From: Candidatus Uhrbacteria bacterium
Lineage (GTDB): Bacteria > Patescibacteriota > Patescibacteriia > UBA9934
Assembly (NCBI GenBank): GCA_018673485.1
Contig: JABHCP010000002.1
Span: 1,502-65,501 of the forward strand
Reading direction: 5' to 3'
DNA length: 64,000 bases
In this document: one piece after another, positions 1 through 64,000 of the stretch
How the letters are laid out: every line of letters begins with the position of its first letter
How positions within the stretch are numbered: position 1 is the first letter of the stretch
The notes under the pieces: generated by a model
The model's database searches: none
The model's input: only the letters and a program-made list of their open reading frames with translations
What the model was told of the DNA's origin: nothing
Program-made: the position numbers and the translations under genes

Positions 1-25
1 GCTGGAGCTTGAACCATTCAATACA

Positions 26-481
26 ATGTCGAGCGCCTCGGCCTCAGTAATTGTAAATAGTGATCCGGTGATTGTTACAATAGGGTCAGAACAGACGACA
101 GTAGACGAAGAGGGTCAATATATTTTGGTCGACATTGATCGTCAGACTATATTTGCGTATCAAGACGGCGCATTGCAAAATTCGTTCTTGATCTCTGGTG
201 GCACATCTTACTACCCATCACCAACGGGGGACTATGAAGTGATGGAGAAGATTCTTTGGAAAGATTACACTTGGTACTTTGGAGATGCAGATTCTCGTAA
301 CTATGATCTTTCAGGGGTGAAATATAATTTAAAATTTAAGAACATGTATTACATCCATTCCGCTTATTGGCATAATAATTTTGGGAATCCGATGAGTCAT
401 GGGTGTATTAATACCTCGTATGAGGATGCAGAGTGGATATATGAATGGGCTGATGTTGGAGCTACGGTAGAGGTTCGATAA
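26..481 (+). CDS. L,D-transpeptidase catalytic-domain protein (YkuD-like); may extend upstream of the window
   Basis: HGC catalytic motif (MSHGCINTSYEDAEW) typical of YkuD L,D-transpeptidases; the reading frame is open back to position 2, so possibly 5'-truncated by the window edge. Confidence 0.7.
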   Translation: MSSASASVIVNSDPVIVTIGSEQTTVDEEGQYILVDIDRQTIFAYQDGALQNSFLISGGTSYYPSPTGDYEVMEKILWKDYTWYFGDADSRNYDLSGVKYNLKFKNMYYIHSAYWHNNFGNPMSHGCINTSYEDAEWIYEWADVGATVEVR

Positions 482-514
482 AGTTTATAGTGCGCCCTTC
501 GACAGGCTCAGGAC

Positions 515-546
515 AAAAAAACCGCAGATTATTCTGCGGTTTTTTT
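515..546. terminator. Rho-independent terminator hairpin (bidirectional)
   Basis: A7-ccgcagattattctgcgg-T8: 7 bp GC stem flanked by A and T runs, between convergent CDS and tRNA. Confidence 0.6.
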
Positions 547-622
547 GGTGGACCCTATCGGAGTCGAACCGATGACCTCCTCGGTGCAAGCGAGGCGCTC
601 TAGCCAGCTGAGCTAAGGGCCC
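546..622 (-). tRNA. tRNA-Ala (anticodon TGC), CCA encoded
   Basis: Reverse complement GGGCCCTTAGCTCAGCTGGCTAGAGCGCCTCGCTTGCACCGAGGAGGTCATCGGTTCGACTCCGATAGGGTCCACCA folds as canonical cloverleaf; anticodon loop CTTGCAC. Confidence 0.85.
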
Positions 623-696
623 ATATTCGAAAGCGACATAATAATACCCAATTTGACTCAATTCGTCAATAGTTAATAATAGCGCTATTTTAGCTT

Positions 697-726
697 CAAG
701 GTTGAACCTTTAAAGGTTCAACCTTG
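697..726. promoter_or_regulatory. 30 bp perfect palindrome caaggttgaacctt-ta-aaggttcaaccttg (copy 1 of 2)
   Basis: Perfect 14 bp arms; near-identical copy at 9518-9548 with the same upstream context TTTTAGCTYCAAGG; about 75 bp upstream of tRNA-Ala 5' end. Confidence 0.5.
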
Positions 727-783
727 GGCAGATAAAGCAAAAGCGTCCGCCACGAGGTGGCGGAGCGCAGAGCGCGAGCGAGG

Positions 784-1206
784 TCAATCCTTGAGAAGCC
801 CGTACTTTTTGAGCTTCTCTCGTCCCTGCGGAACGATGCGGCTTAATCGATGGCGTTCCCGGGATCCAGACTTTGTCACACGATAGTCAGTATAGCCGGG
901 GCTGACTGAGGGCTCGCACGCTACCATCTTTTGCTTCCTGAGCATCTTGATCGTCTTCCAGATTAGGATAAAGCGCAAGCCCTTGATCGTGTCTCCAACG
1001 TGTTCATGGATACGGTCACCGCGGACCCATCCACACGCTCCAAATGGGCCCATGACGTAGGCTCCCTCAATTGCGCCGATTCGAGACATGGATTCGAGAA
1101 CAGCCCAAGCATACAGCTCGTACTTGGTGCGCTTGAAGTGGATGCTCCGACTGGTGCGGATTGCGATGAGCGTCGAAATAGCGAGAATGATCCAGGCGAT
1201 CGTCAT
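784..1206 (-). CDS. hypothetical membrane-anchored protein (local GC elevated)
   Basis: 140 aa ORF, N-terminal hydrophobic helix, followed by hairpin tccgccac-gag-gtggcgga at 745-768; no recognisable family. Confidence 0.35.
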   Translation of the reverse strand: MTIAWIILAISTLIAIRTSRSIHFKRTKYELYAWAVLESMSRIGAIEGAYVMGPFGACGWVRGDRIHEHVGDTIKGLRFILIWKTIKMLRKQKMVACEPSVSPGYTDYRVTKSGSRERHRLSRIVPQGREKLKKYGLLKD

Positions 1207-1345
1207 TTTTCCTTCTTTCCGAGAGAGGTCTCGCGGATGTGGGGTTAATGGTAGAACGGATAATGAGATTAGCCTGAAATCTACGTTTTGTCAATCCGTT
1301 CGCTGAAAAGTGCTATAATTTATAAAAGAATTAATATAATCAAAT

Positions 1346-1882
1346 ATGAATAGATTTTGGAAAAATGTTTCTGTACTTTTGGGGCTCATTTTAGCGATAC
1401 TTATCGCTGCAGCATGGTATATGGGTTGCATGGGTACCTATGAAGTTGAGGTTCGTTCAATGGGTCCTTATAATTTTGTGTACGAAGAGTACACTGGCCC
1501 TTACACTCAGTCCGGACCCGTCTTCACACGAGTTTACGATAGTCTTTTAGAAGATGGTATCGGAACCAATGTTGGTATGGGTTTGTATTACGATAACCCC
1601 GATGAAGTAGCGCAAGACGAGCTCTACAGTGAGCTTGGATCAGTTATCGACGACATTCAGGCCACGGTTCTTCCTGAGGGCTATAATTCCAAGGTCATTG
1701 ATTCCACTGAGTACGCGGTAGTTAAGTTTCCTTACAAGAACATGCTTTCGTATATGATTGGGCCGATCATGGTATACCCTGTTTTGAATGAGTATTTTGG
1801 AAATGAAGAAAATGGCGCAGAGTATGCAATAGAGCTTTATACCCAAGACGCGATTTATTACATGATAGAAGTAGCTCAATAA
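1346..1882 (+). CDS. membrane-anchored protein, possible GyrI-like effector-binding domain
   Basis: N-terminal TM helix then a roughly 150 aa domain that loosely resembles the GyrI-like / AraC effector-binding fold (weak, from memory). Confidence 0.45.
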   Translation: MNRFWKNVSVLLGLILAILIAAAWYMGCMGTYEVEVRSMGPYNFVYEEYTGPYTQSGPVFTRVYDSLLEDGIGTNVGMGLYYDNPDEVAQDELYSELGSVIDDIQATVLPEGYNSKVIDSTEYAVVKFPYKNMLSYMIGPIMVYPVLNEYFGNEENGAEYAIELYTQDAIYYMIEVAQ

Positions 1883-1885
1883 TTT

Positions 1886-2848
1886 ATGGACCGTTTTGGA
1901 TTATCAAAAGAGGTTGGTGAGATGTATGGCGATGCAGCTCTTGCCATTGGGCATGAGTATGATGAAGATCGGCTAGTAATGCCTGACAGTAAGGAAGCGC
2001 GAATGAGCGTTGTACCTTTTTTGCACGATGCGGGGATTGATATTTCAAAATTATCTCAACGTGCTATTGATAGACTGGAGATGTTGCATGAAAACACCAG
2101 ACATTTTAGAGATGAATTGCAGTCCGTTGAATATATTCGCAGAATTTCAGATTATATTGCTAAACATGATTCAGCACGTGCGTTTGAAGATGGTGAGATC
2201 GAGCAGATAATTGTAGGAACCATATTTTCAGACATTGGTAAGACTGGACCGCGCGGAGCAACTCAGGAGCAGATTCAGGTCATTACAGATATGTATGGTA
2301 TTGATGAAAAGGTCAGTCCTAATGATACTGTTGCGGAATTTATACAAAAATTTTTTCCATATAGAGCTCCAGAAATGATAGATGATTATAATGGAGTTAG
2401 TGGTATCGATTCTGATATGACAATGCGTGAGTTTTGGGATCAGCATGTGTATTGGAGCTATGACATTATTCAGTACACTGGTTTGCCAGTGGATGGAATT
2501 ATTGCAGCAGCTACTCACCATATCATGGAAGGAAATATACCAATTGATATGGATGAGCACGGCATAATCCATGCGTTAGGAGTGGAGAGAAAAGTCGGTA
2601 GACCAGAGGTGTTTGTAATGATGCTCGATAAGTACGATGCTCAAATAAGGCGTGGAGGCAGAACGCATGATCAAGCGATCGCATATCTATATGATAGAGT
2701 CAGACATAATAAATTGTTAGATCAGATCGATGATGGCGGTGAACTTAGCGCATTAATGGTCTCATGCATTAGAGATATTGATATGGCACTGATGCTGCAA
2801 GAAGACGCAAAGGACTTGGATAGTGCGAGTGCAATGGCTGCAAAATAA
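1886..2848 (+). CDS. HD-domain-like hypothetical protein
   Basis: H...HD...H...H pattern (AIGHEY ... FLHDAGID ... AATHHIMEG); AT-rich coding, typical codon usage. Confidence 0.5.
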   Translation: MDRFGLSKEVGEMYGDAALAIGHEYDEDRLVMPDSKEARMSVVPFLHDAGIDISKLSQRAIDRLEMLHENTRHFRDELQSVEYIRRISDYIAKHDSARAFEDGEIEQIIVGTIFSDIGKTGPRGATQEQIQVITDMYGIDEKVSPNDTVAEFIQKFFPYRAPEMIDDYNGVSGIDSDMTMREFWDQHVYWSYDIIQYTGLPVDGIIAAATHHIMEGNIPIDMDEHGIIHALGVERKVGRPEVFVMMLDKYDAQIRRGGRTHDQAIAYLYDRVRHNKLLDQIDDGGELSALMVSCIRDIDMALMLQEDAKDLDSASAMAAK

Positions 2849-2897
2849 AATATAGTCGATTGCGGTCCGATCGGACTACAATCGATTATAAAATAAA

Positions 2898-2940
2898 AAA
2901 CACCCGCGCTTGATCGAATTCGATCTAATGCGGGTGTTTT
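2898..2940. terminator. bidirectional terminator hairpin between convergent genes
   Basis: acacccgcgc...gcgggtgt stem with inner gatcgaattcgatc palindrome followed by T-run. Confidence 0.6.
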
Positions 2941-2951
2941 TTTATTTGTGT

Positions 2952-3641
2952 CTATTGGAAAAGTGCTGTTTCACACTCATCGACTGCATCCTCTGCTGTT
3001 TCGATAATTTCATCACTTGGTGTGTATTCTTCGAAACCGTTGTATGGATCAGAGAGATTAATTGTCATCATGTTTCGATTTGCACGATCTTCCCATCCCA
3101 TTAGCCATGGATTTGCGCATGGTCCAGGAGAGTCGTCACCTGACTGGAATAGAACGATAAGCTTTCCATTTTCGTATCCGATTACGTGCATAACTGGGAA
3201 GTATTGATCAGTGCCATCGATTCCATATTCATCGACGTTGTTTATATCTCTTCGCCATAGACGATCAAATGAGTAGTCATCTTCATTGTACTTATAAAGA
3301 CTCAGTAGCGTATCACCTAACTCAAGAAGTGTTTTTCTACTTGCAAAGTAGACAAAGTTTGGCTCGATGGGATCTTGAACAACGCCAAACTCAATTTCTT
3401 GATACTCAGAGAGACTTTGAATGTCCTCAATTGCATTTTCATAAAACTCCCATTCCTCTGGCATAATGTATTCATAATTCGTTGCCTCGACTACGCGGGT
3501 TGTTTCGTCGAGCACCTCTTGTGCATCAGGGAGTATTGCAACGTCTTCTGTTTTGAGAATTGATGTTATCAAGATTATCCCGACGACGATCAAAACACCG
3601 GCGATAATGTACTGAAAGTACTTTGGTTTGTGGTCTGACAT
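2952..3641 (-). CDS. hypothetical exported/membrane-anchored acidic protein
   Basis: 229 aa, N-terminal TM anchor (YIIAGVLIVVGIILITSIL), acidic C-terminal domain. Confidence 0.5.
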   Translation of the reverse strand: MSDHKPKYFQYIIAGVLIVVGIILITSILKTEDVAILPDAQEVLDETTRVVEATNYEYIMPEEWEFYENAIEDIQSLSEYQEIEFGVVQDPIEPNFVYFASRKTLLELGDTLLSLYKYNEDDYSFDRLWRRDINNVDEYGIDGTDQYFPVMHVIGYENGKLIVLFQSGDDSPGPCANPWLMGWEDRANRNMMTINLSDPYNGFEEYTPSDEIIETAEDAVDECETALFQ

Positions 3642-3643
3642 AG

Positions 3644-4630
3644 TTATGCAATTTTATTAGGTAAACGTTTGTTATTTGTAAAAGCTAAAATGTTTTTTAG
3701 TGCAATCTGTCCCATGGCATCGCGCGCTTCGATCGTGGCTGACGCTGTATGCGGTGTTAAGATTACATTTGGCATTTTCCTGAGTTCAAATTTATCTCTT
3801 GGGTTGCAGTCGATCTTTGGTTCACATTCATAAACGTCTAGCCCAGCTCCGGCAATGTCGCCATTTTTTAGGGCCTTGATGAGTTCAGTTTCATCGACTA
3901 CTGGGCCCCGCGAGGTGTTTATTAGGAAAGCTGTTTTTTTCATGGCCTTCAGCTCCTTTGTGCTTATTAGGTGATGTGTTGCTTTTAGTAGTGGTACATG
4001 GAGCGTTACGATATCAGCTTCTTTTAGGAGTTGAGTTTTAGTTCTGAGTTTTGCTTTAAAATCCTTTTCGTATTTTGTATTTCGTTTGATGTCGTTGTAT
4101 ATAATCTTTACTCCAAATCCATCATAGAGCCGTTTTGAAATGCTGTATCCGATTCTCCCAGCTCCTATAACCCCAATCGTTTTACCAGATAGTCCGCTTC
4201 CAAGCATGAGTCCTGGATCCCATCCTTTATATTTTTTCGCTCGCGTGAAATTATCAGCCTCAATTAATCTATGTGCTAGTCCAAAGATCATTGCGATTGC
4301 GTGTTCAGCAACGGACTCTGTACTTTGATCACACGGCGTGTTGATAACTCGAATTTTTCGTCTCTTCGCCTCTTCGATATCTATATTATCAAAACCAACT
4401 GCATAGTTTGCGATCATTTTAAGCTGATCACCAGCCGCGTCCATAACTTGTGCGTCAATTCTGTCAGTGAGCAATGAAAGAATAATATCAGCGCCTTTAA
4501 CGCGCTTGAGAAGTTCTTTTCGTGGGATGATTTGATCTTTTTTGTATACAGAAACTTCAAACCCTTTTTGTTTTGAAAGTTTTTCAATTGCAGTTCCAGG
4601 GAACTGTCGCGTAACAAATATTTTGGTCAT
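3644..4630 (-). CDS. D-isomer-specific 2-hydroxyacid dehydrogenase (glycerate/hydroxypyruvate reductase family)
   Basis: NAD-binding GVIGAGRIGYSISKRL motif and the usual catalytic-region spacing for this family. Confidence 0.85.
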   Translation of the reverse strand: MTKIFVTRQFPGTAIEKLSKQKGFEVSVYKKDQIIPRKELLKRVKGADIILSLLTDRIDAQVMDAAGDQLKMIANYAVGFDNIDIEEAKRRKIRVINTPCDQSTESVAEHAIAMIFGLAHRLIEADNFTRAKKYKGWDPGLMLGSGLSGKTIGVIGAGRIGYSISKRLYDGFGVKIIYNDIKRNTKYEKDFKAKLRTKTQLLKEADIVTLHVPLLKATHHLISTKELKAMKKTAFLINTSRGPVVDETELIKALKNGDIAGAGLDVYECEPKIDCNPRDKFELRKMPNVILTPHTASATIEARDAMGQIALKNILAFTNNKRLPNKIA

Positions 4631-4736
4631 ATGTATTAGTCTTGAGAGGGTCTCCCTGACTTGCTGGCAAGCAGGTCCTAGACGTCGAGATGGGAATTAA
4701 TGCTAACCATTTCGAACGGAGTGAGAAATCTTCTAA
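4631..4736. repeat. intergenic hairpin repeat module (family B copy 1)
   Basis: Shares gcaggtcctagRcgtcgagatgg and ttcgaa...gagaaatcttc modules with copies at 13321-13493, 40203-40318, 50655-50758. Confidence 0.6.
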
Positions 4737-5711
4737 TTATATCAACTTAACTTTAACTCTCTTGAGAGCGGCCCTTGTTGGCCACTTGTTCAATATTCCA
4801 ATTTTTGCACCATATGACTGAATCACTGACTCCGCGTTTAACATCCCGACCTTGAGCGCCTCATCGATTCCCATTCCTTTTGCAAGCGCTGAAACTAGCC
4901 CTGATCCGAATGAATCTCCAGCACCAGTGCGTGATATCGCTTTCTTGCCTTGCGGTCTGATATACCAAGTTGTTCCATCCAGGTGAGCATATGCGCCATT
5001 TGGGCCATCTGTGATTATCACAGTGAGCCCGGGGAGCGCTAACTTCTCGCAAAGCTCTTTAATACTGGATTTATTATCTTTGGTGAGCTCTCGAGCTTCC
5101 TCAGTATTTAGATTAAACAGTGTTAGATGTTTCATGATCGGGAGCAGTTCCTTTAGTCCCTTGCTAAGCTCTCCGCCTCCAGGATTAAAGGCGATCAGTG
5201 TTTTGTTTTTGCGAGCTTCTTTTACAACTTTTAGAGCGAGCGATGTATTACCTGCCAGAGATGTAATATAGAGCCATTTTGATTTTAGCTTTTTAAGCGG
5301 TACGTCTTTGATTTGGAATTCGCTAGAAACACCACGATGAACGAGCGCACTGCGCTCTCCATTTTTTGCAGTTAGCAAAACACTATAACCAGTTGTACCT
5401 TTTTTGATTTTGTTAACGAGAGTTGTTTTGACGTTGAACTTTTTTAGATCATTGATCACTGACTCGGCAGCATCGTCGTCACCAACTCTGGTAATGACTG
5501 CGGTATTAAATCCAAGTGATGCAAATGTCGCAGCTGAGTTTGTTCCACCTCCACCAGTAGTTCTTACCACAGTCTCGACATCGATTTTACTTCCAAACGG
5601 AACGCACTCACCAACACCTGTTGAGAATTTGTCAGAATTAATAAGCTGAAAATTCTTTGATGCCAAGAAAACATCTCGAGTAGCTGATCCAATTGTTATG
5701 ATGTCGTACAT
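4737..5711 (-). CDS. PfkB-family carbohydrate kinase (ribokinase-like)
   Basis: N-terminal GGGGTNSAATFASLG and C-terminal GAGDSFGSGLVSALAKG signatures of the PfkB/ribokinase family. Confidence 0.85.
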   Translation of the reverse strand: MYDIITIGSATRDVFLASKNFQLINSDKFSTGVGECVPFGSKIDVETVVRTTGGGGTNSAATFASLGFNTAVITRVGDDDAAESVINDLKKFNVKTTLVNKIKKGTTGYSVLLTAKNGERSALVHRGVSSEFQIKDVPLKKLKSKWLYITSLAGNTSLALKVVKEARKNKTLIAFNPGGGELSKGLKELLPIMKHLTLFNLNTEEARELTKDNKSSIKELCEKLALPGLTVIITDGPNGAYAHLDGTTWYIRPQGKKAISRTGAGDSFGSGLVSALAKGMGIDEALKVGMLNAESVIQSYGAKIGILNKWPTRAALKRVKVKLI

Positions 5712-5719
5712 ATAATTTT

Positions 5720-5799
5720 GTCATTCCTGGCCCCGACCAGGAATCTATCATTTATCGAATTTGATATTCGATGGTTCCCGGATCGGGGTCCGGGATGAC
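5720..5799. repeat. compound hairpin repeat element (family A copy 1): GTCATYCC-hairpin-GGRATCYATCRTTTATC ... GGGATGAC
   Basis: Near-identical cores at 12311-12399 and 23954-24080. Confidence 0.65.
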
Positions 5800-5800
5800 A

Positions 5801-6631
5801 CTAAGCCTCGTGCTTTTCCCAAAGCTTAATGAAGTATAGATAGTTTTTCGCAATTTTCTCTACTGCTTGCTTGCGTGTAATTTTTTTATCTTTGAATTGC
5901 TCAAGCGGTTTGTAGAATATGGTGCGACCAATTGCAAACCCACTAACTACACCGGACTTTGCCGCTGCGATAATCCAGTCTTCTACCTTTGCTTTGCTTG
6001 CCCCCCGACCCAATATAACTAAGTCGCTTTTTGCAACTTTGTATATCTCTTTCCATTGTTTTGCATATGGTAGGCCTTCGAGCTTCCATACATCAGGGTC
6101 AGAACCTGCTTTTTTCATTTCTATAATCGCTTTTCTCATTTGTTTGAAACGAGACCCCTTACCTGTCATTAGTGGCTCATTCAGCCATTTTTGATCATGA
6201 TTCTTACACCAGTCATTAAGTCTTTTAAGTCGCGCATTCTGAATCTTATTGGCTTCTTTTTGACTTACGTCATATCGGACAAGTGCTTTTGCGTATGTAG
6301 GTTTCATTTCTTTAAGATGCTTTCCAAATCCGTTACCATATTTAAATTGAAAGAATAGCTGTCCACTTTGTTCTACTGACATGGCAAATGGAATCATCTG
6401 CTTTTGGCACGCTTTTATGACGTGAGAACCAAATTCTTCATCAATAAGAATGCCCATGTCCTCTGAATGCTCGTATTGATTATGAGCTAGCATAAAACCG
6501 TCAAAAACTACGCTTTTCATTTTACTAACCTCACGAAGTTGAGCGGCTGTTTTTACAGGGTATTTAAAGCCTAGGAGCTTTTCTGCAAATGTTGAACGAT
6601 GATCAAATGGCAAAATAAATAGTCGATCCAT
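5801..6631 (-). CDS. class I aldolase-fold protein (DhnA/FbaB-like or DUF2090-like)
   Basis: C-terminal GFAIGRTIF resembles the GRNxFQ motif of DhnA-type class I aldolases; immediately adjacent to the PfkB kinase. Confidence 0.45.
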   Translation of the reverse strand: MDRLFILPFDHRSTFAEKLLGFKYPVKTAAQLREVSKMKSVVFDGFMLAHNQYEHSEDMGILIDEEFGSHVIKACQKQMIPFAMSVEQSGQLFFQFKYGNGFGKHLKEMKPTYAKALVRYDVSQKEANKIQNARLKRLNDWCKNHDQKWLNEPLMTGKGSRFKQMRKAIIEMKKAGSDPDVWKLEGLPYAKQWKEIYKVAKSDLVILGRGASKAKVEDWIIAAAKSGVVSGFAIGRTIFYKPLEQFKDKKITRKQAVEKIAKNYLYFIKLWEKHEA

Positions 6632-6649
6632 ATGTCCCCATTATAGCAT

Positions 6650-7210
6650 TTATCGGAAATCCGATCCTTTGTAGATGTAGAATGGTAGAGCTTTGTCAGT
6701 TTTGAGTACTTTGCTTGGTTTTATGTTCTCCATCGCCCATCCTTGTACTGCAATCAGTGCCTCGTCTTTGAGTTCAGCTTTGAATTTTTCTTTAAGCCTG
6801 TCATATGCTTTTGTGAGCAAGAATATAATGATGATGTCCGCGTTGTCGATGGATTGCTTGAATAGATTCTTGTACTTAATTTGTACGTTCTTGTATTTGA
6901 GCGCTCTGAGTTTTGCGATCAGATAGGGGATCACGGAAATCTCACACCCAATAAAATTTGCCTTGGTATTTTCTTTAGCTAGTGCAAAAAGCAGGGTTCC
7001 AGTACCGCAGCCAAGATCATAAATTATCTGCCCAGGCTTTATTTCCAGACTCTTCACCAACGCCTTTTTTTCACGTCGTTTAGTAGGTACCCATGGGGCA
7101 GCTGATAGGCCGGCGACAGCGCCGGTTGCGACAGCGATCCAGATAATAGCAAATATTACCCATGACGCTGTGGGGTATAGTTCAAAAAGATCTGAAAATG
7201 GATTTGTCAT
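6650..7210 (-). CDS. class I SAM-dependent methyltransferase with N-terminal TM helix
   Basis: Motif I DLGCGTGTLLFAL; small Rossmann MTase size. Confidence 0.7.
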   Translation of the reverse strand: MTNPFSDLFELYPTASWVIFAIIWIAVATGAVAGLSAAPWVPTKRREKKALVKSLEIKPGQIIYDLGCGTGTLLFALAKENTKANFIGCEISVIPYLIAKLRALKYKNVQIKYKNLFKQSIDNADIIIIFLLTKAYDRLKEKFKAELKDEALIAVQGWAMENIKPSKVLKTDKALPFYIYKGSDFR

Positions 7211-7283
7211 ATGTTGATGCGTGAGTTGAGTTTTGTTGATGTATTATAGCTCGAACACACTAAATGCGCTAAAATGTATTCAT

Positions 7284-8522
7284 ATGAATAAAAAACTATC
7301 GATTAGTATAATTATTGTAGTAGGCGTTATCGTCGTCATAGGTCTTTTCATTACAGCTCGGTCTTTGTCGCAGAATCAATATATAGACGATGAGGTTTAT
7401 GTTCCACAGGAGTATCAAGACGTTGAGCTTGGCAATGATTACTCTGGACCAATTAAATATGATGATTCTACGCTTGTGTATGGTGCTGACGCACCAGTGT
7501 ACGTGACGATTTACTCGCACAATGAAGATTCATGGTCGTCACTTGTAAATACACCTGAGCATTATGAAGAATATCGCACTGGATTAATCGAGCGTGCTGA
7601 GTTATTAGCTGAGTATGGTATTGAATGGAACTGGCAGTCCGACCAACCAGTTATAGAAGCTATGATTGAGTATGAAGATGATGGTTGGCTCAAGGCGCTT
7701 CCCGGAGGTCTCAATGTGCTTGAATATTTAGAAACACTTGGCGCGCACTTTGATCCGCATGCTCATTCTAATAATTATGCAGACATAGCGTATCTTATTG
7801 AGCAGCTTGGTGTTAAGGCGACAGGAATTATTGGTGGAACAGTTCTGATAAAATGTGGTACTGAGCATTTAGGATTTTTAAATTTAGATAGCTGGTATGA
7901 CAATGTTGGCATTGAGAGCGATGGTTATGTTTACGGAAGTGACTATCCATTAGCAAAATGGAAGCCAGAAATTCTTTCAGACCCCGGAATGGGTGGGCAT
8001 TATTATGATGAATGGAGCTCGGGAGTTTGGAGGCCAGGTGATGAGGACAAGTTTTATATTAATTTTCCAGACAATGACATTGTATATATTGGGGAAGGGT
8101 ATCCGCACGATGCAACCGTGATAGGTGCCGAGCATGCAAGTGGGGCGGAAGTTCATTCAGAAGATGGCCAGTATATTAAGGACTTGGTAGGTAAGATTGA
8201 AGATGGAGATGTGCCTACGGGTACATCCGATGGTGAGAAATTCATGTATACCGCATCTATTCATATGCGCGATACTGACGTTGTGAGTCATGAAGATTCA
8301 ACTGTTAACACTGTTGAGGGGATCCAGTCTGTCCTTGATGAGCTTATGCCTTTGGTGGATTCAGGTCAGATAATATTCGTTGATTACGAGACAGCGGCGG
8401 AGATCTGGGAGACTGAATATAGTGAAGTTCCGTACCGATATGACTTGTTCGAGTTTAAGTTTTACAAAGCAGTTCGTGATCAGGCAGAAGGTCAATGTGA
8501 GGAGATGGCACCGAGTCGCTAA
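7284..8522 (+). CDS. hypothetical exported protein (membrane-anchored)
   Basis: Likely true start MNKKLSIS at 7284 inside ORF 7233-8522; N-terminal TM, large acidic extracytoplasmic domain; terminator follows. Confidence 0.55.
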   Translation: MNKKLSISIIIVVGVIVVIGLFITARSLSQNQYIDDEVYVPQEYQDVELGNDYSGPIKYDDSTLVYGADAPVYVTIYSHNEDSWSSLVNTPEHYEEYRTGLIERAELLAEYGIEWNWQSDQPVIEAMIEYEDDGWLKALPGGLNVLEYLETLGAHFDPHAHSNNYADIAYLIEQLGVKATGIIGGTVLIKCGTEHLGFLNLDSWYDNVGIESDGYVYGSDYPLAKWKPEILSDPGMGGHYYDEWSSGVWRPGDEDKFYINFPDNDIVYIGEGYPHDATVIGAEHASGAEVHSEDGQYIKDLVGKIEDGDVPTGTSDGEKFMYTASIHMRDTDVVSHEDSTVNTVEGIQSVLDELMPLVDSGQIIFVDYETAAEIWETEYSEVPYRYDLFEFKFYKAVRDQAEGQCEEMAPSR

Positions 8523-8539
8523 GTTTCACAGAAATAGAA

Positions 8540-8563
8540 AACCCCGCAATCGCGGGGTTTTCT
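8540..8563. terminator. Rho-independent terminator aaaaCCCCGCaatcGCGGGGtttt
   Basis: Perfect 6 bp GC stem flanked by A4/T4. Confidence 0.7.
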
Positions 8564-8579
8564 TGATCCCAGGGTATGT

Positions 8580-8655
8580 TGGTGGATCCGACGGGAGTCG
8601 AACCCGCATCCTCTGGTGACAAGCAAGATGAGGTTACCATTACCTCTACGGACCC
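8580..8655 (-). tRNA. tRNA, probably Thr (anticodon TGT)
   Basis: RC GGGTCCGTAGAGGTAATGGTAACCTCATCTTGCTTGTCACCAGAGGATGCGGGTTCGACTCCCGTCGGATCCACCA; good acceptor, D and T arms; anticodon arm has one mismatch and C37, so the isotype call is tentative. Confidence 0.6.
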
Positions 8656-8768
8656 ATTTCCCTGAGCTAATAAAATAAAAACAAGGATTTGCGTCCTTGT
8701 TGTTATTTGTCACCAGAGGCGAGTTCTTTTATAGAACCTCATCTAGCACTTCTATTACAGCATCTGAA

Positions 8769-9470
8769 CTATCTTCCGTCAATGCCCAGTGTTGATAAAA
8801 GCTCTCTTCGTTCTGTTTTTGTGAGTTGTCGATAGTTTCCGGGGCCAAGCTCACCGAGCTTTACATTCATTACTCGAATGCGTTTGAGTGTTGCAACTTC
8901 GTATCCGAGTGCTGTACACATCCTTCTGATTTGTCGGTTGCGACCTTCCTTGAGGATGATTTTAAATTTCTTTGGACCAAGATTTTTTACAGGTGCAGGA
9001 TTTGTTACTCGTCCGTCGAGCATCACGCCCTTTTTCATTCCATCGAGAAACTTTCGATTCATTTCTTTGTTCACAGTAACAACGTATTCTTTTTCATGCT
9101 CAAATTTTGGACTGGCAATTTTATTGGCAATATCGCCGTTATTTGTGAGAAGTAATAGTCCAGTAGACTCAACATCAATTCGACCAATGTAGATTAGGCG
9201 CTCATCAGAATCGATGTAGTCAAAAACGGTATTGTCGGCATCCTCATCTGAAGTGCAGATAACACCATATGGTTTGTGAAATGCGATGAAGACATCACCT
9301 GAGCGTGGTCTGATGAGCTCACCGTCGACATAGACCTTCTGTCCTTCTTCAACCTGCTGCCCAACTTTTGCCAGATCATTCCCAATAGTAACCCGACCGT
9401 CATCAATAAGCGTGTCGGCTTTTCGTCTTGAACAAAATCCAGAATCAGCAATGTATTTGTTTAGTCTCAT
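8769..9470 (-). CDS. rRNA pseudouridine synthase, RsuA/RluB family (S4 domain + catalytic domain)
   Basis: N-terminal S4 (LNKYIADSGFCSRRKADTLI), catalytic motifs HKPYGVICT and GRIDVESTGLLLLTNNG. Confidence 0.85.
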   Translation of the reverse strand: MRLNKYIADSGFCSRRKADTLIDDGRVTIGNDLAKVGQQVEEGQKVYVDGELIRPRSGDVFIAFHKPYGVICTSDEDADNTVFDYIDSDERLIYIGRIDVESTGLLLLTNNGDIANKIASPKFEHEKEYVVTVNKEMNRKFLDGMKKGVMLDGRVTNPAPVKNLGPKKFKIILKEGRNRQIRRMCTALGYEVATLKRIRVMNVKLGELGPGNYRQLTKTERRELLSTLGIDGR

Positions 9471-9517
9471 ACGTGAAAGATCATAGCAGAAACCCCAATA
9501 AAATCAAGGTTTTAGCT

Positions 9518-9548
9518 CCAAGGTTGAACCTTAGAGGTTCAACCTTGG
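9518..9548. promoter_or_regulatory. palindrome ccaaggttgaacct-tag-aggttcaaccttgg (copy 2 of 2)
   Basis: Same element as 697-726; located about 50 bp upstream of the pseudouridine synthase start. Confidence 0.5.
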
Positions 9549-9702
9549 GTGTCATTCTGAGTGAATGCAGCGGCTCTCGCGCTTCCTTTATGTCCATCTT
9601 GTATAGATCGTTGTACAGCGCGTTGTTGTTTTGAGCTTTGTGTTTTTTCATGTAAGCTAAAAGTGTCTCATTTAGCCCCGAATGGTCGGGAAAGGAGTGA
9701 GT

Positions 9703-10161
9703 ATGAGGCAGTCTGTGTGCATCGATTGTCGGGCATGTCCTGACAAGGTTGAGCCGGTTCAACTGGGGCCAAACGATCATGAGAACATGCGCAACTGGAG
9801 TGAGGAGGAGCGCCAGGTTCTGTGCAGAGACAGTGCCGTTGTCATTGAGGGTGAGTCGGTACCAGAGAGCTCCATCGATACTGTGTGGGAGGTACTGCAG
9901 GCTGGGAGGGGATTTACGGTGATCGACAAAGGCGGACGGCGTCATGAATTTCCCCAGGAAGAAGGTATTAGCGAGCTGGAGTTCAGAGATCGCCACTGTG
10001 ATGGCTTGCGCATCTACATTTTCGTGCAGACATCGGAAAAGACAGCCACCATTTCACGCAGAGAATGGCCCAGTCGAGATTTGGCAAACGTAAATTGCAT
10101 CTCAAAGGCTGTAGAGAATGGACAGAGGCGTGGTAGGGCCCCAGTCTTGTTTCGCACGTAA
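9703..10161 (+). CDS. hypothetical small protein with N-terminal CxxCxxC motif (GC-enriched gene)
   Basis: Strong RBS aaaggagtgagt before ATG at 9703; about 55% GC versus about 42% background; own terminator hairpin ccccatgcc...ggtatgggg at 10205-10230. Confidence 0.45.
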   Translation: MRQSVCIDCRACPDKVEPVQLGPNDHENMRNWSEEERQVLCRDSAVVIEGESVPESSIDTVWEVLQAGRGFTVIDKGGRRHEFPQEEGISELEFRDRHCDGLRIYIFVQTSEKTATISRREWPSRDLANVNCISKAVENGQRRGRAPVLFRT

Positions 10162-10261
10162 TGTGCACTTGTTTAAGAGTCGAGCTTTCGCGCTCCTCTT
10201 GCGTCCACCCCATGCCAAACGCGGTATGGGGTGTTGTTGTTTGTGGAAAAAAGGGATTGAA

Positions 10262-10395
10262 GAGGTCGATGGCATTGAGGGGATTTAAAAACCACCCATC
10301 CCGACGATAGGAGGGATCCCGTGCGCAGCCGATTAAACGTTGGGCTATCTACGGGATTCCTCACTCCGTTCGGAATGGGTGGTTTATTTTTTTTG
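10262..10395. repeat. hairpin repeat module (family D copy 1) with outer inverted repeat aaaccacccatcc / ggaatgggtggttt and T-run
   Basis: Core ggatcccgtgcgYagccgatYtaacgt shared with 22283-22395; catcccgacg-taRggagggatc shared with 50672-50700. Confidence 0.6.
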
Positions 10396-10410
10396 AACTG
10401 CCTACTGCTC

Positions 10411-11382
10411 CTATCGTTTTTTCTTAATCACTCTCTGCGCTGCCTTTACTATCCATGGGGCGGTGAGTTTGTAGTGTTCTAGGAGTTCTTGTGGCGTTCC
10501 TGATTGTCCGAATTCGTCTTGGAGTCCGATGCGCTCAATTGGAACAGGGAATTCTTCGCTTAATAATTCGGCTACAGCTGAGCCCATACCTCCAGCGGCT
10601 TGAGCTTCTTCCGCCGTGACCACACACCCACATTCTTTTGCAGCTGCGAGGATTGTTTTCTCGTCCATTGGTTTTACGCTGGCATTATTAATGACCTGTG
10701 TTTTGATTCCGAGCTTTGATAATTGATCTGCCGCGAGCATGCATTCATATAATATTGGTCCGCAGCCAATGAGCGCCACGTCCGATCCCTTTAATAGTAC
10801 TTGAGCTTTTCCGATTTCAAACTTTGCCGATGGTGTAGTGAAGACTGGACTCTTTGCGCGAGCGAATCGGAGATATACGGGTCCTTTTTTCTTGGCAGCT
10901 GCGATCGTGGCCTTATGAGTTTCATTCGCGTCACATGGAACTAGCACTGTCATCTCGGGTAACACTCGCATCAAGGCGATGTCTTCAGTCATTTGATGCG
11001 TTGCGCCATCTGGTCCAACGGAAACTCCAGCATGTGCACCTGCAATTTTTAAATTCATCTTCTGCAAACATCCTGTGGTTCTAATTTGTTCCCAGTTTCG
11101 TCCAGGTGAGAACGCCGCGTAGCTTGAGATGAAGGCTGTCTTGCCAGCTAGTGCCATTCCAGCGCCAATTGCAGCCAGTGATTGTTCGCTAACTCCCATT
11201 TGCACAAATCGATCAGGATATGCGTCTTTAAAAGCCTGAACTCGCGTTGAGTCTGTTAGGTCAGCCGAAAGAACGTAGACGTTCTTGTTTGTTTTTCCAA
11301 GTTCAACCAAAGCGTCGCCGTATCCATTGCGGGTAGGGACGTGCTTGAGTGTATTTTTATTTTTCCAGCTGCGAATCAGCAT
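10411..11382 (-). CDS. transketolase, C-terminal subunit (pyrimidine-binding + C-terminal domains)
   Basis: Characteristic split-transketolase C-terminal-half sequence. Confidence 0.9.
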   Translation of the reverse strand: MLIRSWKNKNTLKHVPTRNGYGDALVELGKTNKNVYVLSADLTDSTRVQAFKDAYPDRFVQMGVSEQSLAAIGAGMALAGKTAFISSYAAFSPGRNWEQIRTTGCLQKMNLKIAGAHAGVSVGPDGATHQMTEDIALMRVLPEMTVLVPCDANETHKATIAAAKKKGPVYLRFARAKSPVFTTPSAKFEIGKAQVLLKGSDVALIGCGPILYECMLAADQLSKLGIKTQVINNASVKPMDEKTILAAAKECGCVVTAEEAQAAGGMGSAVAELLSEEFPVPIERIGLQDEFGQSGTPQELLEHYKLTAPWIVKAAQRVIKKKR

Positions 11383-11385
11383 AAT

Positions 11386-12294
11386 TTATTTTCGATATTT
11401 TCGGTAAATCCATCGTCCACCAAAGAACAGGATAAGAATTGGAATTATTGCAGCGCCACCGACTATCGCAAGTTCAATGACTCCTAGAACAAGACCTTGA
11501 AATAGGCGGATTACGGTTTGCGCTGAGTCCTTAATGGTTTGCAATGGGCGAAATTCGTCAGAACCCAATGTGATGGACGTTGCCTGTTCCAAGTAAATGC
11601 TGATCGTTGAGTAGCTGGTGGCACCTTGGTAGTGCTCAAGCTGTGCTTCGTAACGTTCGATCTCTTCACGAACATTTGAAAGATAGTATTGAACATTTAA
11701 AATATCCTCAACAGTTGTTGCTTGGTTTAATACTGACACGTACGCTACCTCTTCTGCTTGAGAATTAGAAAGACGTGCTTGAATATCAATAACTTGCTCA
11801 GTTACATCATCTGCGTTTACATTTTCTGATGTCACTGATTGAGCGATGTCCTTAATCGAATTCATAGCCGAATCGAATTGAGATTCCTCGACTTTCAGCT
11901 CAATGTCACCATAGGTGTAATCACCGCGTGAATAAATGTATCGATTTGTAACCGTTCCATTGTATTGAGTAGCGATTGCTGATAGTTGATCTGCGGCTGT
12001 ATTAATATCCTCTACTATCAACTCAACGTCACCGGTTTTGATTACGTATTGTTCCTCCTCAGCGATATCATATGCATCTTCGTCGTAATACATATCATCT
12101 GATTCAAAATCACCATATGATCCAAGGTCATCAAACGATCTAGAAACCTGTGATAGGGCGGAGCTTTCTACTGTGAATGTTCCAGTTGAGTCATTAGCGA
12201 TATCTACGGAGTTAAGTAGAAGGCTGAAGAAAAATAGAATCACTATAATGATCGCAAGAATCGAAAGGCGTTTTTTTGTCATCGATATATTCAT
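11386..12294 (-). CDS. membrane protein with N- and C-terminal TM helices (DUF4349-like)
   Basis: 302 aa; TM helices at both ends, acidic middle with a coiled-coil-like region; inserted between the two transketolase halves. Confidence 0.5.
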   Translation of the reverse strand: MNISMTKKRLSILAIIIVILFFFSLLLNSVDIANDSTGTFTVESSALSQVSRSFDDLGSYGDFESDDMYYDEDAYDIAEEEQYVIKTGDVELIVEDINTAADQLSAIATQYNGTVTNRYIYSRGDYTYGDIELKVEESQFDSAMNSIKDIAQSVTSENVNADDVTEQVIDIQARLSNSQAEEVAYVSVLNQATTVEDILNVQYYLSNVREEIERYEAQLEHYQGATSYSTISIYLEQATSITLGSDEFRPLQTIKDSAQTVIRLFQGLVLGVIELAIVGGAAIIPILILFFGGRWIYRKYRK

Positions 12295-12310
12295 AATTGG
12301 TATTTACTGC

Positions 12311-12399
12311 GTCATCCCTAGCTACGACCAGGGATCCATCGTTTATCGGATTGAATTTAGTTTACTGTAATGATGGGTTCCTGCTTTCGCAGGAATGAC
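12311..12399. repeat. compound hairpin repeat element (family A copy 2)
   Basis: gtcatccctagctacgaccagggatccatcgtttatcgga ... atgatgggttcctgctttcgcaggaatgac. Confidence 0.65.
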
Positions 12400-12412
12400 A
12401 AGTTATTTAATA

Positions 12413-13291
12413 TTATTCACCAGCTTTGATTTTGCCATTTAAAGTTCGTAGTGCAGTAAGTGCTCGTTTGAGCTCTGCTTTATCCTTTGGTGGTTTACCG
12501 TGCCATATTGGTTCGAACTCCATGAAGTCAACGCCTTTTCCAGGGGTTGTGTGAGCGATGATCACGCATGGTTGCTCGTAAATTGATTGAGCGTATGCGC
12601 AAGCATCAACTATCTCACGAATGTTGTGCCCATCGACTTCAATCACGTGAAAATTAAACGCTTCAAACTTATCAACGAGTGGTTCAAGCGGCATGATATC
12701 CTCTGTGTAGCCGTCTATCTGAATATTATTGCGATCAATAATCCAGGTCATATTGTGTAATGTGTTGCGTCCGGCGAAAAGTGCGGCTTCCCAGGTTATT
12801 CCGGCTTGCAGCTCTCCATCTGACATAACGCAATACGTATGCCATGGTAGTTTTTCTTGTTTTGCAATGTAGGCGAGTCCTGCGGCCTGCGGTGATCCGT
12901 CACCGAGTGGTCCGGATGTACTTTCAAGACCAGGTAGGTGGGTCATTTCCGGGTGACCTTGCAGGCGTGAGCCAAATTGACGCAGAGTCGCGAGCTCACT
13001 CTTAGGAAAGTACCCGGCGTGCGCCATTGCTGTGTATCGGATTGGTACAGTATGCCCGCATGAAAGAATGAGCCGATCACGGTCTTTCATGTTTGGCTTT
13101 TTAGGGTTATGCACCAGGACGTGAAAATAAAGTGCTGTAAAAATATCAGCAAGTCCAAGGGGGCCAGCTGAATGTCCACTGCCAGCTGCCTCGAGCATTG
13201 TTAAAAGATCAACGCGAATGTCTCGCGCTCTTTTTTCAAGTGCGAAGAGTTTCTTTTCTGATAGTTGTTTAATGTCACGTACTGGGGGCAT
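12413..13291 (-). CDS. transketolase, N-terminal subunit (TPP-binding)
   Basis: GHSAGPLGLADIFTALYFHV TPP-binding signature. Confidence 0.9.
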   Translation of the reverse strand: MPPVRDIKQLSEKKLFALEKRARDIRVDLLTMLEAAGSGHSAGPLGLADIFTALYFHVLVHNPKKPNMKDRDRLILSCGHTVPIRYTAMAHAGYFPKSELATLRQFGSRLQGHPEMTHLPGLESTSGPLGDGSPQAAGLAYIAKQEKLPWHTYCVMSDGELQAGITWEAALFAGRNTLHNMTWIIDRNNIQIDGYTEDIMPLEPLVDKFEAFNFHVIEVDGHNIREIVDACAYAQSIYEQPCVIIAHTTPGKGVDFMEFEPIWHGKPPKDKAELKRALTALRTLNGKIKAGE

Positions 13292-13320
13292 AGGGTAGTA
13301 GCTGAAAGTATAAAGTTGAA

Positions 13321-13493
13321 AGTATCCTTTTTTGTCATCCTGAACAAAGTGAAGGATCTACTCATCGAGCTCAGCTCGACTCAAGAAGATTTCTCTCTAC
13401 GTTCGAAATGGGAAATTAATTTTCATCTCAACGCATCGGAGAGGTCCTCTCAATCTAGTTGATCCTTCGCGGAGCCTCAGGATGATAATTTAT
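13321..13493. repeat. composite intergenic repeat (family B copy 2, plus ccttcgcRgagcctcaggatga module)
   Basis: ctcaagaagatttctctctacgttcgaaatgg shared with 50700-50735 and 40240-40262; gatccttcgcggagcctcaggatgat shared with 25640-25668. Confidence 0.6.
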
Positions 13494-13904
13494 TTACTCC
13501 TCGAATTTGATTTGCAACAGTGCAAACGTGGCTACAAAGACACCACTAACAAAATGTGACCAGGCGAAGCCATTGAGGTCAAAGTCTACTGCAAAAGGTG
13601 CCACAGCTATCCATACACCAAGCACAAGTTGTAAGTAGTGCATTGACTTTAATCCAGGATTCTTCTTAGAAAGCTGTTCAAGTGTTGCTGCAATTAGTGC
13701 AAGAGCACAGATGCCAAGCCCCAGGAACAGATCATCCCATTTTAGTAGATCGATGATGTTAACTTGCGCGAAGACCGATTCACCTAAAACGAGCTGCAAA
13801 ATATCATCTCCGATAAACGGAACCAGGATTATCCAGAGTGCAATAACAAATACTATCCAGTGCAATACGCGCATGTTGTGATGATCTGATCGCAAGAGTT
13901 TCAT
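13494..13904 (-). CDS. small polytopic membrane protein (SPW-repeat-like)
   Basis: Four predicted TM helices; paired WIILVPF / WIAVAPF motifs resemble SPW-repeat proteins. Confidence 0.5.
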   Translation of the reverse strand: MKLLRSDHHNMRVLHWIVFVIALWIILVPFIGDDILQLVLGESVFAQVNIIDLLKWDDLFLGLGICALALIAATLEQLSKKNPGLKSMHYLQLVLGVWIAVAPFAVDFDLNGFAWSHFVSGVFVATFALLQIKFEE

Positions 13905-14012
13905 ATGTGTTTATTATATCGCAGGTAGTAGGAAGTAGGAAGTAGAAAATAGAACACAAAAAGTCTCGATCGCTCGAGACTTTTTACTTTAACTATAAAC
14001 TTTGACCTTTAT

Positions 14013-14843
14013 CTATTCAGTACAATCGTCAGCATCGTCTCCGACGTAGATTGCTCCAGAGTTTGCACTGTCGTATCCGTCGTAGAAGCTGAATGTTCCG
14101 TCTTCATCAAATGTTTCAATGTATTCAACTGCCGCTGCCATTGTTCCACTTCCCCATGTTAGGTTGTCTGCTGTGACTGAGTGATTATCACTGTCATTGT
14201 TGATGAATCGTACACCTTGCCCTACTTCTATTCCAGCGCAGATTGGATCAAATCCATCTGAGTCTATTACGATCTCTGCAGGAGCTAGCAGTCCTTTATC
14301 ATCTCCAATGTTTAGTGCGCTCGCTTCTTCTTCATCTGCGTCATAGTCGCCGATTTCAGCAATAGCGTCACCTACTGTGTAGTTTGAGAAAAATCCGTCT
14401 GGTACATCATCAATCATTGTGTTCCAAGAAGATCCATACATATCAATAGCCACTTCCTCAGTTGTAACGTGTCGTAGCGTTCCGCCAGCTGCGATTGCGT
14501 ATGTTCTATGGTCAGATGTAACCTTTACCATCTTTACGCCTGGTTTATATGTTACATTCGCACCAATTTGGATTTTAGCTAGGTCAGAGTCCGAGATCCA
14601 TTCAACTGATTCAAAGTCGCTGTACCAAGTGAAGTATGTTTTGTCATTTGGGAACACGTAGCGTAGCCCGTCTGCCCCTATGTAATAAACAGCAGTGAAA
14701 GTTTCTCCTCGAACTAGGTCGCCGGCCTCAATGTCATCGTAGCTAGTAAGAGCTTGTGCTTGTTGGATGCCAAAGAAGGCACCAAAGGCCATTAGAATCG
14801 CCACAAGAGCGATAGCGGATCGTTTGATCGTTGAAGTATTCAT
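14013..14843 (-). CDS. secreted acidic hypothetical protein
   Basis: Signal peptide MNTSTIKRSAIALVAILMAFGAFFGIQQAQA; D/E-rich. Confidence 0.55.
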   Translation of the reverse strand: MNTSTIKRSAIALVAILMAFGAFFGIQQAQALTSYDDIEAGDLVRGETFTAVYYIGADGLRYVFPNDKTYFTWYSDFESVEWISDSDLAKIQIGANVTYKPGVKMVKVTSDHRTYAIAAGGTLRHVTTEEVAIDMYGSSWNTMIDDVPDGFFSNYTVGDAIAEIGDYDADEEEASALNIGDDKGLLAPAEIVIDSDGFDPICAGIEVGQGVRFINNDSDNHSVTADNLTWGSGTMAAAVEYIETFDEDGTFSFYDGYDSANSGAIYVGDDADDCTE

Positions 14844-14894
14844 AATAAAATGAGTGTTTAATTCCTGATTATTCTAACATGTATTATTTGATTC

Positions 14895-15995
14895 TCAAAC
14901 ATCATAAGTGGACAGACTGTTGAGGGCCTTTGCTGGATCTTTTGCTTTCCAAATGACCGAAGATACGCAAAGCTGTTGGGCCCCAGCGTTAATTATGCTC
15001 TGTACTGAGTCTTGATTGATGCCACCGTCAACGGAAATCGGGATATTTGGGTATTTCTTTGTTACTTTTTTGATTTTCTTGAGGATTTTTTTACCTAGAA
15101 ATGATTGGCCTGATGCACCTGGGTGTACGCCCATTATTAAAATCGTATCGAGTAAATGCACGAGTGGCTTTATGATCTTGATCGGAGTTTCGGGATTAAG
15201 AGCCAGGCCTACATCGAGTCCTAGATTTTTTGCATAAGCAAGAATTGGTTTCAATGGTTTGTCGATCTCCGCATGGATTATCACGCGCCTGAGTGTTGGA
15301 ATGTTGAATTTCCATTCCTCGATTATTGGTAGGGGATCGAGGGCCATGAGGTGAAGCTCAATCTCGGGCAGATCTTTGATTTTTGATATTTGTTTGGCGT
15401 CAAAGAAAGAACGGGACTCAAACATCGAGTCGTCAAGTACATCGATTTGCCAGATTGAAGCTAGTTTACGAACTCCCGAGTTGAGAATTCGTTTTTTGAA
15501 TAGATCAAAATTTTGTACAAGGATCGCAGGCACTATCTCGACTTGTTTATTTTCAAATTGAGCGACCTGTGCCAGGCGACGCTTGTGACGTGCAGCTTGT
15601 TTGAAAGGAGTCTTTATAAATGTTTGCGCAATTTCGATTGGGTCGTCGATTGTTTCAATGCGTCCTGGAATGCAGATGATGTTTGCGTTGTCATCTTGCC
15701 GCATTGTGCGGGCTGCCTCGTTGGAGAATCCTAGACCGGCACGTACGTCATCAAATTTGTTGGCTGCAATGCAAACTCCCTCGGCATTTCCGCATGACAG
15801 AATTCCAAGCGCTCCTTTGTGGTTTGTGACGGCTCGAGCCACGTCGGCTGCATATTGTGGGTAATCATCTTTTGGATCCAGTTCATGAGCGCCAAGGTCT
15901 TCTACGTGGTGACCGTGCGTTTCGAGCTTTGCCTTGAGCGATTCCTTCATGATAAATCCTGCATGATCTGCTCCAATGTAAATAGTTTGTTTCAT
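14895..15995 (-). CDS. bifunctional ribose-5-phosphate isomerase B / ribulose-phosphate 3-epimerase fusion
   Basis: N-terminal RpiB (IYIGADHAGF ... SCGNAEGVCIAANK), C-terminal Rpe (MGVHPGASGQSF, SVDGGIN). Confidence 0.8.
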   Translation of the reverse strand: MKQTIYIGADHAGFIMKESLKAKLETHGHHVEDLGAHELDPKDDYPQYAADVARAVTNHKGALGILSCGNAEGVCIAANKFDDVRAGLGFSNEAARTMRQDDNANIICIPGRIETIDDPIEIAQTFIKTPFKQAARHKRRLAQVAQFENKQVEIVPAILVQNFDLFKKRILNSGVRKLASIWQIDVLDDSMFESRSFFDAKQISKIKDLPEIELHLMALDPLPIIEEWKFNIPTLRRVIIHAEIDKPLKPILAYAKNLGLDVGLALNPETPIKIIKPLVHLLDTILIMGVHPGASGQSFLGKKILKKIKKVTKKYPNIPISVDGGINQDSVQSIINAGAQQLCVSSVIWKAKDPAKALNSLSTYDV

Positions 15996-16005
15996 ATAGT
16001 CTTGT

Positions 16006-16506
16006 CTACCAATCAGTTACAGAACCTCGTTGTTTTTTTAATCGTCCCACCGTTTTTTTGTTTTTCAACCGTTTTTCTTTAGTGCTGCGTGATGGCTTTG
16101 TTACTTTTCGTACTTTTTGTATTTTTAGTGCCTCGCTAAGATATTCGTGCAGAATTTTCATCACGTCTCTTTTATTACTCGCGAGAGATTTGTTCCTTGT
16201 TGAAGTAATATAGATTTCGCCCTCACCTACAAATTGACTAGGTTTATTTTTCTGCATCCAATTCGTGACGCGTTCTTTTTCAGCGTCATTGAGTATTGTG
16301 GAGTCAGCAGGAGTCCAGCGAAACTCCGCAGTCTTTGCAGTTTTGTTTACATTTTGCCCACCAGGCCCAGCTGATGACTTTGTGACACTTATGGTTCCTT
16401 CTTGCCGGATAGCTTGCATGTCAGCTTTTGAAACTGATTCGCGTATTGTTTTCGGATTAGTACGTTCCAGTTGATCTATCCGTGAGTCTGTTTCTCTATT
16501 AATCAT
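16006..16506 (-). CDS. peptidyl-tRNA hydrolase ArfB-like (GGQ domain + basic C-tail)
   Basis: GPGGQNVNKT motif followed by K/R-rich tail. Confidence 0.7.
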   Translation of the reverse strand: MINRETDSRIDQLERTNPKTIRESVSKADMQAIRQEGTISVTKSSAGPGGQNVNKTAKTAEFRWTPADSTILNDAEKERVTNWMQKNKPSQFVGEGEIYITSTRNKSLASNKRDVMKILHEYLSEALKIQKVRKVTKPSRSTKEKRLKNKKTVGRLKKQRGSVTDW

Positions 16507-16626
16507 ATAGATTTGTTCATTCTCATTCTACCATTTTTGTGTTTTTTTACTGAAAGCGTAAACCCTACACCAGTCGGTGTAGGGCGCGGCCCTGCGAGTT
16601 GTACGAGGGGAGGGCGAGAGATGGGA

Positions 16627-17058
16627 TCATTGGATCATGGTGGGGTCGAGTTCTGCGCCTTCGGGCCACATGGCCTCGGGTGGCAGGTCGGTCAGGCCGA
16701 ACTTGTCAGGATCGCCGAAGAAGATGGAGAATTTGATCTGCAGATCGCCGTTGCGTACAGTGAGGTCATGCATCCCTTCCGATGGTCGTAGTGAGCGCAT
16801 CTGGTTGTCATGCAAAGGGATGCCCATGTGCGTGAGGGTTCGATCGCAGAGATCGTTTGGCGTGCTGAGCGTCCCAGCGACATTTCCACAGATCAAGCCG
16901 ATGGTGATCTCGACTGGGCCCATCACACGTTCGATGAAGTCGGGGTGGACACCGTTGATCGTCATCTTGTTGTTGAGCCTGATGATGGATGGGTCGCGTT
17001 CATCTACGTCGTAGTACACACGGTGACCACGATATTGAATGAGCAGTGCGTTTGCCAT
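16627..17058 (-). CDS. GC-rich small protein, paralog A of a tandem triplet (unknown function)
   Basis: Over 60% GC; alignable to 17695-18129 (LLIQYRGH / LLVVRSGH, VAGTL / IAGTL, FGLTDLP / YGLRGYNLEP). Confidence 0.5.
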   Translation of the reverse strand: MANALLIQYRGHRVYYDVDERDPSIIRLNNKMTINGVHPDFIERVMGPVEITIGLICGNVAGTLSTPNDLCDRTLTHMGIPLHDNQMRSLRPSEGMHDLTVRNGDLQIKFSIFFGDPDKFGLTDLPPEAMWPEGAELDPTMIQ

Positions 17059-17185
17059 GCGGGTCTCCGAGGTGGGGGTTGAGGACTATATTGACGTTAG
17101 CAATGATGATGATTCGCGTCAATAAAGTGTAAGCCCCGCAGCCGACTGTGTCGGCGCGGGGTAGTGAGGTGGTCGTGAAGCGCAT

Positions 17186-17554
17186 CTAGCGACCGAACTG
17201 GATCAGGGTCGGTGGTGCTCCAGTTGCGCTGACGTAGTAGTGAAGGACGAGTTCGTGATCTTCACGAATCAACCGAAGCTCATGCACACCACTACTTGGG
17301 TAGGTTGTGGCCTGTGTGGTGCGGCTTCCATTGAAGAAGGCGCGGATGTCGCCACGGATAGCGAATACGATTCGCTCCGCTTGCGGTGTCACGATGATCC
17401 ACGTATTGCCCATCAGCGCGCTCACGAAGTCTGCTTGGGCGCCGCGCACATCCATATGGCTATCAAAGACCATTTCATCGTCTTCGTAGCGAGGGTTGAT
17501 GGGATAGAAGAGCCCATCGAGGACTCGTCCTAACATGAAGATGGGGAGTGCCAT
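17186..17554 (-). CDS. GC-rich small protein, paralog B of a tandem triplet
   Basis: Strong RBS aaggagagacaac; HELRLIREDHELVLHYY aligns to HRLKIIRGDQEVELCLEY of paralog C. Confidence 0.5.
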   Translation of the reverse strand: MALPIFMLGRVLDGLFYPINPRYEDDEMVFDSHMDVRGAQADFVSALMGNTWIIVTPQAERIVFAIRGDIRAFFNGSRTTQATTYPSSGVHELRLIREDHELVLHYYVSATGAPPTLIQFGR

Positions 17555-17694
17555 GTTGTCTCTCCTTGCCTTTTGGCGTTGAGGTTGGCTAAATAGAGTA
17601 GTACTTTTTTACAAATATGTCAACCCAACCTGAAAGCAGTGAGCCCCGCAGCCGATCGTATCGGTGCGGGGCAGGGCGAGCTCACGAGGGCGCG

Positions 17695-18129
17695 TTAGGC
17701 GCCGAGGCGTGGAGGTTTGTTGGGGGTGGGTCTGGTCAGTCGTGGTGTCACGGGTTCCAGGTTGTAGCCGCGCAGGCCGTAGTTGTACTCGAGGCAGAGC
17801 TCAACCTCCTGGTCACCACGGATGATCTTGAGGCGGTGTTGCGAGTGGTCTGGCCCCAAGACGATGCCAGTGCACCACCGGCCATGGACCCTCACTTCAA
17901 TCTCGTTGACACGCAGAGTGCCCGCGATCGCCAGTCGGAAGCTATCATCTTGTTGATCTGGGATGAGCCGGATGACCAGGTCGCCTAGGACATCTTGGAT
18001 CTTGCGAATCGGGATCATGTGGATACTCATCCGCTTGTCGATGACGAAGTGGCCATCATCTTTGTTTCGTTGCAGGCGAGCCTTGCTGTGTCCGCTTCGG
18101 ACTACGAGTAGTGGTTTTGCGTAACTCAT
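17695..18129 (-). CDS. GC-rich small protein, paralog C of a tandem triplet
   Basis: Followed by hairpin agccccgcagccgatcgtatcggtgcgggg, near-identical to the hairpin after paralog B. Confidence 0.5.
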   Translation of the reverse strand: MSYAKPLLVVRSGHSKARLQRNKDDGHFVIDKRMSIHMIPIRKIQDVLGDLVIRLIPDQQDDSFRLAIAGTLRVNEIEVRVHGRWCTGIVLGPDHSQHRLKIIRGDQEVELCLEYNYGLRGYNLEPVTPRLTRPTPNKPPRLGA

Positions 18130-18391
18130 TCGAACTCTCTTTGCCCATTTAGGGCTGCTGGGGTCGTCAGAAAGGTAACAGTTTCAGCGCCAAAGGTCAA
18201 TCATTATGGTAACTTCGATAATACTGTATCGTCTAGTTAGATATGAAGTCGCAAATCATTATTAATCAGATTATTATTACGCCCTAACAAGCGCAGGACT
18301 TTCGATATCATAGATTATAATAAAGAAACCCTGCGCAGAGCAGGGATTTTTGCTTGATCTAAGCCCGATTCATTGATAATATTACAGCATT

Positions 18392-21274
18392 ATGACAGAC
18401 AAAAAGCGCGAAACTCATTCTCAAAAAGAGCACAAGATTGCTGATTATTGGGATAAAAACAAATGTTTTGAAAAGTCAGTAGAAAGTCGACCAGAAGGTA
18501 AGCCCTATGTTTTCTATGATGGCCCTCCTTTTGCAACCGGTCTTCCTCATTACGGCCATCTTGTAGGGTCGATAATGAAAGATGTCATTCCGCGTTATTG
18601 GACAATGAAAGGTTTTCGCGTAGAGCGCGTTTGGGGTTGGGACTGTCATGGGCTTCCGGTCGAGAATATTGTCGAGAAGCAACTTAAGCTTGGATCACGC
18701 CAAGATATTGAAAAGTTTGGTGTCGATAAGTTTAACGACAAGTGTCGTAATTGCGTTTTGACGTACGCAGAGGAATGGAAGAAGGTTATTCATCGATTAG
18801 GTCGTTGGATCGATATGGAGAATGCCTACAAGACGATGGATGTTGAGTACATGGAATCCATTTGGTGGGTGTTCAAATCGCTCTGGGACAAAGACATGAT
18901 CTATGAAGGGCGAAAGCCAATGCATATCTGCCCACGTTGCGAGACGGTGCTCTCAAACTTCGAGGTGACACAAGGTTATGAGGACGTAACCGACATTTCT
19001 GTAACTGTGAAGTTGAAACTGACTGATGGAAAGTATAAAGATGCATCACTTTTGGTTTGGACAACAACTCCATGGACTTTACCTGGAAATGTTTTGGCTG
19101 CTGTTGGGGCAGACGTTGATTATGTTGTAGTTCAAGTCGAAGATGAGAAGTTTATTATTGCTGAACCACTCGTGAAAGAGGTTTTGAAGGATGTTGAGTT
19201 TGAGCAGGTTGAAACATTGAAAGGTTCAGATCTTGTTGGCGCGACCTACGAACCAATTTTTCCTTTCTTTAAAGATCATGAAAATGCGTTTCGAGTTGTT
19301 GCGGCTGATTTTGTTACAACTGAGGACGGAACGGGGATCGTGCATATTGCACCTGGGTTTGGAGATGATGACATGCAACTTGGGCTTACGGAAAAGGTTG
19401 ATCCAATCATGCACGTCAATATGGATGGTACTTTTGTGCCTGAGGTTGCAGATCCGTTGCAGGAAGCTGGTTATGAAGTGAAGGATAGGCCAATGAAAGC
19501 AAAGGGCGACACCATGAGTGTTGATATTGAGGTTTTAAAATGGCTTGCACACAACGATAAGCTTTTCAAAAAGAAAAAAGTAGAGCACAGCTACCCGCAT
19601 TGTTGGCGTTGTGACACTCCGCTTTTGAATTACAGTACAAGTTCATGGTTTGTGCGTGTGACTGACATTAAGGAACAGTTAGTGCGAACAAATAAGGAGA
19701 TTAATTGGGTACCAGGGAACTTTAAAGAGGGGAGATTTGGAAAGTGGCTTGAGGGCGCTCGTGATTGGGCAATTTCTCGTTCACGATATTGGGGAACCCC
19801 GCTTCCAGTTTGGCGCGCAGAAGATGGCGAAACACTTTGCGTTGGCTCTAAGGCTGAGCTTGAGGAGCTCTCAGGTAAAAAAGTCGATGATCTGCATAAA
19901 CACATTGTTGATACGGTTGAGATTACGAAGGACGGAAAGGTTTACACGCGCATTCCTGAGGTATTAGACTGTTGGTTTGAATCTGGTTCAATGCCGTATG
20001 CACAATTGCATTATCCGTTTGAAAATAAGCAAAAATTTGAACAAGGGTTCCCGGCTGAGTTTATTGCCGAGGGGCAAGATCAAACGCGTGGTTGGTTTTA
20101 TACCTTGCACGTACTTTCAAATGCGCTTTTCAACATGCCTACATTTAAGAATGTGATTGTGAATGGAATTGTGCTGGCTGAGGACGGGAAGAAGATGTCT
20201 AAGCGTTTGCAGAACTATCCTGATCCAATGGAGGTGATGGATAAGTACGGGGCGGATGCTGTTCGATATTATTTGATGTCGACTCCTGTGGTGCGAGCCG
20301 AGAATTTACGGTTCAGTGAAGAGGGTGTGGTCGAGGTTTCTAAGAAGTTCATCAATATAATGAACAACGTGCTCTCATTTTATAAGTTGTATGCAAAAAA
20401 TGATGATGGACGAGCTCCATCGGGATTAAACGTGCTTGATAACTGGATACTTTCAAGATTGAATCAAACACTCAAAGAGCAAACCGAGGCATTGGACGGT
20501 TATGAACTTTCAATCGCAGCGCGCGTACTGCAGAGCTTTGTTACCGATCTTTCAACCTGGTACGTTCGGCGCTCAAGAGATCGATTTAAGGTTGAGGGTG
20601 AAGACCATGCCGAGGCGCTTGCTACATTGCGAGTGGTGCTCGAGACTTTCGCAAAGATGGTGGCCCCATTCATGCCTTACTTGGGCGAGGAGATTTATCA
20701 GGGAGTAACGGGAGAGTATAAAGATGAAGAGCGATTGAGTGTTCATCTGGAAGACTGGCCTCATATGGATTCGGTTGATGAGGATGTGCTCGAGAAGATG
20801 GGCCAAGCTCGCGCGATCGTTAGCCGAGTGCTTGAAGCTCGTGAAGAGGCAGGACGACCAATCAAGCAGGCATTGGGAGATATGACAGTTTGGACACCAT
20901 CTGGTGAGATCGTTGAAGATTATCAGGCCGTAATTTTGGGAGAGGTGAATGTGAAAGCTATGAAGGTTGAAAAGGGTGAGCTGAAGGTAGAGGTTGATAT
21001 GGAGCTAACGCCTGAGTTAATCCGCGAAGGAATGGCACGCGACATAACTCGTCGAGTGAACCAAATGCGCAAAGAGGCTGGTCTCACAATCAACGATCGG
21101 ATCGAGCTTAGAATGAGCTCAGAGTCCGATGAAGTTAAGAAGCTTTTCAAAGAGCACGCGGATACAATTAAAGATGGCACACTTGCAGATTCGATCGAGT
21201 TCACAAAAGACGAATCAGTAGAACGCAAGCAAGAAGTCCGAATCGCAGAACAAGAAGTTTGGTTGGGGTTCTAG
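18392..21274 (+). CDS. ileS: isoleucyl-tRNA synthetase
   Basis: HYGH (PHYGHLVGS) and KMSKR (KMSKRLQNY) motifs, 960 aa class I synthetase. Confidence 0.95.
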   Translation: MTDKKRETHSQKEHKIADYWDKNKCFEKSVESRPEGKPYVFYDGPPFATGLPHYGHLVGSIMKDVIPRYWTMKGFRVERVWGWDCHGLPVENIVEKQLKLGSRQDIEKFGVDKFNDKCRNCVLTYAEEWKKVIHRLGRWIDMENAYKTMDVEYMESIWWVFKSLWDKDMIYEGRKPMHICPRCETVLSNFEVTQGYEDVTDISVTVKLKLTDGKYKDASLLVWTTTPWTLPGNVLAAVGADVDYVVVQVEDEKFIIAEPLVKEVLKDVEFEQVETLKGSDLVGATYEPIFPFFKDHENAFRVVAADFVTTEDGTGIVHIAPGFGDDDMQLGLTEKVDPIMHVNMDGTFVPEVADPLQEAGYEVKDRPMKAKGDTMSVDIEVLKWLAHNDKLFKKKKVEHSYPHCWRCDTPLLNYSTSSWFVRVTDIKEQLVRTNKEINWVPGNFKEGRFGKWLEGARDWAISRSRYWGTPLPVWRAEDGETLCVGSKAELEELSGKKVDDLHKHIVDTVEITKDGKVYTRIPEVLDCWFESGSMPYAQLHYPFENKQKFEQGFPAEFIAEGQDQTRGWFYTLHVLSNALFNMPTFKNVIVNGIVLAEDGKKMSKRLQNYPDPMEVMDKYGADAVRYYLMSTPVVRAENLRFSEEGVVEVSKKFINIMNNVLSFYKLYAKNDDGRAPSGLNVLDNWILSRLNQTLKEQTEALDGYELSIAARVLQSFVTDLSTWYVRRSRDRFKVEGEDHAEALATLRVVLETFAKMVAPFMPYLGEEIYQGVTGEYKDEERLSVHLEDWPHMDSVDEDVLEKMGQARAIVSRVLEAREEAGRPIKQALGDMTVWTPSGEIVEDYQAVILGEVNVKAMKVEKGELKVEVDMELTPELIREGMARDITRRVNQMRKEAGLTINDRIELRMSSESDEVKKLFKEHADTIKDGTLADSIEFTKDESVERKQEVRIAEQEVWLGF

Positions 21275-21300
21275 GTTGAATTATCATTATTAGTTGTGAA

Positions 21301-21338
21301 AACGTATAATGTCCCGATCGGGACATTATACGTTTTGT
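21301..21338. terminator. 17 bp perfect palindromic hairpin aaaacgtataatgtccc-gatc-gggacattatacgtttt (ileS terminator)
   Basis: Perfect stem, 4 nt loop, immediately 3' of ileS. Confidence 0.65.
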
Positions 21339-21358
21339 GAAAGAGGTTTTATTTTATA

Positions 21359-21423
21359 AGCTTAGCCAAAACAGCTTAGCCATTTGGGCTAAGCCTGAAT
21401 GGCTAAGCTGTTTTGGCTAAGCT
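21359..21423. promoter_or_regulatory. iteron-like inverted repeat: four copies of AGCTTAGCC in 25 bp perfect inverted arms overlapping the -35 of the downstream gene
   Basis: agcttagccaaaacagcttagccat ... atggctaagctgttttggctaagct; a TAAAAT -10 lies 16 nt after TTGGCT. Confidence 0.55.
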
Positions 21424-21448
21424 CAAATTTGTTGTAAAATACCCATAT

Positions 21449-22282
21449 ATGAATAATGAACATACAGTTTTAGTCTGCCCGCGTAATGATGAGGAGTCAT
21501 TGCAGATTATTAAGATTGCAAAAGAGTTGCGGATTCCGATGATTGTGTCAGAGCAGGGGCATGGGGCTGTGCTTGAGAATGAGAAGGATTTGATCGAGTC
21601 TATTAAGTTGGTTGATTCGGCTGCATCTGCGGTGGCGATTGTGGAGATACCGGGGGTTGAGGTTGAGCAGGAGCTTCAAAAGGCAGGTTTCGAGGTGCAT
21701 ATTATCGATCATCATCGGTATAACGATCTTGATCGGCTTAATGATCAGAGCTCGCTGGAGCAATTCCTTGATTTGTATGAGATTGATGATGATGAACTTA
21801 AAGACGCTGGGTTTGATTTGGTGTTGATAAGGGCGGTGGCTGCTGTTGATCGGGGATTTTTGTGGGAGTTGCAGAAGATTGGGCTTTCAGACGAGGATCA
21901 GAAGCGTGCCATTCAATATATTAAAGAACTCGCTTATGAATTGGGGCGCAAGGAGCGTAAGCAAGAGGAGAAGGCAGCGCGTAAGGCCTGGGAGGGTCGT
22001 CGCGAGCAGGGTGGATTTTTGATAATTGAAAGCGAGGATGATGACATGGATATTCGCGATGCAGTTTCGTATTTTATTTTTGATGAATACGGAAAGCCAA
22101 CGCCTGCGATCATCAAACAAGGTAATCGCAAGCTATATGTGCAGGAGACTGACAAGGCAAAAGATCTGATCGGAAAGTATAAGGGGTTTCTTTTTGGTGG
22201 TGGAGGTTGTTGGGGGATGCTATCTCCACGCGATGGGCGGTTAGCTGAGATTGATGAGTTGATTGAAATTTTGCATAAATAA
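21449..22282 (+). CDS. hypothetical protein
   Basis: Start placed at MNNEHTVLV (21449) because the upstream ATG at 21413 lies inside the inverted repeat. Confidence 0.5.
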   Translation: MNNEHTVLVCPRNDEESLQIIKIAKELRIPMIVSEQGHGAVLENEKDLIESIKLVDSAASAVAIVEIPGVEVEQELQKAGFEVHIIDHHRYNDLDRLNDQSSLEQFLDLYEIDDDELKDAGFDLVLIRAVAAVDRGFLWELQKIGLSDEDQKRAIQYIKELAYELGRKERKQEEKAARKAWEGRREQGGFLIIESEDDDMDIRDAVSYFIFDEYGKPTPAIIKQGNRKLYVQETDKAKDLIGKYKGFLFGGGGCWGMLSPRDGRLAEIDELIEILHK

Positions 22283-22395
22283 ACCATCCAGAGGAGCCTA
22301 AAGGCGACGAAGGATCCCGTGCGTAGCCGATCTAACGTAGACGTAAACATCGGGACTCCTCGCAGGACCCTGAGTGGGTGGTAGAAGCAGGCCCC
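22283..22395. repeat. hairpin repeat module (family D copy 2)
   Basis: ggatcccgtgcgtagccgatctaacgt core shared with 10290-10320. Confidence 0.55.
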
Positions 22396-22741
22396 TAAGG
22401 GCTTGTTTTGTTTTGGGTAATTTGTTATTATTTTGCAGCTGCGTACATTCGGTGCGTACAAACTTCATCTTTTGAGGCTGCCATGAGCGACAACTTCCTG
22501 ATCATCTTCATTTAGTCGCCCTCGCGCGACACACTTACGCAACACTGACCGTTTCTATATTGGTCAGTCTACGCCCGGTCTTCTTGATCTGGGCGTTTGT
22601 GGTTTTGCGAAATATAGAACCCAGACGAGATACTTAAGTCCCCCTCCTTTTTAAGGAGGGGTTAGGGGTGGTTATAAGATAGTTTCAATATCTGTGTTCT
22701 GTAGTCTGGGTTCTGTCTTCTGCATGTTGTATACTGTAATC

Positions 22742-23935
22742 ATGTTCGATAAAATCGAAAATAAGAAACGAAAGGAGACGTATCCATTTTTGGAATGGAT
22801 GGATCGTTTTGTGCTTACTGAGGAGAATTTGCGACAAGCAAGAGACGTTATGTATGAGCTTGAAGCTCAAGTGAGCGAGCTCTCACAGGTTCATAGGACT
22901 CCACAGTCAGCAAACCATCACGCAGAAGGTCCGATGATGACCAATCATATCGAGAATATGATTGCTGGTATTTTTGCGATTTGTGAAGGTAAGGTCTCAC
23001 TATCGCAAATTGAAGAATTTGCCCGCGAGAAGCATTTTAAAAATGAAATCGCAGAGTTGGAAGACGTAATTTGTGAAAATGCGGCAACGCTTAAGGCGTT
23101 TACGATGCTTCACGACATTGCCAAGTACGATACAATTTCGTTTAGCTCACCAGCGGGGTCAAAGGGTGCCGCTGAGGGTTTTTCCAAAGATTCACGACTG
23201 GATAAGAGCGCTTTAATCGATCGATATTTGAAATTGCTCAATGCATTTAAAGTTGATCTTCCTGATCTTGATTCTCGGCAAGTAGCGATAGACTTTTATA
23301 AAGAGTTTGAGATTAAGGTTCACTACAAGGGGCATGCAAAAGTTGCTGTATCGGATAAATATGAAGAAGTGCGCAATACCGTTGAAGATTTGTGTAGGTT
23401 AACTGCACGTGACCGCGAGATTTTAGCGCTTACAATCAAGTATCACATTGAGGTGATGGATTTTATTGGTGATAAACCTGATGGAGCTCGCTATTCATAT
23501 TTGCAACGCGTAGGGCAAAGGTCAGGAATCGATGGAAATGATTTATTAGATGTCCAAACCGCGGCCCTATTGCTCGATGCATTAATTGGAAGTATTGGAT
23601 ATCAGGATGGTGCGCTTGTGCCTGACATAGAGCTTGTATTGAACATGTTGCGTTCCGAGGAGCTTGCGGTTGTAGAGCGAAGACATGCGAGGGTCAAAAA
23701 GATCGAGAATAAAAAGCAAAGTGAGTTTAAGAAAATGTTAGAGAGCGTTGGGCTTGGCGGTGGTGATGTTTTTAAACTGTTAGATATTCCATTTGGCCCA
23801 GGGCGTGCTGGTATCATCGATAAGGTGCAAAATGCCGTCAAGACAGGTGATTTGTCTGAGCTGGGAGAGTATAAAGATAAGCTGTATTCCAAGGTTCAGC
23901 AGGCGCATTTGCTGTATGCCACCTCGATGGAGTAA
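22742..23935 (+). CDS. HD-domain hypothetical protein
   Basis: ANHHAEG ... TMLHDIAKYD ... HYKGHAK ... D pattern of HD phosphohydrolases; start moved to MFDKIENKK because the upstream portion overlaps a repeat element. Confidence 0.55.
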   Translation: MFDKIENKKRKETYPFLEWMDRFVLTEENLRQARDVMYELEAQVSELSQVHRTPQSANHHAEGPMMTNHIENMIAGIFAICEGKVSLSQIEEFAREKHFKNEIAELEDVICENAATLKAFTMLHDIAKYDTISFSSPAGSKGAAEGFSKDSRLDKSALIDRYLKLLNAFKVDLPDLDSRQVAIDFYKEFEIKVHYKGHAKVAVSDKYEEVRNTVEDLCRLTARDREILALTIKYHIEVMDFIGDKPDGARYSYLQRVGQRSGIDGNDLLDVQTAALLLDALIGSIGYQDGALVPDIELVLNMLRSEELAVVERRHARVKKIENKKQSEFKKMLESVGLGGGDVFKLLDIPFGPGRAGIIDKVQNAVKTGDLSELGEYKDKLYSKVQQAHLLYATSME

Positions 23936-23953
23936 GATGTCCTTACTTACCCT

Positions 23954-24080
23954 GTCATTCCCGACTCCGATCGGGAATCCATCGTTTATCAAATTCGACG
24001 AACTCACAGTAATGATGGGTCCCCCGCCTACCGGCAGGCAGGCTGCTTTCGACCCGTCTGACGGGTTTCGCAGGGATGAC
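23954..24080. repeat. compound hairpin repeat element (family A copy 3, with extra internal hairpins)
   Basis: gtcattcccgactccgatcgggaatccatcgtttatcaaat ... atgatgggtcc ... gcagggatgac. Confidence 0.65.
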
Positions 24081-24092
24081 ACATGAACAATT

Positions 24093-24635
24093 ATGATTGC
24101 ATATTTAGAAGGAACAATCCGATCAGTGGCGCTCGACACGTGCGTTGTTTTTGTGAGTGGTGTTGGTTATAGAGTTTTTTATATGGGTTGTTCACCACAG
24201 ATTGGTGAGCTCGTGAGCTGGCATATTTATGATCATATTCGTGAAGATAGAAGAGAGTTGTTTGCTGCACCGGAGCTATCGATACTGGATTTATTTCAGA
24301 AGCTAATTGACATTAGCGGCGTTGGACCACGTTTAGCGCAGAAGATTCTTGTTTCGGCTAATCCTGAGCAGATTCAAGATAGGATCCTAAAGGAGGACCT
24401 AGCATTTCTTACAAGTATTTCAGGAGTCGGTAAGAAGACAGCTCAAAAGATCATTCTTGAGTTCAAGGGCGTTTTGGTAAAAGAAGATGCTGTTCATGAG
24501 GATGATACTAACGTGATCGAGGCGCTTGTTAGTTTGGGCTACGCTCGCCGTGAGGCAATCGAGATATCGCGACAAGTTGAGGGCGAGACAATCGAGGATA
24601 AGATACGCCACGCATTAAAGATGTTTTCAAATTAA
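24093..24635 (+). CDS. ruvA: Holliday junction DNA helicase RuvA
   Basis: MIAYLEGTI start, HhH region ISGVGPRLAQKIL. Confidence 0.9.
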   Translation: MIAYLEGTIRSVALDTCVVFVSGVGYRVFYMGCSPQIGELVSWHIYDHIREDRRELFAAPELSILDLFQKLIDISGVGPRLAQKILVSANPEQIQDRILKEDLAFLTSISGVGKKTAQKIILEFKGVLVKEDAVHEDDTNVIEALVSLGYARREAIEISRQVEGETIEDKIRHALKMFSN

Positions 24636-24637
24636 TT

Positions 24638-25585
24638 ATGGATCGTAGAGCTTGGAACAAAGCAGTCGAGAATCACGCCCCGCGTTTTGGCGGATTTTTG
24701 CATTCCTGGCAATGGGGAGAGTTTCAGCGATCATTAGGACGCGTGGTTGAGCGTGTCCATCGAGAGGATGAACAGGGCGTAACATTAGCTCAAGCAGTTA
24801 AAATGCCATTGCCACTCGGACAGTATTATTGGTACATACCAAAGGGACCGATCGGATCAGCATCGGTTGATCATAAGATCGAGGTGCTACGTCAAGAACT
24901 TCCCGATGCGATGTTCTCACGGCTCGAACCAGTTGAGAATCCAGGTTTGCAAAAAGTTAATGACATGCAACCTTCGACGACTACCATTTTGGATTTAACA
25001 AAGGGGCGAGATGAGATTTTTAACAATCTCAAATCAAAAACTCGCTACAATATTCGTTTAGCAGAGCGCAAGGGTGTGGTTCCAAAGATTGTAAACATGC
25101 AGCGATTTGATGATTTTGTTAGATTACTTGAACAAACGACAACTCGTGATAAGTTCTCAGCACATCCAGAAGCTTATTATCGCGCAATGCTTGATGTGAT
25201 GAAGAATGATGGAGCTGAGGCTTATTTGGCAGTTGGTTTTTATGAGGAGCGTGTGATTTGCGCGAATATTATGATTGACTTTGCTGGCGTGCGAACATAC
25301 TTGCATGGCGCGTCGAGCAATTTGCATCGCAATGTTATGGCACCATATTTATTGCATTGGTATTTAATTGAGGATGCTATTCGACAGGGAATGCATACGT
25401 TTGATTTTTGGGGTATCGCGCCTGAAGGTTCTGGGCCAAAGCATCCATGGGCTGGGATTACTAGATACAAAAAAGGATTCAACGGTGAAATAGTCACGCA
25501 CCCCGGAACATTTGATTTGCAGATGAAGCACATGTGGTACGGAGCATATCGTGCCATGAGGGGTGTGAGAAGGTTTAAGATTTGA
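24638..25585 (+). CDS. FemAB-family peptidoglycan bridge aminoacyltransferase-like protein
   Basis: N-terminal FLHSWQWGEF resembles the FemX/FemAB N-terminus; size fits. Confidence 0.6.
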   Translation: MDRRAWNKAVENHAPRFGGFLHSWQWGEFQRSLGRVVERVHREDEQGVTLAQAVKMPLPLGQYYWYIPKGPIGSASVDHKIEVLRQELPDAMFSRLEPVENPGLQKVNDMQPSTTTILDLTKGRDEIFNNLKSKTRYNIRLAERKGVVPKIVNMQRFDDFVRLLEQTTTRDKFSAHPEAYYRAMLDVMKNDGAEAYLAVGFYEERVICANIMIDFAGVRTYLHGASSNLHRNVMAPYLLHWYLIEDAIRQGMHTFDFWGIAPEGSGPKHPWAGITRYKKGFNGEIVTHPGTFDLQMKHMWYGAYRAMRGVRRFKI

Positions 25586-25699
25586 TTCATTTGTCATCCA
25601 ATAGTTGTTATTCTGAGGTCGAAGACCAAAGAGTCCACTAGTAGATCCTTCGCAGAGCCTCAGGATGACAGAGGGGATAAATAAGACCTATAGGGCATG

Positions 25700-27050
25700 T
25701 AAGTTCTGTAGGTTTTTTTTGTTTGGAAAGTGCAGAACCCCGGCTACCACGTTCAGAAGTGTGGTAGTCGGGGTTCACGGGTGGGCCGTCGGAATCGAGT
25801 CCGTCGGTGTTGGCGATTTGGATCTTCTCGATGATCCTCCTCTTAGTTGTGGTTCATCGGGGGGGGTGACGGCGGAGACGATCGGCGCCGTCGGACTTTT
25901 GGGCCATAGAATACCTGTACCCAAGGCCTAGGCTGGCTTTTACCTTTTGCAAGGTGACCTGTTCCACGGGTCGGCTCCTAGCGTATGGAAGGACGTTTGG
26001 GTTCCTGTCCGGGGAGTCGCCTTTTTGGGGGCGGCTCGGGCGGTCACAGCCGAAGCTGAGCCATACGATCCTGCTGGAACGTCGATGTCTGAAGTCGCAC
26101 ATTCGCTCATCCAGAACTAAAGAATAATGCCATAATTTTGAGCTTTTGTCAAGCCTAAAGCACAAAAAGGCCTTGAAAGCCTTTTATTTACAAAGAAAAC
26201 GTCCGGCACGCTTGGCGCCGGACAGTGTGGGGATAGAACCCACTCGGAGGATTGTGGTTTGGCTCTGCGCGCTGATGTTTCTCCTCGTGACTCGAGCATT
26301 CTATAGGGGTGGAGTTGTTAATTCCAGATTCCTCTAAAGAGCACTGTCATAGTCACATCAGCAGAGCCTAGTGATCGTCTCGACACCTCTGGGGTACGTT
26401 GGCCTCGGAGTCGGGGGTGTCCTCGCGGGCGGTGGCGACGGAGGTCGCCACCGGGGGGCCGTTGCAACGCTGCATCGGATCTCCGGTTGGGGGTTTTGAG
26501 GGTTCAGGGGTTTGGTGGCTCGGACGTTCGATGGTCCGGGCTAGGCACCCTGTCCTCTGGGCTGTCCGAAGCCTGGTGGCTCCGGGGCGGTCGGTTCTGT
26601 GGCAGCCGGGTAGGGCTACCAGGTCAACGCTCCTGCTGGGCAGGAGAGCGGATCGCGGTCAGGACGAGGTCAAGCCTGGTCGTGAAAGCGGTCGGCAGGA
26701 GTAGAATAGCAGATATGGGGGATGTGTCAAGGCCGAGATGAGCCAGGGGGCACTTCGTCCCCCTGTAACCCCCAGACATACTTTCTTTGTTGGCTCAAAG
26801 AAAGTATGCAAAGAAAAAGCCTTTTCAGAGTGTTCCACGGCCGTAAAGAATGATGCGGCCTGCAGTCAATGTTTTTGGGTGACTATGAGTGGACTGATTG
26901 CCAGTTCGGTCGGCAGGCTCCCTCTCAGACGGGGTTGTCTGACAATGGGTGAACGGGGGCTGGCTGCTGAAACATTGCCGGGGGACTGAGGTGAGATTGA
27001 AAATGCAAAAGAACCGAGCGGTACCCGGTTCTTCAGCATAGTTTTAGGTT
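25700..27050. other. GC-rich (about 60%) non-coding, hairpin-dense segment; candidate large structured RNA or degenerate foreign insert
   Basis: No frame gives a credible protein (only R/G/A-rich short ORFs); many strong hairpins (25734-25775, 26165-26190, 26195-26225, 26770-26805, 27010-27040). Confidence 0.4.
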
Positions 27051-27060
27051 TGTTTTTTTG

Positions 27061-28962
27061 TTATTCAATTACCACGCCGCCTTCTACGCTTGCGTATAGG
27101 TCGTCTTCTAAGTCAGTTGTGAGTGAGTCGGTTTCGTCGGAGAGTGATTCGTCTGTTGAGGAGTCAGTTGCGGATAGGTCGGATCCTGAGATTAGTTTTA
27201 TAAAGCTGCCGATGTCGTTCGAGTCTGGTGTGATTGAGATTGAGAATTCACCTTGTACGTTTGAAAGCTCTAATGAGAGTGAATCAATGGTCCAGCTTAC
27301 GCTGTGTTCTGAGCTGTTGTAGTTGATAGATCCTAGGTCGCGTGTTGCGTTTCCTGCCCATACTACGTGTGGAGGCAGATCGGCACTTACGGTTATGTCC
27401 TCCAGATCGTGCAGGCTATTGTTGATTGTCCAGATAACTCGATAGGTGGTTGTTTGTCCGACTTGTGGTGGTAGTGGCCCGTTTCCAAGTGCTGCGCCAC
27501 TTTCTTCGTAGTATCGAACCGATGCTTGCAGGTCTGCTTGTGAGTTTATTGATACTTCCATTGGGGAAGAGAGAACTGTGCGTCCGCTGTAAGTAGTTGA
27601 TGCGATGACGTTGAAGTTATCAGCGTCACCAACACCAAGCTCTGAGTCAATAGGGAAGGATGTGTTGATGAGAATTTTCTCACCTGGCTCGATAGAGTCG
27701 AGCTGCCAGTAAATTCCATCACTTGTAATCGTTCCACTGTCGAGCGTTGAGCTGCTCCATGCAATTGGAATAGAATCATCTGCTTGAAAGTCTAGAAGAA
27801 CGGTTAAATTTTCGATTGGAGCGTCTTGTGTGTTCTCAAGACCGATGCTCATTCTTAGCGCTCCACCTACGTCAACGCTGGTTTCGTCAGTTGCGCCATT
27901 GGCTACTACCCGCACACTAATGTCATTTTGCATCACATCTGTATATGCTTGCGCAGTTGATTGTTCTACTTCGCGATTCTCGGTCATCAAATTTATAGCA
28001 ACATCAAAATATTGGAAGCTTTCAACGTTGGATGCAAATACGCCTGAGAATGTGATTTCTATTGTTTCAAGTGTGTCGATATATTCTATAGTCCATTGAG
28101 CTGGACCGCCGGCCTCGAGTTCTGGATCGCTGCTTTCTAAGTAAAATCCTTGGGGCAGATCCATTGAAACCAATACATTCTCAAAGGGCTCTTCACCAGA
28201 GTTCTCGACACTGATTGTGTAGTCGAGGTCTTCTCCGGCTGACGCTTCTTCTGGTCCTTCAATCGTTGCAACTAATGTACTTTCAAGCGTAGTCACATAA
28301 ACAACTGCAATGTCTTCGAAGTCAGAATTGAAGTTGCCAGGTTTGTAAGTTGCGTAGGCTTGCACTGGAGTTTCAGATGGCGCCTCAGCTATCCAAACGC
28401 CGTCGATGGTTATTTTATTATCCGTCATTCCAGGAATCGATCCTATTTCCCAGATAAGATCATCAAGGTTTGCCGGTTCTTGGCTAAATGAGTAGACACG
28501 GAACGCTGAAGGGAGATTGATGTCTAAATCAAGCGATGCAATTGGAACTGTTGTTGGGTTTGCGTATTGAATTTCAATTTGCGTTGTTTGTCCACTAACC
28601 AATTCTTCTTGCATGACAATGTCTAATGTGAAATTCTCGTCATGTGACACTTCAAAGAGTTTAGTGTAGGCGAAAAATCCAGCCCAAGAAGTTACTGCGA
28701 GTATTGATAGGATGACCACCGCTGCTATTAAGATGCGAGTAAGCTTGTTGCTGTTTCTGTCTAGTTTTTCAAAGTTTATTGCACCGTCGCCGTAAATTGC
28801 CTCGAGACCTTCGTCCATTAATTGCTCACGATCTTCTTCGGGAGTGTGATGAGTGTGTTTTGCGTGAGTGTGTGATTTTGCGGGAGCATCAGACACCGGC
28901 TTTTTTGTATGTGCCGGCTTTTTGTGTTTAGTGTGCGTTGTTTTTGGTTCCTTTGGTGTCAT
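27061..28962 (-). CDS. type II membrane-anchored large surface protein with His/Lys-rich cytoplasmic N-terminus
   Basis: N-terminal KTTHTKHKKPAHTKK ..., TM helix ILIAAVVILSILAVTSWAGFFAY, beta-rich acidic ectodomain; overlaps the DUF4012 gene start (operon). Confidence 0.6.
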   Translation of the reverse strand: MTPKEPKTTHTKHKKPAHTKKPVSDAPAKSHTHAKHTHHTPEEDREQLMDEGLEAIYGDGAINFEKLDRNSNKLTRILIAAVVILSILAVTSWAGFFAYTKLFEVSHDENFTLDIVMQEELVSGQTTQIEIQYANPTTVPIASLDLDINLPSAFRVYSFSQEPANLDDLIWEIGSIPGMTDNKITIDGVWIAEAPSETPVQAYATYKPGNFNSDFEDIAVVYVTTLESTLVATIEGPEEASAGEDLDYTISVENSGEEPFENVLVSMDLPQGFYLESSDPELEAGGPAQWTIEYIDTLETIEITFSGVFASNVESFQYFDVAINLMTENREVEQSTAQAYTDVMQNDISVRVVANGATDETSVDVGGALRMSIGLENTQDAPIENLTVLLDFQADDSIPIAWSSSTLDSGTITSDGIYWQLDSIEPGEKILINTSFPIDSELGVGDADNFNVIASTTYSGRTVLSSPMEVSINSQADLQASVRYYEESGAALGNGPLPPQVGQTTTYRVIWTINNSLHDLEDITVSADLPPHVVWAGNATRDLGSINYNSSEHSVSWTIDSLSLELSNVQGEFSISITPDSNDIGSFIKLISGSDLSATDSSTDESLSDETDSLTTDLEDDLYASVEGGVVIE

Positions 28963-28964
28963 AT

Positions 28965-31577
28965 CTATCGTGCTTCAAATAGAGTAGAGAAGAAGTAGTC
29001 TTGCTGGTTGTTAACTTTAGCTCCTGAAGTTGTTAACTCATTTTGTGAGCTCCAAAGTAAATTGTGATTACTTGGTCCAAAAATGTTCACGCTAGTCTGC
29101 CGCGTTTCTACTCCAGGTTGCTTTTGTAAAAGTAGAGAGTATTCATTGAGCTGTTTAAGTCCAAGATATGCTTTTGCCATTTCCAAAATCGTTTCGCTGG
29201 TTTGTTCAAAGGTAAACGGTAATTGATACGTAAATGTGATGGTTTCTATTTCTCCAGGTTTGGTTTGAATCCAGTTTCCGAATACTGTTTTACCTTGCTC
29301 TGTCCAAATGTCTGTTCCAGAATTAAGGTCAAGCGCAAAGTCAGAGGTCCACAGTAGCATATCTTCATCAGCTTCAAGCTCAATATCTGAGGTCTTAAAT
29401 AAGTCACTGTCAGGAATCTCAAAGCCACTTGCACTTAGCAATTCGCTGCCTTGCGGTACGTATAGTCGAATGTAGTCAACGTTGTTGGCGCCTTCAAATA
29501 AAGCAGAGCTTAGTCCCATGTGTTCTTTTGTGATCGTTACAGTGTTGGTAATTGATCCGTTTTCTGCTATCTCGACGTCTACTTCAATGTCTTGCTTTAT
29601 GACAGTGTCAGTCTTTCCTCCTCCTAAGTTAGTGTTTACAACCATCAAGTAATCACCATCGGTTTGTTTGAGCGATCCAGACCAACCAAGAGTCTCAATA
29701 TCACTTTGCAGTTCGTTGTCAGTCATGAAGATCATCATGTCTTTTTGTGAAAGAGATGAAGAAAGTAGGTCAAGAACTTGCAATAATTCCTCAGGGCTCG
29801 CGGTACTTAGTCGCTCTAAAAGTTTTGGTGCTAGGTCGCCAATGAATTGCTTGGGTGCGTCTTCTTCGCGCTCAGTGTTTTGCTCGTATTGAGTGTATTC
29901 ATACTCAACGATCTTCTGTGTTTCAAATAAGAAGTTTTCTGATGTAATTGTGCGGTCATACTCAGGCATCTCGATTGGTCCAGTGATCGCAAGAAGTTGA
30001 GGTATTAGAGTTGCATTGAATGCAATTACTCCATCGAGCGTTGGTCCACCAGCACTTTCGTAAAATCCGAGCATTTTCTGAGCTGAGCTTGGAAAGTCTG
30101 GGAACCAGTTTGCGTCTTGAAGCTCCCATCTACTGTTGAGTAAAGTTAGCGGCTCAGGCGGTGCGATGTATTCATCAAGCTGACCTTGCATATCGTAGGT
30201 TCCGCCTTCAGGAATATCAATTTCACTCATTTGTCCGCCCAGCATATCGACTTGAGCAAAGCTTCCGATGAATCCTCCGGTAGCTCGCAGTTCTGTGTTG
30301 TTTTGGAATGCTAATAAGTATCGCATCTTTTGTTCTCCACCGATTATGATCTGCAATGTTCCTGAGAATTGTAGGAATTCGTTGATTGAAGTTTCAAGTG
30401 ACGGAGCAGTTTGGAGCAAAAGAGTGATTTTATCTTGATACTCAGCTGGGATGTATTCAAGATCAACTTTTTGCAATGCTTTGTTTGCTGCCACGACCTG
30501 CGGAAGGGCATTGTTCATGTAGGTAGTAAGCAATTCCAATTTTGTTGATAGTGAATATGAATCAGCCTCAGACAACTCTTCGATCGCAGTGCTAATAAGT
30601 GCAGCTGCTTTTGAAAGCGATGCGCCAGCACTGACCAGGCCTTGTACAGTTTCGTATGTGTTATCAGTTTGTGGAATGATGTTGACCAGTGCGGTTGCCG
30701 CTAGGTGCATGTTCTGTAGGGATTCCTGTGCGCTTTCAAAACTCTCTGCCGCACGTTCAAAGTCCAAGCTTGCTGTTGCGAATTCTTGAGCCTGAGCTGA
30801 GCTCGCAGCGCTTTCGATTTCAGTGATCGCTTTAGAACTAATACGCGTGATTTCAGATTCCACTGAAGTGCTATCAATGATCCCTTGCATTGCATGCAGT
30901 GGCATCACCAAGATAAATGAAACAACTAAAAACGCGGCCATCGCTCTGTGCCTGGCAGCTTTTGGAAGTAGTAAGTGAATGCGAGAGAATCGCTCAACTA
31001 ATGTTTCGGAACTTATTACCTTCTTGGAATCGTGGTCAACTTCTGATTCGATCTTTAGCAGTACATCTTCATCGTTAGTGATGATCACGTCTTGCACTAT
31101 CTCCTCCTCAATGACACTCCAGACGTCAGCGGTATCAACTTCAAGCTCTGGTAGCGCTTCGATCTGAGTGACTGATTTAACACTAGATTCAACTCGTACT
31201 TTCTTGATGATCCTTTCAGGCTCACGGAGTTGGTCACGAAGTTCATCAACAGAAAGTTCAAGCGCGTTTACTGGCGCGGTCGAGTCTGCGCTTTCGATTT
31301 GATCGAAATCATTTACCTGTGCAAGCTCACGTGCAAGTTGTGCGATGCGCTCCTGCTTTGTATCTTGCGCTGCAACTTTTTGATCCTTGCGTGATAGCTC
31401 GATTATGTAAGGAGAAACAGGTGCTGATTCAGATGTTCCTAATCTAATACCGGGGGACACCGATTCAGAGATGCCACGCTGCTTAAGTGATACCGGAAGC
31501 GCATCATCATAAAGCATAGACACCTTTGGTTGGTGCTTCTTCATTGCTTTACTGATTTGTTTTTTCTTCCGGGCCAT
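28965..31577 (-). CDS. DUF4012-domain cell-envelope protein
   Basis: YLLAFQNNTELRATGGFIGSFA motif characteristic of DUF4012; N-terminal TM. Confidence 0.6.
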   Translation of the reverse strand: MARKKKQISKAMKKHQPKVSMLYDDALPVSLKQRGISESVSPGIRLGTSESAPVSPYIIELSRKDQKVAAQDTKQERIAQLARELAQVNDFDQIESADSTAPVNALELSVDELRDQLREPERIIKKVRVESSVKSVTQIEALPELEVDTADVWSVIEEEIVQDVIITNDEDVLLKIESEVDHDSKKVISSETLVERFSRIHLLLPKAARHRAMAAFLVVSFILVMPLHAMQGIIDSTSVESEITRISSKAITEIESAASSAQAQEFATASLDFERAAESFESAQESLQNMHLAATALVNIIPQTDNTYETVQGLVSAGASLSKAAALISTAIEELSEADSYSLSTKLELLTTYMNNALPQVVAANKALQKVDLEYIPAEYQDKITLLLQTAPSLETSINEFLQFSGTLQIIIGGEQKMRYLLAFQNNTELRATGGFIGSFAQVDMLGGQMSEIDIPEGGTYDMQGQLDEYIAPPEPLTLLNSRWELQDANWFPDFPSSAQKMLGFYESAGGPTLDGVIAFNATLIPQLLAITGPIEMPEYDRTITSENFLFETQKIVEYEYTQYEQNTEREEDAPKQFIGDLAPKLLERLSTASPEELLQVLDLLSSSLSQKDMMIFMTDNELQSDIETLGWSGSLKQTDGDYLMVVNTNLGGGKTDTVIKQDIEVDVEIAENGSITNTVTITKEHMGLSSALFEGANNVDYIRLYVPQGSELLSASGFEIPDSDLFKTSDIELEADEDMLLWTSDFALDLNSGTDIWTEQGKTVFGNWIQTKPGEIETITFTYQLPFTFEQTSETILEMAKAYLGLKQLNEYSLLLQKQPGVETRQTSVNIFGPSNHNLLWSSQNELTTSGAKVNNQQDYFFSTLFEAR

Positions 31578-31585
31578 TTAGATCG

Positions 31586-32716
31586 TTACAGTAGTGATTG
31601 ATTATTATAAATATCAAGTGTCATCTTTGCTGTCTTTTTCCATGTGTATCCACGTGATACTTCTAGTCCGTCCTTTATGGATTGTGTGAATCTTTCAGGT
31701 TCATCTGCGCCTTGACGCATAAGTTCAACGAGCGCCTCTATATCATCTGGTTCAAAGTATTGCGCAGCGTGCTTGCAAACCTCTGGTATCGAGCTGGTGT
31801 TTGCGGCCGCGACTGGAGTTCCATAGCTCATTGCTTCAAGCGGTGGAATTCCGAACCCTTCAATCTTGGAAGGGAAGATGAATAGATTTGCATTTTTGTA
31901 TAACGCTGCAAGTTCTTCGTCAGTAGGTAGATCTATGAATCGCACAGCTTCTCCCTTAATTCCTAGCTCGTCTGCTTCTTTTTCTAGCCTGTGCGAGAAC
32001 ACGTCTCTGCGTCCTGCAATTACTAATTGAGTGTATGGATGATTCTTATGGAATTGCGCAAACGCGTGCATCATCATCTCGATGTTTTTGTGGGGGTATG
32101 CGTTACCGACGTATAAGAAGTACGGTTCGTATACACCCAGTGCGGTAAGGCTTACAGAGCGTGCCTCACGCGGTGGAATTACTCCATTTGGTACTACATT
32201 AATTTTGTCAGTTTTAACACCGAAGTGTTTTAGTATCGATTGTCTGGTGTAGTTTGAAACTGTCAGTATGTGGCGTGATTTGTGAATTGCATTTTCCAGA
32301 ACTACTCGAAACGCTGCGTGTTTGAAACCGTGCACTAGTGGACCCTTCGTTGTTGCTCTTGCGGAATAGGGAAGCTCGAGCATTATCAGGTCATGGATTG
32401 TGGCGATGAATGGCACTCGTGAGAAAATTGGAATGTTCCAGTGCGGGTAGTGCATGAAATCGACCTGTGCACGCTTTATGATTCCCGGCATCTTTCGTTG
32501 CTCCTGAATTGTGTACCAAGGAATGTCGACTAACTGCTTGGAAAAGTTCTTATTAGTGATTCGGCACTCGTGGAAATTTTCTTTGCGTAAAAAAAGAACG
32601 TACTGATTTTTGTGGTCCAAAACCTGCAAGTGGTTCACTAATTCAGCGACGTAACGACCAAGTCCGCCTCCTCCCACTCGGGGCCCATAAAATCTAGCAT
32701 CAATACCGATTCTCAT
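31586..32716 (-). CDS. glycosyltransferase family 4
   Basis: EGFGIPPLEAMSYGTPVAA GT4 C-terminal motif. Confidence 0.85.
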   Translation of the reverse strand: MRIGIDARFYGPRVGGGGLGRYVAELVNHLQVLDHKNQYVLFLRKENFHECRITNKNFSKQLVDIPWYTIQEQRKMPGIIKRAQVDFMHYPHWNIPIFSRVPFIATIHDLIMLELPYSARATTKGPLVHGFKHAAFRVVLENAIHKSRHILTVSNYTRQSILKHFGVKTDKINVVPNGVIPPREARSVSLTALGVYEPYFLYVGNAYPHKNIEMMMHAFAQFHKNHPYTQLVIAGRRDVFSHRLEKEADELGIKGEAVRFIDLPTDEELAALYKNANLFIFPSKIEGFGIPPLEAMSYGTPVAAANTSSIPEVCKHAAQYFEPDDIEALVELMRQGADEPERFTQSIKDGLEVSRGYTWKKTAKMTLDIYNNQSLL

Positions 32717-33042
32717 TTGTGCTCATTACGACAATAGACTTCCGTTTTTTACTTGCCATGTTTGGCTGCAAAGCCTTCAGATCTCGTCAAGATAGTCCCA
32801 CTATCTCTCCTCGATCTTCAAACTTTTCGCCTAAACATTCCTACGTAAAAATTCGAAATCTATTTTCGTAATAAGCACTTACATTTTATCACGAATTGAT
32901 GTAACTTTAGTGCTCAAATGTGGGTAACAGTGGATAAATTATTACACACGTCGTGATTGACGTGAACACATATTTTTGATAGGCTTCTCCCTTGGCTTTT
33001 CAAGGTCGAGAAATCCTTTCAAACCGCATCACGGAGGTGCGC

Positions 33043-33657
33043 ATGAGCAAGCAGAGAATGGATCCTAACGCCGAAGAGCAATTTCGGGCTCGAGCGCTTC
33101 TCGTGTTGGGTATTTTCATGGTGGCCGTGTTCACCTATGTGGCCGTTGTGAGCGATCTGCCATTCTGGCCGCAGGGTCAGGGGGGCGCCAACGAGGCCGT
33201 CCAGGTCGAGCGGCCGGAGCAGATGACCTCGCCCTACGCGCAGTTCTGCTTCCTGATCCCCGACGGCCTCGAGCTGCCTGTGAGCGTCCAAGCCAAGACG
33301 GTGGGTGGACGCAGTGTTGATCACCATACGGAGATCCCACTTTTTGCTCAGGAGGCGGAGGGGTCGTATTGCGGTGAGGTGTATATCACACCTCAGTATC
33401 CTGTCATGATGGTCACGATCATTCGCGATCCGCACTACACACCCGACTTCGAGGAGCTCTGGGTTCATGAGTCGCCGAGTGATGCTCCTCGGCAGATCAT
33501 TTGCACTGACGAGAAGTGCGAGGTGTTGCTCTATGACAGGACCAAGGTGCTCAATGTGTTCGGTCTCGAGCCACCTCTGGTCGACGAGACACGGATCTAT
33601 GGGTTCACTCCGGTCGATGGCAGTGTTTGGATCTCGAGCGAGCCAAAACAAAACTAG
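33043..33657 (+). CDS. GC-rich (about 60%) hypothetical membrane-anchored protein inside the glycosyltransferase cluster
   Basis: RBS ggaggtgcgc before ATG at 33043; TM ALLVLGIFMVAVFTYVAVV; followed by two hairpins at 33680-33750. Confidence 0.45.
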   Translation: MSKQRMDPNAEEQFRARALLVLGIFMVAVFTYVAVVSDLPFWPQGQGGANEAVQVERPEQMTSPYAQFCFLIPDGLELPVSVQAKTVGGRSVDHHTEIPLFAQEAEGSYCGEVYITPQYPVMMVTIIRDPHYTPDFEELWVHESPSDAPRQIICTDEKCEVLLYDRTKVLNVFGLEPPLVDETRIYGFTPVDGSVWISSEPKQN

Positions 33658-33767
33658 CCCACCTTGCTGGGCAGACAATCGTAAACCCCACGGATTCGTT
33701 CCGCGGGGTCTTGTGCTTTAAATTTTTCACTTTTGTCCCGATCGGTCCATAAGTGAAAAATTATGGA

Positions 33768-34982
33768 TTATGATGATGGTTCGAGTGCTTTGATTGCCAT
33801 TAGTGTCCGACGGGCTGCGGCGTCCCAGGAGAAGATTCCTGGAATGTGGGCGCCGACTTCGTGTTCGTGTTTTAATCCTACGTCGATTGCGTGAACTAGA
33901 TCGTTTACATTGAATGGGTCGACGTATGTTACGTGCTCTTTTCCAACTTCTTGCATGGATCCAGTGAAGCTTGTTACTACATGTGTACCGCTGGCTATTG
34001 CCTCGACTATCGGTAAGCCGAAGCCTTCAAAAAATGATGGAAATAGGAACAGTTCGGCGTGCCTATAAAGTGTTGGTTTGTGTTTTTCTGGAATGTATCC
34101 AAGAACGTGAATATCATTTGTGTATTTTGAATTTTTGATGCGTTTGTGAAGATTATCATTCTTCCAACCTCGTCCGCCTGCAATCACTAGGTGCGGGACG
34201 GCAACCCCCTCCAGCTCCCCCTTGGGAAGGGGGAGGGTTGAAGCACGCCACTTTTCGTACGCTTCGACGATTGTCTCTATATTTTTGCGTGGTTCAAGAG
34301 TGCATAGACTTAAAATATATGGAAATTCAATATCGTGTTGTTTTAAATTGTTTGTGTCACAGGCTTGCTCTTTTGCTTTGAATCGATCATCTACTCCAAG
34401 TGGTGTAGTAACCATTCGATCCTCACCAACGCCCCACAAGGCGTTTAAGTTTTGCTTTGTGTTTTCTGACACTGTAAGAACGAGCTCTGCATGCTCGGCC
34501 AAATATCGTGGTCGTGCAGCTTTGTGCCAAATTCTATCTTTGACACGAAAGAAACTTGGAAAGAGCTCAAAGGAAAGGTCGTGCATGGTGATTACGTAGG
34601 GACGGTGCGTTTTGATGATGTTTATATTTGGGAAAAACCATAGATCTGGTTTTTCTGGTAAAAAATCTTCCAGTGTATGCGCTGTGAAATGAAGTTTTGC
34701 TGAAAGCGCACGATTGGGCATTTCGTGCTTAACGATTGTAATATTCTTTCCTGAAAACTTTGGAAGCTTAGAAAGTGTTTCCGGTGCTCCTGATGCAAAA
34801 AGAGTAAAACGATCATCCGGCGCAATTTTCGCCATGCGTTTTATAATTTCAATCGTGTACCGACCAATACCTGAATGTTGATCGGTCGTTAGATGTCGAA
34901 TGTCGATGGCGAGGTGCATGGATCTAATGATTAAGTGTTTAAGTTGTTTAAGGTGTTTATTCGAAATAAACATTTTAGACAT
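33768..34982 (-). CDS. glycosyltransferase family 4
   Basis: EGFGLPIVEAIASGTHVVTS motif. Confidence 0.85.
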   Translation of the reverse strand: MSKMFISNKHLKQLKHLIIRSMHLAIDIRHLTTDQHSGIGRYTIEIIKRMAKIAPDDRFTLFASGAPETLSKLPKFSGKNITIVKHEMPNRALSAKLHFTAHTLEDFLPEKPDLWFFPNINIIKTHRPYVITMHDLSFELFPSFFRVKDRIWHKAARPRYLAEHAELVLTVSENTKQNLNALWGVGEDRMVTTPLGVDDRFKAKEQACDTNNLKQHDIEFPYILSLCTLEPRKNIETIVEAYEKWRASTLPLPKGELEGVAVPHLVIAGGRGWKNDNLHKRIKNSKYTNDIHVLGYIPEKHKPTLYRHAELFLFPSFFEGFGLPIVEAIASGTHVVTSFTGSMQEVGKEHVTYVDPFNVNDLVHAIDVGLKHEHEVGAHIPGIFSWDAAARRTLMAIKALEPSS

Positions 34983-34991
34983 TTCATCAAT

Positions 34992-36107
34992 TTAAACAAT
35001 TCCCAAGACTTTCTTTCTGTGCTCTTCCCATTTATTTTGCACGTAGTCATGCATTTGTTTGTGATAGATTTGCGTTGAGAATTGCTTGGCGAATTCTCGA
35101 ATCTCCATTGGATCAAATTTTGTATGGTCAAAATGCAAAACCGTGTTTGCGATCTCTTCCCAATGTTGTTTGTCAAAAAATACTCCAGTTTTTCTATCGA
35201 TCACAGTTTCTGTCGCCCCACCTTTTCGGTAAGCGATCACTGGTCGGCCGGCTGCCATGGACTCAACTGGTGTAATTCCAAAGTCTTCTTCTTGAGGGTG
35301 CAAAAAAGCAATAGCGTCTTGAAAGAGTCGCGCCCGTTCCTCGTTAGAAACTCGACCCAAGAATTGAACATTGTCTCCTGCTCGCGCTCTTAAGTCTTTT
35401 TCGATTGGTCCAGAGCCAAAAACCTTAAGTGGTATACCAAGTTTTGTAAAAGCATCGATTACAAGGTCGTAGCGCTTGTATGGTACTAAGCGACCGCCAA
35501 TAAGATAATATTCTTTTGGAGTGTCAGTGACGCTGAACTGATCCACTTCAACGGGTGGGTGAATTACATCACTATCACGTCGATAGTATTTTTGTATTCT
35601 CCGTTTTACTGTTTCGGAGTTAGCGACAAAGAAATCAACACGATCAGCGGCGAGTCGGTCCCAGTTACGCAGGATACTCAGGATCGGGGGAAGAAGTTTT
35701 TTTATAGCTCTTGGAACTTTGAGCTCTTCAGTGTAGCTGTGAGTGTCTGACCACAGGTATCGTGTTGGTGTGTGACAGTAACAAATATGAAGAGCATCGC
35801 TTGATGGAATGACACCTTTAGAAAAAGCGCTGGTGCTTGAAACGATTACATCAAACTCTGAAAGGTCGTAGCTTTCAGTTGCTGTCGGCATGAGTGGTAA
35901 TAGCCAGCGAGAGCGTTTAAGCGCTCCAGGAATTTTTTGTAAAAAGCTGGTACGAATATCGCGATGCCCAAAGGAGGTGTCCATGATCGTTTTATCGTAT
36001 AACAGTGTAAAGGTTGGTGCGTTTGGCCAAATATTCTGCATGGCCTCAAGCACACGCTCAGCGCCACCGTTTTGGGTTAGATGATCATGTACTAAAGCTA
36101 CCTTCAT
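34992..36107 (-). CDS. glycosyltransferase family 4
   Basis: EDFGITPVESMAAGRPVIAYRKGG motif; start placed at MKVALVHDH. Confidence 0.8.
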   Translation of the reverse strand: MKVALVHDHLTQNGGAERVLEAMQNIWPNAPTFTLLYDKTIMDTSFGHRDIRTSFLQKIPGALKRSRWLLPLMPTATESYDLSEFDVIVSSTSAFSKGVIPSSDALHICYCHTPTRYLWSDTHSYTEELKVPRAIKKLLPPILSILRNWDRLAADRVDFFVANSETVKRRIQKYYRRDSDVIHPPVEVDQFSVTDTPKEYYLIGGRLVPYKRYDLVIDAFTKLGIPLKVFGSGPIEKDLRARAGDNVQFLGRVSNEERARLFQDAIAFLHPQEEDFGITPVESMAAGRPVIAYRKGGATETVIDRKTGVFFDKQHWEEIANTVLHFDHTKFDPMEIREFAKQFSTQIYHKQMHDYVQNKWEEHRKKVLGIV

Positions 36108-36213
36108 AGTAGATGTATTTAAGCACGCCAAAGACCTTTGGGCAAGGGTAAATTTAGTGTTCAAAACAATAAGACCCATCGGTCTGATAGGTCTTATATT
36201 AAATTTCTTGAAC

Positions 36214-37614
36214 TTAGTAAGCGCCTTTTCCGAAGATTACTACTATTGGTGTTTTGAAAAGTATTATCAGATCAAGCCATGGGCTCCAGTTTTGAATGTA
36301 GTGCATGTCGAGTTGAACCTCTTCGTCAAAGTCCAAGTCTGCTCGCCCACCAACCTGCGCCATACCAGTCATTCCAGGTTTTATAGTTAGGACTTGTTTT
36401 TGATGAGGTTTGTAGTCTGCTACTTCTTCAGGCATGTGAGGGCGAGGACCTATTAAGCTCATGCGGCCGATGAGTACCATGAAAAGCTCAGGAAGCTCAT
36501 CGATTGATAGCTTACGAACTATTCGTCCAACCTTTGTAATGCGCGGATCATGAGTGAGTTTAAATAGTGGAGTACCACCGCGTTCGTTGCCGTACTTTTT
36601 AATAAACTCAGGATCAAAGCGATACTTGTGTGCGTCCTTGATCATGGATCGAAACTTCAGGTGATTGTAGCTCTTACCACCTTGACCAACACGTTTGTGA
36701 ACAAAGAATACGTTTCCAGGTTGTTCAATGAATAGAGCGAGTGCCGCCACGATCATGAATGGGGAAGTTAGGGTGATGAAGATTAGAGCCATAATTACGT
36801 CGAAACCACGCTTCCAAATCGCTCCCCACCCATCAAGTGGAGTTTTTGGAACCTCGATAATTGGTTGTCCAGCAAGAGTGTGTACCACTGGCTTCACTGC
36901 GGCGCTTGGAAATACTTCGGCTAGGTAATAAAAGTTTAGCTGTTCGTTGTCTGAGAATGATTTCGCGTCACGAATTTCTTTTTTATCTACTTCGGGATTG
37001 GCGAGCATGATGGCGTCGACCATTCCTTTATTCTTTAAAGCAAGAATTTTATCTATGGTGCTATTAGTGAAGTGATTTGTGTGTTCAACAACCTCGAATC
37101 CGATTCGGGGATGCTTTTGGAAATACTTTTTAAGTGACTGGCCGGATTTTGTTTTTCCAATAATCACTATTCGTTGCAGTCCAATGCCAAAGTTGCGCAA
37201 TGATCTTTGTAGCATGCGGATCAGGTATCTCTCGACTGAAATAAAAACTATCGCAAATCCCCAGACAGCGAGCACGATGAATCGTGAGTCAAAAAGCTCA
37301 CGCGAGAAAAATGCTATTCCAAGCACAACGGCAATGCTCGCCGATACTGCCAAGACTATTCTTACAAATTCAGTTGCCAGGCGCATTTGTCGGATGACGT
37401 ATAGACCAGAGAATGCAAAGATCAGCAAAAAGACAAAGCCTGATAGCGTAGTAACTTTTATGAACGCATCAAAAGGAAGGTCGAACACTACCGGCCGAAT
37501 TTCGCGAATCATTGGCGAGAATCGTACCCAGTATGCAAAGCAGGCTGCACCAACGAGTACGATATAATCCAGTGGTAATAATAAAGCTGCAAAAAATAAG
37601 TTTACGCGTTTCAT
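36214..37614 (-). CDS. polyprenyl-phosphate sugar phosphotransferase (bacterial sugar transferase, WbaP/EpsL-like)
   Basis: Multi-TM N-terminus; C-terminal KRGFDV ... PGNVFFVHKRVGQGGK ... ELPELFMVLIGRMSLIGPRP. Confidence 0.9.
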   Translation of the reverse strand: MKRVNLFFAALLLPLDYIVLVGAACFAYWVRFSPMIREIRPVVFDLPFDAFIKVTTLSGFVFLLIFAFSGLYVIRQMRLATEFVRIVLAVSASIAVVLGIAFFSRELFDSRFIVLAVWGFAIVFISVERYLIRMLQRSLRNFGIGLQRIVIIGKTKSGQSLKKYFQKHPRIGFEVVEHTNHFTNSTIDKILALKNKGMVDAIMLANPEVDKKEIRDAKSFSDNEQLNFYYLAEVFPSAAVKPVVHTLAGQPIIEVPKTPLDGWGAIWKRGFDVIMALIFITLTSPFMIVAALALFIEQPGNVFFVHKRVGQGGKSYNHLKFRSMIKDAHKYRFDPEFIKKYGNERGGTPLFKLTHDPRITKVGRIVRKLSIDELPELFMVLIGRMSLIGPRPHMPEEVADYKPHQKQVLTIKPGMTGMAQVGGRADLDFDEEVQLDMHYIQNWSPWLDLIILFKTPIVVIFGKGAY

Positions 37615-37711
37615 AGTGTTCTAATTATAGCGCAGAAGGTAGAAGGTAGAAAGTAGAAGGTAGTGTCAAAACTAAAACTACATTCTACATTCTACTCTCT
37701 ACATTCTATTT

Positions 37712-37759
37712 CCTGAGCAACAAAACGCACCGCGGTTGCGATGCGTTTTGTTGCTCAGG
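37712..37759. terminator. long hairpin cctgagcaacaaaacgca ... tgcgttttgttgctcagg (18 bp stem)
   Basis: Directly 3' of the RNase P RNA on the minus strand. Confidence 0.6.
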
Positions 37760-38185
37760 AAACTATAAGCCGAATTCTGTCCCCGACATAGCTCGTAGAG
37801 CGATGGCAAGGGATAGTCATTTATCTAGAATGATCGTTGCCAATCATTTCAAGCGAGCTACCTAATTTGCTCTTGCACCAGGATGGGTTTACCACGCCAC
37901 TGCGTCACCGCAGGGCGAAATGCGTAGCCTGTTGAGATCATGTGATCTCAGACACCGCATTACTTTTCACGTTTCACTTTGCTTGGCAAAGTTAGTATTG
38001 TCTCTGTGGCACTTTCCCTAAGTTTCATCAGACTGGCAGGAACAGATAATCCAGTTCCTTCCACTCTCATTTATATCTTGGTTGCTGTTAGCAACATCCT
38101 TTTTTCACAACGCGTTACCGCGCAGTGGGTGTTCGGACTTTCCTCATGGCGCAAAGCGCCAAGCGACTATCGGATTTCCTGAACG
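37755..38185 (-). ncRNA. rnpB: RNase P RNA (bacterial type, rnpB)
   Basis: On the minus strand: GAGGAAAGUCCGAACACC (P4 5' strand), GGUAACGCG, GGGAAAGUGCCACAGAGA, and near the 3' end GGGGACAGAAUUCGGCUUAUAG (P4 3' strand); P1 pairing UCAGGAAAU / GUUUCCUGA; not in the ORF track. Confidence 0.7.
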
Positions 38186-38362
38186 GGCAAACGATACCAT
38201 GATTAGCGCAGAATGTCAATGGGGGCAGACGTCAGAACCCAGACGTCAGACTACAGTTTAGTGTTATGACTGGATTCTGACGTCTGTATTCTGGGTTCTG
38301 TAAAAACAGTGATCCCCCGGACGTGGTCCGGGGGATAAGTGGGTCGTAGGGCTCGAGCCGTG

Positions 38363-38866
38363 CTAGTTGTCGCGGCAGTACTCATGCAATGCGGCCTGCA
38401 GATCCGCGACCTTCCGGAGTTTTGACAGGCCAACTCGGCACACACCTGTGCACGTGAACAGGCCTCGATCGCAGAACTCATGGCACCGTTCGGGGATTGC
38501 GAGGCAGAATTCACGCAAGGTCGTGGCTGTGACCATCTTGATCATGGCCGTGGGGTCGAGCGTGGTCATGCGAGCGACCGTCATGAAGGTGCGCTCGATC
38601 TCCGAGTATGCGATCTTGCAGCGCTCGGCGAGCGCGGTGGCTACGGCTGCCGTGACCTGCTCGCCGGTCTTCATGTTGAAGATGATGCTGTGCGAGGGAA
38701 GTGTGCCATCGGGCAGCACATCCTCCAGGTCAGTGAAGTGCACGAGCGCACGCTGGTGGTGCGACTTGAGGCGGCGCCACTGGCGTTGCGGGATGATGTC
38801 GAGGCACGAGTTGGTCGGGCGACCAGGGTTCGCGCTGGTGGGCGAGGAGGGGACAACTGCGGACAT
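38363..38866 (-). CDS. GC-rich (about 62%) hypothetical Cys-rich protein on an island flanked by inverted-repeat elements
   Basis: C-terminal C-x6-C-x3-C-x6-C-x3-C cluster; start codon uncertain (ORF opens inside the right-flank repeat); strong hairpin atcccccggac-gtg-gtccgggggat at 38313-38337. Confidence 0.4.
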   Translation of the reverse strand: MSAVVPSSPTSANPGRPTNSCLDIIPQRQWRRLKSHHQRALVHFTDLEDVLPDGTLPSHSIIFNMKTGEQVTAAVATALAERCKIAYSEIERTFMTVARMTTLDPTAMIKMVTATTLREFCLAIPERCHEFCDRGLFTCTGVCRVGLSKLRKVADLQAALHEYCRDN

Positions 38867-39129
38867 GTGGCAAACTCCTGGGGGAGATATCCGGGTTTCT
38901 GTTTCAGCTTGAGGGCTGCATGGAAGCCAGGCGCAGGTTGCACTTGACCAGAAAAATATAGCAGTGTTGGCGAAGAATGTCAATGAGGACGGTAGAAGAC
39001 GTCAGATGTCAGACTTCAGAACCCAGTTTAAGGTGCTGATGATATGGTCGGTAGGGGTTGTGAATAAAACAAAAGAACCGGTACATGCCGGTTCTAATAT
39101 GGGTTCTGAAGTCTGTATTCTGGGTTCTG

Positions 39130-40110
39130 TTACAATACTACTCCAATCTTTTTCTTCACCTCTACCAACTTTGCTGTTGCTATTTTTTCTGCTGCTACAG
39201 ATCCATTTGCGATGATTCGTTTAAGCTCATCTTTATTCTCTAGTAGCTCTTTCATCTTAGCCTGAATTGGGTCCAGATAGTCACTTAGTGCTGTGGCAAG
39301 GTCGTCCTTGAGATTCTTCATTCCACCTTCGGCGTATTCATGCGCTAGGTCTTCACCTGACTTTCCAGTGCACAAGCTAAATATTGTCAGTAGGTTATAT
39401 AGTCCTTCGCGGCGTTCCTCAAATGTAATTATTTGCTCCGAGTCAGTCACGGCTGATCTGATCTTTTTGTGAACAATCTCGCGCTCGTCCATTAATGAGA
39501 TGTAGCTCTTGGCACTTGCCGCGCTTTTACTCATCTTTTTCTCAGGCTCAGTTAAGGACTTTAATCGGGCGCCGTGCTTTCTAATTATTGGCTTTGGTAT
39601 TACAAATGTTTCACCAAATGTTTTATTGAATCTTTGCCCTATGTCGCGCGTTATCTCAACATGCTGTTTTTGATCATGACCGACAGGCACACCCTCAGCA
39701 TCATATAAAAGAATGTCAGACGCCATCAGAATAGGGTAGGTGAACAAGCCAACAGAAACTGCATCTGCTTTGTCGCCTGATTTATCCTTGAATTGTGTCA
39801 TGCGCTTCATCTCACCCATGTGCGTTTGCGATTGCATGATCCAAGCAAGCTCCGTGTGAGCGCTGATTTGTGATTGTTGGAAGAGTACTGTCTTTGTTGG
39901 ATTGATTCCAGCGGCGAGATAAGCAGCTGCATTGAGCAAGATGCTCTCACTTAGTGTCTCAGGATTCTGAGGTACAGTAATCGAATGATAGTCCGCAATC
40001 ATTATGTAGAGCTCGTGTTCGTCTTGGAGTTCGACAGCAGGAATTAGGGCACCAAATAAGTTGCCGATGTGCAGAACGTTTGTTGGTTGTATTCCAGTTA
40101 GGACGCGCAT
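39130..40110 (-). CDS. trpS: tryptophanyl-tRNA synthetase
   Basis: HIGH-like (NVLHIGNLFGA) and KMSKS motifs. Confidence 0.9.
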   Translation of the reverse strand: MRVLTGIQPTNVLHIGNLFGALIPAVELQDEHELYIMIADYHSITVPQNPETLSESILLNAAAYLAAGINPTKTVLFQQSQISAHTELAWIMQSQTHMGEMKRMTQFKDKSGDKADAVSVGLFTYPILMASDILLYDAEGVPVGHDQKQHVEITRDIGQRFNKTFGETFVIPKPIIRKHGARLKSLTEPEKKMSKSAASAKSYISLMDEREIVHKKIRSAVTDSEQIITFEERREGLYNLLTIFSLCTGKSGEDLAHEYAEGGMKNLKDDLATALSDYLDPIQAKMKELLENKDELKRIIANGSVAAEKIATAKLVEVKKKIGVVL

Positions 40111-40202
40111 AGAAGGGTTTAACTTGTTGAAAATGTCTAAAATGTTTATTTTCGGATCAGTAGGACCAGTGTATTAAGTGTTTAGATTATACCAGAAAAC
40201 AC

Positions 40203-40318
40203 AAAACCCCATACTTTCACCATTTCGAGCAGAACGAGGAATCTTCTTGAGAAGATCTCTCTGCCTGCCGGTAGGCAGGTCCTAGGCGTCGAGATGGTGA
40301 GGGTTAGTGGGGTTTTGT
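40203..40318. repeat. MITE-like repeat (family B copy 3) bounded by 9 bp inverted repeat caaaacccc / ggggttttg
   Basis: Internal ggaatcttcttgagaagatctctc and gcaggtcctaggcgtcgagatgg modules shared with other copies. Confidence 0.6.
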
Positions 40319-40330
40319 TAATCCTTGATT

Positions 40331-42202
40331 TTAGATTTGAATGACAAGCGGGATAATCATTGGTCGACGCTTAGTCTTTTTAAACAGATACTTTCCAACC
40401 GCATCGCGAACTTCTTTCTTAATGTAGTCAGAGTCAGCATTGGATTTAGGATCATCGTCTACCACCGCCTTTTTGATTAACTTGCGGGTTTCTTGGATGA
40501 GCTTCTGGTTATCTTTCATAAAGATAAATCCACGACTAACAATGTCTGCTTGGCCAATCATTCTTCCTGTCTTTTTATCGACTTTTACAACTGGAATGAC
40601 TATGCCGTCTTCTGCGAGTGCCTTTCGGTCACGCAGAACAATTTGAGATACGTCTCCAACACCGAGCCCGTCAACAAAGACGTAGTCAGTATTAGCGCGT
40701 TCCTCTGTTTTGCGAATGTCTCCTTTGCCGTTTCGGCCCTTTCTAAGTTCAATTACTTGGCCATTTTCGCCTAGGATAACATGTTGTTTGTCATATCCGA
40801 GTGAGTAGGCAACTTGTGCATTTGCATGAAGCAAGCTGTAGTTACCTTCAATCGGCATGTAGTATTCAGGTTTTATCAAACTAATAAGTAGTTTAATGTC
40901 TTCCACTTTTCCGTGTCCCCCCGCGTGCACATCCATATTTGCGGAGTTGATAATGTTCGCTCCTTTTTTATATAGAGTATCTTGTAGGCGGAACACAGAA
41001 ACTTCGTTTCCTGGAACAATTGAGCTAGAGAAAATAACGGTATCACCTTCTTTGATTTTGATGTTTTTGTGTTCGTCATTTGCAATCCTGCTTAAGGCTG
41101 CATTTTCTTCTCCTTGTGCTCCAGTACATACCGTTACGATTTTATCATCTGGGTATGTGTTAATTTTTTCAACAGGAATTAATGTTTTATCACTGATGTG
41201 AATAAAGCCTTGCTGACGGGCAATTTCAACGTTGGTTACCATTGATCGCCCATTAATTACAACTTTTTTACCAAGCTGTTCAGATATTTCTAAAATCTGT
41301 TTGACTCGTGAAAGTAGGGAAGCGAATGTTCCGATAATAATTCTACCCTCAGCTTTCTCCATAACGCCTCGTAGCTCTTCACCGATAACCTTTTCTGATG
41401 TCTGGTGTCCGGGCTTGTTAGCGTTGGTTGAGTCACCCATTAGGAGTAGTACGCCCTCGTCACCGAGTCGTGCCATTTTGTGCAAGTCGCCTTGCACATC
41501 TCCTGCGGGGTGGAAATCGAACTTCCAATCTCCAGAGTGAATAATTCGTCCAACTGGAGTGTCCACTACAACAGCGGCGGAATCTGGAATGTTGTGATTC
41601 ATGTGAATGAATGACACTTTAAAGACTCCGAGTTGCAATTTTGTATCAGCTTTAACTTCCTTGATGTTGATCTTTGATTGAGGGTAGTCCTCTTGGCGCT
41701 TTTTAATGATTCCAGCGCTAATCGGCATTGTATAAACTGGTGGGTTACCAATTTTTGGAACAATGTGAGGAATACCTCCAATGTGGTCATAGTGACCGTG
41801 AGTAATTACTACTCCACGGACATTATTTTCCTTACCTTTAAGATAGTCCACGTTTGGAATGATGTAATCAACTCCATGCATGTCTTCTCCTGGGAATTCA
41901 AGACCAAGGTCAATGACCATTATGTCATTTTTGTATTCAATAACTGTGCAATTACGTCCAACTTCTTCGAGTCCACCTAGAACGATTACTCGAACTTCAT
42001 CTCCACCACGTCCTTTAAATACTCGAGTCTTTTGATGTCGTGTATTTTTTCGCGCTGGTGATTTAGATGGTGCGTTTTGCTTTTTCTGTACTTTTTTAGC
42101 GGGTGACTTTTCGTCAACTGTTTTTTCAGTTTGCTTTTTATGTTGAAAAGGCTTGCGACGAGAATTTCGTCCTGTGTTAGTTCGGCGTTTGCTTTGAACC
42201 AT
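40331..42202 (-). CDS. rnj: ribonuclease J (beta-CASP metallo-beta-lactamase RNase) with about 70 aa basic N-terminal extension
   Basis: HGHYDHIGG motif, beta-CASP and C-terminal domains. Confidence 0.85.
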   Translation of the reverse strand: MVQSKRRTNTGRNSRRKPFQHKKQTEKTVDEKSPAKKVQKKQNAPSKSPARKNTRHQKTRVFKGRGGDEVRVIVLGGLEEVGRNCTVIEYKNDIMVIDLGLEFPGEDMHGVDYIIPNVDYLKGKENNVRGVVITHGHYDHIGGIPHIVPKIGNPPVYTMPISAGIIKKRQEDYPQSKINIKEVKADTKLQLGVFKVSFIHMNHNIPDSAAVVVDTPVGRIIHSGDWKFDFHPAGDVQGDLHKMARLGDEGVLLLMGDSTNANKPGHQTSEKVIGEELRGVMEKAEGRIIIGTFASLLSRVKQILEISEQLGKKVVINGRSMVTNVEIARQQGFIHISDKTLIPVEKINTYPDDKIVTVCTGAQGEENAALSRIANDEHKNIKIKEGDTVIFSSSIVPGNEVSVFRLQDTLYKKGANIINSANMDVHAGGHGKVEDIKLLISLIKPEYYMPIEGNYSLLHANAQVAYSLGYDKQHVILGENGQVIELRKGRNGKGDIRKTEERANTDYVFVDGLGVGDVSQIVLRDRKALAEDGIVIPVVKVDKKTGRMIGQADIVSRGFIFMKDNQKLIQETRKLIKKAVVDDDPKSNADSDYIKKEVRDAVGKYLFKKTKRRPMIIPLVIQI

Positions 42203-42456
42203 ATGTTGTTAAATTAACAATAAATAAAATGAATCAAATTGATCGATTGATATCTCGATCCACGTATATGAATACTCGACTATTTAAGGTTTTTAAATAT
42301 ACAAAAAAGAGGCGATTAGTCACATGGTGACGGTCGGGCTGAAAAGATTTTCAAAGGGACACACGTGGGGATCAAGATGAGTATAATAACACAGGGGTGC
42401 AGTATTGTCAAGCATTTAGGCCATCGAGCTAGCTATAGTGTCGTATTTACCAAAAG

Positions 42457-44280
42457 CTACTCGAAGCTTTTTGATGACTTAATATACCATTCATTTACAT
42501 TATTAAATCGATCGGCCGGTACTGAAATTCGTTCATACTCAGCGCCCTTGATTGAGCTTGAAATTGCGTAAGTATAAAGAGGTTGATATAGAAATACGGC
42601 CGGATAATCAGCTAAGGTAATCTCTTGCAGGCTTATTAGATTTGATTCGCGCTTTGATAGATCGGTTGTTTCACGAGCTGTTTCGATGTGAGTATCAGCA
42701 TCTGTATTTTCATACATTGCCAAGTTCAAGCCAGGGTAGTCAGTTTGCGATGAGTGCCAGAATACGTATGGATCAAGATCATTTCCGTATACTTCGCCTG
42801 AGAGCAGGATTTCATAGTTACGATTTACCAATGTATCACTTTGGAACGTAGTAAGATCAACAGTCTCGACTGTTATTTCGATATTTAACTCCTCCCATCT
42901 GTTCTTTAGAAGCTCAGCTACATCAATCAATTCCTGAGTCTCCAAAGTCGTAATGGTGAGTGATAGAGTTTGTTCATCCTTTGTTCTTATGCCTGTTTCA
43001 TCATTTATTGCCCAACCTGCTTCGTCTAAGAATACAGTTGCTGCTTTTTGATCAAATAAAACATCTGATACATTTTCTGAGTACCCGTATGTATCGGGGA
43101 GGACAAAACTCTTTATTGGATTGGCGTATCCAGCAAAAACTTGTTCAACGATCTCTTCTGGGTAAGCTCCATAGCTAAGTGCCTTGCGCACCGCTTCATC
43201 TGCCAAGACATCAGACTCTTCTTGGTTGAAAAACGCGCCAACATACTCATGCATTCCAGTTGTCATTATCGTTGTATGACTTTCATCTTCAAGTGCTAGT
43301 GTTTCTGACATCGGTATATATCCCAAACCTTCTACATTGTGATTTTTCAAAGCTGAGAGAGCCGAGATCAAATCAGAATAAAACTTGAATGTGATCGATT
43401 CGATATATGGGCCATCTGCATAATAATTCGCGAAGCGCTCTACGGTATAACTTCGTATTTCTCCTGTGCGTTCATCTTTTTCAAGCACCTCAAATTTATA
43501 AGGACCAGATCCTATTGGTTTGATGTTAAATTGTGTCAAAACAGCGTTCGAAGGTGTAATTTCCTGCCAAAGGTGTGATGGCAGTATTCCGATATTCAAA
43601 AGTGACATAAACGAAGAAGATGCTTCTTCGAGAGTGAAAAGAACTGTTTTGTCATCAACTTGTGACACGGTGATTCCTTCAAAGCTGGTCGCAAATGGAC
43701 TTCTATATTGTGTGTTTTGAATCGCGCTTATTGTGAAAATCACATCATCAGCTAGTACTGGATTACCGTCGTGCCATTTGGCATTTTCTTGAATTGTAAA
43801 TGTGTACTCTAGTCCATCCTCTGAAACTGAATATGATTGCGCAAGATCCAAGGCTGCGCCTTCGAGTGAGCTGTACTTTGTTAGACCGCTGTATATTAGT
43901 CTTGAGAGATCAGTGTCAACGTCACTGGCGAGCGAGTATAGAGGATTGATTAATTGAGGGGACCCAATGATTCCCTCGGTGTACTCTCCACCAATGGCAG
44001 CTATTGTAGTTTGTTGAGTGCCAACTAATGACCTTACTAGGAATATTCCAGATATTATAATTGCTAGCAGCGCAACACCGGCTATCGTTCGCTCACGTTT
44101 TGACAGTAGCGAAGGGAAGTGTTTGAGTTGTTTGCTGTTGGGAAGTTTTTTGACTTCCTTAACACTCATGACCTGTTGCATGGCCAGATTCTTGTGTGTT
44201 TGTTTTTTTGAAAATAAAGATCGCACTTGCGCAGATACGCGCCCGAGCTTACGTTTGATGTTTTGCATGTGAGTTGACAT
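42457..44280 (-). CDS. ABC transporter substrate-binding protein, family 5 (oligopeptide/dipeptide/nickel type), membrane-anchored
   Basis: SBP_bac_5-like length and motifs (GSGPYKFE); basic N-terminal extension then TM anchor. Confidence 0.7.
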   Translation of the reverse strand: MSTHMQNIKRKLGRVSAQVRSLFSKKQTHKNLAMQQVMSVKEVKKLPNSKQLKHFPSLLSKRERTIAGVALLAIIISGIFLVRSLVGTQQTTIAAIGGEYTEGIIGSPQLINPLYSLASDVDTDLSRLIYSGLTKYSSLEGAALDLAQSYSVSEDGLEYTFTIQENAKWHDGNPVLADDVIFTISAIQNTQYRSPFATSFEGITVSQVDDKTVLFTLEEASSSFMSLLNIGILPSHLWQEITPSNAVLTQFNIKPIGSGPYKFEVLEKDERTGEIRSYTVERFANYYADGPYIESITFKFYSDLISALSALKNHNVEGLGYIPMSETLALEDESHTTIMTTGMHEYVGAFFNQEESDVLADEAVRKALSYGAYPEEIVEQVFAGYANPIKSFVLPDTYGYSENVSDVLFDQKAATVFLDEAGWAINDETGIRTKDEQTLSLTITTLETQELIDVAELLKNRWEELNIEITVETVDLTTFQSDTLVNRNYEILLSGEVYGNDLDPYVFWHSSQTDYPGLNLAMYENTDADTHIETARETTDLSKRESNLISLQEITLADYPAVFLYQPLYTYAISSSIKGAEYERISVPADRFNNVNEWYIKSSKSFE

Positions 44281-44372
44281 GGTGATGGTGTTGGATGGTA
44301 TTTAAAATTTAATTTTGAAATACCACTTTTACTCCCTTCGGCTTTGCCGAAATACCACTTTTACCACTTGTT

Positions 44373-44582
44373 TTAATACAAGACGTTGATAAGTGATACT
44401 GCAAAGAACAATACAGCGATCACAATCGTAGTAATGTGCAATTTTTGTTCAACTCCTCGTCGAGTTGTCTGTACATTGTCGCTTCCTCCAAAAATTGATC
44501 CAAGTCCTGCGTTTTTTGTCTGAATCAGCACAGCGCCGGTCAGTAAAATAGCAAGAGCTAATTGTATAATGTCTAATGTCAT
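44373..44582 (-). CDS. secG: preprotein translocase subunit SecG
   Basis: 69 aa, two TM helices, LIQTKNAGLGSIFGGSD resembles the SecG LLQxGKGxGLGxxFGG motif. Confidence 0.7.
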   Translation of the reverse strand: MTLDIIQLALAILLTGAVLIQTKNAGLGSIFGGSDNVQTTRRGVEQKLHITTIVIAVLFFAVSLINVLY

Positions 44583-44654
44583 ATTGGCAAAATCCTAGCA
44601 ATAAATAGCTTTTACGTCAATGGCTGTAGTATAGCATAGAAGCAGCCCACTTTC

Positions 44655-46160
44655 ATGTTACAATATGGGCATATGAAACGCTTGTCAGTATTATTTATTT
44701 TATTAATTGTTTTTTACGCACTTCCGTCGGCTGCTCAGGCAGCGGATGATGGTTGTAAATGTTTTTGTAGCTCCACTGAAGGTGCGTATCAATACTCAGA
44801 GGATGAAGTGGCCGACATCCTAACATGTCAGGATTTGTGCGACGACTATCTTGGTTGCTACGCGGATAATCCAAACACTGATGACGAAGATGAAAGCCTG
44901 ACACTTCAACCTAAGTACAACACAATGTGTTGGCAGAAGTATGAGTGTATAGAGTCAGAGGAGGGAGAAGTATCTGGTGAGTGGGCTGGTCAGCACCCAA
45001 GTTGTATACCAAACGAGGGGCATTGTTATTCTGAGGCGATACCAGTTACATTGAATATTGCGATTGGAAGTCTTACCGAGGCGACTAGTTTAGGGGAGTA
45101 CATTAATGCTGGTTATAGTTTTGCGTTAGCTGCCGGGTCATTACTAGCAATTGTAATGATAATGCTCGGTGGTATTCAGTACATGCTGGCGCGTGGGAAG
45201 CCAGAAGCAATTGGTAAGGCAAAGAGCAGAATCACAGGCGCGATAACTGGAATAGTGTTGTTGTTCGCGTCATATACTATAGCCAACGTGGTTGATCCAA
45301 GTTTCGCTACTTTTAATAGAGTAGCACCTCCTCGAATAAGAACGGTTGTTTTTCTAGATCCTGATTCAACGTGCGATGCAATGGATGAGGCTGGAATGAC
45401 CATTATACCTTCAACCGGTGCGTGCGGTGATCCTGGCATTGTTACGGACCTCGGAGCTACAGAGACAGGTATTGTTATTGGAGACGAGTGTGTTTATTCC
45501 GGGTGTAGTGATGATCTATCAGTTTGCGTTGGGTCGGTTGAAGCTGAAAGTGGATATGAATGTCAGAGATGTTACCAAGTAGCTGAAAGAGGTGCATATA
45601 CAGGCTCGGAAACATGGGGGTTATCTGATCTACCACCAAGCGATTCACAGTGTTCTCGAATGACACCAGTTGATAATTTTCCAGATGATAATTTGCGTTA
45701 TTACTGTTTGTACAATGAGGATGCAAATTCGGAGTGCGTAGAAGTTTCATATCCTGGAGGAGAGGCGGGTGTTGATTGCGATCGATTGATTGATGACGCA
45801 CGAGCAGCGGATAGTGAAGGTTGTCGAGCATATGATTTATTGGAAATTGGAATCTTCGATTTAGAGCTTCTAGGTTCAGGAGTGGACTATGTGGATATAG
45901 ATGAGTTTAGGAATGACGATTATGAATACGAGGTGTTACAAAAATTTTGCACCGAAGATGTATGCGAGCTCGCTCCAGACGGAGAGGGTTGTGTGATCAG
46001 TGTAGTTGAATATTCAGATGTACCAATGACTATTCTTCCCTCATTAAGTATTGGAGCCGACGATTTATGGGTCAATTGTACAAATACGAGTTCAGAAACG
46101 GGTATGAGTAATTGTTTAGATAAGGATGGAGGAGAGGCCGACTGCCAGTGGAATTGGTAA
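44655..46160 (+). CDS. secreted Cys-rich protein with a central double-TM hairpin (VirB2/TrbC pilin-like topology)
   Basis: Signal peptide; many Cys in both soluble regions; two adjacent TM helices separated by ARGKPEAIGKAKSR loop. Confidence 0.5.
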   Translation: MLQYGHMKRLSVLFILLIVFYALPSAAQAADDGCKCFCSSTEGAYQYSEDEVADILTCQDLCDDYLGCYADNPNTDDEDESLTLQPKYNTMCWQKYECIESEEGEVSGEWAGQHPSCIPNEGHCYSEAIPVTLNIAIGSLTEATSLGEYINAGYSFALAAGSLLAIVMIMLGGIQYMLARGKPEAIGKAKSRITGAITGIVLLFASYTIANVVDPSFATFNRVAPPRIRTVVFLDPDSTCDAMDEAGMTIIPSTGACGDPGIVTDLGATETGIVIGDECVYSGCSDDLSVCVGSVEAESGYECQRCYQVAERGAYTGSETWGLSDLPPSDSQCSRMTPVDNFPDDNLRYYCLYNEDANSECVEVSYPGGEAGVDCDRLIDDARAADSEGCRAYDLLEIGIFDLELLGSGVDYVDIDEFRNDDYEYEVLQKFCTEDVCELAPDGEGCVISVVEYSDVPMTILPSLSIGADDLWVNCTNTSSETGMSNCLDKDGGEADCQWNW

Positions 46161-46247
46161 TGGCTGAATAGAAAGTATAAAGTACAAAGTTTAAAGTAGA
46201 TTTTAGAACCGGCGTATGTCGGTTCTTTTGGTCGTCACCCCAGAGCC

Positions 46248-49220
46248 TTGCCACATGTCAAAATACATGGTATTGTCGCGAGCGCTTACACTCATTGTCG
46301 ATTTGGTGGGGAGAAGTCGACATTCATAACCAATTTGCGTGTGAAAAACGAAGATAAATTGACTATTCGCGGTGCGCGAGTGCACAACCTTAAGAATATC
46401 GATTGTGATATTCCTAAAAATCAGTTGGTCGTAATTACCGGACTCTCAGGTTCAGGAAAATCATCATTGGCATTTGATACCATCTATGCCGAGGGACAGC
46501 GAAGATATATGGAGTCGCTCTCAAGCTATGCCAAGCAATTTTTAGAACTGCAAGACAAGCCAGACGTTGATGAGATTACGGGTCTTTCCCCAACGATTGC
46601 TATTGATCAGAAATCATCTTCACATAATCCGCGCTCAACAGTTGGAACAGTCACGGAGATTTATGACTATCTGCGTGTTTTATTTTCTCGTGTTGCAAAA
46701 CCACATCACCCTGACACTGGAAAGTTGATCGAGCAAAAGACATTGGAGGACATCGCAGCTCAAGTAATGAAGGCTGTTAAGGGAGGGGAAGTGATGTTGT
46801 TTGTTCCTATGGTTGAGAATCAGAAGGGAGAGCATAGTCAGGTTTTAATCGCTGCCAAGAATGCTGGCTTTGAAGAGGTTCGTTATGACGGACTAATGAT
46901 TGATTTGGATGAAGCGATTGGAATGCGTAAACAAAAAACAAAAGCACACACAATTGAGATTTTAGCGCACAGATTTGAAGATAATGAAGACGTTCCTATC
47001 GAGCGAATGCGCGTTATTTTAGAAAAGGCATTAGACCTTGGAAATGATCGTTTGATGATGTACCGCGATGACACTGGAGACGAAGAAGAGTTGGTACGAG
47101 GATATCATCTGCCAGGTGGAATGCAGATTCCTCAACTTGAACCGCGACTATTTTCATTTAACTCACCAGCTGGAGCTTGTCCTGAGTGTACTGGTCTGGG
47201 AGTGAAGTTGGTTTTGGAGCCTGATCTAGTGGTCCCAAATAAGCGTTTAACTTTAGCGCAAGGCGCAGTGAAGCCTTGGAGTAGAATTGCAGGAAACCAA
47301 AGCGGGTACATGGAAGTACTTAAGACCGTAGCAAAACGACAAAAGTTTAACATGCACGACCCGCTGGAAAAGCTTGCTAAGAAAAAGCTGGACATCGTGC
47401 TCTTTGGAACAGGAGACGATGAGTACGAAGTAGGAGGAAGCACTATCACGTTCCCTGGTGTTTTGGGGATGTTGGAGGCTAAGTATCGCGAAACTTCTAG
47501 CGAGTATGTTCGTAAGGAACTCGAGACCTACATGCGTTCAATGGTTTGCCCGGACTGTAAGGGGCAGAGACTTCGTAAAGAGGTTCTATTGTTTACTATT
47601 AATGGACAATCAATTGCAGATGTTGTTTCGCGACCTATCGAGGACGTGCCAGGGTTCTTTGACGACGTTTTAAGCGAAGCAGCAAAGTTGAATGGAGATG
47701 ACGGCATGTCTGGCGCGTACACCTTAGTGGTTGAGCGAGTCGCAAAAGAAGTTAGAGAGCGTGTGCAACACTTAATTGATGTTGGGCTTGGTTATCTAAC
47801 ACTCGATAGAAGTGCGATGACACTCTCTGGTGGTGAGTCGCAACGAGTTCGTTTGGCAACTCAGTTAGGGGCTGCACTTTCTGGAGTCATTTATGTGTTG
47901 GACGAGCCTTCAATCGGATTGCATCCGCGTGATAATGAACATCTCATTGAAACAATTAAACATTTGCGTGATCTTGGAAACACAGTGATCGTAGTTGAGC
48001 ATGACGAGGATATGATCAAGGCGGCTGACTATGTGTTTGATGTGGGGCCTGGTGCTGGAGCGTACGGCGGACAGATTGTGGCAGAGGGAACACCGGCGCA
48101 GATCATGAAAAATAAGGACTCGCTTACCGGAGACTACATGATGGGTCGAAAGACTCTAAAGGCTCCTAAGCAATACAGAAAGGGAAATAATAAAAATATT
48201 TCAATCGTTGGTGCCAACCAGCACAACTTGATAAATGTAAACGCAAGCATTCCGCTTGGAAGATTGGTGTGTGTTACAGGAGTTTCGGGGTCAGGAAAGT
48301 CAACATTGATTTTAGACATTCTGGGTAAGACTTTGTCTAAGCATTTTTATCGTGCTAAGGCTTATCCGGGTCAGCACAAGGAGATTAAGGGAATTAAAAA
48401 TATCGATAAGGTCGTAACAGTTGACCAGTCTCCGATTGGTCGAACTCCGCGATCAAACCCAGCAACATACACTGGAGTGTTTACTGCTATCCGTGACTTG
48501 TTCACTGATGTCTCTGAGGCAAAGTTACGTGGATATGATGCTGGAAAGTTTAGTTTTAACGTTAAGGGCGGTGGACGATGTGAGCCATGCGCAGGGGACG
48601 GACAGATTCGTATCGAGATGCAGTTCATGCCTGACGTGTATGCGCCGTGCCCAGAGTGTAAGGGGCAACGCTATATTCAGGAGGTGCTTGATATTCACTA
48701 TCGCCAGAAGAACATTGCAGACGTTTTGGATATGACTGTGGATGAAGCACGACGATTCTTTGCAGACCGCTCAAACATTTACGAAAAGTTGAATGTACTT
48801 CACGAAGTTGGGCTTGGATATTTAAAGCTCGGTCAGCCAGCTACAACACTTTCAGGTGGTGAGGCCCAGCGCGTTAAACTCTCAACAGAATTGTCACGAC
48901 GAGCAACTGGTAAAACACTTTACATTCTTGACGAGCCAACAACGGGGCTCCACTTTGACGACATTGAACGCTTGCTCGGAGTGTTGCATGCACTCGTTGA
49001 CAAGGGAAACACAGTTCTCGTAATTGAACACAACACTGATGTGATGAAGTCATCAGACTGGATTGTAGACATGGGACCTGATGGTGGAATAAAAGGTGGA
49101 AAAATTGTGGGAGAAGGAACACCAAAGGAAGTCGCCAAACTCAAGACTCATACCGGAAAGTATCTTAAAGAGGCATTTAAGAAAAAAGGTGTGGTAAGTA
49201 CGAAAAAGAAGAAGAAATAA
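46248..49220 (+). CDS. uvrA: excinuclease ABC subunit A
   Basis: Two ABC ATPase modules (GLSGSGKSS, GVSGSGKST), zinc-finger cysteines, LSGGE signatures; exact start uncertain (possible TTG/GTG near 46330). Confidence 0.9.
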   Translation: MPHVKIHGIVASAYTHCRFGGEKSTFITNLRVKNEDKLTIRGARVHNLKNIDCDIPKNQLVVITGLSGSGKSSLAFDTIYAEGQRRYMESLSSYAKQFLELQDKPDVDEITGLSPTIAIDQKSSSHNPRSTVGTVTEIYDYLRVLFSRVAKPHHPDTGKLIEQKTLEDIAAQVMKAVKGGEVMLFVPMVENQKGEHSQVLIAAKNAGFEEVRYDGLMIDLDEAIGMRKQKTKAHTIEILAHRFEDNEDVPIERMRVILEKALDLGNDRLMMYRDDTGDEEELVRGYHLPGGMQIPQLEPRLFSFNSPAGACPECTGLGVKLVLEPDLVVPNKRLTLAQGAVKPWSRIAGNQSGYMEVLKTVAKRQKFNMHDPLEKLAKKKLDIVLFGTGDDEYEVGGSTITFPGVLGMLEAKYRETSSEYVRKELETYMRSMVCPDCKGQRLRKEVLLFTINGQSIADVVSRPIEDVPGFFDDVLSEAAKLNGDDGMSGAYTLVVERVAKEVRERVQHLIDVGLGYLTLDRSAMTLSGGESQRVRLATQLGAALSGVIYVLDEPSIGLHPRDNEHLIETIKHLRDLGNTVIVVEHDEDMIKAADYVFDVGPGAGAYGGQIVAEGTPAQIMKNKDSLTGDYMMGRKTLKAPKQYRKGNNKNISIVGANQHNLINVNASIPLGRLVCVTGVSGSGKSTLILDILGKTLSKHFYRAKAYPGQHKEIKGIKNIDKVVTVDQSPIGRTPRSNPATYTGVFTAIRDLFTDVSEAKLRGYDAGKFSFNVKGGGRCEPCAGDGQIRIEMQFMPDVYAPCPECKGQRYIQEVLDIHYRQKNIADVLDMTVDEARRFFADRSNIYEKLNVLHEVGLGYLKLGQPATTLSGGEAQRVKLSTELSRRATGKTLYILDEPTTGLHFDDIERLLGVLHALVDKGNTVLVIEHNTDVMKSSDWIVDMGPDGGIKGGKIVGEGTPKEVAKLKTHTGKYLKEAFKKKGVVSTKKKKK

Positions 49221-49255
49221 AACATTCAAAAGGATCTACCACAGGTAGGTCCTTT

Positions 49256-50074
49256 TTGGTAAACTGTTTTCATATGAATGAATTTGAACAAGGACGACCG
49301 CCTCAAGACTTAATTGAGGTACAACCTGAGAATGAGAGCGTTAGAGAAAGACGTGATCTAATTTTTCAAATGTACGCCGATAAGTATACAAGGAAGCAGA
49401 CAGCAGACTTATTGCATATTGAGGTAGACGGAGAGCGTATTGATCAGAAGTTAAGTGCTAGTTCTGGAACGATCGTTGAGCGCGAGGTGGAAGATGGAAA
49501 GATAGGAATAGTAGAAACAGATACTGGAGCTATTTTAGATAGTGCTGGCGAGCTTCTTACAAATCGTGTTTCTGGATGTATGGTTGCTTTTGGAAAAGGG
49601 AAGTCACATGACGGAGAAGATAGAGTTGTTATGATTCATCTAACCCCAAATAGCAGATTGGGATGGGGTAATTATAGGCAGCAGGGATATGATGAGAGAT
49701 GGGGTGAGGATACGCGAGAAACAGCTGCAGAAAAAATTCATAATGCACTGCAAGAAGCTTCAGTTGATTTAAAGGGTATGGAAATTACTCTATTGCGAAC
49801 AACCGGCGCCAAAACAGCACATTACTATTACGGATTTAGCGAAGATAATATCGCAAAAAGAGTTACCGAATTCAAACAAGCCCTTGAACAGAAGGGTGTA
49901 AATGTTTTTGCGGATCACAGCATACCGATGGCTGAGATGTCTGTTTATTGGAACCCCGATGCACCTGAAGATTTGTACATTGTGGGCGAGCGCAAGATTC
50001 CAGATGGAGATGGCGTCAGAATGGCTGAGGGTGAAGAGAGGGGTATTGCTGAGCAGGTTATAAAATTAAATTAA
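49256..50074 (+). CDS. hypothetical protein
   Basis: 272 aa ORF with typical composition; no family recognised. Confidence 0.5.
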   Translation: MVNCFHMNEFEQGRPPQDLIEVQPENESVRERRDLIFQMYADKYTRKQTADLLHIEVDGERIDQKLSASSGTIVEREVEDGKIGIVETDTGAILDSAGELLTNRVSGCMVAFGKGKSHDGEDRVVMIHLTPNSRLGWGNYRQQGYDERWGEDTRETAAEKIHNALQEASVDLKGMEITLLRTTGAKTAHYYYGFSEDNIAKRVTEFKQALEQKGVNVFADHSIPMAEMSVYWNPDAPEDLYIVGERKIPDGDGVRMAEGEERGIAEQVIKLN

Positions 50075-50077
50075 TAT

Positions 50078-50644
50078 ATGAAAAAAGTATATTTATTGCA
50101 TGGTTGGGATGGGATTCCGATGGCTGGTATTAGGCCTTGGCTTAAGCAGCAGCTCGAAGCACAGGGGTGTCATGTGTTTATTCCAGAGCTTCCCGATTCG
50201 GGTGAGCCTAGGCCAGAAAAGTGGATGTCAGTTATTAAAGATTTAATTAGTGAGCCGGATGAGGATGTGGTTCTTGTCGGGCATAGTATGGGTGGGCAAG
50301 CAGCGCTTCGATATGTCGAGGGTCTTGGTGAAGGTCAGAAGATTGGCAAGCTTGCATTGATTGCACCAGTTATCGATAAGATCACTGGGCTTGAAGAGCC
50401 TGATGAGATCGAGATTGCTGATTCGTGGTTACAGAAACCGATGAATTGGCGAAAGATTAAAGATTCTGCGAATGAGATCGTGGGAATATTTTCTGACAAT
50501 GATCCATGGATTCCATTAAGTAGTTCAGACTTACTTAAAGAAAAGGTCGGCGCTGATATTATTATCGAGCATGAAAAGGAACATTGGGGTGACGATGAAG
50601 ATATAAAAGAATCGCAAGCTATCCTTGATGCGATTATTAAATAG
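50078..50644 (+). CDS. alpha/beta hydrolase, RBBP9/YdeN-like serine hydrolase
   Basis: GHSMGG nucleophile elbow; about 190 aa. Confidence 0.6.
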   Translation: MKKVYLLHGWDGIPMAGIRPWLKQQLEAQGCHVFIPELPDSGEPRPEKWMSVIKDLISEPDEDVVLVGHSMGGQAALRYVEGLGEGQKIGKLALIAPVIDKITGLEEPDEIEIADSWLQKPMNWRKIKDSANEIVGIFSDNDPWIPLSSSDLLKEKVGADIIIEHEKEHWGDDEDIKESQAILDAIIK

Positions 50645-50654
50645 TTAAAAACAA

Positions 50655-50758
50655 AAGAACCGCCACCACCTGTCACCATCCCGACGTAAGGAGGGATCTT
50701 CTTGAGAAGATTTCTCGCTACGCTCGAAATGGTTAGGGTGGGTAAGGGCGGTTCTTTT
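50655..50758. repeat. MITE-like repeat (family B/D hybrid, copy 4) bounded by 12 bp inverted repeat aaaagaaccgcc / ggcggttctttt
   Basis: Contains catcccgacgtaaggagggatc (D module) fused to cttcttgagaagatttctcgctacgctcgaaatgg (B module). Confidence 0.6.
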
Positions 50759-50762
50759 AAAA

Positions 50763-51311
50763 TTACTTTTGATCAGTTTTGATCTCCTTAAGCTTTCGCT
50801 TGAAGCGACCTCGTAGGTAGCTAAGCTTTGCTCGTCGTATTCGGTACTGTTTCTTTACTTCAATCTTCACAATGTTTGGAGATGAAAGTGGGAAAATCTT
50901 TTCTACCATGAATCCCTTTGAGTCCTTACGAACAGTCATTGTTCGCGCAACTCCTTTACTTTTCATTCCCATCACTATTCCTTCAAATGCCTGTACTCGT
51001 TCGCGCTTTTCTCCTTTTGGAGAAACGTCAACGATTCGCTCGTGAACTCGGATTAGCATTCCAGGTTTAATGTCGCGGTTTGGAAGCTCTACCATTTTTA
51101 CCTCTTCCTCAGCTGAGGCTTGAAGTTCTTCTTGAAGGACATCGGTCTCAGGCTTTTTCTCATCTGCCTTAGGTGCTTCTGCTGGAGCCTCGGTCGATTC
51201 AGGTGTTTCGGTAACTTCTTTAGATCCCTCGGCTTCGCTCGGGATGACGGCTTCTGGAATACTGTTATCCGCGACCGTCACCTTTTCAGTTGTCTTTTTA
51301 TCATCACTCAT
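50763..51311 (-). CDS. rplS: 50S ribosomal protein L19 with about 70 aa acidic/Pro-rich N-terminal extension
   Basis: C-terminal 110 aa match bL19 (PGMLIRVHERI ... QAFEGIVMG ... RRAKLSYLR). Confidence 0.85.
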   Translation of the reverse strand: MSDDKKTTEKVTVADNSIPEAVIPSEAEGSKEVTETPESTEAPAEAPKADEKKPETDVLQEELQASAEEEVKMVELPNRDIKPGMLIRVHERIVDVSPKGEKRERVQAFEGIVMGMKSKGVARTMTVRKDSKGFMVEKIFPLSSPNIVKIEVKKQYRIRRAKLSYLRGRFKRKLKEIKTDQK

Positions 51312-51449
51312 ATTTTGAGTTTAATTTACTTCATCACGTCAGAGGAAGAGCGGTCCCTTCATTCACAGATGTATTAACAGGTGGAAGTGTAGTGAAATTA
51401 GCGATATTTGTCAATACAAAAACTCCGAATTTCTCGGAGTTTTCTATTT

Positions 51450-52037
51450 TTAAACGTTTTTTGCTATTTTAATGACTGTTTTTTGATATACCTCATCTAA
51501 ATCAAGGTTGGACGTGTCGACTACTATGTCGAAATTTGCATGATCGTAGGCATCGATTCCGTAGTAGTTTTGGTAGCGTTTAATCTCTGATGCTTTACGT
51601 TCTTCGTTGGCGACGCGCAGTGCTTCTTTGGTTCCGTATTGATCGCGCTTGTCACTTCGGTCTGTCCAGATGCGATCGGTTGCAACATTTGGGTCAACAG
51701 AGAGGAAGATTTTAACTGTTGGGTTTTCAACAAAGTGCCATGCGGTGCGTCCTTCAAAGACACCTTTTTTAACTTGGGTTGATCGTTCGCGTAGCATTTC
51801 ATCAAAGTATCGATCAAGTGTATCGTCAGTTTCTTGAAGCTTGTTCAATTCATCAAGTGTGATTTTTCTCTTAGCCGCCTCCTCACGTATGAATTGACCA
51901 ATGTAGATTCGAGGAATCTCAAGCTCTTGAGCTAACCGTTTGGCAAATGTAGATTTACCAGCACCAATGTCACCGCTTACTGTAATTATCAGTCGGTCAG
52001 CGCGTTTAAGTTTTTCAATAGCTTCGTCGTAGGTCAT
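51450..52037 (-). CDS. cytidylate kinase-like P-loop kinase
   Basis: P-loop SGDIGAGKSTFAKRLA; size and LID-like region fit (d)CMP kinase. Confidence 0.6.
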   Translation of the reverse strand: MTYDEAIEKLKRADRLIITVSGDIGAGKSTFAKRLAQELEIPRIYIGQFIREEAAKRKITLDELNKLQETDDTLDRYFDEMLRERSTQVKKGVFEGRTAWHFVENPTVKIFLSVDPNVATDRIWTDRSDKRDQYGTKEALRVANEERKASEIKRYQNYYGIDAYDHANFDIVVDTSNLDLDEVYQKTVIKIAKNV

Positions 52038-52119
52038 AGGGAGGAGGGTTTAAATGTTTAAGTTGTTTAAGGTGTTTATTTCGGAATAGACAATTTAAAC
52101 ATTTTCAACATTTTAAACA

Positions 52120-53067
52120 TTATAGTTTTGGTATCGACTTCAGTACTTCTTTAAGTTTTTTTGGAATTGGTGCGGTGAATGTTTTTGTCTCACCTGAAGG
52201 AAGAGTAATTGTTAGCTCTCGTGAGTGCAGGAATATCCGATCGATGTTCATCAGTTTTTGATCACGTTGTTTGTACAGAGGGTCACCAACAATCGGATGC
52301 TTGATAGCAAACATGTGCGCGCGGATTTGGTTGGTTCGCCCGGTTTCGATTTTTACGTTAAGTAGTGCGTGATGCGGGAATTGATCAACCACTTCGTAGT
52401 GCGTTATTGCAGATTTACCACCTTGCGATTCTGGTCGCGCTGCCATCTTACCGGTGGACTTAGAACGTCCGATAGTTAGTGTGATAGTGTCATACGGTTT
52501 TGGCATTGTGCCGTGAACCAACGCCGTGTATTCCTTTGTTGTTTTTCTTTCTTTGAATTGTGCTTTTAAGTGCTCAAAAGCTTTTTGTGTTTTTGCAGTG
52601 ATCAAAACACCGGACGTGAACTTGTCGAGTCTGTGCACGATCCCGGCTCGTTTTTCGTCATCACCAACTTTCTTCACCTTACGGTTTCGAGCAACTAACG
52701 CATCGCGCAAAGTTGTGTCTGTGCTGATCTCTGTTGGATGTACTAGCAGGCCAGCAGGTTTGTTTACAACTAAAACATCCTTATCTTCATATATAATATC
52801 GAGCTCGACAGTTTTCTGCTTTTTGAAGAGCTTTATCTTAGGTTTCTCGATGTGATATTCAATTTTATTCTCACGACTAACCTGTGTTTTTTTGTTGGCA
52901 GTTTTACCATCAACCAAAACTTCTCCTTTTTCTATCATCTTAGTGAGTTTCGATCGACTCAAATCAAGCATAGACGCCAAGACCTTATCCAAGCGCTCAG
53001 GTACTTCATTTGTAAGCTTTAATGTTTTCATAACGGCAGTATCGCACGATTGACGCGCATGGGTCAA
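52120..53067 (-). CDS. RluA-family pseudouridine synthase (RluD-like, S4 domain)
   Basis: HRLDKFTSGVLITAKT catalytic motif; probable true start MKTLKL at 53031. Confidence 0.85.
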   Translation of the reverse strand: MTHARQSCDTAVMKTLKLTNEVPERLDKVLASMLDLSRSKLTKMIEKGEVLVDGKTANKKTQVSRENKIEYHIEKPKIKLFKKQKTVELDIIYEDKDVLVVNKPAGLLVHPTEISTDTTLRDALVARNRKVKKVGDDEKRAGIVHRLDKFTSGVLITAKTQKAFEHLKAQFKERKTTKEYTALVHGTMPKPYDTITLTIGRSKSTGKMAARPESQGGKSAITHYEVVDQFPHHALLNVKIETGRTNQIRAHMFAIKHPIVGDPLYKQRDQKLMNIDRIFLHSRELTITLPSGETKTFTAPIPKKLKEVLKSIPKL

Positions 53068-53090
53068 TTTGATAGCATAATTTCGGAATA

Positions 53091-53167
53091 GGGGCGTATA
53101 GCTCAGCTGGTTAGAGTGTCACATTGACATTGTGAAGGTCAGAGGTTCGAGTCCTCTTACGCCCACC
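53091..53167 (+). tRNA. tRNA-Val (anticodon GAC)
   Basis: GGGCGTATAGCTCAGCTGGTTAGAGTGTCACATTGACATTGTGAAGGTCAGAGGTTCGAGTCCTCTTACGCCCACCA; followed by terminator hairpin 53169-53203. Confidence 0.9.
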
Positions 53168-53208
53168 AACAAAGCCGTAGGTTAATACCTACGGCTTTGT
53201 TATTGGTC

Positions 53209-54162
53209 TTACTTCCAAGAAATAGTTGAGAGTAATGCCTCTGCGGCTTCAAGGCCCGCTTGATCGTAAGGGAAGATGGTTACAATAATTTTACTATCGG
53301 TAAAATAGTATCCACGATCTAGTACCCCCTCATCAATACAGTATGTTGTTTCTGTGGAACATTCATCACCCTTAATAACTTCATATCCTTGGTATGTTGT
53401 ATATTCTGTAGTTACATAGTCGTCTGCGAAATTTGGTTCAGTTTCTCTGTATTTAAACCACATAAAGAAATCACCTTCTGACATATAATCAAGTGCAATA
53501 GAATAGTTTTGTACTCGTACAAGGCCCTCTTCACTTATATCTACATAAAAATCTTCTGGCACTTCAAGATTAAAGTCATTCGAGGTGATAAAAAGATTTG
53601 AGGTCATGCTATTACCAACAAGCGTAAATATATCCAGTTCTTCTGTTTCGGTATCTTGAGCATCCTCAGGATCTACGACGTTCATCGTGTACTCTTTAAT
53701 GCTTGTCCCCCCCTCATCACTTAAAATAACCTCATAGGTAATAGTTTCATCGTCGATCCAAGCTACTTCACCTAGTGTTCTGTGTTCCCAGGCGCCACCG
53801 ATCATAAAGAAGTTGTCTGTCAGGTGGTCAAGATCATGTAGGACATAAAAAGCTCGTGGCGCCACAAAGCTACCTGGCTCATAATCTTCTCCTGACTGGT
53901 CTTCTCCAAAGACAACAATCGTCTTTCCATCAGATGGGTTGTCTACAATGTCAGTAATCATCCATGGGTATTCCACAATCGTGCCCCCATAATTAACAAT
54001 ATAGGCCGTGTTAAGATCGTGCGCCGCAAGGATGTCTGTCAATGTTTCCTCTACCGATGTAGCTGTTGAAGTGACAGTTTCAGTATCTTGATGTTCAACT
54101 GTGCTTACGCAACCAGCACCTACTGTTATTAAAACAGCGAGTAAAAATAGAATTTTCTTCAT
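53209..54162 (-). CDS. hypothetical lipoprotein
   Basis: Signal peptide plus lipobox LITVGAGC; acidic mature protein. Confidence 0.55.
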   Translation of the reverse strand: MKKILFLLAVLITVGAGCVSTVEHQDTETVTSTATSVEETLTDILAAHDLNTAYIVNYGGTIVEYPWMITDIVDNPSDGKTIVVFGEDQSGEDYEPGSFVAPRAFYVLHDLDHLTDNFFMIGGAWEHRTLGEVAWIDDETITYEVILSDEGGTSIKEYTMNVVDPEDAQDTETEELDIFTLVGNSMTSNLFITSNDFNLEVPEDFYVDISEEGLVRVQNYSIALDYMSEGDFFMWFKYRETEPNFADDYVTTEYTTYQGYEVIKGDECSTETTYCIDEGVLDRGYYFTDSKIIVTIFPYDQAGLEAAEALLSTISWK

Positions 54163-54264
54163 AAATAAAGTTGTAAGATTTTATGACCTGAGATTAGCCT
54201 ATTTTTTATGCTTTGTCAAGCCATCGCTATAAACAAAAACCGCAGAGTTAATCTGCGATTTTTG

Positions 54265-54341
54265 TGGTGGGTCTGGCTGGACTCGAACCAGCGACCACGG
54301 AGGTATAAGCTCCGCGCTCTAACCAACTGAGCTACAGACCC
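54265..54341 (-). tRNA. tRNA-Ile (anticodon TAT)
   Basis: RC GGGTCTGTAGCTCAGTTGGTTAGAGCGCGGAGCTTATACCTCCGTGGTCGCTGGTTCGAGTCCAGCCAGACCCACCA; perfect cloverleaf; anticodon loop CTTATAC. Confidence 0.75.
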
Positions 54342-54468
54342 GTATCATTTTTGTCTGTAGCGAAGTTGGTCGGGAACCAACTGCCTGCCCGCCGAAGCTC
54401 GAAGAGCGAAGGCGGGAGCTACAGACCCATTTTATCAGCCAATAATTTACCGCGAAAATCAGCTCTTG

Positions 54469-54924
54469 TCAATGCACGTGGAACTCGTTTATTTTTCCGA
54501 TCGCTTCTGGTTTGCTTTCATCAAGCTTTTCGTCTACCCATGATTGATTACGGGCGCGCGATAGGAATAGGAGTATGGAGCCGAGTGCGAGCAAGCCTAC
54601 AAACCATATCACTCCCATCACAATAATCGAGAGCATTCCGCAGGCCATGACAGATGCGAGTTGCTCAAATATATCGTTAGCTTGTACTAGGCATGATTGT
54701 ATTTCATTGCGTCCGAATACGTATGCGGTGTGTGAGGCGCCGTAAGCGCATCCTATTGAAGCCAATGTGAATAGGCAGCTGAATTGCGCTTTGCGTAACT
54801 TTGCCACTTTGAAAAGTGCGGCAATGGAAAAAATGATACCACCAACAATCCAGTACAGAACAAACCATACGATGCCAACTGGAATTAGTAGCATCCATTC
54901 TTGCATATTAAAAAGTTTCAACAC
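54469..54924 (-). CDS. hypothetical polytopic membrane protein
   Basis: 151 aa, 4 predicted TM helices. Confidence 0.45.
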   Translation of the reverse strand: MLKLFNMQEWMLLIPVGIVWFVLYWIVGGIIFSIAALFKVAKLRKAQFSCLFTLASIGCAYGASHTAYVFGRNEIQSCLVQANDIFEQLASVMACGMLSIIVMGVIWFVGLLALGSILLFLSRARNQSWVDEKLDESKPEAIGKINEFHVH

Positions 54925-55159
54925 TATAGATCAAGAATAAAATCATGCCAGTACCAAAAGCAGCTATAAGCATAATCCAGGCAATAGTTTTTTGATTGCT
55001 GTCGTTGTGTCTATACCCTGAGATCAGGAAGTAGACAAATAGAAATAGTAGTAGTCCTGTTACAAAAAACATAAGATGCTTATCGAACTCTAGCACGTTT
55101 ATTATAAACGATCTATAAGTGGACGTCACGGAAAGCAAAAGGCCCTCCGGGGAGGGCAC
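54908..55159 (-). CDS. small membrane protein
   Basis: 83 aa, 2 TM helices, overlaps upstream gene by 17 nt. Confidence 0.35.
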   Translation of the reverse strand: MPSPEGLLLSVTSTYRSFIINVLEFDKHLMFFVTGLLLFLFVYFLISGYRHNDSNQKTIAWIMLIAAFGTGMILFLIYSVETF

Positions 55160-55177
55160 GATACGCGCAAGTAAGGA

Positions 55178-55768
55178 TTACCGGCGTCGTAGAGCAAGTA
55201 GGAGCACGATAAAGTCGAGTGCTGTGACGTTGATTGGGGCAACGATGTCGGTCCAGTGACCTTCCCACCGAATCCATACAACAATGATCTGCAACCCGAA
55301 TGCCATGCTCCAGATCAGCCAGGGGAGGCAGTGCTCTCTATCAGGTCTTTCCCACGTATATTTGAAGATCGGGAGGAACGACAGCAGGGTCGCGAACTGA
55401 AGGAGTATATTCGTGTAGGTTGCGTCATGCAACGCTAGCCCGGCTGTGATCGAGATCAGGCCAATCGCGATAATTCCTTGTTCAATCGGTGTGGGTTTGT
55501 TGAACTTTCCTCGCACTAGGAAAAATAGGAACGTGGCATTGCATCCGACTATTCCCACCAGTAGTGGCGCCGCTTTGAGGACATCGTCGTTCATCAGGAA
55601 GTAGGATATTCCTGATGCTGTTGCGATGCCGGCCCACATCGCCCACATGGTCGCATTTGGCTTTTTCTTCTTTTTGAGCACCAGATAATTGTATACGCCG
55701 ATACCAGTCAAGTTGAATGCCGCCGAGATGACAGCAAGGATGAAGTCAGGTGTAAGATATTCTTCCAA
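55178..55768 (-). CDS. hypothetical polytopic membrane protein
   Basis: 196 aa, about 6 TM helices; terminator hairpin gccctcc-gg-ggagggc at 55143-55162. Confidence 0.5.
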   Translation of the reverse strand: MEEYLTPDFILAVISAAFNLTGIGVYNYLVLKKKKKPNATMWAMWAGIATASGISYFLMNDDVLKAAPLLVGIVGCNATFLFFLVRGKFNKPTPIEQGIIAIGLISITAGLALHDATYTNILLQFATLLSFLPIFKYTWERPDREHCLPWLIWSMAFGLQIIVVWIRWEGHWTDIVAPINVTALDFIVLLLALRRR

Positions 55769-55850
55769 GGCGTCTCCCGTTGCATGGTATTAAAAGGGGC
55801 TCGTGGTGCTAGTTTTAACCATTTGTCATCATGCTGTCAATCAGATAATC

Positions 55851-55884
55851 AAAAAACCGCCTTTCGTGCGATTGGCGGTTTTAG
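55851..55884. terminator. conserved terminator hairpin aaaaaaccgcc-N11-ggcggtttt (copy 1 of 3)
   Basis: Nearly identical copies at 56925-56959 and 57670-57702. Confidence 0.65.
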
Positions 55885-55917
55885 GTTGTTTCATGTTTTG
55901 TAGTAGAATGTAGCAGT

Positions 55918-56910
55918 ATGAATATTTCATTAGAATTTTTATTGATTGCTGTTGGTTTAGCTGCTTTGGTTTTTGGATCATGGTATTACCAACAAAGGCA
56001 TAAGAAGACGAGCTCAGGGGACGCGCCGCTTTATGTTAAAGACATACTTGCAAAAGCACGCGCTGGAAAGTTGGACCCATTTTTAGGAAGGGAAGATGAG
56101 ATTGAGCGCACAATGCATATTGTGCTTAGAAGGATGAAAAATAATCCGTTGCTCATTGGCCAGCCTGGAGTTGGTAAGACTGCGATTGTGGAAGGTCTTG
56201 CAAATAAGATGGCAGATGGTAGTGCGCCGCAGGGCATTCTTGGCAAGGCATTGCTCGAGCTGGACTTTGTGGGATTGATGTCCGAGACTAAGTATCGTGG
56301 CGAGATGGAAAAACGACTGCGATCTCTAATGAAATATCTGGAGTCATTCAACGGGAACGTTATTTTGTTTATTGACGAGATTCACTTGTTAGAAGAGATA
56401 GGTAGTTCCGAGGGGGCACTTAGTATTACTGATGTGTTGAAGCCAGCTTTGGCCCGTGGAGAGATTCAGGTTATAGGAGCTACAACATGGTCTGAATATG
56501 AGAAGTATATAAAGCCAGATCAGGCACTAGACCGAAGATTGCAGCCCGTGTTAGTTGATGAGCCTTCGTCTGATCAGGCGTTGGAGATCTTGCAAGGACT
56601 TCGCAGTGTTTATGAGGAGTTTCACAATGTTGTAATTAGTGACGCTGCGTTAAAAGCGGCGGTTGAACTGTCTGACAAGAAGATAGAGGAGCGTTATTTG
56701 CCAGATAAGGCGATTGATTTGATCGATGAGGCGTCGGCAAAGGTTTCAATCGAGGCCTCCAGAGCACACAAGGTTCCATTGGGAGTCGTGCACGCAGCGT
56801 CCCATGGCGACAAGGCAAAAGTGGGAGTGAAAGACATTGAAAGCGTTGTTGATCAGTGGGTAATTCATTCAAAGGAAGACAAAAAACGCGATGCCCGTCA
56901 GGACGATTAA
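55918..56910 (+). CDS. membrane-anchored AAA+ ATPase consisting only of a Clp/Hsp100 D1 module
   Basis: N-terminal TM helix then ClpB/ClpC D1 with Walker A LIGQPGVGKTAIVEGLA, ILFIDEIH, and LPDKAIDLIDEA; no N-domain, middle domain or D2. Confidence 0.7.
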   Translation: MNISLEFLLIAVGLAALVFGSWYYQQRHKKTSSGDAPLYVKDILAKARAGKLDPFLGREDEIERTMHIVLRRMKNNPLLIGQPGVGKTAIVEGLANKMADGSAPQGILGKALLELDFVGLMSETKYRGEMEKRLRSLMKYLESFNGNVILFIDEIHLLEEIGSSEGALSITDVLKPALARGEIQVIGATTWSEYEKYIKPDQALDRRLQPVLVDEPSSDQALEILQGLRSVYEEFHNVVISDAALKAAVELSDKKIEERYLPDKAIDLIDEASAKVSIEASRAHKVPLGVVHAASHGDKAKVGVKDIESVVDQWVIHSKEDKKRDARQDD

Positions 56911-56924
56911 AAAGAACTTCTAAC

Positions 56925-56959
56925 AAAAAACCGCCATTCATACGAAAGGCGGTTTTTTG
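56925..56959. terminator. conserved terminator hairpin (copy 2 of 3)
   Basis: aaaaaaccgccattcatacgaaaggcggtttttt. Confidence 0.65.
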
Positions 56960-56964
56960 ATTCT

Positions 56965-57666
56965 TTAGTAAGTGATTGTATTTCCGACAATTGGCAGGCT
57001 TCTTATTCCACGAGCTCCACGCATGATACCTCTGTCATCTGACCAAGAGACTGCTGAGGCTATGCTTGGAATGGATACCATTATTGAGTCATCGGAGACA
57101 GCGCTCGCTGCATATGTATCTATGTATAAGCTGAAGGTCTGAGCTGCTCCACCGTTTGGAAGGCGAATCATGCTAGGGAAGGTAGCTCGTGCGAAGGCTA
57201 CGGTCTCAGAGCCAACGCATGGTAAGAGCTCGTCATTAAAGAATTGCCAAGCTCCTGATGCGTCAACGCGATTTCCTCCAGTGTCATAGATTGCCCATTC
57301 TGATGTGCTGCCTAATTGATCACAGGTGTTCCATAGCGATCCAGCGTTGTCTGTTGTATTTATCTCAAACAGAGTTTCGCCTACTTCAATGTTCACGCGC
57401 TGTGGGGCAACGGAATACCTTAGTACCTCGCTGTGTCCTGGGACGCTAACTCCACTCGGTGAGCTAGCTGCAAGCGCGAAAATTGGAACCATGCGGCCTA
57501 AAATGAGCATGAAGCCGGCAGCGGCAATAGCTCCTGCGACTACAGCGACGGCAACTGCCACCGCGACTTTTGTTCGCGTCTTTGTCTTTGTGATTGTCAT
57601 TGTCATAGTAAAGATATTTATTAATGAATACATTATAGCATCACTATGTTGGCGATGTATATTCAT
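56965..57666 (-). CDS. hypothetical exported protein with (AV)n-rich TM anchor
   Basis: KVAVAVAVAVVAGAIAAAGFMLILG anchor; likely start MTMTITKTK. Confidence 0.5.
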   Translation of the reverse strand: MNIHRQHSDAIMYSLINIFTMTMTITKTKTRTKVAVAVAVAVVAGAIAAAGFMLILGRMVPIFALAASSPSGVSVPGHSEVLRYSVAPQRVNIEVGETLFEINTTDNAGSLWNTCDQLGSTSEWAIYDTGGNRVDASGAWQFFNDELLPCVGSETVAFARATFPSMIRLPNGGAAQTFSLYIDTYAASAVSDDSIMVSIPSIASAVSWSDDRGIMRGARGIRSLPIVGNTITY

Positions 57667-57669
57667 TGC

Positions 57670-57702
57670 AAAAAACCGCCTTTCATACGATTGGCGGTTT
57701 TT
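57670..57702. terminator. conserved terminator hairpin (copy 3 of 3)
   Basis: aaaaaaccgcctttcatacgattggcggttttt. Confidence 0.65.
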
Positions 57703-59143
57703 ATATTTGAGTTTTTATATATTCCTGTGCTTGGGGTCTAGTTTGAATTTTGTTTACTAGTTGCAGGTCGCGAACTTTGTCGAGTAAGTCGCGGAAGTGT
57801 ATTCCGGGTTCAAGTCCGAGTTCGATTAGATCTTTTCCAGAGACAAGTTTTGGATAGCACTGCGAGCAGTAGTGGTCGTATAGTCGCTTTGCGTTGTGGA
57901 TCCTCTCTGATGTCGCTGAGTGTGCACCTTTAACTAGTTCGATTGCGTGGATGAAGGCTAATAGCTGCTGACCCTTTTGTGTGCAGAACATTTTTTCAAA
58001 AGCACTTGGGCGCATTCCGGCTGGATCTTCAGTTTCAAGAATGTGTCTGTTGTCCAAAAGCCATGCGACAACATCACAATCAATCCGTGCCCAGTGGTTT
58101 GTAGGGAATTGATGTAAATACAATTGTCGACATAGGTGAAGCGCGTGCTCGTGCTCGTCTGAAAATACACTTAGTGCGGCAATTAGAGCATTGGGGTGAA
58201 TCTTGTCGAGTTTGTGACGGGCTAAAAAGCTTGGTCGGTGCAACATGTGCAGTAGGTCTTTTGTTTTTTCAAAAGCATTACTGTTGTCGTCGAGCGTGAT
58301 TGTTTTCTGCTCATGCAACCAAGGTATGAAAAGTTCGATTGCGCCTGCTTCGTCCCAAAGGTTGAGCGTGTGAACGGGGTGGGATATAAATCCAAGCAAG
58401 AATTCCTTACCAATTGCATCACGTGGAATTACATATTTAAAAGTACCATCGTCAGTCACTACTTTGTTATTCAAGACGTCCAGGTTATTACAAATCGCTG
58501 ACCAAGTTTCTTGTTCAATTCCAAACCTGAGTTGAGACGCAAACCTGAGCCCTCGTAATATTCGAGTAGCATCCTCGTAGAAGCGAGCCTCAGGGGAGAG
58601 CACGGTCCTGATTAATTGGTGTCCTAAATCCTGCATTCCATTGTGTGGATCGATGAGTTCACGAGATTGAATATCAAACGCAATTGCATTAATTGTATAG
58701 TCGCGACGTGAAAGATCTTCTTTGATTGATAATCTAAAGTCGGTTTCAACTACCTGATCTTTGCGACCGCTTCGGTGTTCATCTGCAATCTGTTCAGTTC
58801 GAGGCAGAGCGATGTCGATTGGCTGCATGTCGCGACATCCGTGTGGAGTGAACTTGAATGTTCCAAATCGTTCTCCTACAAAACGCACTGCACCTTGGCG
58901 TGAGAGCCACCGCTCAATTGTTTTTGCAGGAACACCTCGCACAACAAGATCAACGTCTTCAGGACTAGATCCTAAAAGAACATCACGAACAGTTCCACCG
59001 ACTAAATAGATTTGTGCCTCAGGGTGATCGCTTAAAAACAAAGATGTCCACGTCAGGCGCGGTTCAGACTCAACAAAATTAGCAACGCGAAATTCAGGCG
59101 CTGCGGATTTATGAGCATAGTGAATAAGTAATCCTCCGATCAT
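57701..59143 (-). CDS. cca: CCA-adding tRNA nucleotidyltransferase (pol beta NT domain + HD-like C-terminal region)
   Basis: YLVGGTVRDVLLG ... DVDLVV head-domain motifs. Confidence 0.85.
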   Translation of the reverse strand: MIGGLLIHYAHKSAAPEFRVANFVESEPRLTWTSLFLSDHPEAQIYLVGGTVRDVLLGSSPEDVDLVVRGVPAKTIERWLSRQGAVRFVGERFGTFKFTPHGCRDMQPIDIALPRTEQIADEHRSGRKDQVVETDFRLSIKEDLSRRDYTINAIAFDIQSRELIDPHNGMQDLGHQLIRTVLSPEARFYEDATRILRGLRFASQLRFGIEQETWSAICNNLDVLNNKVVTDDGTFKYVIPRDAIGKEFLLGFISHPVHTLNLWDEAGAIELFIPWLHEQKTITLDDNSNAFEKTKDLLHMLHRPSFLARHKLDKIHPNALIAALSVFSDEHEHALHLCRQLYLHQFPTNHWARIDCDVVAWLLDNRHILETEDPAGMRPSAFEKMFCTQKGQQLLAFIHAIELVKGAHSATSERIHNAKRLYDHYCSQCYPKLVSGKDLIELGLEPGIHFRDLLDKVRDLQLVNKIQTRPQAQEYIKTQI

Positions 59144-59408
59144 GGAAATATTATATCAAAAGTATTCAGTATGCAGTAGGCAGTATACAGTTTTTGTCCC
59201 CCTCCTTTTTACCCTTCAATATAACTCAGGGTACCCTGAGCGAAGTCGAATGGGTAAGGAGGGGCCAGGGGTGGTTATAATATAGCTTCAATCTTTCGAG
59301 TTAAAAAGCAAACGACCCTGAACCGTAGTGATTCAGGGCGCGGCCGCACCCGACGAATTCGGGGGCGGTTGGAGATGTAGTCAAATTGGGATTACGGATT
59401 TGGCATGA

Positions 59409-59666
59409 CTAGTTCTGGTCATGTCGCACCATGTCCAGAAATTCATCAATTGTCAAATTGGTATTGATTTTATCGCTTTCAAAATCTAAGTCGTGTACTC
59501 TCTCCAATTCGAAAGTGATCTCTACAAAATGAAGGCTATCTATGCTCAGTGAGGCGAGTGATAGCGAGGTGTTGATCTTGGACCACTCGTCAGGATCCAG
59601 AAAGCCCCTGATCTTGAGAGATTGACAAACTTCACAAAAGATACGAAAGAGCTGCTTGCGATCCAT
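59409..59666 (-). CDS. small acidic acyl-carrier-protein-like protein (Ser present in IDSL)
   Basis: LSIDSLHFVEITFELERVHDLDFESDKI ... TIDEFLDMV matches ACP/DltC-type carrier fold. Confidence 0.5.
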   Translation of the reverse strand: MDRKQLFRIFCEVCQSLKIRGFLDPDEWSKINTSLSLASLSIDSLHFVEITFELERVHDLDFESDKINTNLTIDEFLDMVRHDQN

Positions 59667-59808
59667 ACTTCCTCCAGGAGTAGTTCATGTAAGTCGGATA
59701 TCGACTAACAAGTACACCCATGTTTTATATCCTATGCGTGGGTTTGTCAAAAGCATAGCGACCGTACCCGAGTGGTGGGAGCGGTATGAGAGGTTTAAGG
59801 CGTAGCTA

Positions 59809-60090
59809 CTAGTCCTTGGTGTGTTCTGGTGTCGTGGCAAGCTCTGCTATCACCTTATCGGCAAGCTCATCGAGAGTGTTCGCAGGTGTGACCTCAAGTC
59901 GAACCTCATAGTCGTGGTCGATCTCATCGAGTACTTCTTCGAGGTCGAGACGCAGATCGTCAGGGTCTTCATTGTCCATGATGTTGTCGAGCCTTTCGTT
60001 GGCTCGCAAGACCAGGTTGCCAGAGGTAAACCCGAGACTGGTGATCATGCCAGCGATCGCCCTGAGAACTTCTTCACGCGTATGTTTCAT
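59809..60090 (-). CDS. small acidic ACP-like protein lacking the conserved Ser
   Basis: DDLRLDLEEVLDEIDHDYEVRLEV ... LDELADKVIAEL; same promoter and terminator modules as neighbours. Confidence 0.5.
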   Translation of the reverse strand: MKHTREEVLRAIAGMITSLGFTSGNLVLRANERLDNIMDNEDPDDLRLDLEEVLDEIDHDYEVRLEVTPANTLDELADKVIAELATTPEHTKD

Positions 60091-60248
60091 GATTCCTCCG
60101 AGGTTTGATGTATGTCGGTCAGATTTTGACCTGCAGTCACGTCAAGGTTTTATCGCGATAATTAAAGTTTGTCAAAAAGCACAAACCCTGAACCATTACG
60201 ATTCAGGGCGCGACCGCACTTGGAGTACCAGGTGCGGCGTGAGACGGG

Positions 60249-60860
60249 TTATTGGAAGATGAGTCTGAACACTTCGTCAACGAGTTCGTTGATTGTGTTG
60301 CTTGGCGTGATGCCTTCAAGCGAAATTCCGAACCCTTCAGCAGTTTTATCGATTATTCCCTGGAATTTATCATCGGGAATTCCAATCTGTTGGAGCGTGC
60401 AATGCCTATCTTCCATCGTAAGAGTTCTATCGAGTAGGGTTACAAAATTGCATACTGCCAAGATGCTATCAGACACATGTACGCGTGTGATGCCTTCTTC
60501 AAGGAGTTCGGGGTCACTCTTGGATTGAGCTATAGATATGTCAGTCCATTGCCCGATAGCTTGCTCAGAGCTCAATTCAGGATCGCTGTCACCTTCGTTT
60601 TCGATTTCATCTGAATCTTTTGGCCTAGGGCTATAATCCAAGACCAGACCGACAAGTTGATTGAGCGTGAAATCGAGCGTTAGGCCTCTGATGCGCAGCT
60701 CAAAGTCATTATGAATGTATCTGGTAATAGCTTTCAAGGCATCTGTATCGATGCCAAGTTCTTCCAAAGTTCTATCCCCATCATGCGCTTCAATTGATTT
60801 GGTGGAATGAGTGATTTCAATGTGAAGCGCGATCTCCTCGAATAGATCTCCATGCGTCAT
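60249..60860 (-). CDS. tandem two-domain ACP-like acidic protein
   Basis: Two carrier-like repeats (LEELGIDTDALKAI ... and AEGFGISLEGITPSNTINELVDEV). Confidence 0.5.
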   Translation of the reverse strand: MTHGDLFEEIALHIEITHSTKSIEAHDGDRTLEELGIDTDALKAITRYIHNDFELRIRGLTLDFTLNQLVGLVLDYSPRPKDSDEIENEGDSDPELSSEQAIGQWTDISIAQSKSDPELLEEGITRVHVSDSILAVCNFVTLLDRTLTMEDRHCTLQQIGIPDDKFQGIIDKTAEGFGISLEGITPSNTINELVDEVFRLIFQ

Positions 60861-61042
60861 GATTCCTCCACGATGCTGTTGAGTGATTTGGAAGTCGAAC
60901 TATAAACACCCCCATGTTTTATCGCTTACGTGCGAGTTTGTCAAAATATTGACTATTACTAGGTGATATCGTAAGTTAATTGTGCTAGTCGGAAAAGTAC
61001 TTTTGCATTTCCGCAGAGCACAGAACTAGCTTGGGAGAAGAG

Positions 61043-61669
61043 ATGGATAACGAGCAAGAAGAAAGGTTTATTGAATTTTTGGAAGCTCTTGCGCGCCGTG
61101 TTGATGTCAACTTGTTGGATCCAAGAGTGCTTGAGATCGTAATGCTCGACCCTGAGCGTGTAGCTGTTCAGCTCATTGATTTCATCAATCGCGGTTGTTG
61201 GCGGGGCATCATCCGCAGACATACGGTCACAATCGGCCGGTATGGGGGTGCGCAGCGAGCGGAGTTGGAGTTGTCCCGAACGTGCGAAGTCACGTCATAC
61301 GCTCGTAGCATGATGGAGCTAATGGAGTTCGCGCAGGAAGAGCGCACTTTGCATATTCTCGAGGTATCGGTTGAGGCTCTTGGTTTTCCGTTGGGTATCA
61401 CACATCGTGAGTCTTGCAGGATGGCTCATAATCATGGGTGGCTTATGTGCCCGGCTGAGGCTGCTCTTGTCGTGCGAGCTCAGTGCCTAAATCAGTGCAC
61501 AGGCGTCAACATCTTTCCGGTTATGAACAAAATCCACTACCGCCAACAAGGTCACAGTGTGTTCCAGTTGCTGCATAAACGTGGTCATCGCCCCATGTTG
61601 CATGCCAATACTGCAAGGAGTCATGATCGAACTTTAGGCTCTGCTCGACTACTGTTCCTCGAGCCATAA
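61043..61669 (+). CDS. GC-enriched hypothetical protein
   Basis: RBS gggagaagag before ATG at 61043; about 54% GC; 11 bp perfect hairpin terminator at 61728-61752. Confidence 0.45.
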   Translation: MDNEQEERFIEFLEALARRVDVNLLDPRVLEIVMLDPERVAVQLIDFINRGCWRGIIRRHTVTIGRYGGAQRAELELSRTCEVTSYARSMMELMEFAQEERTLHILEVSVEALGFPLGITHRESCRMAHNHGWLMCPAEAALVVRAQCLNQCTGVNIFPVMNKIHYRQQGHSVFQLLHKRGHRPMLHANTARSHDRTLGSARLLFLEP

Positions 61670-61756
61670 TCAACTCACTTACTTGTTATTACGTACGCGC
61701 CGCCTCTAAGCGGTGCGTTGTGCCATTTAAAAAGTCCAACATCGGATGTTGGACTT

Positions 61757-62974
61757 TTATGCTGTGAGGCCTTTAATGGTTGTTCGTAAGTGTGTGATGA
61801 GTTGCTTTTCTGCTTTTACGATGTCTTTCTGGCGGATTTGAAGTTTGGATTCTTCGCGTGTTCCAGCAGCACGGAACGGAGCTCCGAGCATGAGGGCATC
61901 ATACGGGCGGCGGGCGTGCATTATGGACGCTGTGTATCCTTCGGGGTGCTCGTATAGTACGCAGGCGACTTGCGCCTCAGGTGCGCTCATCATTAGTTCT
62001 TCGATAATATTTTCGAGCGCTGATTCGTCCGATCCTGAGTTTGTGAAATCTTGTTTTGTAAGCAGCGTCCAAACAATGTTGTGTTGATTGTCTGATTTTA
62101 GTCGAGCCAGCGCTCGTCCCCAGAGGCGTAGAGTTTCAACTGATCGAGTCTTATAAAGTTTTTCAACAATCTCATCGCGTCGCGCTCCTTTGGTAATTAG
62201 GTCGCCGGCGATCTTTAGAGTTCTAGGTGAAACATTCTCTGTTCTAAAGCTTCGAGTCTTGTAGATCATTCCGGTTAAGAACAAGGTCGCGATTTCCTCA
62301 TCCACCAATCCTTCATCAATGCGCATGAAAGTGTCATAGCAAATCTCGGAACACGAGACAGCGCTCATGTCTACAAGATTCACCTGACCAAAATGTTCAT
62401 TAGCACTATTGTGATCAATGTTGATGATTGGAGTTTGGTGAAAGAAGTCACCGTAGTTTTCAAAAAGTGGACCAAAGGTCTCAAGCTCAGCCGCACCGAT
62501 TGAAATGATCAAATCATGCTTGTAACTGTGTGCATCGACTTTAACATCTTCCAAGTTCCAGTTTCCAGACTTTGGTAATAGATGAATATGAAGCTCTTCA
62601 CCCTCCATATTATATGAAAGCTCATCAACCTTGGCTTGCTTGGCATTAACTCGAAGAGTGAGCTTCCGAATATTTTGAATGTCACCCCGCACAGCTGAAG
62701 GGGCTTTAATAAAAGAAAGAGATTTCGGAATGTTGGCACCCGGGCTAACGATCTCCACGGGTTTGTCGAGTTTTTGCAGTAGTGCGCATACGCCAAAAGC
62801 GGATGCAAAATCATCCGCGTTTGCTCCATGGCTTAACAAAATTACCGGTCGTTTAGACCGCTCAAGCATGGTGAAAAATTGTTCGTGGCTGGTATAAGCC
62901 ATGCTATTTTTCAAATTTATTAATCTCTCCTCCGTCTGATTGCTATGACAAGCCGCTTTCCCAAATTGGGACAA
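61757..62974 (-). CDS. DHH-family phosphoesterase (NrnA/RecJ-like)
   Basis: DHH-type motif region IINIDHNSANEHFG and DHHA1-like C-terminus. Confidence 0.65.
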   Translation of the reverse strand: MSQFGKAACHSNQTEERLINLKNSMAYTSHEQFFTMLERSKRPVILLSHGANADDFASAFGVCALLQKLDKPVEIVSPGANIPKSLSFIKAPSAVRGDIQNIRKLTLRVNAKQAKVDELSYNMEGEELHIHLLPKSGNWNLEDVKVDAHSYKHDLIISIGAAELETFGPLFENYGDFFHQTPIINIDHNSANEHFGQVNLVDMSAVSCSEICYDTFMRIDEGLVDEEIATLFLTGMIYKTRSFRTENVSPRTLKIAGDLITKGARRDEIVEKLYKTRSVETLRLWGRALARLKSDNQHNIVWTLLTKQDFTNSGSDESALENIIEELMMSAPEAQVACVLYEHPEGYTASIMHARRPYDALMLGAPFRAAGTREESKLQIRQKDIVKAEKQLITHLRTTIKGLTA

Positions 62975-63068
62975 GAAAGGATATTACAACGGCCCTGAAA
63001 TGCTGTCAAGAGTTCTGACCCCAGTTTCATTGATTTAAGAGCATAATTCGGATAAACTAGGTTTACAT

Positions 63069-64000
63069 ATGACAGAAGAACTTTTACCAAAAGCCTACGA
63101 TTCGACGGCTGTTGAAGATAACATTTACTCAGCTTGGATGGAAAGCGGTTATTTTACGCCTGAAAACCTACCAAACTTGGACGATCGCAAGGAAAGCTAC
63201 TGCATCTCACTTCCACCACCAAACGTGACTGGAACCCTGCATACTGGCCATGCTGTGATGCTTGCCATCCAAGACGCAATGATTCGTTATGCTCGAATGA
63301 GCGGAAAGCGTACTCTTTGGGTTCCTGGAACGGACCATGCAGCGATTGCTACAAACTCGAAAGTGGAGAAGATCCTCATGAAGGAGGAGGGAAAGACTCG
63401 ACATGATTTAGGGCGAGAGAAATTCTTAGAACGAGTTCACGAGTTTGCAAATAAGAGTCATGACATAATTGTGAACCAGATGAAGAAGATGGGAGTTTCC
63501 ATCGACTGGACCCGTGAGGCTTATACAATTGACGAGCAGAGAAGTCTTGCTGTGCGCACTGCATTTAAGCGCATGTACGATGATGGGTTAATTTATCAAG
63601 GACACAGAGTTGTTAATTGGTGCCCTCGATGTCATTCAACATTGGCAGATGATGAAGTTGAGTATAGCGAGGAGAATGGAAAATTATATTGGATAAAGTA
63701 CGGTCCTTTTGTGTTGGCGACTGCACGACCCGAGACTAAGTTAGGGGACACCGCCGTTGCAGTTCATCCAAGCGATGAGCGATATAAAGATATGGTAGGG
63801 AAGCAGTATATGATTCCTGGTGTTTTGGGTGAGTTTGAAATTACCGTTGTTGCTGACAGATCAGTAGATCCTGAGTTTGGATCAGGAGCTGTAAAGGTGA
63901 CTCCTGCCCATAGCTTTACTGATAGTGAAACGGCACAGCGTCATGGAATTGGGATGAAGCAAATTATCGATGAAGATGGGCGCATGATGGACAATTGTGG
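63069..64000 (+). CDS. valS: valyl-tRNA synthetase, 5' part (continues past the window end)
   Basis: PPPNVTGTLHTGHA HIGH motif, class I editing synthetase N-terminus. Confidence 0.9.
   Translation, partial: MTEELLPKAYDSTAVEDNIYSAWMESGYFTPENLPNLDDRKESYCISLPPPNVTGTLHTGHAVMLAIQDAMIRYARMSGKRTLWVPGTDHAAIATNSKVEKILMKEEGKTRHDLGREKFLERVHEFANKSHDIIVNQMKKMGVSIDWTREAYTIDEQRSLAVRTAFKRMYDDGLIYQGHRVVNWCPRCHSTLADDEVEYSEENGKLYWIKYGPFVLATARPETKLGDTAVAVHPSDERYKDMVGKQYMIPGVLGEFEITVVADRSVDPEFGSGAVKVTPAHSFTDSETAQRHGIGMKQIIDEDGRMMDNC

Follow-up and report, generated by a model that had tools for sequence, protein, structure and literature searches.

A membrane-anchored, D1-only Clp/Hsp100 ATPase family of Patescibacteria and its conserved envelope-protein neighbours

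The D1 gene at 55918–56910 of the window, that is, of the whole 64-kb stretch of DNA analysed here, is intact, and its product belongs to a hitherto undescribed family of half-size Clp/Hsp100 proteins anchored in the membrane. In the literature, we found no relevant account of a membrane-anchored D1-only Clp protein. As to its role, the explanation that we favour, and to which we give slightly less than an even chance, is that the protein is a functional membrane-anchored single-ring Clp/Hsp100 motor, pulling TKT-signal proteins within a conserved envelope module.

Architecture of the D1-only ATPase

The 330-residue protein is composed of one N-terminal transmembrane (TM) helix and a complete Clp/Hsp100 D1 AAA+ module, with the features listed below; the counts refer to the 120 top homologs.

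55918–56910, + strand: gene of the membrane-anchored D1-only Clp/Hsp100 AAA+ ATPase, 330 aa (open reading frame, Pfam, NCBIfam, PDB and structure match)
55924–55998, + strand: predicted N-terminal TM anchor, aa 3–27, followed by the basic patch QQRHKK (Kyte-Doolittle, AF2, family)
56158–56181, + strand: Walker A, GQPGVGKT, aa 81–88 (G..G.GK[TS] in 120/120 members)
56290–56304, + strand: pore-loop-1 motif KYRGE, aa 125–129 (aromatic-RG-[ED] in 110/120 members)
56362–56379, + strand: Walker B, ILFIDE, aa 149–154 (117/120 members)
56533–56538, + strand: putative arginine-finger pair R206 R207 ([DENA]RR[LFM]Q in 119/120 members; invariant in alignment A2)
56851–56898, + strand: family-specific C-terminal tail DQWVIH...KRDAR, aa 312–327 (W314 invariant)

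Pfam places the AAA domain at aa 78–191 and AAA_lid_9 at aa 217–284. In the NCBIfam comparison, aa 39–280 align with positions 159–400 of the 853 in ClpB and aa 30–320 with positions 162–438 of the 734 in ClpA; since these alignments cover that part only, D1 is the sole Clp module of the protein, and its ClpB equivalog score of 331 bits falls far under the cut-off of 1232 bits. A PDB sequence search retrieved the D1 domains of ClpC1, ClpC and ClpB at E about 1e-77, the sequence identity to D1 of ClpC1 and ClpB being about 46–50%, and the AF2 model superimposes on D1 of ClpC1, ClpB and ClpA at 1.5–2.4 Å over about 276 columns. The GATT sensor and the LPDKAIDLIDEA lid are retained. KYRGE is presumably the substrate-gripping loop, an assignment that we take from homology with ClpB/ClpC D1, and R206 and R207 would be the arginine fingers by homology with ClpB R331/R332. 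At the N-terminus, the Kyte-Doolittle mean is 2.18 for aa 3–21, and the AF2 model shows a helix at aa 5–27 followed by a disordered linker; aa 284–296 form just a short, low-confidence loop.

Pfam detected neither AAA_2, which would mark D2, nor the repeat domain Clp_N in the protein, whose N-terminus consists of the TM helix and the linker. The coiled-coil M-domain is missing as well, the ClpB alignment ending at model position 400. These results bear out the earlier note, which had described a stand-alone, membrane-tethered D1 with no N-domain, middle domain or D2. The ClpP-docking IGF/IGL loop is not present, because it is located in D2 of the two-ring Clp ATPases and D2 is missing; the name given in databases, 'ATP-dependent Clp protease ATP-binding subunit', is thus an over-annotation and is misleading for the whole D1-only family. 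The C-terminal tail sits where full-length Clp proteins continue into D2.

Other assignments were also considered. No Pfam or NCBIfam match was obtained to the FtsH peptidase M41 domain, the Bcs1 N-domain or the Msp1 clade, and the PADLOC defence models gave weak generic AAA matches only (TRIP13, IetA; E 4e-6 to 6e-4). Membership of the locus in an anti-phage defence system was rejected for want of a significant PADLOC match.

A conserved half-size family under purifying selection

The D1-only family comprises at least 120 protein clusters, and its top 120 homologs, 288–384 aa long, share the same architecture and ATPase motifs. Wherever a source is named among these 120, it is Patescibacteria or Uhrbacteria, and the best explanation is that D1-only proteins form a family specific to Patescibacteria and mostly to Uhrbacteria. 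A 100% identical database protein (P0001) is named Ca. Uhrbacteria, and the D1 locus of the window was found in at least three independent assemblies. In the family alignment (A2), the Walker A residues G, V, G and K, the pore-loop residues R127 and G128, and L150, F151, I152, D153 and E154 of Walker B are invariant, I149 being nearly so. An N-terminal TM segment is found in 112 of the 120 top members, with a mean net charge of −0.6 on its N-terminal side and +2.8 on its C-terminal side, i.e. a positive-inside bias. The family also has its own traits, such as the substitution GATTW, an RD[AP]R motif in the last 20 residues (73/120 members) and, in a subfamily of 377–384 aa, about 50 inserted residues at the ClpB M-domain insertion point.

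Comparison of the D1 gene with its ortholog in L001, the closest relative of the window locus, gave a pN of 0.16 and a pS of 0.88 (saturated), which shows that the gene is under purifying selection. It is hardly conceivable, then, that the lack of N-domain, M-domain and D2 marks a truncated, decaying clpB or clpC pseudogene, as an identical architecture of similar length is found in at least 120 clusters, every motif is intact, pN lies much below pS, and both the TM helix and the C-terminal tail are gains of the family. The earlier note had named a truncated pseudogene as the finding that would overturn its reading; orthologs with the same 'truncation' turned out to be the rule. It had also seen no frameshifted D2 downstream, and rightly so: the 790 nt 3' of the D1 stop are occupied by a conserved opposite-strand gene, and the + strand open reading frames there have no Pfam match and hold no D2 remnant. 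The family, the selection and the absence of such a remnant effectively refute both a pseudogene and a frameshifted D2.

A possible partnership with a larger Clp machine was weighed too. The D1-only protein could join a full-length ClpC or ClpB encoded elsewhere, as a membrane tether or a subunit of mixed rings, and bring that machine to the membrane; its identity of about 46–50% to ClpC1/ClpB D1 and the inter-protomer contacts established for Hsp100 D1 rings would permit this. We consider it very improbable, as none of the 22 D1 loci contains a full-length Clp gene and the family has a conserved tail and substitutions of its own. There is no other Clp-like open reading frame within the 64-kb window.

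TKT-signal proteins are encoded beside the D1 gene

The opposite-strand gene downstream of D1 encodes a protein with an unusual N-terminal signal, referred to here as TKT.

56965–57606, − strand: TKT-signal protein gene, 213 aa (233 aa if started at 57666), between the hairpins T2 and T3

The 213-aa protein has at its N-terminus a signal made up of TKTKTRTK and a TM segment rich in Ala/Val/Gly, and at its other end a domain of ~170 aa (CTD, for C-terminal domain) ending in LPIVGNTITY. Homologous CTDs terminate the D1-adjacent proteins of 560–600 aa in loci L005, L013, L015, L017 and L082. The CTD has 203 representatives among 1.84 billion proteins and, among the 150 of them listed, it extends to the C-terminus in nearly all. 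Neither the CTD protein nor the TKT-signal peptides with PGY repeats have a Pfam, NCBIfam or PDB sequence match. The closest short CTD homolog, P0178, is located on a contig of 1.4 kb.

Only one TKT-signal open reading frame exists in the 64-kb window, and it lies 55 nt from the D1 stop. With a motif that is a regular expression written after examples had been seen, so that the enrichment figures are somewhat circular, and with controls and window background scanned identically, TKT-signal open reading frames were found in 18/22 D1 loci, each time inside the immediate D1/GT-C gene cluster, in 4/50 loci with the GT-C partner described below but without D1, and in 0/10 unrelated loci (69 kb). 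Of the four D1 loci missed by the scan, three show a TKT-like signal by eye. As judged from these locus sequences, the gene at 56965–57606 is a conserved functional neighbour of the D1 gene.

This adjacency bears on a less specific role. The D1-only protein might be a general quality-control dislocase of membrane proteins, like Msp1/ATAD1 or a protease-less FtsH, without any particular relation to TKT-signal or GT-C proteins, in which case the adjacency would mirror nothing more than a common organisation of envelope genes: a lone AAA ring of the classic type, its pore loop intact, behind an N-terminal TM helix would fit any membrane extractase, and D1 is present without a GT-C gene in the window and in loci L069 and L070. 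We regard such a role as unlikely, since the TKT adjacency outlasts rearrangements of gene order and strand in 18–21 of 22 loci, since TKT-signal genes are otherwise very rare (one in the 64-kb window, none in 69 kb of unrelated loci), and since a housekeeping function is not expected to track one small class of clients so tightly.

A GT-C-fold membrane protein usually adjoins the D1 gene

In related loci, the D1 gene is usually abutted, often with overlap, by the gene of an unannotated GT-C-fold membrane protein of ~690 aa (the fold of AftA, STT3 and AglB). It adjoins D1 in 5/8 independently sampled D1 loci and in 19/22 altogether, in four different relative orientations and often with overlaps of about 17–23 nt. 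The protein has no Pfam, NCBIfam or PDB sequence match, and it has the polytopic TM core and the extracytoplasmic C-terminal domain of the fold; D211, H215, D257, H348, E490 and R497 are invariant. Compared with AftA, STT3/AglB/PglB and ArnT, to which it shows no sequence-level family match, it has four more N-terminal helices and a peculiar conserved motif, GFGFDPFxHRAAE. PADLOC returned nothing for either the GT-C partner or the TKT-signal protein.

The D1 loci without a GT-C gene are the window, L069 and L070, and all three keep a TKT-signal neighbour. Neither tblastn nor HMM searches found a GT-C gene in the 64-kb window, and the protein database holds no close GT-C ortholog from the organism of the window, the best non-self match being 41% identical. 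Two candidates for the organism's own gene, P0128 and P0167, were discarded, both being from other organisms.

The frequent pairing could also mean that the client is the GT-C enzyme itself, D1 being its dedicated assembly or remodelling chaperone or its regulator; NorQ/NorD for cNOR and Torsin with LAP1 provide parallels. The overlap of the two genes at many loci suggests translational coupling, and both products are membrane proteins. On the other hand, D1 is kept under purifying selection at the loci that lack the GT-C gene (window, L069, L070), no close GT-C ortholog from the organism of the window was found in the protein database, where the best non-self match is 41% identical, and the GT-C family extends well past D1, about 45 of its loci being without it, all of which makes this reading rather improbable.

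Gene neighbourhood and hairpins compared with L001

The remaining genes around the D1 locus and the three hairpins T1–T3 are as follows.

54469–55159, − strand: two small membrane-protein genes, 75–77% identical in L001
55178–55768, − strand: gene of a 196-aa polytopic membrane protein, a lineage-specific insertion outside the conserved module
55850–55888, no strand: hairpin T1, between the divergent genes; the D1 start codon follows 30 nt downstream
56924–56962, no strand: hairpin T2, probable bidirectional terminator between the convergent D1 and TKT-signal genes
57669–57707, no strand: hairpin T3, at the PolyA_pol-family stop codon, with the promoter-like site of the TKT-signal gene downstream of it
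57701–59143, − strand: PolyA_pol-family gene (CCA-adding enzyme / poly(A) polymerase; Pfam PF01743), 480 aa

The PolyA_pol-family protein is 78% identical in L001 and was used as synteny anchor. The earlier note had proposed that D1 might work with the membrane-protein trio at 54469–55768, a link that locus comparison led us to reject, because conservation of the trio ends with L001 and the gene of the 196-aa protein is an insertion specific to this lineage. Indeed, the two genes at 54469–55159 are syntenic in L001 only and missing at all other D1 loci; none of the trio recurs at the more distant loci examined, and the third gene, 55178–55768, has no counterpart in L001 or any other D1 locus examined. 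Its product has no family match above threshold.

Three near-identical hairpins of the form A-tract/CCGCC-N12-GGCGG/T-tract start at 55850, 56924 and 57669. The three copies reported in the earlier note were thus confirmed, except for the loop, given there as 11 nt: that pattern matched nothing because the loop is 12 nt long. The pattern AAAACCGCC-N(6-20)-GGCGGTTTT has exactly three matches (55853, 56927 and 57672), with none expected in shuffles. Folding energies on the + strand range from −17 to −20 kcal/mol (z-scores −3.6 to −6.7), and all three fold stably on the − strand as well; T2 has a perfect 12-bp stem at −20.3 kcal/mol on either strand. Rfam revealed no RNA family at the hairpins, its only matches being a tRNA and a sub-threshold opposite-strand match at the coordinates of that tRNA.

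T2 and T3 are located at the 3' ends of genes and T1 between divergent starts. A GC-rich stem-loop with an A-run before it and a T-run after it has the shape of a bidirectional intrinsic terminator, and at the same convergent junction other members of the clade carry A-tract/stem/T-tract terminators that are unrelated. The three hairpins are best explained as bidirectional intrinsic terminators or insulators. T1, positioned between divergent genes, terminates no annotated gene, which is a counterpoint to this reading. T1 and T3 each lie just upstream of promoter-like sequences, that of the TKT-signal gene being at 57661–57632 on the − strand.

Regarding their origin, the similarity between the hairpins spans 39 nt and the repeated part altogether only roughly 36–41 nt. 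T1, which is missing at the orthologous site in L001, lies at the right edge of the insertion that carries the gene 55178–55768; T2 begins 14 nt past the D1 stop, at the exact spot where the GT-C gene starts in L001; and an orthologous T3 stem with the same flanks and a larger loop is found at 4686–4790 of L001. The best explanation is that T3 is ancestral and that T1 and T2 are local copies at the junctions of two rearrangements separating the locus from L001. Of the local duplication of a regulatory unit suggested in the earlier note, the duplication of the hairpin holds, but nothing larger than the hairpin is duplicated and T3 has its ortholog in L001.

The hairpins could also be copies of a small palindromic mobile element (REP- or MITE-like) or operators of a common regulator. 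T1 has nothing to terminate in its divergent promoter region; it agrees with T2, read as reverse complement, to 88% over 41 nt, the two enclosing the D1 gene and each sitting at an indel junction in the comparison with L001; and promoter-like sequences lie just downstream of T1 and T3. We nevertheless hold this to be quite improbable, since there are only three copies in 64 kb and none elsewhere among the organism's contigs in the metagenome scan, since the A-tract, GC stem and T-tract make up the standard bidirectional terminator shape of the clade, since nearly identical hairpins in unrelated organisms, without common flanks, argue for convergence, and since T3 has a positional ortholog in L001. 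The same copy number leaves a genome-wide REP-like element unsupported. An integron attC/cassette reading was dismissed as well: the hairpin sequences show no attC-like core, the genes are oppositely oriented, and L001 has a syntenic D1 that no hairpins flank.

Discussion

The model that we favour for the D1-only ATPase would work as follows. The N-terminus would lie outside and the ATPase in the cytoplasm, joined to the TM helix by a short linker and ending in a charged, conserved C-terminal tail. The envelope module would consist of this motor, the TKT-signal proteins and, in most genomes, the ~690-aa GT-C glycosyltransferase-like protein. In solved ClpB, ClpC and ClpA hexamers, the entry side for substrate is the N-terminal face of D1. 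Because the TM anchor is attached to this substrate-entry face, the pore entrance of a hexameric D1 ring is predicted to lie against the inner face of the membrane; we infer both the orientation of the ring and the direction of pulling by this analogy. The client signal would be a Lys/Arg-Thr repeat ('TKTKT') followed by the Ala/Val/Gly-rich TM segment, and the KYRGE pore loops could grip the cytoplasmic Lys/Thr-rich N-tails of the TKT-signal proteins, so that the ring would pull these tails and the signal-anchor segment out of the membrane. Such pulling may serve signal-anchor removal, release or turnover of TKT-signal surface proteins. Where present, the GT-C enzyme may modify the extracytoplasmic parts of the clients, e.g. 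PGY repeats or the C-terminal domain; in the genome of the window, the GT-C gene would have been lost from the locus and the motor retained beside a short TKT-signal protein. Two counterpoints to the client model should be mentioned: the adjacency could stem from co-regulation of envelope genes and not from an enzyme–substrate relation, and the TKT tails are short, only about 8–20 residues.

The D1-only protein resembles the D1 of ClpC/ClpC1, ClpB and ClpA in its Walker A and B motifs, KYRGE, GATT, RR fingers and lid, but it lacks the N-domain, M-domain, D2 and ClpP-binding loop of these proteins and has its own N-terminal TM anchor and C-terminal tail; moreover, its genomic partners are envelope proteins and not ClpP, adaptors or DnaK. 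With Msp1/ATAD1, FtsH and Bcs1 it shares a design in which a short linker joins an N-terminal TM helix to a single AAA ring, a likeness of architecture only, without family-level homology. In those proteins, the entry face is turned toward the membrane and pore-loop threading extracts or translocates membrane-associated proteins. By sequence, the D1-only protein does not belong to these families, all of its best matches being Clp D1, and it has neither the protease domain of FtsH nor the Bcs1-specific domain.

Torsin with LAP1/LULL1 and HSP101 in the Plasmodium PTEX are Clp/Hsp100-related ATPases that act at a membrane with integral partners, and the D1-only protein is similar in being such an ATPase at the membrane beside membrane-protein partners. 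Torsin, however, is D2-like and lumenal and has no arginine finger of its own, and HSP101 has the full two rings of a ClpB-like protein, whereas the D1-only protein is D1 alone with RR fingers of its own. At the level of the whole locus, the accessory Sec system offers a possible analogy: it combines SecA2/SecY2 with glycosyltransferases, and its serine-rich glycoproteins bear a special signal peptide; here too a class of putative clients with an unusual N-terminal signal is encoded beside a dedicated ATPase and a presumed glycosylation enzyme. The ATPase of the D1 module is AAA+ whereas that of accessory Sec is SecA, the glycosyltransferase is GT-C and extracytoplasmic whereas the accessory Sec enzymes are cytoplasmic GT-A/B, and the D1 module has no dedicated channel gene. 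Given the predicted orientation of the ring, clients would be pulled out of the membrane, not pushed across it as in accessory Sec.

Taken further, Uhrbacteria-type Patescibacteria might possess an unrecognised sorting or processing system for envelope proteins, made of the TKT signal, the D1 motor and the GT-C enzyme, a possibility that we find doubtful enough to advance only tentatively. The D1 motor would recognise and pull the TKT signal from the cytoplasmic side, and the STT3/AftA-like GT-C enzyme would modify the clients outside, these clients being peptides with PGY repeats and proteins whose conserved C-terminal domain ends in LPxxGGTIxY/F. We know of no GT-C enzyme coupled to an AAA+ ATPase, and a literature search found nothing relevant on AAA+/GT-C coupling in CPR bacteria. 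If true, this system would provide both the first case of an AAA+ unfoldase that is coupled to a GT-C enzyme and the first Hsp100-derived D1 ring shown to work by itself.

Textbook Hsp100/Clp proteins are two-ring or D2-type machines. A conserved, natural D1-only ring would show that D1 can be a motor alone and would offer a minimal system for studying the D1 ring. Three unannotated families, the GT-C partner, the CTD and the TKT-signal PGY-repeat peptides, can now be defined. Envelope biology of CPR bacteria is almost unknown, and their cell surface mediates the episymbiotic lifestyle; the coupling of the D1-only ATPase to a GT-C-fold enzyme and a new N-terminal signal would point to an undescribed pathway of CPR cell-surface biogenesis.

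A membrane-anchored D1 module of Clp/Hsp100 type

55918-56910, + strand: D1 gene, an ORF encoding 330 aa

The earlier note had described this protein as a lone Clp/Hsp100 D1 module behind an N-terminal TM helix, and Pfam, NCBIfam, PDB, hydropathy and the AlphaFold model all bear out this description. Pfam recognizes AAA at aa 78-191 and AAA_lid_9 at aa 217-284, with no match to Clp_N, AAA_2 or ClpB_D2-small. In NCBIfam, the 853-position ClpB model aligns over its positions 159-400 with aa 39-280, and the 734-position ClpA model over 162-438 with aa 30-320, with scores far under the equivalog cut-offs; these limits and scores thus indicate D1 alone. The top PDB sequence matches are D1 of M. tuberculosis ClpC1, of B. 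subtilis and S. aureus ClpC and of ClpB (E ~1e-77), and the AlphaFold model (pLDDT 82) superimposes on those modules at 1.5-2.4 Å over ~276 columns. The N-terminus is hydrophobic (Kyte-Doolittle mean 2.18, aa 3-21) and is modelled as a helix (aa 5-27) followed by a disordered linker (aa 29-35). No D2 lies downstream: the 790 nt past the stop hold a conserved gene on the opposite strand, and the + strand ORFs there are domain-less. The protein is thus homologous to the D1 of class I Clp/Hsp100 proteins but lacks their N-domain, M-domain, D2 and ClpP loop. One rival, and unlikely, reading would have it join a full-length Clp protein in a mixed ring; the 64-kb window contains no second Clp-like ORF.

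A search of 5.8 billion proteins, from which the best 120 homologs were examined, recovered orthologs with the same truncation. All 120 measure 288-384 aa, and their source names, where given, are Uhrbacteria or Patescibacteria without exception. Walker A is present in 120/120, Walker B in 117/120, the RR fingers in 119/120, the aromatic pore loop in 110/120 and the N-terminal hydrophobic segment in 112/120. The mean net charge around this segment (120 sequences) is -0.6 before and +2.8 after, which places the ATPase on the cytoplasmic side. An alignment of 28 sequences shows conserved Walker A, Walker B, KYRGE pore loop, GATT sensor, RR fingers and LPDKAIDLIDEA lid, together with a family-specific C-terminal tail, DQWVIH..E..KRDAR. 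Compared with the closest relative, L001 (79% identity), the D1 gene has a pN of 0.16 with saturated synonymous sites (pS 0.88), values similar to those of a flanking housekeeping gene. The alternative that the D1 gene is a pseudogene was rejected on the family of same-size homologs, the conserved motifs and this pN. A subfamily of 377-384 aa carries a ~50-aa insertion at the site from which ClpB/ClpC extend their M-domain or linker, suggesting descent from a ClpC/ClpB-like ancestor. The window belongs to contig JABGPN010000009.1 of a Candidatus Uhrbacteria MAG, GCA_018644925.1. Since the locus recurs with 100% identity in an ENA assembly and with the same gene order in a JGI assembly, the arrangement is not an assembly artefact.

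Conserved neighbours of the D1 gene

A 23-nt overlap joins the D1 gene of L001 and L002 to the gene for a polytopic membrane protein of 691-697 aa, for which Pfam, NCBIfam and PDB gave no sequence match. Its AlphaFold model is confident (pLDDT 90.4, pTM 0.90) and matches GT-C glycosyltransferases (Foldseek: STT3, E 2e-4; AftA, E 7e-4). A scan for this partner family, with one genome per species, found 64 loci, Patescibacteria wherever the record names a lineage. D1 adjoins the closer partner homologs and is absent near the distant ones (Magasanik-, Falkow- and Kuenenbacteria). When eight D1 genes were sampled independently of the partner, the window included, five adjoined it, in four arrangements (downstream overlapping, upstream, divergent and convergent), and no partner was found within 6 kb in the window, L069 and L070. 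A ninth locus, reached through a partner protein and not a D1 gene, again shows the overlapping pair. Elsewhere, L083 (9188-10613) carries reverse transcriptase (RVT_1) and bAvd genes, hallmarks of a diversity-generating retroelement, ~2-4 kb from D1, and L082 (1-122) the end of a 1906-aa SpvB / RHS-YD-shell / Ntox44 toxin gene, ~6 kb from D1.

A second neighbour is present in the window itself:

56965-57606, - strand: gene for a 213-aa TKT-signal protein, between hairpins T2 and T3

Homologs of its C-terminal ~170 aa form the C-terminal part of 560-600-aa proteins whose genes lie directly beside D1 in L005, L013, L015, L017 and L082. An exhaustive search of 1.84 billion representatives gave only 203 relatives of this domain; in nearly all of the 150 listed it extends to the C-terminus, and the protein ends in LPxxGGT[IL]x[YF]. 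Short forms of ~205-231 aa occur elsewhere among these relatives, so the 213-aa copy is not a fragment. All of these proteins share a striking N-terminal feature, the TKT signal, in which a TM segment rich in Ala, Val and Gly comes after Lys/Arg-Thr repeats (TKTKT...). The same signal, followed by (T/A)PGY repeats, is found on small proteins (66-140 aa) whose genes lie immediately 3' of the GT-C gene:

PGY-repeat genes (locus, coordinates)
L001 3944-4255
L002 8521-8883
L006 7883-8200
L009 2854-3261
L010 5443-5859
L084 9133-9408
L085 6043-6402

The signal-bearing frame in L001 opens before the annotated ATG, within the end of the GT-C gene; gene callers therefore probably truncate the N-termini of these proteins. 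Large proteins abutting D1 in L010, L069 and L070 likewise bear the signal, the latter two loci being without a GT-C gene.

A uniform regular-expression scan over all locus sets detected TKT-signal ORFs in 18 of 22 D1 loci, every time inside the immediate cluster of D1 and GT-C genes. Of the four D1 loci missed, three have a TKT-like signal recognizable by eye, and the fourth lies on a contig that breaks off within the partner gene. The scan also detected them in 4/50 partner loci without D1, these four being the closest partner homologs, and in 0/10 unrelated loci. The window has exactly one, 55 nt from the D1 stop. Collectively, these neighbour counts define the conserved module as a D1 motor and TKT-signal protein(s), with or without a GT-C enzyme; the D1 motor and a TKT-signal protein are present in the window. 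The TKT-signal association is tighter than that with GT-C. A less likely, rival reading makes D1 a chaperone for the GT-C enzyme. The partner, the C-terminal domain and the PGY peptides fall outside every Pfam, NCBIfam and PADLOC family, and we found no literature on a membrane-anchored D1-only Clp protein or its GT-C coupling.

The partnership proposed earlier, with the membrane-protein trio upstream (54469-55768), is unsupported. Indeed, the 151-aa and 83-aa members are syntenic in L001 only, the 196-aa gene (55178-55768) is absent even from there, and none recurs at other D1 loci. Farther upstream, a gene for a 495-aa product with T4SS_pilin (PF18895; ~45918-46160, L003 1-243) ends ~10 kb from D1. 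The - strand at 54265-54435 carries a tRNA-Ile whose UAU anticodon is a rarity among bacteria and, ~75-90 nt upstream of it, an incomplete copy of the tRNA 5' end (GGGTCTGTAGCTC...CAGTTGGTT), split by a 33-nt GC hairpin. In L075 (840-960), from the same organism in another sample, window positions 54302-54372 are missing; the incomplete copy is thereby fused to the 3' half of the tRNA, with loss of the anticodon arm, and ARAGORN finds no tRNA at this fused site. The difference may reflect a deletion variant, a collapse during assembly or the scar of an integration event.

Hairpins around the D1 gene

55850-55888: hairpin T1
56924-56962: hairpin T2
57669-57707: hairpin T3

The three near-identical hairpins reported by the earlier note are real: the motif AAAACCGCC-N12-GGCGGTTTT occurs exactly three times (55853, 56927 and 57672), with none expected, and its loop is 12 nt, the previous 11 nt being a miscount. 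All three fold stably on either strand. The genes flanking T1 are divergent, with the D1 ATG 30 nt downstream of the hairpin, and those flanking T2 are convergent. T3 coincides with the stop of the PolyA_pol-family gene and immediately precedes a promoter-like site for the 213-aa gene. Over 41 nt, T1 is 88% similar to the reverse complement of T2, and the two bracket the D1 gene. The spacing of TAGAAT-N8-ATG at the D1 start, with TAAAAT-N8-ATG at the same place in L001, suggests a near-leaderless D1 mRNA, with T1 as an upstream insulator or relic.

Two events separate the D1 locus of the window from that of L001: insertion of the 196-aa gene, with T1 at its right edge, and substitution of T2 and the 213-aa gene for the GT-C, PGY-peptide and 135-aa genes. 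At the position of T3, L001 has an orthologous hairpin that shares its stem and 3' flank and has a loop ~80 nt larger; this makes T3 the ancestral hairpin and T1 and T2 local copies. The supposed local duplication of a regulatory unit thus holds for the hairpins but goes no further, as their likeness is limited to ~39 nt.

At this convergent junction, other clade members have A-tract/stem/T-tract hairpins of unrelated sequence, and unrelated metagenomic contigs (L072, L074, L077, L080 and others; GC 37-59%) carry hairpins nearly identical to T1-T3 with no flank similarity, that of L077 matching T3 at 36/38 nt. These 11 matches, against ~0.002 expected by a rough estimate, point to strong convergence on this terminator sequence in unrelated organisms. 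The T1-T3 shape is therefore that of a generic bidirectional terminator, special only in its threefold local identity. Local duplication of terminators has happened more than once in this genome: a second near-identical pair (GCCCTGAATC-N5-GGTTCAGGGT; 59315-59339 and 60185-60209, - strand) stands behind a run of small acidic ORFs (59409-59666, 59809-60090 and 60249-60860) that look paralogous, one with an ACP-like 'IDSL' motif; the syntenic position in L001 has a 206-aa homolog, 26% identical.

A possible role for the D1 module

The D1 module is intact, selected and membrane-anchored, and has conserved neighbours. Solved Hsp100 hexamers take up their substrate at the D1 face that bears the N-terminus. 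By analogy, an N-terminal TM anchor with a ~12-residue linker would keep the entrance of the pore up against the membrane, in the manner of FtsH and Msp1, so that the ring would pull polypeptides out of the membrane rather than push them across. FtsH, Msp1 and Bcs1 are alike in design but belong to other families. The cytoplasmic, unstructured, Lys/Thr-rich N-tails of TKT-signal proteins would offer an obvious handle, which leads us to propose a dedicated dislocase of TKT signal-anchor segments, serving their release, clearance or turnover. The GT-C enzyme, where present, would modify the external parts of the same proteins. A general quality-control dislocase is the closest rival, to be weighed with the likeness to Msp1 and FtsH on one side and the TKT-signal genes beside D1 on the other. 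In L070 (8581-9255), a Peptidase_M50 (site-2 protease) gene follows the gene for a TKT-like CARDB protein beside a D1 of the 377-aa subfamily; its product could clear or process signal-anchor segments.

We have little doubt that the D1 family and its module are real, and hold the dislocation of TKT signal-anchors, as the specific mechanism, to be a tentative reading with somewhat less than even chances. The logic of the D1/TKT/GT-C module is similar to that of the accessory Sec system, and it might, though we think this rather unlikely, mark a new envelope-protein sorting system.

What the first reader, a model, noticed from the sequence alone, without database searches (positions are those of the whole stretch)
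59160..61030. Cassette array of small acidic ACP-like genes, each with a near-identical promoter and twin-hairpin terminator
Three consecutive minus-strand genes (85 aa, 93 aa, and a 203 aa two-domain protein) all have an acyl/peptidyl-carrier-protein-like signature (LD/SL ... EL ... F ... I ... T.DEL.D.V). Only one retains the phosphopantetheinyl Ser (IDSL). Each gene is preceded by a conserved promoter, TTGACAAAC-N14/15-GATAAAAC (TATAAAAC in one copy), followed by a GGAGGAA RBS. Two of the three have a conserved tandem-hairpin module downstream: ccctgaacc..gattcaggg plus ccgcac...gtgcgg at 59310-59380 and 60178-60245. No ligase, synthase or PPTase partner is present. Small, very acidic Ser-less carrier-fold proteins under duplicated strong promoters could be DNA or protein mimics, or a lineage-specific carrier system.
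Basis: partly seen in the sequence, partly recalled or inferred. Interest (0 to 1): 0.7.

Follow-up and report, generated by a model that had tools for sequence, protein, structure and literature searches.

The report
Tandem acidic carrier-like genes, self-contained units
A marine ultra-small (CPR) bacterium carries three neighbouring genes for small, very acidic proteins that descend from the acyl-carrier-protein fold but have mostly lost the attachment serine; each has its own conserved promoter, leader hairpin and terminator, and the proteins evolve far faster than their neighbours, so they are probably protein-binding decoys, not carriers.

Summary
Three minus-strand genes (203, 93 and 85 aa) each carry the same promoter-like motif, TTGACA-N17-TAAAAC. 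This motif occurs only there in the 64-kb window. Each gene also has a GGAGGAA ribosome-binding site, a small covarying 5'-UTR hairpin and a downstream hairpin module.

The window comes from a marine Candidatus Uhrbacteria (CPR) genome. The 85-aa protein is a borderline ACP match and has the DSL serine. The 93-aa protein and both halves of the 203-aa protein are paralogs of each other. They link to the 85-aa protein and to ACPs only at profile level, and none has the serine. Structure predictions were too poor to test the fold.

An exhaustive search of 1.84 billion proteins found only four relatives. All lie at the same chromosomal slot, just upstream of the CCA-enzyme gene, in sister genomes. 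There the flanking genes are 75-92% identical, but the small proteins are only 26-69% identical, and gene number varies between genomes.

The window holds no PPTase, ligase or synthase. I read this as a lineage-restricted, fast-evolving family of unmodified acidic binder or decoy proteins derived from ACP. It is not a carrier system. The function is inferred, and the interest is moderate.

The parts
60249..60860 (-). Gene for a 203-aa acidic protein (pI 4.3, net charge -26) made of two carrier-like domains joined by an acidic linker. The serine position holds Thr in the N domain (GIDTD) and Asp in the C domain (GIPDD).
   Evidence: ORF. N domain versus C domain: BLASTP 6e-6. Orthologs are L009 206 aa (26% identical) and L008 87+108 aa (40% and 69%). 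Charge.
59809..60090 (-). Gene for a 93-aa acidic protein (pI 4.3, 26% Asp+Glu). It is a single domain with an acidic residue at the serine position.
   Evidence: ORF. BLASTP 1e-5 to the C domain of the 203-aa protein. The ortholog is L010 89 aa (43% identical).
59409..59666 (-). Gene for an 85-aa acidic protein. It is the most ACP-like copy and the only one with the DSL serine (S44).
   Evidence: Pfam PP-binding 20.6 bits (cut-off 20.8); NCBIfam ACP 2.2e-4; PHROG ACP 3.2e-4. PDB hits are all ACPs, with the serine aligned. hhalign to the family profile: E 7.6e-6.
60916..60944 (-). Promoter-like motif of the 203-aa gene: TTGACAAACTCGCACGTAAGCGATAAAAC.
   Evidence: It is conserved in L010 and L009 in front of family genes only.
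60147..60175 (-). Promoter-like motif of the 93-aa gene. Its -35 overlaps the T-run of the upstream terminator.
59722..59750 (-). Promoter-like motif of the 85-aa gene (TATAAAAC variant).
   Evidence: The 64 nt from the promoter into the leader are 70% identical to the 203-aa unit (D1).
60886..60900 (-). 5'-UTR mini-hairpin of the 203-aa unit (GTTCG/CAAAT, 4 of 5 pairs).
   Evidence: Alignment A7 and pair counts.
60117..60131 (-). 5'-UTR mini-hairpin of the 93-aa unit (GGTCA/TGACC).
   Evidence: It is compensatory relative to AGTCG/CGACT.
59692..59706 (-). 5'-UTR mini-hairpin of the 85-aa unit (AGTCG/CGACT).
   Evidence: The covariation score is 0.367 against 0.222 in shuffles (2 of 500 reach it), and all slid controls are lower.
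60174..60238 (-). Twin-hairpin terminator module after the 203-aa gene: hairpin 1 at 60213-60238, hairpin 2 at 60186-60208, then a T-run.
   Evidence: RNA fold -33.3 kcal/mol, z -4.2.
59761..59785 (-). Single, decayed hairpin after the 93-aa gene (hairpin 1 only).
   Evidence: Alignment. Fold -9.8 kcal/mol, z -0.27.
59303..59368 (-). Twin-hairpin terminator module after the 85-aa gene: hairpin 1 at 59344-59368, hairpin 2 at 59316-59338, then a T-run.
   Evidence: Fold -33.3 kcal/mol, z -2.4. About 90% identical to the module after the last family gene in L008.

Best explanation
This is a tandem family of paralogous genes restricted to one lineage. The host is a marine Candidatus Uhrbacteria (Patescibacteria/CPR) bacterium.

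Shown:
- Each gene is a self-contained transcription unit. It has a sigma-70-like promoter (TTGACA-N17-TAAAAC), a short leader with a conserved 5-bp hairpin, a strong GGAGGAA ribosome-binding site, and one or two GC-rich terminator hairpins.
- The repeated regulatory modules are kept by selection, while the coding parts diverge quickly.

Inferred:
- The repeated modules also serve as substrates for unequal recombination. This would explain why gene number differs between sister genomes.
- The proteins are small, cytoplasmic and very acidic helical domains that most likely descend from an acyl-carrier-protein ancestor.
- All except possibly the 85-aa copy have lost the phosphopantetheine-attachment serine, so they cannot carry acyl groups.
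- They most likely act unmodified, as abundant polyanionic binding modules. They would keep the carrier core and the acidic helix-II face, and would bind and neutralise a basic surface on partner proteins. This makes them inhibitors, antitoxin-like or immunity-like factors, or mimics.
- The partner is unknown. Candidates are the variable accessory proteins encoded head-to-head in the same chromosomal slot.
For: Architecture. The promoter motif is found only in front of family genes, both in the window and in sister loci.

Paralogy:
- 93 aa versus the C domain of the 203-aa protein: 1e-5. N domain versus C domain: 6e-6.
- The profile of 10 serine-less domains matches the 85-aa protein at E 7.6e-6, probability 84%, over its full length and in register.

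ACP ancestry:
- The 85-aa protein hits only ACP models.
- The serine-less profile against PDB puts ACPs at 6 of the top 19 hits; the best is 2kw2 at E 0.006, in register with DSL.
- The serine-less profile against an ACP profile scores 21.6 (P 0.0018). The maximum over 60 column shuffles is 13.2.

Not carriers:
- The serine position holds D, E, T, G or N in all but the 85-aa copy and one VS copy.
- The window holds no PPTase, ligase or ketosynthase.

Fast evolution and turnover:
- Only four relatives turned up among 1.84 billion representatives. All are at the same slot, between the DHH-like gene and the CCA-enzyme gene.
- Flanking genes are 75-92% identical, with dN 0.05-0.16. Family proteins are 26-69% identical, with dN 0.18-0.89. 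dS is saturated.
- Gene content differs between genomes: 203+93+85 in the window, 87+108 in L008, 206+83+111 in L009, 89+86 in L010, and none in L012.

Other support:
- All clear members have pI 4.0-4.6 and 18-28% Asp+Glu.
- The conserved columns are hydrophobic core positions, while surface positions vary but stay acidic.
- ORFs stay intact and dN/dS is 0.28-0.57 where it can be measured, so the genes are functional.
Against: - No partner was identified, and no experiment or expression data were available.
- The carrier fold was not confirmed by structure: AF2 gave pLDDT 60 and 40, and fold searches returned generic helical bundles with no ACPs among the best matches.
- Neither the individual serine-less members nor their consensus hit PP-binding or ACP models in Pfam or NCBIfam.
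- High acidity is normal for true ACPs, so it does not discriminate.
- The array persists in two genomes (the window and L008) that lack the candidate partner genes seen in L009, L010 and L012.
- Adjacency to the CCA-enzyme gene may simply reflect conserved synteny among close relatives.
Confidence: 0.45

Rival explanations
1. This is a genuine carrier system specific to the lineage. The 85-aa protein is a phosphopantetheinylated ACP serving lipid salvage or a small biosynthetic pathway. The serine-less paralogs are regulatory or degenerate copies.
For: - The 85-aa protein has the canonical DSL motif, aligned to the modified serine of rat FAS ACP and other ACPs.
- It scores essentially at the Pfam threshold.
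- JGI names it an acyl carrier protein.
Against: - Its positional ortholog in L010 is 28% identical and has Glu at the serine position.
- L008 and L012 lack the gene altogether.
- A housekeeping ACP would not diverge like this while its neighbours stay 85-90% identical.
- The 64-kb window holds no PPTase, ligase, ketosynthase or Pls enzyme.
Confidence: 0.12
2. These are antitoxin-like or immunity-like inhibitors of the accessory proteins encoded head-to-head in the same slot. In sister genomes those include a 356-384-aa protein with a GGAAR...RD(I/L)D motif that resembles a nucleotidyltransferase. The acidic proteins could also be DNA or RNA mimics that block nucleic-acid-binding enzymes.
For: - L009, L010 and L012 each have the 356-384-aa gene divergently adjacent to small acidic genes.
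- In L012 the family is replaced by an unrelated 96-aa protein that is also acidic (pI 4.4).
- L009 additionally carries an ATPase like AriA, PtuA or AAA_21. This marks the slot as a variable, defence-like hotspot.
- The charge and size fit known mimic proteins.
Against: - The window and L008 have the array without the 356-384-aa gene.
- The nucleotidyltransferase assignment rests on motif resemblance only. There were no Pfam or PDB hits, and hhalign against the CCA enzyme gave P 0.095.
- There are no homologs in 50,697 phage records.
- The locus is chromosomal and syntenic, not on a mobile element.
Confidence: 0.2
3. These are decaying duplicates or fragments with no present function: neutral junk, or pieces of one disrupted gene.
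For: - Non-synonymous divergence is very high.
- The terminator after the 93-aa gene is weak.
- L008 has an in-frame stop in the linker.
Against: - Every unit has its own promoter, ribosome-binding site, ATG, stop codon and hairpin.
- ORFs stay intact across genomes whose synonymous sites are saturated, and dN/dS is 0.28-0.57.
- Promoter, leader hairpin and terminator are conserved across those same genomes.
- The hydrophobic core pattern is conserved.
- Identical proteins occur on 11-23 independent contigs.
Confidence: 0.05
4. These are mobile cassettes like those of integrons or rAID arrays. The conserved hairpins would be recombination sites moved by a site-specific recombinase.
For: The array consists of repeated units bounded by conserved inverted repeats, and gene content varies between genomes.
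Against: - The window holds no integrase or recombinase.
- The cassettes all belong to one family and carry internal promoters.
- The hairpins are followed by T-runs and lack the attC core GTTRRRY.
- The slot is fixed in position between the same two housekeeping genes.
Confidence: 0.03

Closest known systems
Acyl/peptidyl carrier proteins (Pfam PP-binding PF00550; for example E. coli AcpP and the specialised ACP RPA2022, PDB 2kw2)
   Same: They share size (about 80-90 aa per domain) and strong acidity. The motif layout also matches: xTLxELG(I/V)xxD at the start of the second long helix, then an acidic helix, F-x-V/I, and T-L-x-E-L-V at the last helix. The 85-aa copy keeps DSL. Weak matches are consistently in register.
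   Different: Ten of 11 domains lack the modified serine. No member reaches a curated cut-off. There are no partner enzymes nearby. Divergence between sister genomes is extreme, and the genes form a tandem array with private promoters. A two-domain fusion is present.
Carrier proteins used as structural or regulatory subunits (mitochondrial ACP with LYR proteins; from general knowledge)
   Same: In both cases a carrier-fold protein would act mainly by binding partner proteins through its acidic face.
   Different: Those proteins still require the acyl-phosphopantetheine arm. Here the attachment site is gone. No LYR-like partner was looked for or found.
Acidic DNA-mimic or anti-restriction proteins (Ocr, ArdA; from general knowledge)
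   Same: They are small, highly acidic and abundantly expressed, and they evolve fast.
   Different: They have different folds and are carried by phages or plasmids. This locus is chromosomal and syntenic, and it has no phage homolog. Mimicry was not tested.
Orphan immunity-gene arrays with repeated intergenic promoters (the rAID-1 type in Bacteroidales; recalled from the literature, not checked here)
   Same: These are arrays of small genes, each preceded by a conserved intergenic module, and their content varies between strains.
   Different: Those arrays mix many immunity families and sit next to a recombinase and toxin fragments. Here there is a single family, with no recombinase and no toxin gene.

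Membership tests
ACP / PP-binding superfamily | A sequence match to a curated PP-binding or ACP model above its cut-off. | tested here: not met
   The 85-aa protein scores 20.6 bits against a gathering score of 20.8, and its NCBIfam hits are far below their cut-offs. The 93-aa and 203-aa proteins, their relatives and the family consensus get no hit. Profile-level similarity does exist.
ACP / PP-binding superfamily | A conserved serine in the (D)S(L) motif at the N-terminus of helix II, where phosphopantetheine attaches. | tested here: not met
   Only the 85-aa protein has DSL. The other ten domains have D, E, T, G, N or an isolated VS.
ACP / PP-binding superfamily | The four-helix carrier fold. 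| tested here: inconclusive
ACP / PP-binding superfamily | A cognate PPTase and ACP-dependent enzymes in the genome. | tested here: not met
   None are in the 64-kb window. The rest of the genome could not be searched with these tools.
Housekeeping ACP (AcpP equivalog) | High conservation and universal presence among close relatives. | tested here: not met
   The positional ortholog is 28% identical, and the gene is absent in L008 and L012, while the flanking genes are 75-92% identical.
DNA-mimic / anti-restriction proteins | A surface charge array that mimics B-DNA and inhibits DNA-binding enzymes. | not testable with these tools
   Only the bulk acidity is known (pI 4.0-4.6). No reliable structure is available.
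DNA-mimic / anti-restriction proteins | Carriage on phages, plasmids or other mobile elements. | tested here: not met
   The locus sits in a syntenic chromosomal slot between housekeeping genes. tblastn found no match in phage records.
Integron-type cassette array | An integrase together with attC recombination sites that bound promoterless cassettes. | tested here: not met
   The window holds no integrase. Each cassette has its own promoter. The hairpins behave as terminators.
Toxin-antitoxin / polymorphic-toxin immunity | An adjacent cognate toxin gene. | tested here: inconclusive
   The window holds no recognisable toxin. Sister loci have an uncharacterised 356-384-aa protein and an ATPase like AriA or PtuA next to the array. 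PADLOC gives nothing for the small proteins.

The most novel reading that the evidence does not exclude
Serine-less proteins with the carrier fold have been repurposed in an ultra-small episymbiotic bacterium as polyanionic mimics. One version is antitoxin-like inhibitors of nucleic-acid- or tRNA-binding enzymes encoded in the same variable slot beside the CCA-adding enzyme. Another is apo-ACP decoys that engage ACP-binding enzymes, for example in lipid scavenging. Either way they would form a new functional class derived from ACP, diversified by an arms race and expanded by recombination between their own promoter and terminator modules.
Probability: 0.12. Interest if true: 0.7.

Novelty: new variant of a known kind. 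Interest (0 to 1): 0.4.

Why it matters
CPR bacteria are full of small orphan proteins, and few can be tied to any fold. Here an orphan family can be traced to the carrier-protein fold. It has demonstrably lost the carrier chemistry, and it shows the signature of conflict or adaptation genes: 5- to 10-fold faster protein change than its neighbours, gene gain and loss, and domain fusion and fission.

The locus also gives a rare, clean view of a complete native expression unit in an uncultured CPR organism: promoter, leader hairpin, Shine-Dalgarno sequence and terminator. These elements are conserved across genomes whose neutral sites are saturated. That could help in annotating or engineering such organisms.

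If the proteins prove to be mimics or inhibitors, they would add a new use for the ACP fold.

Tried and rejected
- Word-indexed homolog searches with the 85-aa and 203-aa proteins returned only the queries themselves. The family-profile search returned only P0008 (the L008 87-aa relative) and the window's own 93-aa protein.
- AF2 gave low confidence for the 203-aa protein as a single sequence and for the 93-aa protein with a 3-row alignment. The fold searches on the 93-aa model were therefore uninformative.
- Rfam found no family in 58900-61400.
- PADLOC and PHROGs gave nothing for the serine-less proteins.
- The family consensus got no ACP hit in Pfam or NCBIfam.
- The family profile against single E. 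coli AcpP gave nothing. Only the profile-profile comparison gave a signal.
- Genome and metagenome scans with the CCA enzyme added only one new close locus, L012, which lacks the family.
- Five literature searches found nothing on serine-less ACP-like arrays or ACPs in Uhrbacteria.
- The 356-384-aa neighbour in sister loci looked like a class-II nucleotidyltransferase by motif. Pfam, PDB and hhalign did not support this.
- The ideas of integron cassettes and of fragments of one gene were considered and rejected (see the rival explanations).
Full report
**Origin and setting**

The three proteins are found, identical, on contig JABGPN010000009 of GCA_018644925.1. NCBI names this genome Candidatus Uhrbacteria bacterium, which belongs to the Patescibacteria/Parcubacteria group. 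The same proteins occur on 11-23 other marine metagenome contigs.

The window otherwise encodes housekeeping functions typical of CPR genomes. These include tRNA synthetases, pentose-phosphate enzymes, RNase J, UvrA, glycosyltransferases and FemAB. The array lies between a DHH-family gene (61757-62974) and a 480-aa PolyA_pol-family gene, presumably the CCA-adding enzyme (57701-59143).

**Checking the observation**

The ORFs of 203, 93 and 85 aa are as described.

The promoter-like motif occurs three times, each 70-85 nt upstream of one of the ATGs, and nowhere else in 64 kb. Chance predicts 0.01-0.03 matches. Read as a sigma-70 promoter it is TTGACA, a 17-nt spacer, then TAAAAC. GGAGGAA precedes each ATG by 4-5 nt.

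Hairpin 2 (CCCTGAAYC...GRTTCAGGG followed by a T-run) occurs exactly twice. Hairpin 1 (CCGCnCC...GGGTGCGG) follows all three genes, but the copy after the 93-aa gene has decayed. The two twin modules fold at -33 kcal/mol, with z -4.2 and -2.4. The T-run of each terminator runs straight into the -35 of the next promoter. The repeat unit is therefore terminator, promoter, leader, ribosome-binding site, gene.

About 20 nt into each leader there is a 5-bp hairpin whose sequence differs between units while the pairing is kept:
- AGTCG/CGACT
- GGTCA/TGACC
- GATCG/CGATC
- GAGTCG/CGACTC

Across eight units from four genomes, 69.6% of cells pair. The covariation score is 0.367 against 0.222 in shuffles (2 of 500 reach it), and all slid controls are far lower. 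This is modest but real support for a conserved leader structure.

**What the proteins are**

The 85-aa protein matches only acyl-carrier models:
- Pfam PP-binding: 20.6 bits, 0.2 below the gathering score.
- NCBIfam: eight ACP families listed, best E-value 2e-4.
- PHROG ACP: 3e-4.
- PDB: the five best hits are all ACPs.

Its S44 aligns to the modified serine.

The 93-aa protein and both halves of the 203-aa protein are significantly similar to one another (1e-5 and 6e-6). They hit no library model.

After adding the relatives found elsewhere, I built a profile of ten serine-less domains. It gave these results:
- It aligns to the 85-aa protein over its full length, in the expected register (hhalign E 7.6e-6, probability 84%).
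- Against PDB, ACPs make up 6 of the 19 best hits. The best is 2kw2 at E 0.006, with its DSL aligned. Each hit is individually sub-significant.
Sixty column-shuffled controls reach at most 13.2, and the reversed profile scores 12.2.

The regulatory modules around the 85-aa gene are homologous to those of the other two units, which argues for whole-unit duplication. Together this makes descent from a carrier-protein ancestor likely; my estimate is about 75%.

The structural test was inconclusive. The AF2 models had pLDDT 60 (four helices) and 40, and fold searches returned generic helical bundles. The family consensus does not hit PP-binding.

**Loss of the carrier chemistry**

At the serine position the domains carry T, D, E, G, N, or in one case a serine in a VS context. 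Only the 85-aa copy has DSL.

Its positional ortholog in L010 starts MDRGTVW, compared with MDRKQLF in the window. It is 28% identical and has Glu at that position. L008 and L012 have no such gene. That is not how a working housekeeping ACP behaves.

The window holds no PPTase, adenylating ligase, ketosynthase or Pls enzyme. The rest of the genome could not be searched.

**Distribution and evolution**

An exhaustive HMMER search of 1.84 billion representatives, using the first family profile, found only four true relatives. A fifth hit, P0006, is a repetitive 522-aa sequence that I judged spurious.

All four relatives lie at the same slot in sister genomes, directly upstream of the CCA-enzyme gene and in the same direction. 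Gene content differs:

| Genome | Family genes at the slot |
|---|---|
| Window | 203 + 93 + 85 aa |
| L008 | The 203-aa homolog only, split by an in-frame TAG in the linker into 87 + 108 aa |
| L009 | 206 + 83 + 111 aa. The 206-aa gene probably starts 12 codons later, because the annotated start lies inside the leader hairpin. The 111-aa ORF, read as 92 aa from its first internal ATG, is neutral (pI 8) and only a doubtful member (hhalign E 0.0026) |
| L010 | 89 + 86 aa |
| L012 | None; an unrelated acidic 96-aa gene sits there instead |

In L008 the twin-hairpin module follows directly after the 203-aa homolog. That module follows both the 203-aa gene and the 85-aa gene in the window. This is what unequal recombination between the repeated modules would produce; it is an inference.

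The flanking proteins are 75-92% identical, with dN 0.05-0.16 and dN/dS 0.03-0.05. Synonymous sites are saturated, with dS above 1.7. The family proteins are 26-69% identical, with dN 0.18-0.89 and dN/dS 0.28-0.57 where it can be measured. So the proteins change roughly 5-10 times faster than their neighbours, yet they remain intact ORFs. Meanwhile their promoters, leader hairpins, ribosome-binding sites and terminators are conserved in sequence or structure against a neutral background that has been randomised.

All clear members are strongly acidic (pI 4.0-4.6, 18-28% Asp+Glu). The conserved columns are core hydrophobic positions plus TLxELG and TLxELV. The surface varies but stays acidic.

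**Interpretation**

The shown facts are:
- The genes form autonomous, apparently strong expression units.
- The carrier-like core is kept.
- The attachment site is lost.
- Negative charge is retained while surface identity changes rapidly.
- Gene number varies and domains fuse and split.
- The locus is a variable slot. In sister genomes that slot also holds an ATPase like AriA, PtuA or AAA_21 and an uncharacterised 356-384-aa protein.

From these facts I infer that the proteins act unmodified, as abundant acidic binding or decoy modules: inhibitors, antitoxin-like or immunity-like factors, or mimics. I do not think they are acyl carriers. I give this 0.45. The partner is unknown.

The more specific version is that they neutralise the head-to-head accessory proteins or mimic nucleic acid. 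It fits three of five loci, but the array also exists without those genes. The nucleotidyltransferase look of the 356-384-aa protein is only a motif resemblance.

A true carrier role for the 85-aa copy remains possible at about 0.12. Junk or fragments, and integron-like cassettes, are unlikely for the reasons given under the rival explanations.

**Verdict**

The finding is real and well described. The family is new, lineage-restricted, and best filed as a serine-less variant of the carrier-protein fold. Membership in the ACP superfamily is supported by weak but concordant sequence evidence only; several defining features were tested and not met. Interest is moderate. It is a tidy example of an orphan CPR family with a traceable origin and unusually clear regulatory anatomy, but its function is inferred, not shown.

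Noticed in passing
window 59160-59300 (-), and L008 10640-10740: A conserved non-coding stretch lies between the last family terminator and the CCA-enzyme gene. It has a promoter-like TTAACT-16-TATTAT, then CACCCCTGGCCCCTCCTT, which opens a long hairpin: an anti-SD-like CCUCCUU pairs with GGAGG (-40.8 kcal/mol, z -4.3). It is about 90% identical to L008 over about 90 nt, although synonymous sites are saturated. There is no Rfam hit. It may be a small RNA or a leader.
   Followed up: partly
window 59143-59175 (-); L008 about 10948-10970; L009 about 11603-11625; L010 about 4190-4212: In all four genomes the CCA-enzyme gene has TTTGATATAAT or GATATAAT (an extended -10) ending 6 nt before its ATG. 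This suggests a leaderless mRNA. A second in-frame ATG 8 codons downstream has GGAGGA 14 nt upstream of it.
   Followed up: no
L008 10262-10282: An in-frame TAG in the acidic interdomain linker splits the homolog of the 203-aa protein into separate 87-aa and 108-aa ORFs, with an ATG four codons after the stop. This could be natural domain fission, a pseudogene or a sequencing error.
   Followed up: partly
L009 8696-9850 (-), L010 2047-3117 (-), L012 3939-5081 (-): A conserved protein of 356-384 aa (57-62% identical between genomes) is encoded head-to-head with the array in three sister genomes but is absent from the window. It contains YKGGAARxLLL...RD(I/L)D and TRDFRLNEILA, which recall class-II nucleotidyltransferase motifs. 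It has no Pfam or PDB hit, and hhalign against the CCA enzyme gave P 0.095.
   Followed up: partly
L009 7082-8665 (-): A 527-aa ABC-type ATPase (AAA_21; PADLOC hits to mad3, AriA, HEC-01A and PtuA, 1e-12 to 1e-7) is inserted in the same slot. This suggests the region between the DHH gene and the array is a hotspot for defence-type accessory genes.
   Followed up: partly
window 61031-61669 (+): A 212-aa ORF with no detectable family is divergent from the array. JGI and ENA call it as 208 aa, whereas NCBI calls two short ORFs on the other strand. It occupies the position held by the 356-384-aa gene in sister genomes but is unrelated to it.
   Followed up: partly
L012 5444-5734 (+): In the one close relative that lacks the family, the slot holds an unrelated acidic 96-aa gene (pI 4.4). 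Its GC content is 62%, against 41-48% for the flanking CCA and DHH genes measured in the window, L008, L009 and L010, so it looks recently acquired.
   Followed up: no
window 54265-54341 (-): A tRNA-Ile gene with anticodon UAU is present. This is an uncommon way for bacteria to read AUA.
   Followed up: no
window 55812-55840 (-): This is the only other TTGACA-N17-TAAAAC match in the window. It lies upstream of an uncharacterised 196-aa gene (55178-55768). TAAAAC may therefore be an accepted -10 variant in this organism.
   Followed up: no
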